Below are positions 1-64,000 of a stretch of DNA of 64,000 nt, one piece after another (within the stretch, counting starts at the first letter, position 1; each line of letters opens with the position of its first letter). Location of the stretch: positions 126,855-190,854 of the forward strand of contig NIVC01002236.1 in assembly GCA_002269645.1 (NCBI GenBank), written 5' to 3'. Under the pieces are notes generated by a model, which did not search any database, was not told the DNA's origin, and saw nothing but the letters and a program-made list of their open reading frames with translations. Position numbers and translations under genes: made by a program. The DNA comes from Macrostomum lignano (taxonomy: Eukaryota).

Positions 1-2
1 CT

Positions 3-248
3 GTGGCCCTGCCAACTATGAGTCAGCAGCCTCAGCCACCGGCAGCTTCGGTTGCCGGGGCCTGTCTGATCTGTTTGAGCAGCCAGGCTGACACTGTGAT
101 GTACAGGTGCGGCCACCTGTGCCTGTGCTCGATGTGCACCGCCAGGATGAAGGAGGCTGCACCGGGAGGTCGGATGTCCTGTCCGGTTTGCCGGGCACCC
201 GTGGTTGACACCGTGCGGGTTTTCTCGGCTAGCGCGGAACGCCAGTAG
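3..248 (+). CDS. 3' end of a RING-HC (C3HC4) E3 ligase, Neuralized/zf-C3HC4_3-like; 5' part outside window
   Basis: CLIC-x11-CGH-x2-C-x2-C-x14-CPVCR followed by VVDTVRVF and TAG at 246-248; C-terminal RING of Neuralized/IAP type; AT-rich 3' UTR follows. Confidence 0.75.
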   Translation: MALPTMSQQPQPPAASVAGACLICLSSQADTVMYRCGHLCLCSMCTARMKEAAPGGRMSCPVCRAPVVDTVRVFSASAERQ

Positions 249-808
249 AAGTCACGTGACTTTGACTTCTTCAAACTTTGAGTTTTGGATTTTTAGTTCA
301 CAGGCCTAATCTGTACCTGTCTGATGTGACAATATGTCTGTAATCTACCTGTCTCATCTCTGCTACAAAAATTGTCTCATGTATTTTGTCAGCTTGTATT
401 TGTAAGTAAACCGAAAGAAAAGATATATATATTTTCTTTTATTCAGATGTTTATACATTTAGAAAAGTAAAGATTTTTTAGCAGAGTCACAATTGTATTA
501 CAAATGTTTAATTATAATCAAATTATTATTTATCATTTTATCCCACTATGCATCGCAAATATATATATCTCAATTATGTTAGAAAGGCTTTCATTTCGTG
601 AACTTTTCGATTTTATATACAGTGCTAGTAATTAAATTTCTCTTTTTTATAATAAGAAATTAAGCGTCAAGTCTGAACTACTCTACTAACAGTGGCAGTA
701 AAATAATTTTATGCTCTAATTTTTATATCCAGCTACAAAACGATCGAAAAAAACGTCAATTTAATTAATTAGAAATCAAAGAAAGTAATTAAATAAACAG
801 CTCGCAAG

Positions 809-2156
809 ATGCAAGTCGCCAGTAAAGAGGCCGCTGTGAGATGCGCCGAAGAACTGCTCATGTCGCTGCACAATCCGTCAACGAGGGATTCGGCTCTGGC
901 TGAGCTGAGCAAGCATCGCGACGCCATACCGGAATTGGCCTGTCTGATCTGGCAGTCTTTTGGCTGCGTTGCCATTCTGTTAGAAGAGATCGTGTCCGCG
1001 TATCAGCATCTCAGCACTGGGGCATTGTCGGTAAGTTTGTGTTGCCTTGGTTCTTGATCTACCGATATGTATCGAAAACTTGTCGGTGTGTGTGTTTTTG
1101 TGTTGCTTTGGTTCATAATCTACCGATATGTATCGAAAACTTGTCGGTGTGTGTGTTTTTATGTTGCTTTGGTTCATGATCCTCCGATATGTATCGAAAA
1201 AATTCGGTGAGTGTTTTTGTGTTGCTTTGGTTTGCGGTATAACGATATGCATCGAAAAAATTATTGGTGATTGTGTGTTTTTGTGTTGCTTTGGTTTATG
1301 ATCTACCGATATGTATCGAAAAAAAATGTCGGTAAGTGTGTTTGTGTTGCTTTGGTTCGTGAATTACCGATATGTATCGAAAAATTGTCGATGAGTGCGT
1401 TTTTGTGTTGCTTTGGTTTATGATCTACCGATATGTATCGAAAAAAAATGTCGGTAAGTGTGTTTGTGTTTCTTTGGTTCGTGAATTACCGATATGTATC
1501 GAAAAATTGTCGATGAGTGCGTTTTTGTGTTGCTTTGGTTTATGATCTACCGATATGTATCGAAAAATTGTCGGTGAGTGTGTGTTTTTTTGTGTTGCTT
1601 TGGTTTGTGATATACCGATATGTATCGAAAACGTAGTTAATTAAACAATTTGTTAAATTTGTACGAATATAGTAGATGCATTTACAGTGTTTGAAACTAG
1701 TTTTATTAATTACATTCACTTAGATTACGTTAGTTAGAGTTTAGTTAAAGTTCGCGAAGAGCAATCAGTCTGCAGCACTCTTGTTTTATAGAAGCAACGC
1801 TGCTTAACCGTCTCAAAGCATTTAGTTTGATGAAGCGTCTTTGCGCCTGTCACTCGATCACCGATAAAAGTGCATTCACAGCTGTGTCTCTTTAACCCCC
1901 TCCCTCCCGCATGCCTGGGCGGCCTACTTGCCTATGGAGCCGACTAGCGGAGCAGTGAGGCCTTCTCTAATTAAAGCCAAGGGTTTGCTGTTTGGGTTGT
2001 GATGCACAAATCCTGCCCAGTTGGAGATTGTGCCGGCGTGTGGATGGGACTGGTTATTGGGGACTGAGCTGCTCCACTGCGTCTCATTTCTTCTTGATTA
2101 ACGCTTGTGTGTCAGTCCGGCATCTGTGTGCCTGCTTCTCTGCCTGTCTGTCTGCC

Positions 2157-2211
<55 letters not shown>

Positions 2212-2232
2212 ATATCTATCTATCTGTCTATC

Positions 2233-2271
<39 letters not shown>

Positions 2272-2278
2272 GTCTATC

Positions 2279-2353
<75 letters not shown>

Positions 2354-2418
2354 CTATCTATCTATCTATCTATCTGTCTATCTATCTATCTATCTGTCTA
2401 TCTCTATCTATCTATCTG

Positions 2419-2469
<51 letters not shown>

Positions 2470-2570
2470 GTCTATCTCTATCTATCTATCTATCTATCTG
2501 TCTATCTATCTATCTATCTGTCTATCTCTATCTATCTATCTGTCTATCTATCTATCTGTCTATCTATCTG

Positions 2571-2601
<31 letters not shown>

Positions 2602-5600
2602 GTCTATCTATCTATATATCTATCTGTCTATCTATCTATATATCTATCTGTCTATCTATCTGTCTATCTATCTGTCTATCTATCTATTTCCCTAATCTAA
2701 GTTGTTGTATTTTAGCACACCAAAGTGCTTTAAGTACTTCTATAGTTCGTATGGGCCATCTCTAATTGCCCATGCACTTTAAGCACTCTTTTCACCTCTT
2801 TTTGATCGCTTCTTTGTTAAGTTCGTTTTAGATGTATTAATAAAGGTAACTTCGCTCAGTTAATTGCTTTCCCTGCTCAGTCCAGGGGCCGAAATTTTTT
2901 AGCACGAAATTGCGTGACCGTCATGACCCTGGTCATCTGGTTGAGAGCTTCAAAGGTCTTCGTTTTCCTTGACTATCCTCATGCACAGTCATTTTCCTTT
3001 GTGAGACTCGTTTTTATCGTCCTTGAGTATCTAAATTTTTTGGATAGTTTCCCAATCATCAGTGTTTTATTATCCTCGAGTTCTCCCAGTTATGAATTAT
3101 CACTAGTTATGAATTGAATTATGCCTAGTCATGAATTATCCCTACTTATGAATTATCCCTAGTCATGAATTATCCCTACTTATGAATTATCCCTACTTAT
3201 GAATCATCCCTAGTCATGAATTATCCCTACTTGTGAATTATCCCTACTTATGAATTATCCCTACTTATGAATTATCCCTACTATGAATTATCCCTAATAT
3301 GAATTATCCCACTTATGAATTATCCCTACTATGAATTATCCCACTTATGAATTATCCCTACTTATGAATTATCCCTACTCATGAATTATCCCTACTATGA
3401 ATTATCCCACTTATGAATTATCCCTACCTATGAATTATCCCTACTTATGAATTATCCCTACTTATGAATTATCCCTACTTATGAATTATCCCTACTCATG
3501 AATTATCCCTACTATGAATTATCCCACTTATGAATTATCCCTACCTATGAATTATCCCTACTTATGAATTATCCCTACTTATGAATTATCCCTACTTATG
3601 AATTATCCCTACTATGAATTATCCCTAACATGAATTATCCCACTTATGAATTATCCCTACTTATGAATTATCCCTACTATGAATTATCCCTACTTATGAA
3701 TTATCCCTACTATGAATTATCCCTACTATGAATTATCCCTACTATGAATTATCCCTACTATGAATTATCCCTACTATGAATTATCCCTACTTATGAATTA
3801 TCCCTACTATGAATTATCCCTACTATGAATTATCCCTACCTATGAATTATCCCTACTTATGAATTATCCCTACTTATGAATTATCCCTACTTATGAATTA
3901 TCCCTACTATGAATTATCCCTACTATGAATTATCCCTACCTATGAATTATCCCTACCTATGAATTATCCCTACTTATGAATTATCCCTACTTATGAATTA
4001 TCCCTACTATGAATTATCCCTAACATGAATTATCCCACTTATGAATTATCCCACTTATGAATTATCCCACTTATGAATTATCCCTACTTATGAATTATCC
4101 CTACTATGAATTATCTACACTTCTGAACTACCCCATATTTCTTACTGCTTATATTATTCTAATTTTTCCAACACACATGGCAGTGTTGTCTTTAATTTAT
4201 TTTCCCAATCCTGATTCCCGCTCCCCTTCCCACCTGTGACAGGTGCAGCTATCAAATCGGGTATGCAACGCCATGGCCCTGCTGCAGTGTCTGGCTGCAC
4301 ACCCAGCCACTAGGCGGGCTGTGTTGGACCTGCAGCTGGTGCACTACCTGTTCCCGTTCCTAAGCAACCATCCTCAGCATCAGCCGGCAGATCCTCGCCC
4401 AGCTGAGTTCCTTCGCCTCACAGCTTTGGGTGTTATTGGCGCTTTGGCGAAGTCCGAAGATCCTCAGGCTGTTGAATGCCTTCTACGAACCGAACAGCTG
4501 GTGCCGCTGTGCCTTCGCGTGATGGACTTTGGCAGCGAGCTGAGCCGCACTGTGGCCACCTTTGTGGTGCAGAAGGTGCTGCAGGATCCCGCTGGGCTGG
4601 CCTACGTGTGCAACACCTATCAAAGGTTTGAGCAGGTGGCCGCAGGTCTGGCTGGCGTTCTGCTGTACTTGCGAGTGAACCCGAGCGCCCGACTATTGAA
4701 GCACGTTGTTCGATGCTATGTGCTGCTGACTGATAACTTCAGGTAGGGGTTCACTCATTTTTATTAGTCGCTTGTATTACTCAGTTAAACCATTGGCTTT
4801 TAAATCCATGGGACTTAAAATGTATGTGAAAATTGGCCTTCAAATTCTTAGGGAAAATCGGCATTTCAGTTCTTAGGGATAATCGGCCTTCAAATGCTTA
4901 ACGAAACATCGGCATTCAAATTCTTAAGGAAAATCGGCCTTCAAATTCTTAAGGAAAATCGGCCTTCAAATTCTTAAGGAAAATCGGCCTTCAAATTCTT
5001 AAGGAAAATCGGCCTTCAAATTCTTAAGGAAAATCGGCCTTCAAATTCTTAAGGAAAATCGGCCTTCAAATTCTTAAGGAAAATCGGCCTTCAAATTCTT
5101 ATGGAAAATCGGCCTTCAAATTCTTAGGAAAATCGGCCTTCAAATTCTTAAGGAAAATCGGCCTTCAAATTCTTAAGGAAAATCGGCCTTCAAATTCTTA
5201 TGGAAAATCGGCCTTCAAATTCTTATGGAAAATCGGCCTTCAAATTCTTAAGGAAAATCGGCCTTCAAATTCTTAAGGAAAATCGGCCTTCAAATTCTTA
5301 AGGAAAATCGGCCTTCAAATTCTTATGGAAAATCGGCCTTCAAATTCTTAGGAAAATCGGCCTTCAAATTCTTAAGGAAAATCGGCCTTCAAATTCTTAA
5401 GGAAAATCGGCCTTTAAATTCTTAAGGAAAATCGGCCTTTAAATTCTTAAAGAAAATCGGCCTTTAAATTCTTAAAGAAAATCGGCCTTCAAATTCTTAA
5501 GGAAAATCGGCCTTCAAATTCTTAAAGAAAATCGGCCTTCAAATTCTTAAGGAAAATCGGCCTTCAATAAAACATCCCTCTCTGACTCAAATTTCCCAAT

Positions 5601-5842
5601 TAACAAACCCAATCCTCAGAGCTCGCCAAGCCCTGAGTCTCTACCTGCCGCAGGAGCTCAAAGACGACTCCCTGCTCAGCCGGATGCAGCTGCAGCTGCG
5701 CGATCGTAAAACTCTGCTAGGGGTGCTGCACCTTCGCCGATTGGCTGAGCGCGTTGAGCAGCCCTGGCCGCCGGTGCCTCTGCGACCCGGGGCCGCCGCC
5801 GTGGCGCCGCTGCCCGCCTCTGCTGCCCACGGAGCTTGCTGA
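809..5842 (+). CDS. CNOT9: CCR4-NOT subunit 9 (Rcd1/Caf40), divergent; exons 809-1030, 4243-4742, 5620-5842
   Basis: Motifs LIWQSFG, SNRVCNAMALLQC, EFLRLTALGVIGAL, GSELSRTVATF, RLLKHVVRCY, RARQAL..LPQELKD. GT-AG junctions keep frame (phases 0, 2); TGA at 5840-5842. Confidence 0.92.
1040..1630. repeat. ~60-bp minisatellite starting at the CNOT9 intron 1 donor
   Basis: About 10 degenerate copies of gttgctttggtt..tgatctaccgatatgtatcgaaaa..tgtcgg. Confidence 0.9.
2141..2687. repeat. (TGTC)n/(TATC)n microsatellite, CNOT9 intron 1
   Basis: Direct reading. Confidence 0.97.
3108..4115. repeat. 16/17-bp minisatellite ATGAATTATCCCTAC(T)T, CNOT9 intron 1
   Basis: Direct reading. Confidence 0.97.
4835..5566. 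repeat. 25-bp minisatellite GGAAAATCGGCCTTCAAATTCTTAA, CNOT9 intron 2
   Basis: Direct reading. Confidence 0.97.
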
Positions 5843-5896
5843 CATGGTGGAGGCATTTAGCTTTAGTATGAGCTGACTAGTTGGTCATTTGCATGA

Positions 5897-7085
5897 AGGA
5901 TCTCACTCTCCTCTCTGTCTCCTGCCTGAGATCTCACTCTCCTCTCTGTCTCCTGCCTGAGATCTCACTCTCCTCTCTGTCTCCTGCCTGAGATCTCACT
6001 CTCCTCTCTGTCTCCTGCCTGAGATCTCACTCTCCTCTCTGTCTCCTGCCTGAGATCTCACTCTCCTCTCTGTCTCCTGCCTGAGATCTCACTCTCCTCT
6101 CTGTCTCCTGCCTGAGATCTCACTCTCCTCTCTGTCTCCTGCCTGAGATCTCACTCTCCTCTCTGTCTCCTGCCTGAGATCTCACTCTCCTCTCTGTCTC
6201 CTGCCTGAGATCTCACTCTCCTCTCTGTCTCCTACCTGAGATCTCACTCTCCTATCTGTCTCCTGCCTGAGATCTCACTCTCTCCTCTCTGTCTCCTGCC
6301 TGAGATCTCACTCTCCTCTCTGTCTCCTGCCTGAGATCTCACTCTCCTCTCTGTCTCCTGCCTGAGATCTCACTCTCCTCTCTGTCTCCTGCCTGAGATC
6401 TCACTCTCTCTTTGTTTCATACCTGAGATCTCTCTCTCCTCTCTGTCTCCTGCCTGAGATCTCACTCTCTCTTTGTTTCATACCTGAGATCTCACTGTCC
6501 TCTCTGTCTCCTGCCTGAGATCTCACTCTCTCTTTGTTTCATACCTGAGATCTCTCTCTCCTCTCTGTCTCCTGCCTGAGATCTCACTCTCTCCTCTTTG
6601 TCTCATACCTGAGATCTCACTCTCCCTCTTTGTCTCCTATATAAGATCTTATTCTCTCCCTCTTTGTCTCCTACACGAGATCTCACTCTCTCCCTCTCTG
6701 TCTCCTACCTGAGATCTCACTCTCCCCCTCTACCCCCTACCTGAGATCTCACTCTCCCCCTCTACCTCCTACCTGAGATCTCACTCTCTCCCTCTCTGTC
6801 TCCTACCTGAGATCTCACTCTCCCTCTTTGTCTCCTATATGAGATCTCAGTCTCTCCCTCTGTCTCCTACCTGAGATCTCAGTCTCTCCCTCTTTGTCTC
6901 CTACCTGAGATCTCACTCTCCCTCTTTGTCTCCTATATGAGATCTCACTCTCTCCCTCTCTGTCTCCTACCTGAGATTTCACTCTCCCCCTCTACCTCCT
7001 ACCTGAGATCTCACTCATCTCTCTTTCTCCTACCTGAGATCTCTATCCCTCTTTGTCTCCTACCTGAGATCTCTATCTCTACCTC
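5897..7085. repeat. 31-bp minisatellite GAGATCTCACTCTCCTCTCTGTCTCCTGCCT
   Basis: Period 31 (5899, 5930...), degenerating rightwards. Confidence 0.95.
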
Positions 7086-7659
7086 TATCTCACCCTCCCT
7101 CAGTCATTAAAGTCATTTCTAAGTAACAGTTTATAATCACAAAGCTTTTAATGAGGCTCTTTAGCGCCTTTTGCAATTAGATTCAATTTTTATTATATTT
7201 TTAACTAAATTATTGCTCAGAAATTAACTTCAGTTTCAGTCAACTTATGCTCGTATAATTAATTGTAGTGACGTCTTTTCGGACCAAATCTTTTCAGTTG
7301 CTTTCAATTGAGCTTTTCAACCAGTTATATAAAACTTTTAGTATCTTTATAATGTATTTATAATTGTACTCTGAAATTTGCATTTTTTGTTTACATTGAC
7401 GTGATTTATGGAATTGCTTGACTAATGCGTTACTAGCTGAAGTGTAATTTATAAGTTTATGCTTAAAGCGCTCACTTCTTAGACCATGGAACATCTTCTT
7501 GATTTGCGATTGATAATCTAATTAATTACAGGTGGATTAGGAGCAACGCATTTATTTACTGGATGAAAAAAATTACTAAAACTTTTCTTAAGAGTTCAAA
7601 TGTTTTTTTTCTAATTTTAAATAATCACAGTGAGAAAATATAAACTAACAGGATATTTC

Positions 7660-8280
7660 TAGTCTGCAACCAAACTGGTGGCACGATTGCCCCGAAAATT
7701 GCGTCCCTGGCAACCAAACTGGAGCCATTTTCACCCTAAAAATAGCGTCCCATTGCAGTAGACTCTAGCAACCAACTGTCACCCCAAGAATGGCGTCCCG
7801 TGCAGTTTTGCAGAAATTTACGTCCCTAGCAACCAACTGCCGTCCAGAAATTTGCGTCCCTAGCAACCAAACTGGAGACATTGTCACCCCACAAATAGCG
7901 TCCCTAGCAACCAACTGTCAAGCAGAAATTGGCGTCCTTAGCAACCAAACTGGAGCCATTGTTACCCAGAACTTAGCATCCTTGACAACCAAAAGGGGTC
8001 ACAGAAATTGTGGGTCCCTAGCAACCAAACTGGAGCCATTGTCACCCCGAAAATAGCGTCCCTAGCAACCAACTGTCAAGCAGAAATTGGCGTCCCTAGC
8101 AAACAAACTGGAGCCATTGTCACCCCGAAAATAGCGTCCCTAGCAACCAACTGTCAAGCAGAAATTGGCGTCCCTAGCAACCAAACTGGAACCATTGTTA
8201 CCCAGAACTTGGCATCCTTGACAACCAAAGGGGCATTACTAACGCCTCAAGTTACCTTGGTTAGCAACCAAAACTTGAAA
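7660..8280. repeat. Degenerate ~80-bp repeat with core CCCTAGCAACCAA(A)CTG
   Basis: Repeated core; the + strand ORFs here are repeat translations. Confidence 0.8.
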
Positions 8281-8353
8281 TTTCTTGCAACAAAACTTGC
8301 TGTGGACAATGGGAGCTCAAGTTCATCAGTTGTTCATCTCCCCGAAGAGCAAA

Positions 8354-8784
8354 TCAGCCGGGGCTGACGAGCTGCACTGGCACGCTGACGTGCTTCAGCA
8401 GGAACTCGGCTACCCGCCCCACTCCAGCCGGTTTCTGGCTCTGCCTCTCGTAGGTCCTGCCTCTGGCGCTCATCACCACTTCGTCCACCTGATGGTTGTT
8501 GACGTAGTTCACCAGGCACACTTTCACGTCGCTGCCGACCAGCTCGGTGAATCTGTAGTTGCTCAGGCCGGCCTCGCGGGCTCGATCAAACGCCGCGTCC
8601 CGGATCTTCTTAGCCCGCCGCTCCTCATCCGGGATGCTGCAGCCGGAGCTGTGCTGCAGACGTGGACAAACATGATGGAGTCGTTGGGGTGGCGAACGTT
8701 CTCCAGGTACCAGCTGAATACCCGGGCATCGTAAGGCCCGCCGTCCATTGGGATGAGGACAGATCTGATGATTGCTTGCGACAT
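8354..8784 (-). CDS. Universal stress protein (USP) domain protein with an apparent 1-nt frameshift near 8630-8660
   Basis: N-half MSQAIIRSVLIPMDG..VFSWYLENVRHPNDSIMFVHV and C-half VDEVVMSARGR..GVGRVAEFLLKHVSVPVQLV lie in different frames. Probable 5' UTR intron 10157 (GTAAGT) to 8828 (ctgaacAG). May be an assembly error or a pseudogene. Confidence 0.8.
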
Positions 8785-8844
8785 GGCCTGCGGATGGGGC
8801 GGTTTTGGATTCAACTTCTCTTTTCACCTGTTCAGTCACCCTTA

Positions 8845-10070
8845 AATCTCACTAAGATTAAAGAATCTCCTTTAGATCTCACTAAGAGTCACCTTTAGAT
8901 TTCACTAGGATCTCCCTTAGATCTCACTAAGGTTCTCCCTTAGATCTCTCTAAGAATCTCCCTTAGATCTCACTAAGGTTCTCCCTTAGATCTCACTAAG
9001 GTTCTCCCTTAGATCTCTCTAAGAATCTCCCTTAGATCTCACTAAGGTTCTCCCTTAGATCTCTCTAAGAATCTCCCTTAGATCTCTCTAAGAATCTCCC
9101 TTAGATCTCTCTAAGAATCTCCCTTAGATCTCACTAAGGTTCTCCCTTAGATCTCACTAAGGTTCTCCCTTAGATCTCTCTAAGAATCTCCCTTAGATCT
9201 CACTAAGGTTCTCCCTTAGATCTCTCTAAGAATCTCCCTTAGATCTCACTAAGGTTCTCCCTTAGATCTCTCTAAGAATCTCCCTTAGATCTCACTAAGG
9301 TTCTCCCTTAGATCTCTCTAAGAATCTCCCTTAGATCTCACTAAGGTTCTCCCTTAGATCTCTCTTAGAATCTCCCTTAGATCTCACTAAGGTTCTCCCT
9401 TAGATCTCTCTAAGAATCTCCCTTAGATCTCACTAAGGTTCTCCCTTAGATCTCTCTAAGAATCTCCCTTAGATCTCACTAAGGTTCTCCCTTAGATCTC
9501 TCTAAGAATCTCCCTTAGATCTCACTAAGGTTCTCCCTTAGATCTTTCTAAGAATCTCCCTTAGATCTCACTAAGGTTCTCCCTTAGATCTTTCTAAGAA
9601 TCTCCCTTAGATCTCATTAGGAGTCTCCTTTAAATCTCACTAGGATCTCCCTTAGATCTTACTGAGAATCTCCTTAGATCTCACTGAGAAGCTCCCATAG
9701 ATCTCACTAAGGCTCTCCCTTAGATCTCACTAAAAATATCCTTTAGATCTCAATAGGAATCTCCTTTAGATTTCAATGAGAATCGCCCTTGAATCTCACT
9801 GAGAATCGCCTTTGGATCTCACTGAGAATCGTTCTAGAATCTCCTAAAGAACCGCCCTTGAATCTCACTGAGAATCGCCTTTGGATCTCACTGAGAATCG
9901 TTCTAGAATCTCCTAAAGAACCGCCCTTGAATCTCACTGAGAATCGCCTTTGGATCTCACTGAGAATCGTTCTAGAATCTCCTAAAGAACCGCCCTTGAA
10001 TCTCACTGAGAATCGCCTTTGGATCTCACTGAGAATCGTTCTAGAATCTCCTAAAGAACCGCCCTTGAAT
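8845..10070. repeat. 23-bp array CTCCCTTAGATCTC(A/T)CTAAG(GT/AA)T followed by ~4 copies of a 69-bp unit, inside the USP 5' UTR intron
   Basis: Direct reading. Confidence 0.95.
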
Positions 10071-10624
10071 CTGACGATTAGAATCGGTAGACAACTAGTA
10101 AACTGAGTATTTAAAAGTACTTTTTGCACTGAATAGAATGCAAAAGTTGTCACTTACGAGGCTTCAGTGTGCGATGATTTTCAAAAACTTTGAGGACAAA
10201 CAAAGGCTGCCTTGAAGTGTGCTGCGATCTCTACTGTACTCGAGATACAGTCCTTAGGAATCTCCCAAGCTCGAGCCTTCTCAAATATATTAGCTTACTG
10301 TGCAGTCAGCGTCTTGTGAGTTCATCCGCGAATAGGAAGAAGTCCAACTGTAAGCGGAGAGGGAGTGAAGGGAGGGAGAGCCTGGGATCCCGAGCCTTTA
10401 TCCCTCCGTTTCCTCGCCACTGCCGGTTCGTGAAAGATTTTTTCGTTGATAGGGAAACTTGCACAAAAATAGGAAATTGAGTTGCGTGTCAAGGATTTAT
10501 CGGCATTATAATCCTATTATAACTGGCTGGGGGATGCGAGCGTTTCTGGGGAGATAAATGAGTATTTAATGCATATCTAAAGTACATTCTGAAAGAAAAA
10601 ACTTGTCATAACGAGTGGAATCCA

Positions 10625-11720
10625 GTTTTAGCATCACTAATCCAGTTTCGGTGTCACTAATCCCATTGTGGTGTCTCTAATCACGTTTCGGCGTCACTAA
10701 TCCCATTGTGGTGTCAATAATTCCATTGTGGTGTCACTAATCCCGTTTAGGTGTCACTAATCCCATTGTGGAGTCACTAATCCCGTTTAGGTGTCACTAA
10801 TCCCATTGTGGTGTCAATAATTCCATTGTGGTGTCACTAATCCCGTTTAGGTGTCACTAATCCCATTGTGGAGTCACTAATCCCGTTTAGGTGTCACTAA
10901 TCCCATTGTGGTGTCACTAATCACGTTTCGGCGTCACTAATCCCATTGTGGTGTCAATAATTCCATTGTGGTGTCACTAATCCCATTTTGGTGTCACTAA
11001 TCCCATTGTGGTTTCACTAATACCATTGTGGTGTCACTAATCCCATTTTGGTGTCACTAATCCCATTGTGGTTTCACTAATACCATTGTGGTGTCACTAA
11101 TCCCATTTTGGTGTCACTAATCCCATTTTGGTTTCACTAATACCATTTAGGTGTCACTAATCCCATTTTGGTGTCACTAATCCCATTTTGGTTTCACTAA
11201 TACCATTGTGGTGTCACTAATCCCATTTTGGTGTCACTAATCCCATTGTGGTGTCACTAATCCCATTGTGGTGTCACTAATCCCATTGTGGTGTCACTAA
11301 TCCCATTTTGGTGTCACTAATCCCATTTTGGTTTCACTAATACCATTGTGGTGTCACTAATCCCATTTTGGTGTCACTAATCCCATTGTGGTGTCACTAA
11401 TCCAATTGTGGTGTCACTAATCCCATTGTGGTGTCACTAATCCCATTGTGGTGTCACTAATCCCATTGTGGTGTCACTAATCCCATTGTGGTGTCACCAA
11501 TCCCGTTTAGGTGTCACTAATCCCATTGTGGTGTCACTAGTCCCGTTTAGGTGTCAATAATCCCATTGTGGTGTCACTAGTCCCGTTTAGGTGTCAATAA
11601 TCCCATTGTGGTGTCACTAGTCCCGTTTAGGTGTCAATAATCCCATTGTGGTGTCACTAATCCCATTTTGGTATCATTAATCCCATTGTGGTGTCACTAA
11701 TCCCATTTGGCGTCACTAAT
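10625..11720. repeat. 20-bp minisatellite GTGTCACTAATCCCATTGTG
   Basis: Direct reading. Confidence 0.96.
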
Positions 11721-12289
11721 TCAGTTTTAGTATCACTTTCTGTTGTCACTAATTCATTTATGATACCACTAATCCCTTTCAGCACAAACAAATCTAGTTT
11801 TTGTGCCAATAATCAACCTTTTACGTCATTGATGTGCGTTATTAAGAGTTTCATTGTGCCAAAACATTACTTAAGAGTTTCGCATTATTTCATAATATGC
11901 AACACCTGTTGCGCAAAAGTACAACTGCAGAGATCCATTGGACCATGTTAACCTTTGCAATGACAATCGGACCACTTCTGCATTGTACAAAAACTATTAA
12001 AAACTTAGACGATTTGGTCCAATGGAATTTTACCCTGGGAACTTGACAGCGGCAAGTTCAAAGGAAAACTATTGAGATAATTGGCTCTCCACAATGAACG
12101 CGGCTCGTTGCAATCATAATTTGATAGTGGACATGGCCTCACATTTTCATTTAAAAATTTCTACTGTATTTTTAGGACAGATTGCACTCAGGTGGTTGCT
12201 GATGGACTGGGCGCTTTCCTTGTGTTAAACTCTTAGTCAGGATGGCAGAATTCTTACCACATAACTCAGTCACTCACCCAGCCTTTCAC

Positions 12290-14270
12290 TCATTCACTAC
12301 TCACTCGTGACCTCATTCATAAACTCAACTCACTTATCAATTCACTCAGCAATTTACTCATCAATTCACTCACCAATTCACTCATCAATTCACTCATCAA
12401 TTCACTCATCAATTCACTCATCAATTCAGTCATCAATTCCCTTGGCAATTCACTGACCAATTCACTCATAAATTCACTCACCAATTCACTCATCAATTCA
12501 CTCATCAATTCCCTCGGCAATTCACTCACCAATTTACTCATCAATTCACTCATGAATTCAGTCATCAATTCACTCATTAATTCACTCACCAATTCACTCA
12601 TTAATTCACTCATCAATTCACTCACCAATTCACTCATCAATTCACTCATCAATTCAGTCATCAATTCGCTCACCAATTCACTCATCAATTCACTCATTAA
12701 TTCACTCACCAATTCACTCATTAATTCACTCATCAATTCACTCACCAATTCACTCATCAATTCACTTACCAATTCACTCATCAACTCACTCATCAATTCA
12801 CTCATCAATTCACTCATCAATTCACTCATCAATTCCCTTGGCAATTCACTGACCAATTCACTCATCAATTCACTCACCAATTCACTCATCAATTCACTCA
12901 TCAATTCCCTCGGCAATTCACTCACCAATTTACTCATCAATTCACTCATGAATTCAGTCATCAATTCACTCACAAATTCACTCATCAATTCACTCATTAA
13001 TTCACTCACCAATTCACTCATCAATTCACTCATCAATTCCCTCGGCAATTCACTCACCAATTTACTCATCAATTCACTCATGAATTCAGTCATCAATTCA
13101 CTCATTAATTCACTCACCAATTCACTCATTAATTCACTCATCAATTCACTCACCAATTCACTCATCAATTCACTCATCAATTCAGTCATCAATTCGCTCA
13201 CCAATTCACTCATCAATTCACTCATTAATTCACTCACCAATTCACTCATTAATTCACTCATCAATTCACTCACCAATTCACTCATCAATTCACTTACCAA
13301 TTCACTCATCAACTCACTCATCAATTCACTCATCAATTCACTCATCAATTCACTCATCAATTCCCTTGGCAATTCACTGACCAATTCACTCATCAATTCA
13401 CTCACCAATTCACTCATCAATTCACTCATCAATTCCCTCGGCAATTCACTCACCAATTTACTCATCAATTCACTCATGAATTCAGTCATCAATTCACTCA
13501 CAAATTCACTCATCAATTCACTCATTAATTCACTCACCAATTCACTCATTAATTCACTCATCAATTCACTCACCAATTTACTCATCAATTCATTCATGAA
13601 TTCAGTCATCAATTCACTCACCAATTCACTCATTAATTCACTCATTAATTCACTCATTAATTCACTCACCAATTCACTCATTAATTCACTCATCAATTCA
13701 CTCACCAATTCACTCATCAATTCACTTACCAATTCACTCATCAACTCACTCACCAATTCACTCACAGATTTACTCACCAATTCACTCATCAGTTCACTCA
13801 TCAATTCCCTCGGCAATTCACTCACCAATTTACTCATCAATTCACTCATGAATTCAGTCATCAATTCACTCACAAATTCACTCATCAATTCACTCATTAA
13901 TTCACTCATCAATTCACTCACCAGTTTACTCATCAATTCACTCATGAATTCAGTCATCAATTCACTCACCAATTCACTCATCAATTCACTCAATTAATTC
14001 ACTCACCAATTCACTCATTAATTCACTCATCAATTTACTCACCAATTTACTCATCAATTCACTCATGAATTCAGTCATCAATTCACTCACCAATTCACTC
14101 ATTAATTCACTCAATAATTCACTCACCAATTCACTCAATAATTCATTCATCAATTCACTCACCAATTCACTCATCAATTCACTTACCAATTCACTCATCA
14201 ACTCACTCACCAATTCACTCACAGATTTACTCACTGATTTACTCATCAATTCACTCATCAATTCACTTAT
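12290..14270. repeat. 12-bp satellite AATTCACTCATC with a 528-bp higher-order duplication
   Basis: Rare variant aattcgctca recurs at 12663 and 13191. Confidence 0.96.
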
Positions 14271-14572
14271 TTTCGTTCATAAACTCATTATTCATACTTG
14301 TGAAAATTAATAACCTAAAATTTGATTCTTCTACGCAAGTTTTTCATCTGTGATACTAGTAAGCTACTGACCAAGAATTAGATGCGAGTAGCATCATAGA
14401 ATATTGCCGTCTAAAAATGAAAAAAGCAGACAACAGTAGGTAAAATCTCTTTTTATTTTGCTTTTCTGCTATTAGTAGTATATTTCCACAACAATTTCGT
14501 TAAGTGTCCTTAAAAGTTCAGCACCGAAAATCTTGAACTCGGAATCAAGTTGTGAGTAACAGATCCAGCTTC

Positions 14573-14872
14573 TCAAACTGGAATCTTGTTCTCAGACCAC
14601 GGGTGCATCTCGATGTGTCCGTCCTCTGCCTCGACCAGACTCATCGGGTTTGTGTCCGGCATCATCTCGATGTGTCCGTCAATTTGCAGCAGCTTATCCA
14701 GGGTGTCCGGATCGATGTCCCAGTCTTCGTCAATCTCGTCCAGCTGGTAGTGCACTTTCTCGCCGTCAACCACGGACTCGACGAAATCTCCGGAATGGAC
14801 ACCCTGGCGGGGGTTGGCGGCTGCGGCAACAGCCACCAGCAGAGCGAATAGCAGAGCACAGAATTTGGCCAT
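14573..14872 (-). CDS. Uncharacterised 99-aa secreted acidic peptide with two DGHIEM motifs
   Basis: MAKFCALLFALLVAVAAAA signal peptide; GC-rich codon usage in AT-rich flanks; upstream UTR intron 15407 (GTAAGT) to 14887 (ttccAG). Confidence 0.8.
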   Translation of the reverse strand: MAKFCALLFALLVAVAAAANPRQGVHSGDFVESVVDGEKVHYQLDEIDEDWDIDPDTLDKLLQIDGHIEMMPDTNPMSLVEAEDGHIEMHPWSENKIPV

Positions 14873-14924
14873 TTTCTTGCTGTCTTCTGGAAGCAGGAAT
14901 TGGAAATGTTGTTTCAATTGTAAG

Positions 14925-15345
14925 GTCACTCTATGAGACCGAGTGAGGTCTCTCTATGAGACTGAGTGAGGTCACTCTATAAGACTGAGTGAGGTCACTC
15001 TATGAGACTGAGTGAGGTCACTCTATGAGACTGAGTGAGGTCACTCAATGAGACTGAGTGAGGTCACTCTATGACATTGAGTGAGATCACTCTATAAGAC
15101 TGAGTGAGGTCACTCTATGAGACTGAATGAGGTCACTCTATGAGACTAAATGAGGTCACTCTATGAGAATAAGTATGGGCACTCTATGAGACTTAGTGAG
15201 ATCAATCTATGGAACTTAATGAGGTCACTCTATGAGACTGAGTGAGGTCACTCTTTAAGACTAAGTGAGGTCACTCTGAGACTAAGTGAGTTCACTCTAT
15301 CAGACTGAGTGAGGTCACTCTATCAGACTGAGTGAGGTCACTCCA
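14925..15345. repeat. 23-bp minisatellite GAGGTCACTCTATGAGACTGAGT in the peptide gene's 5' UTR intron
   Basis: Direct reading. Confidence 0.95.
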
Positions 15346-15940
15346 ATTAAGAAAATTACCCAAATACTAACAAACAGGGGCAATAGTTGCAGAAGTTAAT
15401 GACTTACCAATCAGTTTATTTCTATCGTGTTAACCTTCCAGTCAGGCAATGAATTTCAAAGCTTGGTTTTTAAGTCTCTCTTTAATAGCTAGTCGAAATT
15501 ATGTGACCCATTATATCTGAGTAATTGGAACTGGGACCCTTGAGTCCTTATCAGCCTCGAGCAACCGCGGTGTTCTCTCATGGCCCAGAACTGCCTGACC
15601 GAGACAATAAAAAACAATTACGTGTACTAACTGCTACTGAGCAGGGCTTTTGTTTTAGCCGTGTGAATTTCAACATCATGCGAAATCCACAATAATTGCT
15701 TTTTCCTCTCTATTGGATATTTTGTCTTCGGGTGACGGGGGAATGCGACACCTGGCATTGGAAAGAATGGCGCCATTCTTCTGATGGTGTCAAATGCCGC
15801 CTGATAATGCCGGGTCATAAACGCTTAATTGAGGATAAATTGAGCGGCTTTTCCGGCTCCTCAAACTTGGCTTCAAGCGAGAACTTTCAGGGGCAATCGG
15901 ATCCATACTGTTTCAAGTCCAGTCGATATTCGAGTTTGAG

Positions 15941-17997
15941 ATGAAACTTCTGAGCATTCTGGCGCTCCTGGCGCTGGCGACCGCCGCTCTCGGCGCCCGC
16001 CTGCCCGAGACCTCGGCCGTGGCGCGGACGTTCTCCGACGATGAGAACGAGTCGCTGAACCAGTACATCAAGGCTCTGCTGGAGAACCTCAAGGAGGAGA
16101 TGCCGAACGGCATTCCAGACCTCAACATCCCGCCGCTGGAGCCGCTGCACCTGCCGGAGATCTACGCCGACATTGAGGAGGGCATGGCCAAGGTGCGCCT
16201 GCACATGCTGGACCTGCTGATCGAGGGCCTGTCTGGATTTGTTGTCCGCGAGGTCAAAGGCGACCTGAACACCATGAGCTTCTCCTTGGACCTGTTCCTG
16301 CCCGAGATCACCGGCCAGAGCTACTACGATATGGATGTGAGTTGGCTAGCGCGCTCTGCAGCTACTGCTAGTAGCTTAGTAGCGAATGTTGGAACTGTTT
16401 TTAAACGCGACCACGATTCCACCCTGCTGTGAGCTTGTAGTTTCCTGACTCATTGCTCTGAGGCATATAATGAGTTTATAAGGTCCGTAATAACCTGAGG
16501 GTGTTCGTTAGTTACTTACTGACTCAGCTCCTGACTCAGCTCCTGACTCAGCTCCTGACTCAGCTCCTGACTCAGCTCCTGACTCAGCTCCTGACTCAGC
16601 TCCTGACTCAGCTCCTGACTCAGCTCCTGACTCAGCTCCTGACTCAGCTCCTGACTCAGCTCCTGAGTAAGTTAATGAGTAAGTTCCTGAGAAAGTTAAT
16701 GAGTAAGTTCCTGAGAAAGTTAATGAGTAAGTTCTTGAGTAAGTTAATGAGTAAGTTCCTGAGAAAGTTAATGAGTAAGTTCCTGAGAAAGTTAATGAGT
16801 AAGTTAATGAGTAAGGTAATGAGTAAGGTAATGAGTAAGTTAATGAGTAAGTTCCTGAGTAAGTTAATGAGTAAGTTAATGAGTAAGTTAATGAGTAAGG
16901 TAATGAGTAAGTTAATGAGTAAGCTCCTGAGGGACTTCATGAGTGAGTTTATGCGCAGCTCTAAACGCCTATTTAAAAACATTTTCTGACCTCAACGCAT
17001 CGCGGATTTCCAGGGCAAGGTGCTCATCTTCCCGCTGTACGGCCGCGGCATGGCCGGCCTGAAGGTGAACGATCTGCACTTCAAAGGCACCGCCCGCATC
17101 GTCATCAAGGATATGGAGAGCATCCAGCTGGATCACTTCAACATCCACGTCGAGTTCTCGCAGATCCAAATCTACCTGGAGAACATCGTCGGCGGCGGTA
17201 ACCTTGGCAACGTGGTGAACACCCTGCTGAACATGCTGGGCAAGCTGCTATACGACAAGTTCCGGGACCAGATCCTGCCTCCGCTGAACAACATCATCAA
17301 GAACGCGCTGAACGAGCAGCTGGCCAAGATCAAGCTGTCCGACCTCATCGGAGGCATCGGCCGGGCGCCCCGCAGCCGCTTCAGCGTGTCCCCGGTCCAG
17401 GACTCCGTCAACACTTACGTCGACATGCTGATGGAGAACCTGCGCCCCTTCATGCGCGACAACGGCATGGACCCGCTGAGCCTGCCGAACCTGTCCACCA
17501 GCTTCTCCAAGAAGATCTGGTTCGTCACCTGGCGCGGAGGTGCCAGCATCAGCCAGGGTCAGCTGCGCAGCCTCTCCAGCATCCACCGCACCGGCAACTT
17601 CGGCTTGGACCAGTCGGGCAACCGCCTCACCATTGACGGCTCCGTGGGAGTGAACCAGCTGTGGGGCAGCTTCAGGGCCCTTGCCTGGTTCATGTCCATC
17701 CGCATCTCTGCCGGCATCCAGCTGACCGTCCAGCGGATTCGAGTTCGCGCCCGCCTGCACGCCGACGTCAGCGACCTGAAGGCGGTGCTGGACCTCTTCA
17801 AAATCTCCGAGATCTCCAACATCGGCGTGAAGGTCAGCGGCCTGGGCCCTCTGAACTGGATTCTGGGCCCCATCGCCACTCTGGTTGTCAACGGAGTTCG
17901 CGGCAAAATTGCCCAGGCCATTGAGAGCCCGGTGAAGGCGAAGGTTAACGAGTTGCTGCAGAACCTGCAGATGCCCAACTTCAGCCAGATGCACTGA
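15941..17997 (+). CDS. Secreted 459-aa tandem TULIP-type lipid-binding protein: JHBP/takeout-like + group 7 allergen (Der p 7)-like domain; exons 15941-16336, 17014-17997
   Basis: Signal peptide. Domain 1: GIPDLNIPPLEPL, YYDMD|GKVLIFPLYGRG, GGGNLGNVVN. Domain 2: NTYVDMLMENL..GMDPLSLP, LSSIHRTG, VSGLGPLNW. Phase-0 GTGAGT..ccAG intron; AATAAA near 18077. Confidence 0.82.
16518..16930. repeat. Two adjacent 12-bp arrays (CTGACTCAGCTC; GAGTAAGTTAAT) in the TULIP gene intron
   Basis: Direct reading. Confidence 0.95.
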
Positions 17998-18529
17998 GCG
18001 AGTTCGAGTTGAGAGAGACACAAGCAGGATATTAACTAACTGTGTGCTTCTGTGCACTTTTGAGTTTGAATTATGAAATAAACAAATTATAAGCTATGCT
18101 CATGTTGTTACATTATTGATTGTTTATCAAGGGCAAAGTAAAGCTAAGAAGTTTTGTTGTGGCGTTAGCCGCAAAGCAAAATTACTCCCAATACTCAGGC
18201 AGTGACTCCAGACGCAGCAGGGGTGGGTCGAAATCCTGGGATTGTAGGAAAGTTCCGTTTTAAATTAAACTGAATATCGTACTTAGCATCCTCACAGATA
18301 TTTGTTAGATTTCACTTGCACTGTCTAGACTTGATATCACATTGCCAACATAATTCCACAACCTATATCTCCCAATGGGAGTTCAGCTCCCAATTCCCAT
18401 ACCCTTCGCATTCCATGCATCTCCCTGCATTTCCCTACATCTTCTTCAACTAATTCCTCCAAGAATCTCCCTGATCCCCCTTCGTCCACGCATCTCCATA
18501 CATCCATGCCTATCCCCATCCCTCTTTGA

Positions 18530-19345
18530 GTGAGAGATTCGAATACCTGTCTCTGAGAAGTCAAGCCAATTCATGCCATTTTGCAGCCCTGACCCCCCGA
18601 TAACGTTGCTGACCCAAAGGCTGCTTAAGCCAATTGTCACGCAAGCCCAGTTACTGAGGTCAAGTTTGACTTTCATCGCAGGTTGTGAAGCTGTCTGCTG
18701 AACAGCCTGAGTACCGATTGCTGCCCAGTAATTAGCAGTAAATTTCTGCAGCGCAGCCTTGGCAACCGGAGAATCGCAATGTTTAACTTTCTAACTACTG
18801 ACAAATTGGAGTAGTATGCGATAACCGGCCACTGATTTGTTTATTTTTACACACACGTCCGAACTTCTGAAATATAATAATAGAACTAATTAGGCGAAAA
18901 TGCCTGAGGTAAAATGGTCTCGTATTCACTGCAGACTGAACCCGTTGTGAGGCCTTCCGGTTAGTTTGTTGGTGTTGGTTACATGTGACTGCGGCTGGCT
19001 GCTTGTGGAGTTCAATGGTTTACAGATTTGAAGGGCCTGGTGGGGAGATGCGTGAGATAGAGGGTAGGAGATGTGGGACAGAGGGTGGGAGATGTGGGAT
19101 AGAGGGTGGGAGATGTGGGATAGAGGGTGGGAGATGTGGGATAGAGGGTGGGAGATGTGGGATAGAGGGTGGGAGATGTGGGATAGAGGGTGGGAGATGT
19201 GGGACAGAGGGTGGGAGATGTGAGATCGAGGGTGGAAGATGTGGGATAGAGGGTGGGAGATGTGGGATCGAGGGTGGGAGATGTGGGATAGAGGGTGGGA
19301 GATGTGGGATCGAGGGGCGAGATGTGGGATCGAGGGTTGGAGATC
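18530..19345. repeat. Left inverted arm flanking ZF copy A (unique ~500 bp plus 21-bp GGGAGATGTGGGATAGAGGGT array)
   Basis: Reverse complement of 22325-23095; partial copies at 28826-29330 and 32860-33110. Confidence 0.85.
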
Positions 19346-19822
19346 TGAGTTAGAGGGTGTAAAATTATTATACAATACAACACAGTACAATTTAATACAA
19401 GTCATATAAGAAACGTTTTAATGTATTTTAATGCGGTTATCAGAATTAAACCAAATGTAAAATGTAAAAACATTGCTCACTTTTAACCACCAATCTGCGA
19501 GATCGACTCTCTGTACCTTTCCCTCCTGTTAATTCCCTTCTGCAAGCAGCAGTTGCTGCTTATTCCCTCAGACTTTACCTGCTATTCCATCCGGTACAGA
19601 GTTGGCACCATTCAGCGGGGGTCCGGGGGTCACCCGGCCGTCGCGCCGACCCCCCGCAGCGCTCGCAGCCACCGCAGCCGCGCCCGCCTCGTGCCGCTGC
19701 CGCCCCCGCTGTGCCGCAGTTTTCCCAGGCTGAAAACCCGAGCGTCCCTGCAGCTGGGGGATTTGCGGCTCTCCGCAGCTCAACTGTCTATGGCCGGCCT
19801 CCCGCTGCGGCTGGGGACTCTC

Positions 19823-19911
19823 ATTGGCTCTGAGCTGCCAGCCAATAGCAGCGAAGCTGCCCTCACTCAGCCTGAGGCGGCTGGGTTGGCGACCTGGGAG
19901 ACACCATAAAA
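19823..19911 (+). promoter_or_regulatory. Putative ZF promoter: opposed ATTGG/CCAAT boxes and TATA-like CATAAAA after a GC-rich island
   Basis: ATTGG 19823, CCAAT 19842, CATAAAA 19905; CCAAT pair also present in copies B and C. Confidence 0.4.
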
Positions 19912-20039
19912 CTGTGGCTCACCAGAAATGTTGGTTCTTCATTGTTGCTGAGCACGGAGTCCGCCGGTCCGGGCTTCTGATAAAGACTCTCAACTCTTCA
20001 CCTGCCGTGTGCTTGATTTAGCAATTTTTCACTCTGGAA

Positions 20040-21388
<1,349 letters not shown>

Positions 21389-21854
21389 ATAATCGCTAAA
21401 TGCCCTATGCGCTTCGATTGCTACTCACAACAGTAGTGTTTTGATATCAGCTGCGATTGACTGATCTTCAATGATTCTGTAAATATGCTTTCCTACCCGT
21501 TTCGGCGATTTGCTTACCGTAGTATTTTGTTGAGGTTTTAATTATAATATTGCTTTTTTATAATATTGCTCTCAACTTGCTGCTCTAATATCCACGTGTT
21601 TAATATTTTTTACAATGATTTGCTTGACGATTGTAATATTTAACTGTATCTGCACCTGCATGCGCTGTTCTGTGTGTGTGGTGTCACTTTATTATTAAAG
21701 GATGCAACTTCTGATTAAATATAAGGTGCTTTCGTGTGTTTCATTTCTTTATTATGACCAAAATTCAATTTGATTGGCTGGCTTTTGTTGATTTTGTTAT
21801 AATTATTGTTATACTGACATTTTCAAAAGTGGCTACGGCAATCGGAGAGAACTC

Positions 21855-22310
21855 CCTGCATCTCTCTGCATCTCCCTGCATCTCCCTGTATCTCCCTGCA
21901 TCTCCCTGCATCTCCCTGCATCTCCCTGCATCTCCCTGCATCTCCCTGCATCTCCCTGCATCTCCCTGCATCTCCTTGCATCTCCCCTGCATCTCCCTTC
22001 ATCTCCCTGCATCTCCCTGCATCTCCCTGCATCTCCCTGCATCTCCCTCCATCTCCCTGCATCTCCCTCCATCTCCCTGCATCTCCCTTCATCTTCCTGC
22101 ATCTCCCTGCATATTATGGATCTTTTCTGAATCTTCCTGCACCTCCCTATCTCTCTTGCATTTCCCTACATCTAATAAATCTCCCTGAATATTTTTGCTT
22201 CTCATGCATCTAATTCATCTCCCTGCATCTCCCTGTATCTCCCTGCATCTTCTAACATCTCATGCATCTCCGTAAAATCCTATGAATCTTCCTGAATTCC
22301 ACTGCGTCCC
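21855..22310. repeat. TGCATCTCCC 10-bp array downstream of ZF-A
   Basis: Direct reading; same family at 31420-32790, 33268-33730 and 47560-48135. Confidence 0.93.
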
Positions 22311-22324
22311 ATGTATGTCCTGCA

Positions 22325-23095
22325 TTCCCACCCTCTATCCCACATCTCCCACCCTCTATCCCACATCTCCCACCCTCTATCCTACATCTCCCACCCTCTA
22401 TCCCACATCTCCCACCCTCTATCCACGCATCTCCCCATCAGGCCCTTCAATACCATAAACCATTGAACTCCCCACCATAAACCATTGAATCCCCCACCAT
22501 AAACCATTGAACTCCCCACCATAAACCATTGAACTCCCCACCATAAACCATTGAACTCCCCACCATACGGTAAACCATTGAACTCCCCACCATAAACCAT
22601 TGAACTCCCCACCATAAACCATTGAACTCCCCACCATAAACCATTGGACTCCACAAGCAGCCAGCCGCAGTCACATGTAACCAACACCAACAAACTAACT
22701 GGAAGGCCTCACAACGAGTTCAGTCTGCAGTGAATACGAGACCAGTTCACCTCAGGCATTGTCGCCTAATTAATTCTATTGTCATATTTCACAAGTTCGG
22801 ACATGTGTGTGTAAAAATAAACAAATCAGTGGCCGTTTATCGCATACTACTCAATATGTCAGTAGTTGGAAAGTTAAACATTGCGGTTCTCCGGTTGCCA
22901 AGGCTGCGCTGCAGAAATTAGCTGCTAATTACTGGGCAGCAATGGGTACCCAGGCTGAGTACTCAGGTACTCAGCTTCACAACCTGGTATGAAAGTCAAC
23001 TGGAGCTCAGTAAGGCTGGTATCGTTAGCGAGGTAAGTGCTGCGTTGAGTTTGATTGACTGCTCATAAACAGGTATTCGATCTCGAGACTCATAA
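22325..23095. repeat. Right inverted arm flanking ZF copy A (with an extra CCATAAACCATTGAACTCCCCA array)
   Basis: Reverse-complement match to 18530-19345. Confidence 0.85.
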
Positions 23096-23854
23096 CCTTT
23101 CGGTAGCCAAAATTATTGTCAGAGGCCAAACCTAAGCAAATATTAAGCCAGCAGGACATCGAAAGCGAAACACAGTAAAACTGCAGGTGTCAACTAATCA
23201 AAACATTGATGCCAACCGTGCCAGTCGTTTCGTCTGCTGGGAAATGGGGGCTGGGGATTTGGAGTGGGATGGGGAGATGCCCATCAGCAACTTCTTCGTG
23301 TATATTGTTAAAATGCTTTATAGCTGTAGGGATGTTGGTCTCTTCGAGAATGACGAACATGCCACCCACCCAATTATAGACCTATGCTACAGGGAATCCG
23401 TCATTTTTAAAATACAACTTTCACCCTTCAAGTTACAGTACTAGGGGGTGGGGAGGTTGCTGTTAATTCAAGCAGATTGAATGAGCAAAGAGTTAATTTA
23501 TGGTCAACTTTCCCCTCCTTATGTGCATTGATTGTGACTAGTTTGCAATTGGCTTCAAAATATACTTGGAAACATTGAATATTGGTAATCACAGAAGATT
23601 CCGAAAGTGCAGGTGAAGTCTCTCAATGTTTGCGAGTGACGCAAATAAGCTATACGCCGCGGCAGACTTGAGTTGAGGAATGAAGTGGGGGGATTGCGGT
23701 GTGCGAGGCCTGGACGGATTAAAGCTACTCCCATCAGTTTTCTCGCATTTTCTATTTCAGAATAGTCCAGGAGAAATTGATCACTGGCGCACAGAGTGGC
23801 GACTTTTCAATGTTGCTGAGGATAGCTCGCATAAAGATCATGTATGCATGTACT

Positions 23855-24159
23855 CACACTCACTCTCACACTCCCGCTCACACTCACTCTCACACTCCCG
23901 CTCACACTCACTCTCACACTCACTCTCTCACTCCCTCTCTCAATCACTCTCACGCTCTCTCACACTCACTCTCACTCTCACACTCACTCTCACTCGCTCA
24001 CACTCACTCTCAACTCCCTCTCACACTCACTCTCACTCGCTCACACTCACTCTCACTCGCTCACACTCACTCTCACTCGCTCACACTCACTCTCACTCGC
24101 TCACACTCACTCTCACTCACTCACACTCACTCTCACTCGCTCACACTCACTCTCACTCT

Positions 24160-24160
<1 letters not shown>
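23855..24160. repeat. CTCACA/CACTCACTCT satellite, left flank of LINE
   Basis: Same array and orientation as 25921-26930. Confidence 0.95.
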
Positions 24161-26930
<2,770 letters not shown>

Positions 26931-27389
26931 CAGAGGAGAGAGAGGGGAGGAGAGAGGGGAGGAGAGAATCGAGACTAGACACTAACTTTAGGCAGGGCCG
27001 GATTGCTATTGTGAAGTTTCAAAAAGGACCAGAGTGGGTCGGATAGAGAGGCTTCGCGTTCTGCATGCCTTTTAAAGCCTTTTATATTTTTTAATAAGAA
27101 TAAATATTTGTTGATATTTTTATCTTTAGCAAGTTTTTAACAGTTTTTTCCCCTTGCTTGCTGGGCTGGAGTTTCCCACCCCTGTGAGTCTACAAGATAC
27201 TGTTCCGTGTACACAGTTACACAGTCGAGAGCATATTCACATTAAAACTGGTACGAGTATATATCTGCAGCTTTATTTCAATGAGCCATCAGCAAAAAGA
27301 ATTAAGTAATTATTTTTTCTCGTTCCCCTATAGGTACCCCTTTGTATGAAATATGATTGAATATTCAATGGCCTTAGAGTGAGTGTAAA

Positions 27390-28826
27390 AAGAGGCTGAG
27401 AGTGGGGAGAGGCTGAGAGTGGGGAGAGGCTGAGAGTGGGGAGAGGCTGAGAGTGGAGAGAGGCTGAGAGTGGGGAGAGGCTGAGAGTTGAGAGAGGCTG
27501 AGAGTTGAGAGAGGCTGAGAGTTGAGAGAGGCTGAGAGTTGAGAGGCTGAGAGTTGAGAGAGGCTGAGAGTTGAGAGAGGCTGAAAGTTGAGAGGCTGAG
27601 AGTGGGGAGGGCTGAGAGTGGAGAGAGGCTGAGAGTTGAGAGAGGCTGAAAGTTGAGAGGCTGAGAGTGGGGAGGGCTGAGAGTGGAGAGAGGCTGAGAG
27701 TGGAGAGAGGCTGAGAGTTGAGAGAGGCTGAAAGTTGAGAGGCTGAGAGTGGGGAGGGCTGAGAGTGGAGAGAGGCTGAGAGTTGAGAGAGGCTGAAAGT
27801 TGAGAGGCTGAGAGTGGGGAGGGCTGAGAGTTGAGAGAGGCTGAGAGTTGAGAGAGGCTGAGAGTTGAGAGAGGCTGAGAGTTGAGAGGCTGAGAGTTGA
27901 GAGAGGCTGAGAGTTGAGAGAGGCTGAGAGTTGAGAGAGGCTGAAAGTTGAGAGGCTGAGAGTGGAGAGAGGCTGAGAGTTGAGAGAGGCTGAAAGTTGA
28001 GAGGCTGAGAGTGGGGAGGGCTGAGAGTGGAGAGAGGCTGAGAGTTGAGAGAGGCTGAAAGTTGAGAGGCTGAGAGTGGGGAGGGCTGAGAGTGGAGAGA
28101 GGCTGAGAGTTGAGAGAGGCTGAGAGTTGAGAGAGGCTGAGAGTTGAGAGAGGCTGAGAGTTGAGAGAGGCTGAGAGTGGAGAGAGGCTGAGAGTGGAGA
28201 GAGGCTGAGAGTGGAGAGAGGCTGAGAGTTGAGAGAGGCTGAGAGTTGAGAGAGGCTGAGAGTTGAGAGAGGCTGAGAGTTGAGAGAGGCTGAGAGTTGA
28301 GAGAGGCTGAGAGTTGAGAGGCTGAGAGTTGAGAGAGGCTGAGAGTTGAGAGAGGCTGAAAGTTGAGAGGCTGAGAGTGGGGAGGGCTGAGAGTGGAGAG
28401 AGGCTGAGAGTTGAGAGAGGCTGAGAGTGGAGAGAGGCTGAGAGTTGAGAGAGGCTGAGAGTGGAGAGGCTGAGAGTGGAGAGGCTGAGGGTGGAGAGAG
28501 GCTGAGAGTGGAGAGGCTGAGAGTGGAGAGGCTGAGAGTGGAGAGGCTGAGAGTGGAGAGGCTGAGAGTGGAGAGGCTGAGAGTGGAGAGGCTGAGAGTG
28601 GAGAGGCTGAGAGTGGAGAGGCTGAGAGTGGAGAGAGGCTGAGAGTTGAGAGAGGCTGAGAGTGGAGAGAGGCTGAGAGTTGAGAGGCTGAGGGTGGAAA
28701 GGCTGAGGGTGGAGAGATGCTGAGAGTGGAGAGAAGCTGAGAGTGGAAAGAGGCTGAGAGTTGAGAGGCTGAGGGTGGAGAGGCTGAGGGTGGAGAGAGG
28801 CGAGGCTGAGAGTGGAGAGAGGCTGA
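27390..28826. repeat. 15-17-bp purine-rich satellite GAGAGGCTGAGAGT(T/G)GA
   Basis: Direct reading. Confidence 0.96.
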
Positions 28827-29981
28827 GAACCGCAATGTTTAACTTTTCAACTACTGACAAAATGAGTAGTATGCCACTGATTTGTTTATTTTTACACACA
28901 CATGTCCGAACTTCTGAAATGGTCTTCTACACTGGACCGTTGTGAGGCCTTCCGGTTAGTTTGTTGGTGTTGGTTACGTGCGACTGCTACTGGCTGCTTG
29001 TGGAGTCCAATGGTTTATGGTGGGGAGTCAATGGTGGGGAGATGCGTGGGATAGAGGGTGGGAGATGTTGGATAGAGGGTGGGAGATGTTGGATAGAGGT
29101 TGGGAGATGTGGGATAGAGGGTGGGAGATGTGAGATAGAGGGTGGGAGATGTGGGATAGAGGGTGGGAGATGTGAGATAGAGGGTAGGAGATGTGGGATA
29201 GAGGGTGAGAAATGTGAGATAGAGGGTGGGAGATGTGGGATAGAGGGTGGGAGATGTGGGATAGAGGGTGGGAGATTTGGGATAGAAGGTGGGAGATGTA
29301 GGATGGAGGTTTGGAGATATGAGATAGAGGGTGTAAGAAGTATTATAAAAACAGTGCAATGATATTAGTCAAATAAGAAACGTTTTAATGTACTCGTATT
29401 TGAGAAAAAATGTAAAATATTGCTAACGTTCTAAGCACCAATCTGCGAGATCGGCCCTCTGTACCTTTCCCTCCTGTTAATTCCCTTCTGCAAGCAGCAA
29501 TTGCTGCTAATTCCCCCAGACCCCAACTGCTATTCCATCCGGTACAGAGTTGGCACCATTCAGCGGGGGTCCGGGGGTCACTCGGCCGTCGCGCCGACCC
29601 CCCGCAGCGCTCGCAGCCGCCGCAGCCGCGCCCGCCTCGTGCCGCTGCCGCCCCCGCCGTGCCGCAGTTTTCCCAGGCTGAAAACGTCACTGCAGCTGGG
29701 GGATTTGCGGCTCTCCGCAGCTCAACTGTCTATGGCCGGCCTCCCGCTGCGGCTGGGGACTCTCATTGGCTCTGAGCTGCCAGCCAATAGGAGCGAAGCT
29801 GCCCCCACTCAGCCTGAGGCGGCTGGGTTGGCGACCTGGGAGACACCTTAAAACTGTGGCTCACCAGAAATGTTGGTTCTTCATTGTTGCTGAGCACGGA
29901 GTCCGCCGGTCCGGGCTTCTGATAAAAACTCTCAACTCTTCACCTGCCGTGTGCTTGATTTACCAATTTTTCACTCTGGAA

Positions 29982-30999
29982 ATGAGCTGCACCTCTGCAT
30001 CTAGCGACGTAAGTTTTGTGACTTCAATTTTGGTGTTTAGATAGATAGATCCTATCTCAACCCCATCTCAAATCCCATCTCAATCCCATCTCAATCCCAT
30101 CTCAATCCCATCTCCATCCCACCTCAAATCCCACCTCAATCCCATCTCAATCCCACCTCAATTCCATCTCAACCCCATCTCAAATCCCATCTCAATCCCA
30201 CCTCAATCCCATCTCAACCCCATCTCAATCCCATATCAATCCCATCTCAATCCCATCTCAATCCCATCTCCATCCCACCTCAAATCCCACCTCAATCCCA
30301 TCTCAATCCCACCTCAATTCCATCTCAACCCCATCTCAATCCCATCTCAATCCCACCTCAATCCCATCTCAATCCCATCTCAATCAAATCTCAACCCCAT
30401 CTCAATCCCATCTCAATCCCATCTCAATCCCATCTCAATCCCACCTCAATCCCATCTCAATCCCATCTCAACCCCATCTCAATCCCATCTCAATCCCACC
30501 TCAATCAAATCTCAACCCCATCTCAATCCCATCTCAATCCCATCTCAATCCCATCTCAATCCCACCTCAATCCCATCTCAATCCCATCTCAACCCCATCT
30601 CAATCCCATCTCAATCCCACCTCAATCCCAATTCCAGATGAGCTGCAACGCCAGCAGCTGCAGCAGCGGCAGCATGGATGAGCAGCGGGAGCTCTTCAAG
30701 ACTGAGCTGTGCCGCTACTTTGAGGTACAGTGCAGCGCTGAGTTTGAGTTCCTACTCATGTAATCATACCCACCCAGTAACATGCACATGATCCCTTCAT
30801 TTACCTGCATACCCACCTCTCACCACACTGACAGATGGGCAGGCCGTGTCCCTACTCAAGCAGCTGCAAGTTCGCTCACGGCCAGTGTGAGCTGCAGCAG
30901 CGGCAGAGGCCGAGGAACTACAAAACCAAGCAGTGCCGCTCATTCCACGGGCCGTCAGGGATTTGCAAATACGGCTCTCGATGCCAATTCCTGCACTGA
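29982..30999 (+). CDS. Minimal tandem CCCH zinc-finger protein, copy B (92 aa); exons 29982-30008, 30638-30724, 30835-30999
   Basis: Same exon structure as copy A; FKTELC lead-in; intact frame. Confidence 0.88.
30050..30630. repeat. 11-bp array ATCCCATCTCA in ZF-B intron 1
   Basis: Direct reading. Confidence 0.96.
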
Positions 31000-31419
31000 A
31001 AAATCGCTAAATGCCCTATGCGCTTCGATTGCTACTCACAACAGTAGTGTTTTGATATCAGCTGCGATTGACTGATCTTCAATGATTCTGTAAATATGCT
31101 TTCATACCCGCTTCGGCGATTTTCTTACCGTAGTATTTTGTTGAGGTTTTATTTATTAATATACATTGCTGTCAAGTCAACGCCTTTCTGCTCCTAATAT
31201 CCAGCTGTTTAATAATATTTCCATTTGCTTTGTTGTATTATGGTAATATTTAACTGTATCTGCACTTACGCTGTCCTCTGTCATGTCACATTATTAATAA
31301 AAGATTTTATTTCTGATCCAATATGAAGTGCTTGAATGAATTTCAATCGTTTCCTTACCGCGCAAATCAGCTCGTAATGACCAAGATTTAATTTGATCGC
31401 CTAAAGAGAACTGTGCATT

Positions 31420-33730
31420 TTACTGCACCTCCCTGCATCTCCCTGCACCTCCCTACATCTCCCTGCCCCTCCCTGCACCTCCCTACATCCTATTCGTCCC
31501 CCTGCACCTCCCTGCATCTCCCTGCACCTCCCAACATCTCCCTGCCCCTCCCTGCACCTCCCTGCACCTGCCTGCATCTCCCTGAATCTCCCTACATCCT
31601 ATGCATCCCCCCTGCATCTCCCTGCATCTCCCTATATCCTATGCATCCCCCCTGCATCTCCCTGCATCTCCCTATATCCTATGCATCCCCCTGCATCTCC
31701 CTGAATCTCCCTACATCCTATGCATCCCCCTGCATCTCCCTGAATCTCCCTGCACCTCCCTACATCTCCCTGCCCCTCCCTGCACCTCCCTGCACCTGCC
31801 TGCATCTCCCTGAATCTCCCTACATCCTATGCATCCCCCCTGCATCTCCCTGCATCTCCCTATATCCTATGCATCCCCCTGCATCTCCCTGAATCTCCCT
31901 GCACCTCCCTACATCTCCCTGCCCCTCCCTGCACCTCCCTGCACCTGCCTGCATCTCCCTGAATCTCCCTACATACTATGCATCCCCCCTGCATCTCCCT
32001 GCATCTCCCTATATCCTATGCATCCCCCTGCATCTCTCTGCACCTCCCTACATCCTCTGCATCCCCCTGCATCTCCCTGCACCTCCCTGCATCCCCCTGC
32101 ATCTCTCTAACCTCCCTACATCCTATGCATTCCCCTGCATCTCTCTGCGCCTCACTACATCCTCTGCATCTCCCTGCATCTCCCTACATTTCCCTACATC
32201 CTATGCATCCCCCTGCATCTCCCTGCATCTCCCTACATCCTATGCATCCCCCTGCATGTTCCTGCACCTCTCTACATCCTCTGCGTCCCCCTGCACCTCC
32301 CTGCATCTCCCTGCACCTCCCTGCATCCTGAGCATCCCTCTGAATCTCCCTGCATCTACCTACATCCTATGCATACCCCTGCATCTCCCTGCACCTCCCT
32401 ACATTCTATGCATCCCCCTGCATCTTAATGCACCTCTCTACATCCTCTGCGCCCCCTTCATCTCCCTGCATCTCCCTGCACCTCCCTGCACATCCCTACA
32501 TCCTATACATCCCCTGCATCTCCCTGCACATCCCTACATCCTATGCATCCCCCTGCACCTCCCTGCACATCCCTACATCCTATGCATCCCCTGCATCTTC
32601 CTGCCCCTGCATCCCAAGCATCTCCCTGCATCCCACGCATCTCCCTATATCTTAAGCATCTCCCTGCATCCCACGCATCTCCCTATATCCCAAGCATCTT
32701 CCTGCATCCCAAGCATCTCCCTGCATCCCATGCATCTTCCTGCATCCCAAGCATCTCCCTGCATCCCAAGCATCTCCCTGAATCTCATTCCACTTCAACT
32801 CCAAAAGCTACCGAAATGCTGAGGGATAGCATTTCGAAGACATTTTTCTAACTTTCTCAACATTACTGAGCTCAAGTAATTTGACTTTCAGATCCCAGGT
32901 TCTGAAACTGTTTGCTTAAAAGCTTTAATAAACAATTTGTATGCCCAGTAATTACCAGTTAATTTCTGTAAGGCAGTCTTGGCAACCACAGAATCGCATT
33001 GTTTAGCTCCAACTACTGATATAAGTAGTATGCGATAACCGGCTTCTGATTTGTTTATTTTTACACACACATGTCCGAACTTGTGAAATATGACAATAGA
33101 ACTAATTATGAGCCAATGTATGACGTGCACATTCTCTCGTGTTCATTGCAGCTTCAATACTGACCGCTGTCAGACCCTCCTGTTTCTTTGTGATTACGGT
33201 TTTATACCAGTGAAGTAGGGCACATGACCTGATGGGGAGGTCTGGGGCAAAGGGTGAGAGACGCGTCACATGCAGGGGGATGCATAGGATATAGGGAGAT
33301 TCAGGGAGATGCAGGGGGGATGCATAGGATGTAGGGAGATGCAGGGGGATGCATAGGATGTAGGGAGATGCAGTGGGATGCATAGGATGTAGGGAGATGC
33401 AGGGGGATGCATAGGATGTAGGGAGATGCAGGGAGATGCAGGGGGATGCATAGGATGTAGGGAGGTGCAGGGAGGTGCAGGGAGGTGCAGGGAGATGTTG
33501 GGAGGTGCAGGGAGATGCAGGGAGGTGCAGGGGGACGAATAGGATGTAGGGAGGTGCAGGGAGGGGCAGGGAGATGTAGGGAGGTGCAGGAAGATGCAGG
33601 GAGGTGCAGGGGGACGAATAGGATGTAGGGAGGTGCGTGCACGGAGATGCAGGGGGACGAATAGGATGTAGAGAGGAGCAGGGAGGGGCAGAGAGATGTA
33701 GGGAGGTGCAGGGAGATGCAGGGAGGTGCA
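31420..33730. repeat. Opposed TGCATCTCCC arrays (31420-32790 and 33268-33730) around a ~480-bp spacer containing an arm fragment
   Basis: Direct reading; centre of the B/C palindrome. Confidence 0.9.
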
Positions 33731-34163
33731 GTAAAGTGCACAGTTGTCTTTAAGCGATCAAATTAAATCTTGGTCATTACGAGCTGCTTTGTGCGGTAAG
33801 GAAACGATTGAAATTCATTCAAGCACTTCATATTGGATCAGAAATAGAATCTTTTATTAATAATGTGACATGACACACAGAACAGCGTAGGTGCAGATAC
33901 AGCTAATACTCGTTTTACCATAATACAACAAAGCAAATAGAAATATTATTAAACAGCTGGATATTAGGAGCAGAAAGGCATTGACTTGACAGCAATGTAT
34001 ATTAATAAATAAAACCTCAACAAAACACTACGGTAAGAAAATCGCCGAAACGGGTAGGAAAGCATATTTACAGAATCATTGAAGATCAGGTTCACTCGCA
34101 GCTGATATCAAAACACTACTGTTGTGAGTAGCAATCGAAGCGCATAGGGCATTTAGCGATTTT

Positions 34164-34766
34164 TCAGTGCAGGAATTGGCATCGAGAGCCGTATTTGCAA
34201 ATCCCTGACGGCCCGTGGAATGAGCGGCACTGCTTGGTTTTGTAGTTCCTCGGTCTCTGCCGCTGCTTCAGCTCACACTGGCCGTGAGCGAATTTGCAGC
34301 TGCTTGAGTAGGGACACGGCCTGCCCATCTGTCAGTGTGGTGAGAGGTGGGTATGCAGGTAAATGAAGGGATCATGTGCATGTTCCTGGGTGGGTATGAT
34401 TACATGAGAAGGTACTCGACTCAGCACTTTACTGTACCTCAAAGTAGCGACACAGCTCAGTCTTGAAGAGCTCCCGCTGCTCATCCAGGCTGCCGCTGCT
34501 GCAGCTGCTGGCGTTGCAGCTCATCTGGAATTGGGATGGAGATGGGATTGAGATGGGATTGAGGTGGGATTGAGATGGGATTGAGATGGGATTGAGATGG
34601 GGTTGAGGTGGGATTGAGATGGGATTGAGATGGGATTGAGATGGGGTTGAGATGGGATTGAGATGGGGTTGAGATGGGATTGAGGTGGGATTGAGATGGG
34701 ATTGAGATGGGATTGAGATGGGATTGAGATGGGATTGAGATTTGATTGAGATGGGATTGAGATGGG

Positions 34767-34809
<43 letters not shown>

Positions 34810-34841
34810 AATCTCTCTATCTATCTATCTATCTATCTATG

Positions 34842-34911
<70 letters not shown>

Positions 34912-34967
34912 AACACCAAAATTGAAGTCACAAAACTTACGTCGCTAGATGCAGAGGTGCAGCTCAT
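34164..34967 (-). CDS. Minimal tandem CCCH zinc-finger protein, copy C (92 aa); exons 34967-34941, 34524-34438, 34328-34164
   Basis: Inverted copy of B; intact splice sites and frame. Confidence 0.88.
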
Positions 34968-35519
34968 TTCCAGAGTGAAAAATTGGTAAATCAAGCACAC
35001 GGCAGGTGAAGAGTTGAGAGTCTTTATCAGAAGCCCGGACCGGCGGACTCCGTGCTCAGCAACAATGAAGAACCAACATTTCTGGTGAGCCACAGTTTTA
35101 AGGTGTCTCCCAGGTCGCCAACCCAGCCGCCTCAGGCTGAGTGGGGGCAGCTTCGCTCCTATTGGCTGGCAGCTCAGAGCCAATGAGAGTCCCCAGCCGC
35201 AGCGGGAGGCCGGCCATAGACAGTTGAGCTGCGGAGAGCCGCAAATCCCCCAGCTGCAGTGACGCTCGGGTTTTCAGCCTGGGAAAACTGCGGCACAGCG
35301 GGGGGCGGCAGCGGCACGAGGCGGGCGCGGCTGCGGCGGCTGCGAGCGCTGCGGGGGGTCGGCGCGACGGCCGGGTGACCCCCGGACCCCCGCTGAATGG
35401 TGCCAACTCTGTACCGGATGGAATAGCAGTTGGGGTCTGAGGGAATTAGCAGCAATTGCTGCTTGCAGAAGGGAATTAACAGGAGGGAAAGGTACAGATC
35501 AGGGTCGATCTCTGTGTTT

Positions 35520-35667
35520 CCATCCTTCACTGTTTCTCTATCTCCCTCTCACTGTTTCTGTCTCCCTCTTACTGTCTCTCTATCACCCTCCATCCCTGTT
35601 ACTCTGTGTCTTTGTCCCTCATCTCTCTATCTCCCCCTCACTCTCTCCCTCTCACTCACTCTCTCTC

Positions 35668-35719
<52 letters not shown>

Positions 35720-35735
35720 TCACTCACTCTCTCTC

Positions 35736-35773
<38 letters not shown>

Positions 35774-35830
35774 ACTTACTCTTTCACTGTCTCTATCTCC
35801 CTCTCTTCCGTCCTCTCAATTCCGCCTTCT
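35520..35830. repeat. (CT)n-rich microsatellite
   Basis: Direct reading. Confidence 0.9.
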
Positions 35831-37269
35831 CCGCCCTCCCCGCCCTCTCTTCGGCCTGGGGAGAAGCCTTGGGTGACTTGCATTTACTCTCATGTCAGCT
35901 ACAGAGTTTTAACTCGAGTTTAGTCACTAACCGCTAATTAGCGCTGCATGTAGGATGTCTACAGCTTGGAAACAAGGATTAAAATGTGTTGTTTAATTTC
36001 TAAACCGGCCGAATTCCGTACCACAACGGAATTTTTGTTTATTTATCTTAACATCCTTTCAAAGACAGCCACCATTTAATTGTTGGAGATTCTAATTGAA
36101 ATTGTGATTTATGATGCGATAATTGGGTGACAATATTTTCTGAAAAGTCTATGCTCGTTCTAATGTTGTATTGGGGGGGGGGGCAAATTCAAAGCATGGA
36201 TACTGCGTTTGTGGTGTTTTACGTCACTTTGAAGAATAGACCCAGTGCGGCCTACTAAGCCGCAAATAGCAGCAATATGCTTTCAACAAAACACTCTTTG
36301 AGATTGATGAGATTAATCGAGATCCGGAGAGGTGAGAAGAGAGAGCGGGAGAGAATAGCCGCAGATATGAGTATATGCATCAAAGGAAGTTCAATCAATC
36401 CCAACCAGGATTCACATCAAGTGATCACAGGTTTTTAATTCACCCAAAGCAATATTTTTTAATACTCAAAGCCCCTGGACCCCCTCCAAGAAGATATACA
36501 ACGGAACAAAAACATTTGTCGCATAACACAACAGGGCATAAAGTATCAAGTTACAGCGCGAGTGCTTATTGTAACAGTCGGAATTGTGCAGTCAAATTTC
36601 AATCTGCAGTGCGGCAAGTCATACGAGCCATATATCACTTGACGAATGAAGACACGAACCATAAAATATATATTGACAGTAGCTGCATGCCTAACTTTAA
36701 CTGCACTCGCTGGCTCCTTTGAGCTCCACCAAGGAGAAGCAGAAATTATAACTTGATACAATTACTCTCTCAGTTCCATGTATCTGCTGCTGGTGGTCTG
36801 GTCTGGTTCGCCCAGAGCCTGTGGCCTGACTTCTCTCTTTCATCAGGATCAACCCAGCCATGCGCTACAAGTATCAAATTGCCAAACCATATCTGGTTCA
36901 GTGGCAGGACCGAACAAACACATCCACGCAAAATCGTCTTCAATGCTTGCAGACTCCTGTAGGCACAGACAAATGTAGCTCAGTGGGGAATCCCAGAGTC
37001 ATTGAAGGAAAGAAGTGACTCTCTAGAAGACTAAAATAATCGCATTTCAAATTTTTAGCAACTCTGTTTAGTCTACTTGAGTTAGTATAGAAGAAATTTT
37101 AACGCTAACACAACTTTGGACCATTTAAAACACGTAAAGCACTTGTGACTCAACAGTTGCCACTCCATCATCGCATTGCAGTCGTTTGAGTCGTTAAAAA
37201 GTCACAATTGAGTTGCCCCCGAGTCTCTAGAGTCAGTAGTAAGTTGTTTTCTTCAAAATGCTATATGAT

Positions 37270-38955
37270 GAGGGAGATGTAGGGAGATACTGAGGGCAGA
37301 TGTAAGGGGATACTGAGGGGAGATGTAGGGAGATACTGAGGGGAGTTGTAGGGAGATGCTATGAGATGTGAGGAGATGCTGTGAGGAGATGTAGGGAGAT
37401 ACTGAGGGGAGACGTAGGGGGATACTGATGGGAGATGTAGGGGGATACTGAGGGGGATATGCAGGGAGATACTCAGGAGATGTAGGGAGATGCTATGAGA
37501 TGTGAGGAGATGCTGTGAGGAGATGTAGGGAGATGCTGTGAGATGTAGGGAGATACAGTGAGGAGATGTAGGGAGATACAGTGAGGAGATCTATGGAGAT
37601 GCTATGAGATGTGAGGAGATGCTGTGAGGAGATGTAGGGAGATACAGAGATGTAGGGAGATGCTGTGAGATGTAGGGAGATGTAGGGAGATACAGTGAGG
37701 AGATGTAGGGAGATACAGTGAGGAGATGTAGGGAGATGCTGTGAGATGTAGGGAGATGTAGGGAGATACAGTGAGGAGATGTAGGGAGATACAGTGAGGA
37801 GATGTAGGGAGATACAGTGAGGAGATGTAGGGAGATGCTGTGAGATGTAGGGAGATACCCAGGCCAAATACGAAGAGTTCAGTCAGGTATTGAAGCCAGC
37901 CAGAGGTTGTCTATAACTAGGCTTAACTAGACTGAGTGTTGGCCAACAAGAACCTCAGTTGCTGCCATGGTGGGCCTGTTTCGCACAGGGCACACACGAA
38001 CAGGAATCTTACAATACAAACCAAAATGCAAACAATATGAATCAGCAGATGTTTTTCCGGTTGAAAAATTGATACACCCACGACTGTAACTGATATCAGT
38101 ATCAATTGATAAAGACAATTAAGGCAACTGCAGTTTTGTTGCATTTTGTAAGAAAGCAGAGTTACCAGGCTAAAAGAATAACTTGTATATTCGAATATAT
38201 TTAATAACAAATATAAAACATGCAAATTAACAATTATTTAGATGCAAAAAAGAGATCAGTTATTTTGAATGCTGCCAAAAAGGTGCAGAAAGTGTGTAAC
38301 ATTGTTCACGTTTACACAGACAGTTTCACTTAATATGAGGAGTCATAAATTTCAGGATGCATCAAAAAGCGCGACACGGGCACGCAATCTAAAATATAAC
38401 ATTGTGACAAGCCTCTAAAAGCCATTTTATTTCTTTAAGATTATACCTCCACACCCTGTATCTCCTCACATTACCTCCCTACATCTTACAGTTATCTACC
38501 TACATCTCTCACAGTATTTCCCAACATCTCTTCTCAGTATCTCCCAACATCTCCTCACAGTATCTCCCAACATCTCCTCACAGTATCTCTTCACATTACC
38601 TCCCTATATCTCACTCAGTATCTCCCTACATCTCTTCTCAGTATCTCCCAACATGTCCTCACAGGATCTCCCTACATCTCTTCACAGTATCTCCCTACAT
38701 CTCCCTTCAGTATCTCCCTACATCTCCCCCAGTATCTCCCTAAATCTCCCCTCAGTATCTCCCTACATCTCTTCTCAGTATCTCCCAACATGTCCTCACA
38801 GGATCTCCCTACATCTCTTCACAGTATCTCCCTACATCTCCCTTTAGTATCTCCCTACATCTCCGCTCAGTATCTCCCTACCTTTCATCACAGGATCTCC
38901 CTACATATCCGCTCAGTATCTCCTTACATCTCCCCTCAGTATCTCCCTACATCTC
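37270..38955. repeat. Inverted pair of GGGAGATGTAGGGAGATAC-type arrays (37270-37858; 38455-38955)
   Basis: Left array is G-rich; the right array is its reverse-complement type. Confidence 0.85.
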
Positions 38956-38977
38956 GCTACATAAAAGCACACGAATT

Positions 38978-40835
38978 TCAACTGGCCAACTCAAACAGCT
39001 GAGGTGCAACACTAACAAGAGCGGCTTCACCAACACGATTCAACAAAGCCGTCACCATGGCAACCGCATCGTTGCTAAGCAAATCAATACCAATCAAAGC
39101 CGATCGACTCACTAAAATTGGGGCAGTAAACAAATGAAACAATTTAATGCTACTCTTCAAATTAGTTAATCCGTTAATCCAATAATTGGGATTATCATCA
39201 AATCCGACATGGCCCCTCTGCAAGCTACTGAGCAGTCTGTGCCAGTTTGGCCTACCAACAGCCAGCACAGTGAGCACAGCTTGAGCAGCAAGGAAAGCGG
39301 CCAGCCCAGCATTCGACATGGGCATATGCGGCCGATAAAATTTCCGATAATAAACCAGATAAGGTAGCACAGCTAGGCAGACAGCTAAACCAATCAGTTC
39401 AAGGATGCTGGAGGGATCTGGTGGGAAATATCTGATGCCAGGAGTGAAGCTGTCAGCTGTCTGAAGAATTGCTACAGCTGGAGACCTGTTTGATTTCTGT
39501 GCAGTCTGGTAGTCTATTAGAGTTCGAAGTTTTTTAACCGAATCCAGTTTGGCCAGGTAGTTGCCGGGCAAAACTGCCAACCAGCTGGCGTGGGGGTCAG
39601 CTGAGGTCATGGCTGACAGGCACCACAACTGCGACTGGACTCTGGCGCTGGTGCTGCTGCGGTTGCTGCAATAGAAGTGACAGCAATATTGGTGATGTGA
39701 TGTGACTGAATGTGATGAGATGAAGGGATGATTTACTCTCTCTAATCTCACCTAGTCTCTAGTCTCACCCAGAATGTATCTCACTGTTTCTTTAATCTCA
39801 CCCAGTCTCTAATCTCACTCAGAATGTATCTCATTTTTTCTCTAATCTCACCCTGTTTCTAAACTCACCAGTCTCTAATCTCACTCAGAATGTATCTCAT
39901 TTTTTCTTTAATCTCACCCAGTCTCTAATCTCACTCAGAATGTATCTCATTTTTTCTCTAATCTCACCCTGTTTCTAAACTCACCAGTCTCTAATCTCAC
40001 TCAGAATGTATCTCATTTTTTCTTTAATCTCACCCAGTCTCTAATCTCACTCAGAATGTATCTCATTTTTTCTCTAATCTCACCCTGTTTCTAAACTCAC
40101 CAGTCTCTAATCTCACTCAGTTTCTAATCACATATAGTCTCTAATCTCACAAAACCTGTCTCTAATCTTACAGTCTCTAATCTAATCTCATCCTGTCTCT
40201 GATCTCACCTAGTCTCTAATCTCATCCTGTCTCTAATCTAACCCACTCTCTAATTTTACCTAGTCTCTAATCTCACCCAGTCTCATACCGATATTAAGAA
40301 TTAAGAGCGAACCTTTTCGAATCACCCTGCAGCCGTTTCCTTGGCCCAGCACAGGCAGCGCGGTGCCCCAGGCGGCAAGGTCGGAGCCCACCACTCCGTC
40401 ATCGCTGCAGATGAACACCCGCAGGCTGCCAAATCCGCTACTCTGCTTGGCCTCGAAATTGGCTGACAAGAGCAGAGCGTGAGCAGACCGAGCCAAGCAG
40501 CCAGCATCATCAGCTGATGACGTCAGCAAACCAATGGAGAGATTCTGACCATGATTAGTTTTTCTATTGCTGCTAGACTTGCCAGACAGATAAGACCAGC
40601 TGGAACCCGACAGCCGATTAATAAAATTCCTGGCCTCTAGAGATGCGGCATCGGTATGCCTCTTTGACAATCTTCTATCGCCAATATAATAAGCAGAGCC
40701 GGGCATATGACTGCACAGCAATGGCAGCACAATGCAGAACTGCAGCAGCAGTTGCAGAGTCATAATCCTTGTTGGCAAGCCCATGGTGAAGGTGCGCCAC
40801 AGCATCTTGTAGGAGAACATCGGCATAAACAGCAT
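38978..40835 (-). CDS. PGAP4/TMEM246-like membrane glycosyltransferase homologue, divergent; coding exons ~40835-40289 and ~39690-38978 (junction not resolved)
   Basis: N-terminal TM; LSIGLLT and RVFICSD strands; QSQLWCL; tandem TM insert PDPSSILELIGLAV..VLAVGRPNW resembling PGAP4 PEPMRILEWVGVGM..VELVGRHYF. UTR intron 42182 (GTATGT) to ~40840. Confidence 0.62.
39740..40280. repeat. TCTCTAATCTCAC-based array in the PGAP4-like intron
   Basis: Direct reading. Confidence 0.9.
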
Positions 40836-40887
40836 CGCTCTGCATGCATTACAGATTGACACAAATACTACTGAAATCAGTACTCTT

Positions 40888-42170
40888 GAAAGGGGAATTG
40901 GGAAGACTCTTGAAGGGGGATTAAGAAGAATCTTGAAGGGGATTTGGGAAGACTCTTCAAGGGGAATTGGGAAGACTCCTAAGAGTAATTTGGGAGACTC
41001 TTGAAAGGGGAATTGGGAAGACTCTTCAAGGGGAATTGGGAAGACTCCTGAGAGGAATTTGGGAGACTCTTAAAGGGGAATTGGGAAGACTCTTGAAAGG
41101 GGAATTGGGAAGACTCTTCAAGGGGAATTGGGAAGACTCTTCAAGGGGAATTGGGAAGACTCTTGAAAGGGGAATTGGGAAAACTTTTGAAAGGGGAATT
41201 GGGAAGACTCTTCAAGGGGAATTGGGAAGACTCTTCAAGGGGAATTGGGAAGACTCTTGAAAGGGGAATTGGGAAGACTCTTGAAGGGGAATTGGGAAGA
41301 CTCTTGAAGAGGAATTGGGAAGACTCTTGAAGGGGAATTGGGAAGACTCTTGAAGGGGAATTGGGAAGACTCCTGAGGGGGGATTGGGAAGACTCTTCAA
41401 GGGGAATTGGGAAGACTCTTCAAGGGAATTGGGAAGACTCTTGAAAGGGGAATTGGGAAGACTCTTCAAGGGGAATTGGGAAGACTCTTCAAGGGGAATT
41501 GGGAAGACTCTTGAAGGGGAATCGGGAAAACTTTTGAAAGGGGAATTGGGAAGACTCTTCAAGGGGAATTGGGAAGACTCTTCAAGGGGAATTGGGAAGA
41601 CTCTTGAAGGGGAATTGGGAAGACTCTTGAAGGGGAATTGGGAAGACTCTTGAAGAGGAATTGGGAAGACTCTTGAAGGGGAATTGGGAAGACTCTTGAA
41701 GGGGAATTGGGAAGACTCCTGAGGGGGGATTGGGAAGACTCTTCAAGGGGAATTGGGAAGACTCTTCAAGGGAATTGGGAAGACTCTTGAAAGGGGAATT
41801 GGGAAGACTCTTCAAGGGGAATTGGGAAGACTCTTCAAGGGGAATTGGGAAGACTCTTGAAGGGGAATTGGGAAGACTCTTGAAGGGGAATTGGGAAGAC
41901 TCCTGAGGGGGGATTGGGAAGACTCTTGAAGGGGAATTGGGAAGTTTCTTGAAGGGGGAATTGGGAAAAATCTTGAAGGGGAATTGGGAAGACTCTTGAA
42001 GGGGAATTGGGAAGACTCTTGAAGGGGAATTGGGAAGACTCTTGAAGGGAATGGGAAGACTCTTGAGGGGGAATTGGGAAGACTCTTGAAGGGCAATTGG
42101 GAAGACTCTTGAGGGGGAATTGGGAAGACTCTTGAAGGGGGATTGGGAAGACTCTCGAAGGGTAATTGGG
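40888..42170. repeat. 23-bp array GGGGAATTGGGAAGACTCTTGAA
   Basis: Direct reading; related array at 43475-43985. Confidence 0.96.
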
Positions 42171-42587
42171 AAGAACACATACAGGCGCGGCAATACTGTA
42201 CACAGTCACGCACTCATACAGACGCTCACACAGGGTGCACAGCGCGCGCGGCCCTTTGACCTTCTAATCGTCAGACATGTACAGTACAATACAAGTCAGT
42301 AGTACTTAGCGTTTATGTATTGTAATTTTAAAAAGGAAAAATAAGACAACACAAAAACAATAACTAGACTGAGTAGTAAAATGAAAACACGTGAACTTTT
42401 ATTTAACGACTCCAACAGACACTTTGGTATTTGGTGTGTTCACCTTTTCAGGCGCAAACATGAGATGTTAGTTAATAGCTAAATTTTATGGTATTAGGGT
42501 TCTTAAACAAATGGTTAGCTAATTTTATCTATGCCATTTCAAACTAACAAGCTGAACACTACAAATAGCATTGTAACTTTTCTTAGA

Positions 42588-42838
42588 AAGCCTAGTGCTT
42601 AGAGCGTCGGGGGTTCGATTCCCGATCCCATTAGGAACAATTTGTGTCCTTGAGCCAGATACTTATAACTCTGCATTGCTTCAGTTCACCAGCTGTAAAA
42701 TGGGTGCCAGCATTAGCTGGGGTAATTGAGGGTGTGTGGCGACCCCCCCCCCCAGTCCTTGGACTGAACAGCCGTACGCAGCCTTCAGATGTCGGTTGCA
42801 CATCTTCCCATTGGGGCAGGTGTATCAAATTATTATTA
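42588..42838 (+). mobile_element. tRNA-derived SINE with CORE-like central domain
   Basis: A-box-like aagcctagtgcttagagc; B-box GGTTCGATTCC at 42612; tgtgtccttgagccagatactta..cagttcaccagctgtaaaatggg resembles the MIR/CORE block; (ATT)n tail. Confidence 0.75.
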
Positions 42839-42958
42839 GTAACTAAATGAGGATCTTGCATTTAAAGATTTAGATTTAAGAAAAACTAAAAATATTCATA
42901 TCTCACTACTCATTACTTGCATAACATATAGTAGTACTAATTCAGACAGACGCAATGT

Positions 42959-43453
42959 TTATTTAACATCATCAAAGCTAGGCGCAGACCCAGACTCAAT
43001 ATCCTGGATGAATGATTTATAATAAGCCTCGTATCTCTTGGCGCAGCGCATGACGTCATTGTGCGTGTCCTCGAATGCCCTCCTAGCATTGGGGTCGTCA
43101 AACGCTGAGTCATCTTTCAACAAGCCGTCAATCTGGGCCATAAACTTTCGGAAGTAGAGGCCGCACGGTCCCGTGACGTACTTGGCCACGCAACCGCAGT
43201 GCCAGTTGTAGCTGCCGTCCGGCCGCTTGAACCCCGGCAGGCTGTACTTCGTGTCGATGTCAAAGTAGTTGGTCATCGACATGGTGGGATAGGCGTCCCG
43301 GCGGGACAAGAAGGTGGCCGCGTGAGCGGGACGGTTGGGTCCGCCAGGGATCTGCTTGGACCACGACGGCCTCTGATCCTCACTAGGCAGCACCGGCGGC
43401 TGCTGCTCTGCGACTGGTTCCGCTTTTGTTGCAGTTGCAGGAGATGAAGACAT
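42959..43453 (-). CDS. Mia40/CHCHD4-like protein (164 aa), divergent, single coding exon
   Basis: PGFKRPDGSYNWHCGCVAKYVTGPCG..F matches the Mia40 G(L/F)..P.G.INW.CPC..G...GPCG block; MRCAKRYEAYY matches the C-terminal helix; acceptor ctgcAG immediately before ATG. Confidence 0.8.
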   Translation of the reverse strand: MSSSPATATKAEPVAEQQPPVLPSEDQRPSWSKQIPGGPNRPAHAATFLSRRDAYPTMSMTNYFDIDTKYSLPGFKRPDGSYNWHCGCVAKYVTGPCGLYFRKFMAQIDGLLKDDSAFDDPNARRAFEDTHNDVMRCAKRYEAYYKSFIQDIESGSAPSFDDVK

Positions 43454-43474
43454 TTGCTGCAGTCATGAAGGATC

Positions 43475-43985
43475 GAATTGGGGAGATTCTTGATGGGGAT
43501 TGAGGAGATTCTTGGAGGAAATTAAGAAGATTCTTGAATGGAATCGGGAAGATTCTTGAAGGGGAGTTGGGGAGATTCTTGAATGGGAGTTGGGGAGATT
43601 CTTGAAGAGAAATTGGGGAGATTCTTGATGGGGATTGGGGAGATTACTGAAGGGAAATTGGGGTGATTCTTAAAGGGGAATTGGGGAGATTCTTGAAGAG
43701 AAATTGGGGATGGGGAGATTCTTTAAGAGAAGTTGGGGAGCTTCTTGAAGAGAAATTGGGGAGATTCTTAAAAGGGAATTGGGAAGATTCTTAAATGGGA
43801 ATTGGGAAGATTCTTAAATGGGAATTGGGAAGATTCGTAAAGGGGAGTTAGGGAGATGCTTGAATGGGAATTGGGGAGATTCTTAAAGGGGAGTTGGGGA
43901 GATTCCTAAAGAGGAATTAGGGAGATTCTTGAAGGGGATTCGGGGAGATTCTTGAAAGGGATTTGGGGAGATTCTTAAAGGGGAA
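43475..43985. repeat. ~23-bp array GGGGAATTGGGGAGATTCTTGAA
   Basis: Direct reading. Confidence 0.93.
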
Positions 43986-44294
43986 TTTTGGAAATACAAA
44001 GATATTAGGAAAAAATAAAATAATTTGATATAACAACAGGAACTGGAAACATATAAAGGCCTAAAAAAGCATTTTGAACATCTGCAGATCCTTTATTTTA
44101 TCATTTTTATTTTTGAAAATTTAACTAAAAAGTTTTTAATCTTGTGTTTTGTTAAAATGCTGAATATTTCATGTATTAATGACATTAAAACGGCAACAAC
44201 AGTTCCATGCTTAGGAAGTGGCTCGAGCCGATAAATAGGTAGGATTTGAGAAGCTGGAAGTGGCCCAGCAACTCACACTCATGGAGGCTGGATG

Positions 44295-44665
44295 AGCAAC
44301 TGAGGATCTGGGAGGCTGGCCCAGCAACTGAAGATCTGGGAGGCTGGTGGCCCAGCAACTGAGGATCTGGGAGGCTGGTGGTCCAGCAACTGAGGATCTG
44401 GGAGGCTGGTGGTCCAGCAACTGAGGATCTGGGAGGCTGGTGGCCCAGCAACTGAGGATCTGGGAGGCTGGCCAAGGAACTGAGGATCTGGGAGGCTGGC
44501 CAAGGAACTGAGGATCTGGGAGGCTGGTGGCCCAGCAACTGAGGATCTGGGAGGCTGGCCAAGGAACTGAGGATCTGGGAGGCTGGCCAAGGAACTGAGG
44601 ATCTGGGAGGCTGGCCCGGCAACTGAGGATCTGGGAGGCTGGCCCGGCAACTGAGGATCTGAGAG
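44295..44665. repeat. 28-31-bp array GCAACTGAGGATCTGGGAGGCTGG(TGG)CCCA
   Basis: Direct reading. Confidence 0.93.
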
Positions 44666-44840
44666 GCTGAAAGTTTCATAGTCACGGAACTCAATAAAAA
44701 CCACTCAACGCACAATTTCACAAAACAACAATACTAAATCTATGGTATTCCTACAGCAAAGCCACTAAAAACGTATCATACTACTGCATGGAGAAGAGTA
44801 GCACAGTTCAGTAAAAAACGCATTTCCATAAAACACGACA

Positions 44841-45194
44841 TCAACTCGCTTCCCCCTTGCCAACTTTATTGAACAGCCTGTTGTAGTCATTCTTATCGAA
44901 AATTCTACTGGGAGCAGACGGGGCCAGCGGCTCCAGACCGCCTGCGGATGATGAGGCTTCAGCGGCAGCAGCTGCAGCTTCCCGAAGCAGTCGCTCGTCT
45001 CGTTGATCAGCCACTGACTTGTCTCGGCGGGCCGCTGCCTCCTGCGACTCTAAACTCGCTGGCGAGGTGAACAAGCGCTCAGCGTTGTAGCCAATGATGC
45101 CGATGACTACGGCGAATGGAAATGCGATTGCGTTGGCAACTGGACCGGCTCGGGCCATGAAAGTGCGCATCGCTTGCAGGATTACGGGTAGCAT
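44841..45194 (-). CDS. SMIM12: Small integral membrane protein 12 (UPF0767)
   Basis: MLPV..RT..FPFAVVIGIIGYNAE..KSVADQRDERLL matches SMIM12 MWPV..RT..FPVAFVVGAVGYHLE..KSISERREDRKL. Confidence 0.82.
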   Translation of the reverse strand: MLPVILQAMRTFMARAGPVANAIAFPFAVVIGIIGYNAERLFTSPASLESQEAAARRDKSVADQRDERLLREAAAAAAEASSSAGGLEPLAPSAPSRIFDKNDYNRLFNKVGKGEAS

Positions 45195-45269
45195 TGTTGC
45201 TTAGCTGGGACATGAATGGTGACGATATGTATCGAAAATACACATTGAATGAGTTTTAAATGAAATACA

Positions 45270-46765
45270 ATTGGGATTTCCCTAAATCCTAAATAACCGA
45301 ATGGAATTTCCCCAAATCCTAAATAACCGAATGGGATTTCCCCAAATCCTAAATAACCGAATGGGCTTTTCTTAAACCCTAAATAACCGAATGAGATTTT
45401 TCCAAATCCCGAATACTCAATAGGGATTTCCCCAAATCCTAAATAACCGAATGGGATTTCCCCAAATCCTAAATAACCGAATGGGCTTTTCTTAAACCCT
45501 AAATAACCGAATGAGATTTTTCCAAATCCCGAATACTCAATAGGGATTTCCCCAAATCCTAAATAACCGAATAGATTTCACCAAATCCTAAATAACCGAA
45601 TGAGATTTCCACAAATCCTAAATAACCGAATCAATGGGATTTCCTTAAATCCTGAATAACCGAATGAGATTTCCCCAAATCCTAAATAATTGAATGGGAT
45701 TTCCCCAAATCCTGAATACTCAATAGGGATTTCCCCGAATCCTAAATAACCGAATGGGATTTCCCCAAATCCTGAATACTCAATAGGGATTTCCCCGAAT
45801 CCTAAATAACCGAATGGGATTTCCCCAAATCCTGAATACTCAATAGGGATTTCCCCGAATCCTAAATAAACGAATGGGATTTCCCCAAATCCTGAATACT
45901 CAATAGGGATTTCCCCGAATCCTAAATAACCGAATGGGATTTCCCGAATCCTAAATAACCGAATGGGATTTCCCCAAATCCTAAATAACCGAATCAATGG
46001 GATTTCCCCAAATCCTAAATAGCCGAATAGATTTTACCAAATCCTAAATAACCGAATGGGATTTCCCCAAATCCTGAATACTCAATAGGGATTTCTCCGA
46101 ATCCTAAATAACCGAATGGGATTTCCCCAAATCCTGAATACTCAATAGGGATTTCTCCGAATCCTAAATAACCGAATGGGATTTCCCCAAATCCTGAATA
46201 CTCAATAGGGATTTCTCCGAATCCTAAATAACCGAATGGGATTTCCCCAAATCCTGAATACTCAATAGGGATTTCCCCGAATCCTAAATAACCGAATGGG
46301 ATTTCCCCGAATCCTAAATAACCGAATGGGATTTCCCCAAATCCTGAATACTCAATAGGGATTTCTCCGAATCCTAAATAACCGAATGGGATTTCCCCAA
46401 ATCCTGAATACTCAATAGGGATTTCCCCGAATCCTAAATAACCGAATGGGATTTCCCCGAATCCTAAATAACCGAATGGGATTTCCCCAAATCCTAAATA
46501 ACCGAATCAATGGGATTTCCCCAAATCCTAAATAGCCGAATAGATTTTACCAAATCCTAAATAACCGAATGGGATTTCCCCAAATCCTGAATACTCAATA
46601 GGGATTTCTCCGAATCCTAAATAACCGAATGGGATTTCCCCAAATCCTGAATACTCAATAGGGATTTCCCCGAATCCTAAATAAACGAATGGGATTTCCC
46701 CAAATCTTGAATACTCAATAGGGATTTCTCCGAATCCTAAATAACCGAATGGGATTTCCGCTAAA
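45270..46765. repeat. 30-bp satellite with alternating variants (60-bp dimer) ATCCTAAATAACCGAATGGGATTTCCCCAA
   Basis: Direct reading. Confidence 0.96.
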
Positions 46766-47559
46766 TCCTGCATTTTACCACGGACAAAAAATTAAAACTA
46801 GTCAGATGTAGAACAACTGCTAATTAAAGTTTATTTGGCAACAATGATCAATGAATTACGATCTTTTAAAGCAATACATAAACATATATATGCATTAAAA
46901 TTGTTACAAAAAAAATTCTGTTAAGGGAAGAGGTGTGAAACAAAAAAATTAAGTAACTAGCTAGTAAGTAAAACAAGCACTTCAGCTGCATATCAAAGTG
47001 CTTTACGATGGTTTTTGGTATTAAAAAAAAGTGACTGCAAAAATAAGGAAAACAGAGTAATGACATTGGAACAGAACAATAGCCACAACCACACCCGACA
47101 CCAGTAACAGCCAACTATGAAAAAAAACAACCAACACAAAATTGAAAGACGATGTTAAAAAAAACAAACACAGACTCAAAAAAGGTCCCCGAAGTTCCGT
47201 TTGAATTAAAACATAACCAACACAACAGTAAAACAGGGAAGCATTTATGTGGAGAGATTTTCAAATTCCACAAACTGGAATAACGATCCTTTTAATTGAA
47301 GAATTGAAAATAATAACACAACATATCGGTAGAATGTCTAAAAGCAGGCAAAACATTTGTGCAGGAAAAAATTAAAATACAATTATTGTCAAGGAAAATA
47401 GGACTATATTATTTAATAAATATATCAAATATTATGCGCTTAATTAAGGAAAACTACAAATTGCAAGAGACTGAAAATCAGCAGCCAACAAACCCGCATG
47501 AGTCCAAAACTCATTGCTTGCATACTACTTACTGACAAGCATGTGTTCGGGCCGCTGTA

Positions 47560-48135
47560 CATGCATGGGATGCAGGGAGATGCAGGAAGATTTAGGGAGA
47601 TGTAGGGAGACGCAGGGACATGAAAGAGATGTAGGGAAATGCAGGGAGATGTAGTGAGATGCATGGGATGTAGGGAGATGCAGGGAGATGTAGTGAGATG
47701 CATGGGATGTAGGGAGATGCAGGGAAATGTAGGGAGATGTATGGGATGTAGGGAGATGCAGGGAGATGCAGGGAGATGCATGGGATGTAGGGAGATGCAT
47801 GGGATGTAGAGAGATGCAGGGAGATGCAGGGGATGTAGGGAGATGCATGGGATGTAAGGAGATGCATGGGATGTAGGGAGATGCAGGGGATGTAGGGAGA
47901 TGCATGGGGATGCAGGGAGATGCAGGGAGATGCAGGGAGATGCAGGGAGATGTAGGGAGATGCATGGGATGTAGGGAGATCGATGGGATGCAGGGAGATG
48001 CACGGAAATTCATGGGATGTAGGGAGATGCATGGGATGTAGGGAGATCCATGGGATGCAGGGAAATACATGGGATGTAGGGACATGCATGGGATGTAGGG
48101 AGATCCATGGGATGCAGGGAGATGCAGGGAGATGA
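47560..48135. repeat. TGCATCTCCC-family array (minus orientation)
   Basis: Direct reading. Confidence 0.93.
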
Positions 48136-48295
48136 GCATTGTTAGCTTTTAATCTTTAGTATTTCAGCTACCGCAATGACCAAAATTTGTTCATAGATGA
48201 AAAAATGAATTTTTGACCGCCAATAAACAAGTAAATAAACAAATAAACAAACAAATAAACATTTGCCAGCCCGTCAATCATTGAAACTCAGTCGA

Positions 48296-51200
48296 TCATC
48301 GCTTCGGAATGCCAATAGGCCCATAGTCAGGGAACAGGTGACTCATAATAAACAGAGCAATATCTTCATGACTCCAATAGGCGGTGTGACTGGTGAGCAC
48401 ACTTACATATGAGGACTCATAGCGGCCTTCTCTCAGCTGATAGTCCAGTCTGTGCTCAAGTTCGGTCCTGTGCTGCATCGAGTCGTACACATTTACAGCC
48501 GGCCGACTACTGTTCGAGGCTGGCGCAGCCTCTCCATTAGCTTCATCAGCGCCCAGCATCAGATCATCGGCAGCATCTTCAACGTAGTTGCTAGCAAAAG
48601 TTTTCAGTTCCGACATGACGGGAGGCCCAGTTGAGCTGACTGAGACTGCTGTAGCTGAAGCTGACGACGCCACGGAACCGCTGGCAGATGCAGTCTTGCG
48701 AAAGCTCGAAAGTCTGGATGGACTGTAGGCTGAGTCACCTGATGGAGACGGCAGCTGCGGCGGCTGCTGCTGCCCCTTGCCAGTGAATCTTGACAGAAAC
48801 GTGTTGAACCGGTCTAGGGGTGAGAAATACAGATAGTGACACATAATCACAGATAATCACATAATCACAGATAATCACATAATCACAGATAATCACAGAT
48901 AATCACACAATCACAGATAATCACATAATCACAGATAATCACATAATCACAGATAATCACATAATCACAGATAATCACACATAATCACACAATCACAGAT
49001 AATCACATAATCACAGATAATCACATAATCACAGATAATCACATAATCACAGATAATCACACATAATCACAGATAATCACAGACAATCACAGATAATCAC
49101 ATAATCACAGATAATCACACATAATCACAGATAATCACAGACAATCACAGATAATCACATAATCACAGATAATCACACATAATCACAGATAATCACAGAC
49201 AATCACAGATAATCACATAATCACAGATAATCACATAATCACAGATAATCACAGATAATCACACAATCACAGATAATCACATAATCACAGATAATCACAG
49301 ATAATCACACAATCACAGATAATCACATAATCACAGATAATCACACAGCGGCTCTTTGACTTTCTAATCGTCAGGCGTGAGAGCACAGGAAGGCTGGATA
49401 TACAATAATAAAATAGCGACTGTCACTACGTCAAGCATCGATTTGGAAAAAGCAATATAAACCAGTAAATTGTTAAATAATTTTGCTACCAATTCTTTAT
49501 AATAGATAAAAATTATTTAGAAATTAGAGCCCAGATAAAATGGGAAAAATGATTTTTTTATTAGCTAAAACCTTAAATATTATAAAAACTATGAACCAGA
49601 GTAGTTTATAATGAGAGTTTATATATTGCGAAAATATATTGCACATCTATCTTCTACAAGCTAAACTTTAGTATTGATAGATTACTGTAAGCCAGTAAAA
49701 GGATTACCAATGTATTCTGAAATAATATAACAAAAATACTAAGAAAGTATAGATAATAAAATTTAAATTTAATATGCAAATTTGTGCGAATAAAATTATT
49801 TGCAAAGGATATCTACCATGCCAAATTAGTGTTGGATAACATGCAAACTAATTGAAGGTCTAATGTACATCTAGGGTGGGGTTGTGGGGGCTAGTGTACA
49901 TCTAGGGTGGGGTTGTGGGGGCTAGTGTACATCTAGGGTAGGTTTGTGGGGCTAGTGTACATCTAGGGTAGGTTTGTGGGGCTAGTGTACATCTAGGGTG
50001 GGGATGTGGGGAGCCAGTGTACATCTAGGGTGGGGATGTGGGGAGCCAGTGTACATCTAGGGTGGGGTTGTGGGGAGCCAGTGTACATCTAGGGTGGGGA
50101 TGTGGGGAGCCAGTGTACATCTAGGGTGGGGATGTGGGGAGCCAGTGTAGATCTAGGGTGGGGTTGTGGGGAGCCAGTGTACATTTAGGGTGGGAATGTG
50201 GGGAGCCAGTGTACATCTAGGGTGGGGATGTGGGGAGCCAGTGTACATCTAGGGTGGGGTTGTGGGGAGCCAGTGTACATCTAGGGTTAGATTGTGGGGT
50301 TTAAAATCATTGGAAATCATTTATAAAATTAAATGCATTCACTAACACAAGTACATATAAATGCACACATATAACCAATGATGGAACATAAAGATTCAGA
50401 TATAGCACAACATTAATCAGGATTTTAAAACACACAACAGCATAAAACAAAATCACACATCGGCGGTGAAACGAACCTGACAGTGAGGCATCGCTAGCCA
50501 CAGCTCTTAGAGTGGCTGGGTGTTCTGTTACGGCACACACTTGGCCTGATATTTGGTAGTTAATGCACGCAATATTAATGATAGCAAGGAAAGCTATAGG
50601 GCATAGGCGTAGGGATAGACCAGATTTATCGGTCTGTAGTTAAATATGGCTGACTATGGGTTTTTTAGAAGGTAAGAAATTAGATAATCGATAAAAAATT
50701 AGATAACTAAGGGAGGTAGCTCGTAATTAATTAAGCATGTATTTAGAATTTTACTGAATAAACGGTAAATAAATTATATTTTTTATATTGACAACTTAAA
50801 TAATCAATTAAAATTGAGAGAGATGGGAGGAGAGACGCAGATGGAGAGGGGTGGGAGAGGGGGATGGAGGGGAGACAGGAAGATTAGAGAGCCGACCGGT
50901 AGATAGTAGGGGAGAGGATGGGAGGTGGAGAGAGGTAGAAAGTAGATAGGGGGGGAGAAAGGTAAAATGATGGGGGTGGGAGATAGGAGGGAACAAAGAG
51001 GAAATGGGAGGGAGAGAGGGAAATGGGAGGGAGAGAGGGTGATGAGAGGGAGAGAGGGAACTGGGAGGGAAGAGGGAGATGAGAGGGAGAGAGGGAGATG
51101 GGAGGGAGAGAGGGAGATGAGAGGGAGAGAGGGAGATGGGAGGGAAGAGGGAGATGAGAGGGAGAGAGGGAGATGAGAGGGAGAGAGGGAGATGAGAGGG

Positions 51201-54200
51201 AGAGAGGGAGATGGGAGGGAGAGAGGGAGATGAGAGGGAGAGAGGGAGATGGGAGGGAAGAGGTTGATGAGAGGGCGAGAGGGAAATGGGAGGGAAGAGG
51301 GAGATGAGAGGGAGAGAGGGAGATGAGAGGGAGAGAGGGAGATGGGAGGGAGAGAGGGAGATGAGAGGGAGAGAGGGAGATGAGAGGGAGAGAGGGAGAT
51401 GGGAGGGAAGAGGGAGATGAGAGGGAGAGAGGGAGATGGCAGGGAAGAGGGAGAGAGGGAGATGGGAGGGAGAGAGGGAGATGAGAGGGAGAGAGGGAGA
51501 TGAGAGGGAGAGAGGGAGATGGGAGGGAGAGAGGGAGATGGGAGGGAGAGAGGGAGATGGGAGGGAGAGAGGGAGATGGGAGGGAGAGAGGGAAATGGGA
51601 GGGAGAGAGGGAGATGAGAGGGAGAGAGGGAGATGGGAGGGAGAGAGGGAGATGAGAGGGAGAGAGGGAGATGAGAGGGAGAGAGGGAGATGGGAGGGAA
51701 GAGGGAGATGAGAGGGAGAGAGGGAGATGGCAGGGAAGAGGGAGAGAGGGAGATGGGAGGGAGAGAGGGAGATGAGAGGGAGAGAGGGAGATGAGAGGGA
51801 GAGAGGGAGATGGGAGGGAGAGAGGGAGATGGGAGGGAGAGAGGGAGATGGGAGGGAGAGAGGGAGATGGGAGGGAGAGAGGGAAATGGGAGGGAGAGAG
51901 GGAGATGAGAGGGAGAGAGGGAGATGGGGAAATGGCAGGGAAGAGGGAGAGAGGGAGATGGGAGGGAAGACACAAATTCAGCAATTCGTCGGCAGAGAAA
52001 CACCGAAACCCGGAGCTGTGGCCAGCAAGTATCGGGGGGGGGAGCTCAAAGACACGAGTACAACCCCGGAGGAACTCACTAATACTGCTAGGCTTGTCTC
52101 CGCTGCCAGCTGCAATATCGGAGGCATCGAGAGCGCTGGAGTCCTGGCCGGAGCCGCCGCCGCAAGCTCCGGTGTCGCTGTGCCGAGACGAGAGCTCGTC
52201 AAAGTTCAACTCCGGCGGTGACGAGTCGCCAGAGTGCAGCAGAAGATGAGCAGCAGCGAACTGTTGCTGTTGTTGTTGTTGTTGTTGCTGCTGCTGTTGC
52301 TTCCGCTGGCGTTGGCCACTAGGAGAAGAGGCTGCAGCAGCCATGCTTTGGTGAAGCGGCTCCTGAGGCAGAGTGTGATACGGCGGCTTGTTCATGGCGT
52401 CGACTCGGTGGATGTGCACCGGCTGGATGGTGGAGTAGTGCTTCAGGATCAGCGGCTCCAGACGGTAGGCCTTAAGAAAAATAAGTTAAAAAAATCAATT
52501 CTAGACGTGAGATTTGTACTTTTATGGCAATTAGTTATAGGAGATATAGATTTCCCTTACATGAGGATATGGGAGATTTCCCTGACATGAGGATATGGGA
52601 GATTTCCCTGACATGAGGATATGGGAGAATTCCTGACACGAGGATATGGGAGATTTCCCTGACATGAGGATATGGGAGATTTCCCTGACATGAGGATATG
52701 GGAGATTTCCCTGACATGAGGATATGGGAGAATTCCCTGACATGAGGATATGGGAGATTTCCCTGACATGAGGATATGGGAGATTTCCCTGACATGAGGA
52801 TGTGGGGTAATTCCCTGACATGAGGATATGGGAGATTTCCCTGACATGAGGATATGGGAGATTTCCCTGACATGAGGATATGGGAGAATTCCCTGACATG
52901 AGGATATGGGAGATTTCCCTGACATGAGGATATGGGAGATTTCCCTGACATGAGGATATGGGAGATTTCCCTGACATGAGGATATGGGAGAGTTCCCTGA
53001 CATGAGGATATGGGAGAATTTCCTGACACGAGGATATGGGAGAGTTCCCTGACATGAGGATATGGGAGAATTCCCTAACACGAGAACATGGGAGCATTCT
53101 TCGACATGAGGATATGGGCAAATTTCCCAACGGAGCTAATAACAAAATAAAAATAAAATTGAAATTGAAATTTATACTTACAACAGGATCAGCTGGGTGG
53201 TAAATATTATAGATTCGGTTCACAATAGACTTTGGCACAATATCCTCCTGGGTGCCGTTGCCCTTTGGTCGAATGCCGCGCAGAGCCAGAAACACGGCGA
53301 GAGGAGAGCCGAGACAGAACAGATTCTCCAGCTGTTGTGTTCGGAGGTTTTGACATCCAATTAAGATGGAGATTAATCTTTATGAACTAATAATTATTAA
53401 TTGATATGTGCACCCAAATGTACACCTATCACGAAACAATATTAAACAGTGTACAGTCAGCCAGTTAGAAAAGCCAATCCCAGAACCCCCCATCAATCCT
53501 AGGCAGTGTACATTCAGCCAGTTAGAAAACTCAACCCCAGAACGACCACCTTACTCCACCGCATCAATCCTAGGCAGTGTACATTCATCCAGTTAGAAAA
53601 CCCAACCCCAGAACCACCACCCTACTCCACCGCATCAATCCAGGCAGTGTACATTCAGCCAGTTAGAATAGCCAACCCCAGAACCACCACCCCACTCCAC
53701 CGCATCAATCCAGGCAGTGTACATTCAGCCAGTTAGAAAACTCAACCCCAGAACGACCACCCCACTCCACCGCATCAATCCAGGCAGTGTACATTCAGCC
53801 AGTTAGAATAGCCAACCCCAGAACGACCACCCCACTCCACCGCATCAATCCAGGCAGTGTACATTCAGCCAGTTAGAATAGCCAACCCCAGAACGACCAC
53901 CCCACTCCACCGCATCAATCCAGGCAGTGTACATTCAGCCAGTTAGAATAGCCAACCCCAGAACCACCACCCCACTCCACCGCATCAATCCAGGCAGTAT
54001 AAATTCAGTCAGTTAGAATAGCCAACCCCAGAACCACCACCCCACTTCACCGCATCAATCCAGGCAGTGTACATTCAGCCAGTTAGAATAGCCAACCCCA
54101 GAACGACCACCCCACTCCACCGCATCAATCCTAGGTAGTGTACATTCAGCCAGTTAGAATAGCCAACCCCAGAACGACCACCCCACTCCACTGCATTAAT

Positions 54201-55157
54201 CCTAGGTAGTGTACATTCAGCCAGTTAGAATAGCCAACCCCAGAACCACCACCCCACTCCACCGCATCAATCCAGGCAGTGTACATTCATCCAGTTGAAT
54301 AGCCAACCGAAGAACCCCCACACCAAACCCTAGCAAGTCTGGGCAGTGTACACTATCAACCTTAATAGAATAGATAGAATAGAATACTTGTATATTTAGT
54401 TAATTTTGGTAAATTTTGCCACAAAGATCATCCGGAGATGATATTAACAAACTGCATGGTTATACCAAAAGAAAGAGACAATTCTCATCACTCATAGTTA
54501 AAAAGCACAGCTGGCATGTACCTGGCAATAATAAAACACAAGCGCATGTCAATGTACATAAACTTTTCAATTTAATAATTAATAAAGACACCTCAATATA
54601 TTAAGTTAAGCCCCTTCACCAGTTAAAATTGATGTTATCTGGCAAATGGTTACTTGTTAATGATTAGTTGCATTACCTGCGGCAAACCTCTCCATAGGGG
54701 ACCGGATTTAAAATTACTAGGAAAATTGGCTTGCTGCAAAAATGTTTTCATTTTGGCGCAATTATTGCATTTTTGACTACTTATAAGTATACAAAGATGT
54801 ATAATAATTGTTCGCATTGTTAGTAATATTTACATTCATTATCCAATAAATTCATAACTTACCCGAAAATTGGTGCAAGAATTAGCGCTTTTGTGCTGCT
54901 TCTCGGCCATAGACAGCAGGGAGTACTCCAGTTCCGTTACTCTGAAACAGTGATTCAGTATCAATAAGTACTGACCTGCTGCAGAAGCACACTGCTCACA
55001 ATTGCTTACTTCTTGCGAGCCTCGTCCAGTTCTTTCAGCACCTGCTGACACTCCTCTCTGTCGTTGGACTTGTCGTTCTGAAATTTGAAGATTTATGTGT
55101 TTGTCAATATGGACTGAACTCGAGATTTCATGGCTGCATGGAGACAAATGGGGATGG

Positions 55158-55226
<69 letters not shown>

Positions 55227-55237
55227 AACAGACACAC

Positions 55238-55288
<51 letters not shown>

Positions 55289-58200
55289 AACAGACACAGA
55301 CAGACAGACACACAGACAGACAGACAGACAGACACACAGACACACAGGCAGACAGACACAGAGCAGAGGCTCACCAGGTAGCTGTGCACGAACTGGTCAT
55401 ACAGCTGCATGGGATTCCAGCCCATAACAATATCGTAGGTGATGACGCAGCCCAGCGAGTGGCCGATGACGGACACTTTGCCGCCAGCCGGCTCAAAGTA
55501 GGGGTGCCTGGCGCAGAACATGCTGTACAGGCGGCTGAGCTCCGTCTGCAGGCCGTGGGTGATCTCGGCGCGGTACAGGGGGCTGGTGTAGTACAGCACG
55601 TCCATTGCGGATGAGTTCAACAGGGTGCGAAGGCCGCGGATATTTGGCGGTGTAATTGAGTCCACGGTGTCGCCTGCGGCATTTTTGTTTTTTATTGTCG
55701 TTGATTATTGGTCAGAATTTACTTGCTTATGAGCAGTCATTCCGATAGTTTATGAGCAGTCATTCCGATAGTTTATGAGCAGTCATTTTGATGGTTTATG
55801 AGCAGTCATTTTCATGGTTTATGAGCAGTCATTTTGATGGTTTATGAGCAGTCATTTTGATGGTTCATGAGCAGTCATTTTGATGGTTTATGAGCAGTCA
55901 TTTTGATGGTTTATGAGCAGATATTTTGATGGTTTATGAGCAGTCATTTTGATGGTTTATGAGCAGTCATTTTAATGGTTTATGAGCAGTCATTCCGATA
56001 GTTTATGAGCAGTCATTTTGATGGTTTATGAGCAGTCATTCCGATAGTTTATGAGCAGTCATTTTGATGGTTTATGAGCAGTCATTTTGATGGTTTATGA
56101 GCAGTCATTTTGATGGTTTATGAGCAGTCATTTTGATAGTTTATGAGCAGTCATTTTGATGGTTTATGAGCAGTCATTTTGATAGTTTATGAGCAGTCAT
56201 TCCGATAGTTTATGAGCAGTCATTTTGATGGTTTATGAGCAGTCATTCCGATAGTTTATGAGCAGTCATTTTGATGGTTTATGAGCAGCCATTTTGATGG
56301 TTTATGAGCAGTTATTTTGATGGTTTATGAGCAGCCACTCTGATAGTTTATGAGCAGTCACTCTGATAGTTTATGAGCAGTCATTCTGATGGTTTATGAG
56401 CAGTCATTGTGATATTTTATGAGCAGTCACTCTGATGATAGTTTATGAGCAGTCATTCTGATGGCTTATGAGCAGTCATTGTGATATTTTATGAGCAGTC
56501 ACTCTGATGATATTTTATGAGCAGTCACTCTGATGATAGTTTATGAGCAGTCATTCTGATGGTTTATGAGCAGTCATTGTGATATTTTATGAGCAGTCAC
56601 TCTGATGATAGTTTATGAGCAGTCATTCTGATGGTTTATGAGCAGTCATTCTGATGGTTTATGAGCAGTCATTCTGATGGTTTATAAGTAATAATTTTGA
56701 TGATTTATTGTTGGCCATATTTATGGTTTATGAAATCATTGAATTTTTACAAAGGCTAATTCCAATGGTTTATAAACGGTCATTCTGATAATTGGCACCC
56801 CACCCCTTACCATCTAAAGTGAGTGCAGATCTCCATTCGACTGGCAGAAACTCCACTCTCTGATTCGCGGAATCCAAATCCGGAAAGAATTTCTTCTTAA
56901 TCCGTTCGCAAGTCTGCCTCAGATCGAAGGCGCATTTAACAATGGCGCCCGTTCGCATCTTCTGCCCGATGCCGTGAATAACAAAGACTAGATGAGTAAT
57001 ATCAGCCAGCTTCTCTTCAACTTTGGCTTCATCTTTGTACCCTCTGACCAGGCGAGCCCCGGTGCGCTGGACGCCGAGTTTCTGCAGGATGAACCGGCTG
57101 GTTGAGTCCTGGTACAGGTGCACCTGGCGAAGGTCGTACCAGTTCACGTGACAGTCGGTCAGGCGCAGGCTGTGGATGGCTGTGAATGGGTTTTGGGATA
57201 ATCATTATAGAGTGACAAAATGGGATTTTGGGATAAATCAATTCCCAGAGTGACAACATGAGATTTTGGGATAAATCACTCCCCCAGAGTGACAAGATAA
57301 TATTTTGAGATGAATCACTCCCTCAGAGTGACAACATGGGATTTTGGGATAAATCACTCCCCTAGAGTGACAAGACAGGATTTTTGGATAAATCACTCCT
57401 CCAGAGTGACAAGATGGGATTTTGGGATAAATCACTCCGCCAGAGTGACAAGATGGTATTTTTGGATAAATTACTCCCCCAGAGTGACAAGATGGGATTT
57501 TGGGATAAATCACTCCCCCAGAGTGACAAGATGGGATTTTGGGTTGGATCACTCCCCCAGAGTGACAAGACGGGATTTTGGGATGAATCGCTCTCCCAGA
57601 GTGACAAGATGGGATTTTGGGATAAATCACTCCCCTAGAGTGACAAGATGGGGTTTTGAGATAAATCACTCACCCAGAGTGACAAGATGGGATTTTGAGA
57701 TAAATCACTCCCCCAGAGTGACAAGATGGGATTTTGAGATAAATCACTCCCCAGAGTGACAAGATGGGATTTTAAGATAAATCACTCCCCTAGAGTGACA
57801 AGATGGGATTTTGAGATAAATCACTCCCCTAGAGTGACAAGATGGGATTTTGAGATAAATCACTCCCCTAGAGTGACAAGATGGGATTTTGAGATAAATC
57901 ACTCTCCCAGAGTGACAAGATGGTATTTTGGGATAAATTACTCCCCCAGAGTGACAAGATGGGATTTTGAGATAAATCACTCACCCAGAGTGACAAGATG
58001 GTATTTTAGGATAAATTACTCCCCCAGAGTGACAAGACGGGATTTTGGGATAAATCACTCCTCCAGAGTGACAAGATGGGATTTTGGGATGAATCACCCC
58101 CTCAGAGTGACAAGATGGGATTTTAGGATAAATCACTCCCCCAGAGTGACAACATGGGATTTTAGGATAAATCACTCCTCCAGCACATGAGGACAGCTAC

Positions 58201-61200
58201 AAGAAAATTAATTATAACAGAGAATTACATGGCCAATCACTAACAAAATTACAACAGAAAATTGTTGCTAAGGTGTGCCAGCCACGTGAGCACACACTGT
58301 ACAAGAGTACAAGATTATAAGCCAGAGAAGTTGAAGAAAAGACTCAAAAAAATCATGCACAATGTCAGTAACAGCCTGTCCAAAATTCCGACAAAGAAAT
58401 GAGAAGTAAACAATAAAAATTGGAACAAGCTGTCTTTTGAGCCTGTTAAAAACATTAAAAAAACAAAATTAATAAACTTTTCCATTTCCTCGTTGCACGA
58501 CTAAGAAAAACACGTGGATGACAAAAAAGTGAAGCCAAGGCCCACATACGGGCGAAAGTCAGGGCGTTGATCTCGTCGCAAGTCGACAAGGACTGCTTTA
58601 ATTTTGCGCCGGCTGGGGTTTGTTTTAAACAAAATTGGGGCAGGTAATTGAAAGTGTTCGAAGGAAAAGTAATGAAAACAGCGGATAATGGGGTGGGATA
58701 TTCGTGATAGCGAGTCAGTGGGTCAGTCAGTGGGTCAGTGGGTCAGTGGGTCAGTCAGTCAGTGGGTCAGTCAGTGGGTCAGTTAGTCAGTGGGTCAGTC
58801 AGTCAGTGGGTCACTCAGTGGGTCAGTCAGTGGGTCAATCAGTGGGTCAGTCAGTCAGTGGGTCAGTCAGTGGGTCAGTCAGTCAGTGGGTCAGTCAGTG
58901 GGTCAGTCAGTCAGTGGGTCAGTGGATCAGTTAGTCAGTGGGTCAGTCAGTCAGTGGGTCAGTCAGTGGGTCAGTCAGTCAGTGGGTCAGTCAGTCAGTG
59001 GGTCAGTCAGTGGGTCAGTCAGTCAGTGGGTCAGTGGATCAGTTAGTCAGTGGGTCAGTCAGTCAGTGGGTCAGTCAGTGGGTCAGTCAGTCAGTGGGTC
59101 AGTCAGTGGGTCAGTCAGTCAGTGGGTCAGTTAGTCAGTGGGTCAGTCAGTCAGTGGGTCAGTCAGTCAGTGGGTCAGTCAGTGGGTCAGTCAGTCAGTG
59201 GGTCAGTGGATCAGTTAGTCAGTGGGTCAGTCAGTCAGTGGGTCAGTCAGTGGGTCAGTCAGTCAGTGGGTCAGTTAGTCAGTGGGTCAGTCAGTCAGTG
59301 GGTCAGTCAGTGGGTCAGTCAGTCAGTGGGTCAGTGGATCAGTTAGTCAGTGGGTCAGTCAGTCAGTGGGTCAGTCAGTGGGTCAGTTAGTCAGTGGGTC
59401 AGTCAGTCAGTGGGTCAGTCAGTGGGTCAGTTAGTCAGTGGGTCAGTCAGTGGGTCAGTTAGTCAGTGGGTCAGTCAGTCAGTGGGTCAGTCAGTGGGTC
59501 AGTCAGTCAGTGGGTCAGTGGATCAGTTAGTCAGTGGGTCAGTCAGTCAGTGGGTCAGTCAGTGGGTCAGTCAGTCAGTGGGTCAGTTAGTCAGTGGGTC
59601 AGTCAGTCAGTGGGTCAGTCAGTGGGTCAGTCAGTCAGTGGGTCAGTGGATCAGTTAGTCAGTGGGTCAGTCAGTCAGTGGGTCAGTCAGTGGGTCAGTC
59701 AGTCAGTGGGTCAGTTAGTCAGTGGGTCAGTCAGTGGGTCAGTGGGTCAGTCAGTCAGTGGGTCAGTCAGTCAGTGGGTCAGTTAGTCAGTGGGTCAGTC
59801 AGTCAGTGGGTCAGTCAGTGGGTCAGTCAGTCAGTGGGTCAGTGGATCAGTTAGTCAGTGGGTCAGTCAGTCAGTGGGTCAGTCAGTGGGTCAGTCAGTC
59901 AGTGGGTCAGTTAGTCAGTGGGTCAGTCAGTGGGTCAGTTAGTCAGTGGGTCAGTCAGTCAGTGGGTCAGTCAGTGGGTCAGTCAGTCAGTGGGTCAGTT
60001 AGTCAGTGGGTCAGTCAGTGGGTCAGTGGGTCAGTCAGTCAGTGGGTCACTCAGTGAGTCAGTCAGTAAAAAAATCGATTGAAAGGAAAAAAAGTTATTT
60101 CTTGATATTAGCAGGTATTTAAAAAAGATCAAATTATCTCGATCTATCAGAAAAGTTAAAAGTTTTAAAAGTCAAGTTGAATTCAACATCAGAAACAAGC
60201 AATACTCAACATTTATAAAGTTTATGAAACGGTGCAAATAACATGTAAACACTGAAAACTGTTCATGCACAAAAAACTTCAGCGCACTTGTTTTCACCTC
60301 AACTCACCTTCCTTGGACTTGGAGCTGCCACTGGCGCTGCCGCCGCCAACGCTGCTGCCTCCTTCGCGACAAACCGGCGACTCCTCGTAGCGAAGGCCTT
60401 CGAATTTGGCCAGGTGCTCGGCTTCAATCTGGGCTGCCAGATCTTCTGGCAGGGGCTGCCAGCCGTTCTCCCGAAACCAGGTGCCGCGGGAGAGCACGGC
60501 GGTTTGTTTAACACCTGGATGCAGGATTTGTTAATTATAAATAAAGAATTTTGAACTACACGAGTTTTGTTTAATTTAATATTATTTTTAAATTAACGGC
60601 GGATGAATTGAATTAACAATTAAGATATTTTAATCAAGTTAAAGTTGATTATCTGAACAATTCCCCTCGAGTCATTGCCAATCTGAACAATTCCCCTCCA
60701 GTCATTTCCAATCTGAACAATTCCCCTCGAGTCATTGCCTAGCTGAACAATTCCCCTCGAGTCATTGCCTAGCTGAACAATTTCCCTCGAGTCATTGCCT
60801 AGCTGAACAATTCCCCTCGAGTCATTGCCTAGCTGAACAATTCCCCTCGAGTCATTTCCTAGCTGAACAATTCCCTCGAGTCATTGCCTAGCTGAACAAT
60901 TCCCCTCGAGTCATTTCCTAGCTGAACAATTCCCCTCGAGTCATTGCCTAGCTGAACAATTCCCCTCGAGTCATTTCCTAGCTGAACAATTCCCCTCCAG
61001 TCATTGCATAGCTGAACAATTCCCCTCGAGTCATTGCATAGCTGAACAATTCCCCTCGAGTCATTGCCTAGCTGAACAATTCCCCTTGAGTCATTGCCTA
61101 GCTGAACAATTCCCCTCGAGTCATTGCCTAGCTGAACAATTCCCCTTGAGTCATTGCCTAGCTGAACAATTCCCCTCGAGTCATTTCCTAGCTGAACAAT

Positions 61201-62491
61201 TCCCTCGAGTCATTGCCTAGCTGAACAATTCCCCTCGAGTCATTGCCTAGCTGAACAATTCCCTCGAGTCATTGCCTAGCTGAACAATTCCCCTCGAGTC
61301 ATTTCCTAGCTGAACAATTCCCCTCGAGTCATTGCCTAGCTGAACAATTCCCCTCGAGTCATTTCCTAGCTGAACAATTCCCCTCAGTCATTGCATAGCT
61401 GAACAATTCCCTCGAGTCATTGCCTAGCTGAACAATTCCCCTTGAGTCATTGCCTAGCTGAACAATTCCCCTCGAGTCATTGCCTAGCTGAACAATTCCC
61501 CTTGAGTCATTGCCTAGCTGAACAATTCCCCTTGAGTCATTGCCTAGCTGAACAATTCCCCTCGAGTCATTGCCTATCTGAACAATTCCCCTTAAGTCAT
61601 TGAGTATCTGAACAATTCCCCTCGAGTCATTGAGTATCTGAACAATTCCTTTCGAGTCACTGGCCATGTGAACAATTCCTTTTAACTTATTGGTTCTCTA
61701 AACAATGCCCCTTAAGTCGCTGATCTGATAGCTCTCCCTATTAAACTTTGACCATTAGCCGTTCAAATTCCATACATTCGCAAAGCGAGGATAATTAGGT
61801 AAATACTTTTAAATGAGCTGCTTTAATTGCAGTTTTTTCATGTTCAGTATGACTGTACGTACAGGCGTTATTTTAAAAAAAAGTCAGGTTATGAAAACCA
61901 AATCTGGGAAATACAGAGAAGTTACAGGTAACACAAGCAAAATAGAACAGAATTAAGACAACTACTGGTATAAACTTCAGACACATTTTTATCAGCTTTG
62001 ATTATCTTAACTAGAAACTCGTATTAGTGAAAATTAAAACTGATCAGCCAAATTCAAATAATAATTTCCGCAGGTGAGGGGGGGGGGGCAGAATGAGCGG
62101 CCCAATAAAAGTGTCAGAAGGCGACGCACAGCATAGAAACAATATATTATTATATTATATTCGTATACTTACTCATTTTGTTAACTCGCATCTCTAAAAT
62201 TGAGGAATAAATAATTTGAGCAAATTGGAAAAAGCCAAAATAAAAACGGTGCTCAAGAAATCTTTTTGGCAAATTTAAACTCCGCGGCACCAGAAAAGCA
62301 TGCAGTTTCTTTAATGCAAAAAATTTAGAAATTTAATCTCGAATTTCCCAGAAATTTCTATAATTTAACAAACAAAAATGAGTTGAAAAACAATAAAGCA
62401 AAAATTATGATTTATAAATTATTTTGTGTACTTTTGCGCCAACTCTTCGGCATTCGATTTGGTTTGCCGCGCCAATCCAGCTCAGAAACGG
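48296..62491 (-). CDS. DDHD1: DDHD1-like intracellular phospholipase A1 (PA-PLA1), 5' end outside window; exons 62491-62432 (tentative), 60514-60308, 57179-56811, 55673-55375, 55077-55010, 54941-54863, 53331-53182, 52470-52080, 48813-48296
   Basis: [42 protein letters not shown], lipase [50 protein letters not shown]. All GT-AG junctions are phase-compatible. Confidence 0.9.
48842..49345. repeat. ATAATCACAG 8-10-bp array abutting the last DDHD acceptor
   Basis: Direct reading. Confidence 0.96.
49862..50290. repeat. 31-32-bp G-rich array GTGTACATCTAGGGTGGGGATGTGGGGAGCCA
   Basis: Direct reading. Confidence 0.95.
50990..51965. repeat. Purine array GGGAGAGAGGGAGATG(A/G)GA
   Basis: Direct reading. 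Confidence 0.95.
52545..53120. repeat. 26-bp array CATGAGGATATGGGAGATTTCCCTGA
   Basis: Direct reading. Confidence 0.96.
53440..54350. repeat. 70-bp minisatellite
   Basis: caggcagtgtacattcagcc recurs at 53641, 53711 and 53781. Confidence 0.95.
55157..55360. repeat. (CAGA)n microsatellite
   Basis: Direct reading. Confidence 0.96.
55725..56690. repeat. 23-bp array TTTATGAGCAGTCATTTTGATGG
   Basis: Direct reading. Confidence 0.96.
57205..58185. repeat. 39-bp array CCAGAGTGACAAGATGGGATTTTGGGATAAATCACTCCC
   Basis: Direct reading. Confidence 0.96.
58712..60066. repeat. GTCA/GTGG compound microsatellite
   Basis: Direct reading. Confidence 0.97.
60650..61680. repeat. 30-bp array CTGAACAATTCCCCTCGAGTCATTGCCTAG
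   Basis: Direct reading. Confidence 0.97.
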
Positions 62492-62684
62492 CTGCAAATT
62501 TGTTAGAATAAATCTCAGAAATAATCTTTACTTAGAAAACAATACTAATATATATATGTAGTCGACAGTTATGCAAACAACATAAATTATTGTACTACTA
62601 AAAGGGTTAAATTTCGCAACTTAATAGGGAAAACTGATCAATAACAAATTTAACACCGTTTTTACTAGCAATGTACTTTTTATG

Positions 62685-63960
62685 CTGACACCGCTACCCT
62701 CCTCAGGTCATTTAGTGCACTGACACCGCTACCCTCCTCAGGGCATTCAGTGCACTGACACCGCTACCCTCCTCAGGTCATCAGTGCACTGACACCGCTA
62801 CCCTCCTCAGGTCATTTAGTGCACTGACACCGCTACCCTCCTCAGGTCACTCAGTGCACTGACACCGCTACCCTCCTCAGGTCATTTAGTGCACTGACAC
62901 CGCTACCCTCCTCAGGGCATTCAGTGCACTGACACCGCTACCCTCCTCAGGTCACTCAGTGCACTGACACCGCTACCCTCCTCAGGGCATTCAGTGCACT
63001 GACACCGCTACCCTCCTCAGGTCACTCAGTGCACTGACACCGCTACCCTCCTCAGGTCATTTAGTGCACTGACACCGCTACCCTCCTCAGGGCATTCAGT
63101 GCACTGACACCGCTACCCTCCTCAGGTCATTTAGTGCACTGACACCGCTACCCTCCTCAGGGCATTCAGTGCACTGACACCGCTACCCTCCTCAGGTCAT
63201 TTAGTGCACTGACACCGCTACCCTCCTCAGGTCATTTAGTGCACTGACACCGCTACCCTCCTCAGGGCATTCAGTGCACTGACACCGCTACCCTCCTCAG
63301 GTCATTTAGTGCACTGACACCGCTACCCTCCTCAGGTCATTTAGTGCACTGACACCGCTACCCTCCTCAGGTCATTTAGTGCACTGACACCGCTACCCTC
63401 CTCAGGTCATTTAGTGCACTGACACCGCTACCCTCCTCAGGGCATTCAGTGCACTGACACCGCTACCCTCCTCAGGTCATTTAGTGCACTGACACCGCTA
63501 CCCTCCTCAGGGCATTCAGTGCACTGACACCGCTACCTCAGGGCATTCAGTGCACGGACACCGCTCCTCCTCAGGGCATTCAGTGCACTGACACCGCTAC
63601 CCTCCTCAGGGCATTCAGTGCACTGACACCGCTACCCTCCTCAGGGCATTCAGTGCACTGACACCGCTACCCTCCTCAGGGCATTCAGTGCACTGACACC
63701 GCTACCCTCCTCAGGTCATTTAGTGCACTGACACCGCTACCCCTCAGGTCTTTTAGTGCACTGACACGCTACCCTCAGGGCATTCTACCTTCCTCAGGTC
63801 ATTTAGTGCACTGACACCGCTACCCTCCTTCAGGGCATTCAGTGCACTGACACCGCTACCCTCCTCAGGGCATTCAGTGCACTGACACGCTACCCTCCTC
63901 AGGTCTTATTAGTGCTGACACCGCTACCCTCCTCAGGTCTTATTAGTGCTGACGCTACCC
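62685..63960. repeat. 35-bp array CTGACACCGCTACCCTCCTCAGGTCATTTAGTGCA
   Basis: Direct reading. Confidence 0.97.
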
Positions 63961-64000
63961 TCATTATATTTAAATACGGTCAGAGAAGTTAAAAAACAAA

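What the first reader, a model, noticed from the sequence alone, without database searches (positions are those of the whole stretch)
15941..17997. JHBP/takeout + Der p 7-like tandem lipid-binding protein in an apparently non-arthropod genome
Seen: signal peptide and two TULIP-type domains with JHBP and group-7-allergen signatures; the gene has a host-style repeat-filled intron, so it is integrated and not contamination. Known: both families are described mainly from arthropods (hormone, odorant and lipid carriers). Inference: the USP gene and genome architecture suggest a flatworm, implying either a wider ancient distribution of a secreted two-barrel hydrophobic-ligand carrier or horizontal transfer. 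One of the strongest novelty candidates here.
Basis: partly seen in the sequence, partly recalled or inferred. Interest (0 to 1): 0.75.

Follow-up and report, generated by a model that had tools for sequence, protein, structure and literature searches.

The report
Flatworm takeout/Der p 7 double lipid-binding protein
This is a real gene of the flatworm Macrostomum lignano for a secreted protein built from two tube-shaped lipid-binding domains of a family the literature treats as arthropod-only, so it is a rare non-arthropod member of that family, though not a new kind of protein.

Summary
Window 15941-17997 (+) is a two-exon gene: exon 1 15941-16336, a phase-0 GT-AG intron 16337-17013 filled with 12-nt minisatellites, and exon 2 17014-17997. 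It encodes a 459-aa, cysteine-free protein with a signal-peptide-like N-terminus. Pfam gives JHBP (E=8e-47) followed by Grp7_allergen (E=4e-27). An AlphaFold2 model (pLDDT 88) matches Der f 7 and Takeout 1.

The JHBP+Grp7 two-domain architecture is not new. All 49 full-length relatives tested have it. Every relative that carries an organism name is an arthropod (horseshoe crabs, a pseudoscorpion, decapods, ostracods, insects). A 2025 paper already reports the architecture in shrimp.

What is unusual is the host. The same paper found the JHBP domain only in arthropods among 22 species. I found no paper discussing a flatworm member.

The flatworm-type sequences form a well-supported clade with two deep subfamilies. 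Deeper branching is unresolved, so ancient descent and arthropod-to-flatworm transfer cannot be separated.

Most likely function: a secreted carrier of lipids or other hydrophobic ligands. Moderate interest; new member of a known kind.

The parts
15941..16336 (+). Exon 1: start codon, signal-peptide-like N-terminus (residues 1-18, nt 15941-15994) and the first part of the JHBP/takeout-type TULIP domain (to residue 132)
   Evidence: ORF and splice donor read directly. Exon 1 gives a 100% tblastn match to P0001.
16337..17013 (+). Phase-0 spliceosomal intron (GTGAGT...TTCCAG) between D132 and G133
   Evidence: The junction is continuous in relatives' transcripts. The position is not shared with the Limulus, Procambarus or ostracod genes.
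16529..16949 (.). 12/24-nt minisatellite arrays inside the intron (CTGACTCAGCTC-type, then TGAGTAAGTTAA-type)
   Evidence: Tandem Repeats Finder. Copy number differs in the duplicate contig L011.
17014..17997 (+). Exon 2: rest of the JHBP domain (to about nt 17349, residue 244), a basic linker (residues 245-258), the Grp7_allergen/Der p 7-type TULIP domain (nt 17407-17952, residues 264-445) and stop TGA
18077..18082 (+). AATAAA, a candidate polyadenylation signal about 80 nt after the stop
   Evidence: Read directly. Not otherwise tested.

Best explanation
This is a genuine nuclear gene of the free-living flatworm Macrostomum lignano. It encodes a secreted, cysteine-free, two-barrel ('pseudodimeric') TULIP protein. 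The N-terminal barrel is of the takeout/JHBP type and the C-terminal barrel is of the Der p 7 (group 7 allergen) type. It belongs to the same JHBP+Grp7 tandem subfamily that is widespread in arthropods. Shown here: the gene model, host, domain identities, fold, family membership, and the existence of a flatworm-type clade with two old subfamilies. Inferred: after signal-peptide cleavage the protein works outside the cell. Each barrel shields a hydrophobic ligand (a lipid, isoprenoid or microbial lipid) in its internal cavity and carries or hands it over in aqueous fluid, as takeout, JHBP, Der p 7 and BPI/LBP do. The Pfam name 'JHBP' does not imply juvenile-hormone binding. The origin of the family in flatworms is left open: descent from a protostome ancestor with wide loss, or an old transfer from an arthropod.
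For: Gene model and splice sites. Pfam JHBP 8e-47 and Grp7_allergen 4e-27. The protein is 100% identical to the M. lignano protein on the 190,854-bp contig NIVC01002236.1. A 46%-identical M. lignano paralog exists (UniProt A0A1I8J6J4), and related transcripts come from four other SRA runs. PDB sequence search with the family profile gives Der p 7 at 1.4e-23, Takeout 1 at 4.8e-21, LBP at 1e-4 and BPI at 8e-4. The AF2 model has pLDDT 88. Foldseek gives Der f 7 at TM 0.73-0.80 and Takeout 1 at TM 0.66, and also finds JHBP, the locust carotenoid-binding takeout protein, BPI and LBP. All 49 full-length relatives carry both Pfam domains. Named relatives include Scylla 'juvenile hormone binding protein 4', Limulus, Procambarus, ostracods and a pseudoscorpion. 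Shrimp have three JHBP+Grp7 genes (PMC12256323). Ligand-carrier roles of takeout, JHBP, Der p 7 and BPI are reviewed in PMC5507252.
Against: There is no expression, localisation or ligand data for this protein. The signal peptide was judged by eye and hydrophobicity only. The relative orientation of the two barrels is uncertain (pTM 0.59; TM only 0.23 against BPI/LBP over the full length). The N-terminal disulfide typical of takeout proteins is absent: the protein has no cysteine. The N domain is acidic (pI 4.7), unlike the cationic LPS-binding N domain of BPI (the BPI property is from general knowledge).
Confidence: 0.85

Rival explanations
1. Horizontal origin. The family entered an ancestor of Macrostomum from an arthropod, for example a co-occurring small crustacean. 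It then acquired a host intron, host codon usage and a duplication.
For: All 13 named relative clusters are arthropods. A 22-species survey found the JHBP domain only in arthropods, with oyster, leech, nematode and deuterostomes negative (PMC12256323). In the midpoint-rooted NJ tree the flatworm-type clade sits among arthropod clades rather than outside them. The single intron has no counterpart in three arthropod genes.
Against: Support for any node above the flatworm-type clade is below 50%, so nesting is not demonstrated. The closest relatives (38% and 34% identity) have unknown organisms. The two subfamilies are only 46% identical, which implies long residence in the lineage. Animal-to-animal gene transfer is rare (general knowledge). 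Only the top 150 of 2560 hits were listed, and 30 of those were checked for an organism name.
Confidence: 0.3
2. It is a carrier for a sesquiterpenoid hormone (farnesoic acid, methyl farnesoate or similar), that is, a functional counterpart of JHBP or the crustacean MF-binding protein in a flatworm.
For: There is a strong JHBP-family match. A crustacean JHBP-domain protein binds methyl farnesoate (PMC12256323). Sesquiterpenoid signalling has been reported outside arthropods (PMC5127642 and PMC9181382, titles and abstracts).
Against: Bona fide JHBPs are described as a lepidopteran-specific branch with a conserved disulfide (bioRxiv 10.64898/2026.06.25.734463), and this protein has no cysteine. 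Sequence similarity to solved JHBPs is weak (E 0.07-0.23 with the Macrostomum profile) compared with Takeout 1 and Der p 7. No flatworm sesquiterpenoid hormone was found in my literature searches.
Confidence: 0.1
3. It is the flatworm's functional equivalent of BPI/LBP: a two-barrel innate-immune sensor or transfer protein for microbial lipids.
For: It has the same two-TULIP secreted architecture. The family profile reaches the LBP and BPI N domains at E 1e-4 to 8e-4. Foldseek aligns the whole model to BPI/LBP at E about 1e-9. UniProt labels the paralog 'BPI2 domain-containing'. Two of the 49 relatives hit Pfam LBP_BPI_CETP. Der p 7 binds a bacterial lipopeptide (PMC5507252).
Against: The window protein gives no LBP_BPI_CETP Pfam hit at E<=1. 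Its N domain is acidic rather than cationic. It has no BPI-type disulfide. Global TM to BPI is only 0.23.
Confidence: 0.25
4. It is arthropod DNA contaminating or mis-assembled into the flatworm assembly.
For: All named homologs outside Macrostomum are arthropods.
Against: The gene lies inside a 190-kb contig. It is flanked by, and split by, the same kind of minisatellites as the rest of the window. A second assembled contig carries the same locus over 9 kb. A 46% paralog was annotated in M. lignano (a UniProt entry), and related GC3-rich transcripts occur in four other SRA runs. No arthropod sequence is closer than 38% identity.
Confidence: 0.02

Closest known systems
Arthropod JHBP+Grp7_allergen tandem proteins (e.g. 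Scylla paramamosain 'juvenile hormone binding protein 4' QDP16282.1, Limulus XP_013775127.1, Procambarus XP_045612996.1, three Litopenaeus vannamei genes)
   Same: Same order of the two Pfam domains, same length (about 430-490 aa), a hydrophobic signal-peptide-like N-terminus in the members whose N-termini were read, cysteine-poor, and alignable end to end. The architecture is published for shrimp.
   Different: Only 24-29% identity. The host is a flatworm. The intron position is not shared. None of these tandem proteins has a described function, as far as I found.
Epiphyas postvittana Takeout 1 (PDB 3E8T) and the takeout family
   Same: The N domain matches at E=4.8e-21 with the family profile, and by fold with TM 0.66. 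Both are secreted single-tunnel carriers of a hydrophobic ligand (PMC5507252).
   Different: Takeout proteins are single-domain and have two conserved N-terminal cysteines (abstract of PMC5496735). This protein has none and carries a second barrel.
Der p 7 / Der f 7 mite group 7 allergens (PDB 3H4Z, 3UV1, 9HAE)
   Same: The C domain matches at E=1.4e-23 (family profile) and by fold with TM 0.73-0.80.
   Different: The mite allergens are single-domain proteins. Here the domain is fused behind a takeout-type domain and is strongly basic (pI 10.45).
BPI / LBP / CETP / PLTP pseudodimeric TULIPs (PDB 1BP1, 4M4D)
   Same: Secreted, two tandem TULIP barrels. There is weak but significant profile similarity of the N domains, plus full-length Foldseek hits.
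   Different: No Pfam LBP_BPI_CETP hit for this protein, no conserved disulfide, an acidic N domain, and low global TM (0.23).
Drosophila CG3246, the only two-TULIP BPI-like protein of the fly
   Same: The preprint describes it as a secreted head-to-head pseudodimer listed under the takeout/JHBP InterPro entries. Its deletion is lethal in first-instar larvae (bioRxiv 10.64898/2026.06.25.734463).
   Different: I could not compare sequences because CG3246 was not among the proteins retrieved. Orthology is untested.

Membership tests
Takeout/JHBP family (Pfam PF06585) | Match to the family HMM above the curated cut-off | tested here: met
   159.9 bits against a cut-off of 29.2, E=8e-47, covering profile positions 3-238 of 239.
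Takeout/JHBP family (Pfam PF06585) | TULIP fold: N-terminal helix, long twisted beta-meander, long C-terminal helix | tested here: met
   AF2 secondary structure for residues 33-235. Foldseek to Takeout 1 3E8T gives E=4.6e-12 and TM 0.66, and also finds 9INK, 2RCK and 3AOS.
Takeout/JHBP family (Pfam PF06585) | Two conserved N-terminal cysteines (disulfide) described for takeout proteins | tested here: not met
   The 459-aa protein has no cysteine. The whole two-domain subfamily, arthropod members included, is cysteine-poor with no conserved pair. The feature is as stated in the abstract of PMC5496735.
Takeout/JHBP family (Pfam PF06585) | Secretion signal | tested here: inconclusive
   The N-terminus has a hydrophobic core and an ALG|A motif. 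No signal-peptide predictor was available.
Bona fide lepidopteran haemolymph JHBP | Conserved disulfide linking the long C-terminal helix to the beta-meander; high-affinity JH binding | tested here: not met
   No cysteine. The feature is from bioRxiv 10.64898/2026.06.25.734463. JH binding is not testable here.
Group 7 mite allergen family (Pfam PF16984) | Match to the family HMM above the cut-off, and Der p 7-like fold | tested here: met
   95.9 bits against a cut-off of 21, E=4e-27, covering profile positions 2-178 of 180. Der f 7 gives TM 0.73-0.80. Der p 7 gives E=1.4e-23 with the family profile.
JHBP+Grp7 tandem subfamily (arthropod two-domain proteins) | Both domains in N-to-C order in one chain of about 430-490 aa, alignable end to end | tested here: met
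   All 49 full-length hits carry both Pfam domains. Matches span profile positions about 30-448.
BPI/LBP/CETP family (Pfam PF01273 + PF02886) | Match to the LBP_BPI_CETP HMMs | tested here: not met
   No hit at E<=1 for the window protein. Only 2 of 49 relatives hit PF01273. The family profile reaches LBP and BPI only at E 1e-4 to 8e-4.
BPI/LBP/CETP family (Pfam PF01273 + PF02886) | Head-to-head boomerang arrangement of the two barrels | tested here: inconclusive
   pTM is 0.59. The full-length Foldseek alignment to 1EWF/4M4D has TM 0.23 and rmsd about 30 Å.
Any TULIP lipid carrier | Hydrophobic internal cavity that binds a lipid or hydrophobic ligand | not testable with these tools
   Needs cavity analysis on coordinates or binding assays.

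The most novel reading that the evidence does not exclude
The takeout/Der p 7-type double-TULIP is not an arthropod invention. It dates at least to the protostome ancestor, survives in macrostomid flatworms, and represents the intermediate that links single-barrel takeout and Der p 7 proteins to the BPI/LBP pseudodimers. The alternative, about equally interesting, is a rare animal-to-animal transfer of a secreted lipid carrier from a crustacean or chelicerate into a flatworm lineage.
Probability: 0.4. Interest if true: 0.55.

Novelty: new member of a known kind. Interest (0 to 1): 0.4.

Why it matters
The takeout/JHBP/Der p 7 family is treated in reviews and surveys as arthropod-specific. A recent preprint leaves open whether the insect two-barrel member is related to BPI-type pseudodimers or arose independently. 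A well-supported family of the same two-barrel type in a flatworm gives an outgroup, or else a transfer case, for dating the N+C fusion. M. lignano is a laboratory model, so function could be tested outside arthropods. The practical weight is modest. The protein type is known, the sequence is already in public databases, and no function can be assigned yet.

Tried and rejected
1. The word-indexed protein search found only the Macrostomum-type sequences (a single sequence, a 5-sequence profile and an 8-sequence profile). A 49-sequence profile timed out. Taxonomic names therefore had to come from 30 cluster look-ups.

2. I tried to identify the organisms behind the closest unnamed relatives. Sample accessions were obtained. 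A literature search for those accessions and for the gene id Mlig021288 found nothing. The 5' ends show no shared spliced leader.

3. NJ trees with bootstrap for the full length, N domains and C domains support only the flatworm-type clade (99/100/77%). Everything deeper is below 50%, so no HGT-versus-vertical call is possible.

4. Intron positions were compared with the Limulus, Procambarus and ostracod genes. The flatworm intron is not shared, which does not discriminate between the two origins.

5. The first AF2 run, with only five close sequences, gave pLDDT 46 and was discarded.

6. The 'second copy' Mlig021288g2 turned out to be a near-identical duplicate contig with a 1-nt homopolymer deletion, not an independent paralog.

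7. No tandem paralog exists in the window (tblastn).

8. Literature searches for JHBP or takeout in flatworms or Macrostomum found nothing relevant.

Full report
**Observation**

Window 15941-17997 on the + strand holds a two-exon gene. Exon 1 (15941-16336) starts with ATG and ends before a GTGAGT donor. The intron (16337-17013) ends in TTCCAG. Exon 2 (17014-17997) ends in TGA. The intron is phase 0, between D132 and G133. The spliced CDS gives 459 aa with GC3 of 0.89.

The intron contains 12/24-nt tandem arrays at 16529-16949. Similar minisatellites lie at 14000-14267, 14923-15343 and 19043-19359. The splice junction is supported by mRNA-like contigs of relatives, whose ORFs read straight through the conserved YYDxDGKVLIFPLYG motif.

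**Domains and fold**

Pfam gives JHBP (PF06585) at E=8e-47 over residues 9-244. It gives Grp7_allergen (PF16984) at E=4e-27 over residues 264-445. Both are far above the curated cut-offs and nearly full-length on the profiles.

Against PDB sequences, a profile of the close relatives matches Der p 7 (3e-10, C domain) and Takeout 1 (8e-10, N domain). A profile of 49 full-length relatives raises these to 1.4e-23 and 4.8e-21. That profile also reaches the locust takeout-family carotenoid binder, JHBPs, and, weakly, the N domains of LBP (1e-4) and BPI (8e-4).

AlphaFold2 with five close sequences failed (pLDDT 46). With the 49-sequence alignment it gave pLDDT 88 and pTM 0.59, with the pattern helix, long beta-meander, long helix appearing twice. 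Foldseek against the PDB returned:
- Der f 7, TM 0.73-0.80 on the target
- Takeout 1, TM 0.66
- Der p 7, the locust beta-carotene-binding protein and JHBPs
- BPI and LBP over the full length, at E about 1e-9 but TM only 0.23

The two TULIP barrels are therefore confirmed. Their mutual orientation is not.

**Host and integration**

The protein is 100% identical to 'hypothetical protein BOX15_Mlig021288g1 [Macrostomum lignano]'. It is encoded on contig NIVC01002236.1 (190,854 bp) of assembly GCA_002269645.1. M. lignano is a macrostomid flatworm: Platyhelminthes, Rhabditophora.

A second contig (NIVC01003036.1) is collinear with window 12397-21430. Over the 5 kb around the gene it differs only by indels. 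One of these is a 1-nt deletion in a C-run at window 17368, which explains the truncated 'g2, partial' annotation. This is a duplicate or haplotype contig, not a second gene.

Independent family members do exist:
- a 46%-identical M. lignano protein (UniProt A0A1I8J6J4, labelled 'BPI2 domain-containing')
- three transcript-derived proteins at 77%, 46% and 46% identity, from four different SRA runs, all with high GC3 like the window gene

Arthropod contamination can be set aside.

**Relatives**

An exhaustive HMMER search of 1.84 billion representatives found 2560 proteins at E<=1e-3, and 97 at E<=1e-30. Many of the top hits are 430-490 aa and match end to end. All 49 full-length hits tested carry JHBP followed by Grp7_allergen.

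I looked up 30 clusters for organism names. The 13 that carry one are all arthropods:
- chelicerates: Limulus and Tachypleus (horseshoe crabs), and the pseudoscorpion Cordylochernes
- decapods: the crab Scylla (one entry named 'juvenile hormone binding protein 4') and the crayfish Procambarus
- ostracods: Notodromas and Darwinula
- insects: the thrips Frankliniella and the beetle Agrilus

Identity to the window protein is 24-29% for named two-domain arthropod proteins. It is 38.5% for a single-domain horseshoe-crab protein over the N domain.

The closest non-Macrostomum-type sequences are P0007 (38%) and P0008 (34%). They come from marine or aquatic metatranscriptomes and an SRA run whose organisms I could not determine.

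**Literature**

A 2025 JBC paper surveyed 22 animal genomes. It found JHBP domains only in arthropods and none in oyster, leech, nematode or deuterostomes. The same paper reports three shrimp genes that combine JHBP with a Grp7_allergen domain (PMC12256323).

Wong and Levine (2017) describe JHBP, Takeout and Der p 7 as one arthropod family related to CETP/BPI (PMC5507252).

A 2026 preprint notes that Drosophila has one two-TULIP member, CG3246. Its deletion is lethal in first-instar larvae. The preprint says it is unclear whether CG3246 is orthologous to BPI-type pseudodimers. It also argues that true JHBPs are a lepidopteran-specific branch with a conserved disulfide.

Searches for JHBP or takeout in flatworms or Macrostomum found nothing relevant.

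**Features of the protein**

- It has no cysteine. The whole two-domain subfamily is cysteine-poor, so the takeout N-terminal disulfide and the JHBP or BPI disulfides are absent.
- The N domain is acidic (pI 4.7).
- The linker and the C domain are basic (C domain pI 10.45).
- There are three N-X-S/T sequons.
- The N-terminus looks like a signal peptide, but no dedicated predictor was available.

**Origin**

NJ trees with 100 bootstraps place the window protein in a clade with the M. lignano paralog and the three transcript-derived proteins. Support is 99% for the full length, 100% for the N domain and 77% for the C domain. The clade splits into two subfamilies. All deeper nodes have under 50% support.

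The flatworm intron position is not shared with Limulus (one intron, after the signal peptide), Procambarus (nine introns) or the ostracod gene (eight in the first 450 residues).

These data fit two scenarios:
- an old gene with wide loss and intron turnover
- an old transfer from an arthropod followed by intron gain and duplication

I put descent at roughly 0.55 and transfer at 0.3, with the remainder undecided.

**Mechanism**

The best-supported reading is a secreted two-barrel carrier. Each TULIP barrel encloses a hydrophobic ligand and moves it through extracellular fluid. This is how takeout (isoprenoid/ubiquinone), JHBP (JH), the locust carotenoid binder, Der p 7 (lipopeptide) and BPI/LBP/CETP (phospholipid, LPS, cholesteryl ester) work.

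The fold and family membership are shown. Secretion, the cavity and the ligand are inferred. A hormone-carrier role and a BPI/LBP-like immune role are both possible sub-hypotheses. Neither is favoured by the sequence.

**Verdict**

The architecture is known from arthropods and the protein is already in public databases. The novelty is therefore limited to the phyletic position: a clear non-arthropod member of a family that the literature treats as arthropod-only. I classify it as a new member of a known kind, with interest 0.4.

Noticed in passing
window 17368 (C-run in exon 2); L011 about 5565: The duplicate M. lignano contig NIVC01003036.1 matches the locus with essentially no substitutions. 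It has a 1-nt deletion in a CCCC run, which frameshifts the gene and produced the truncated 'Mlig021288g2, partial' annotation. This is probably an assembly indel or a haplotig.
   Followed up: yes
window 12317-14267, 14923-15343, 19043-19359, 20096-20888: Large minisatellite arrays (12-, 23- and 21-nt units, among others) surround the gene. They create long spurious ORFs (e.g. 12552-13997) that give meaningless low-complexity Pfam hits. Copy numbers differ between the two assembled contigs.
   Followed up: partly
window 24247-25494 (-): An ORF with RNase H (E=1.8e-13) and a weak RVT_3 match, probably a retroelement remnant.
   Followed up: no
window 52531-53295 (-): An ORF whose first 38 residues match the DDHD domain (E=3e-6, just below the Pfam cut-off). 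It may be an exon of a DDHD-type phospholipase gene.
   Followed up: no
window 15941-17997, protein residues 33-244 versus 259-450: Strong charge asymmetry: the N barrel has pI 4.7 and the C barrel pI 10.45. The protein has no cysteine. This is the reverse of BPI, whose N domain is the cationic one (the BPI property is from general knowledge).
   Followed up: partly
related proteins P0009, P0027, P0037, P0031: Arthropod relatives vary in domain number: ostracod N-C-C-C (907 aa), thrips N-N-N-N (935 aa), beetle C-C. A single-domain horseshoe-crab protein is 38.5% identical to the flatworm N domain, closer than any named two-domain arthropod protein.
   Followed up: partly
literature, PMC13514124: A sea anemone (Heteractis magnifica) tentacle transcriptome lists two Grp7_allergen transcripts. 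This could be another non-arthropod occurrence, or contamination from prey or commensals.
   Followed up: no
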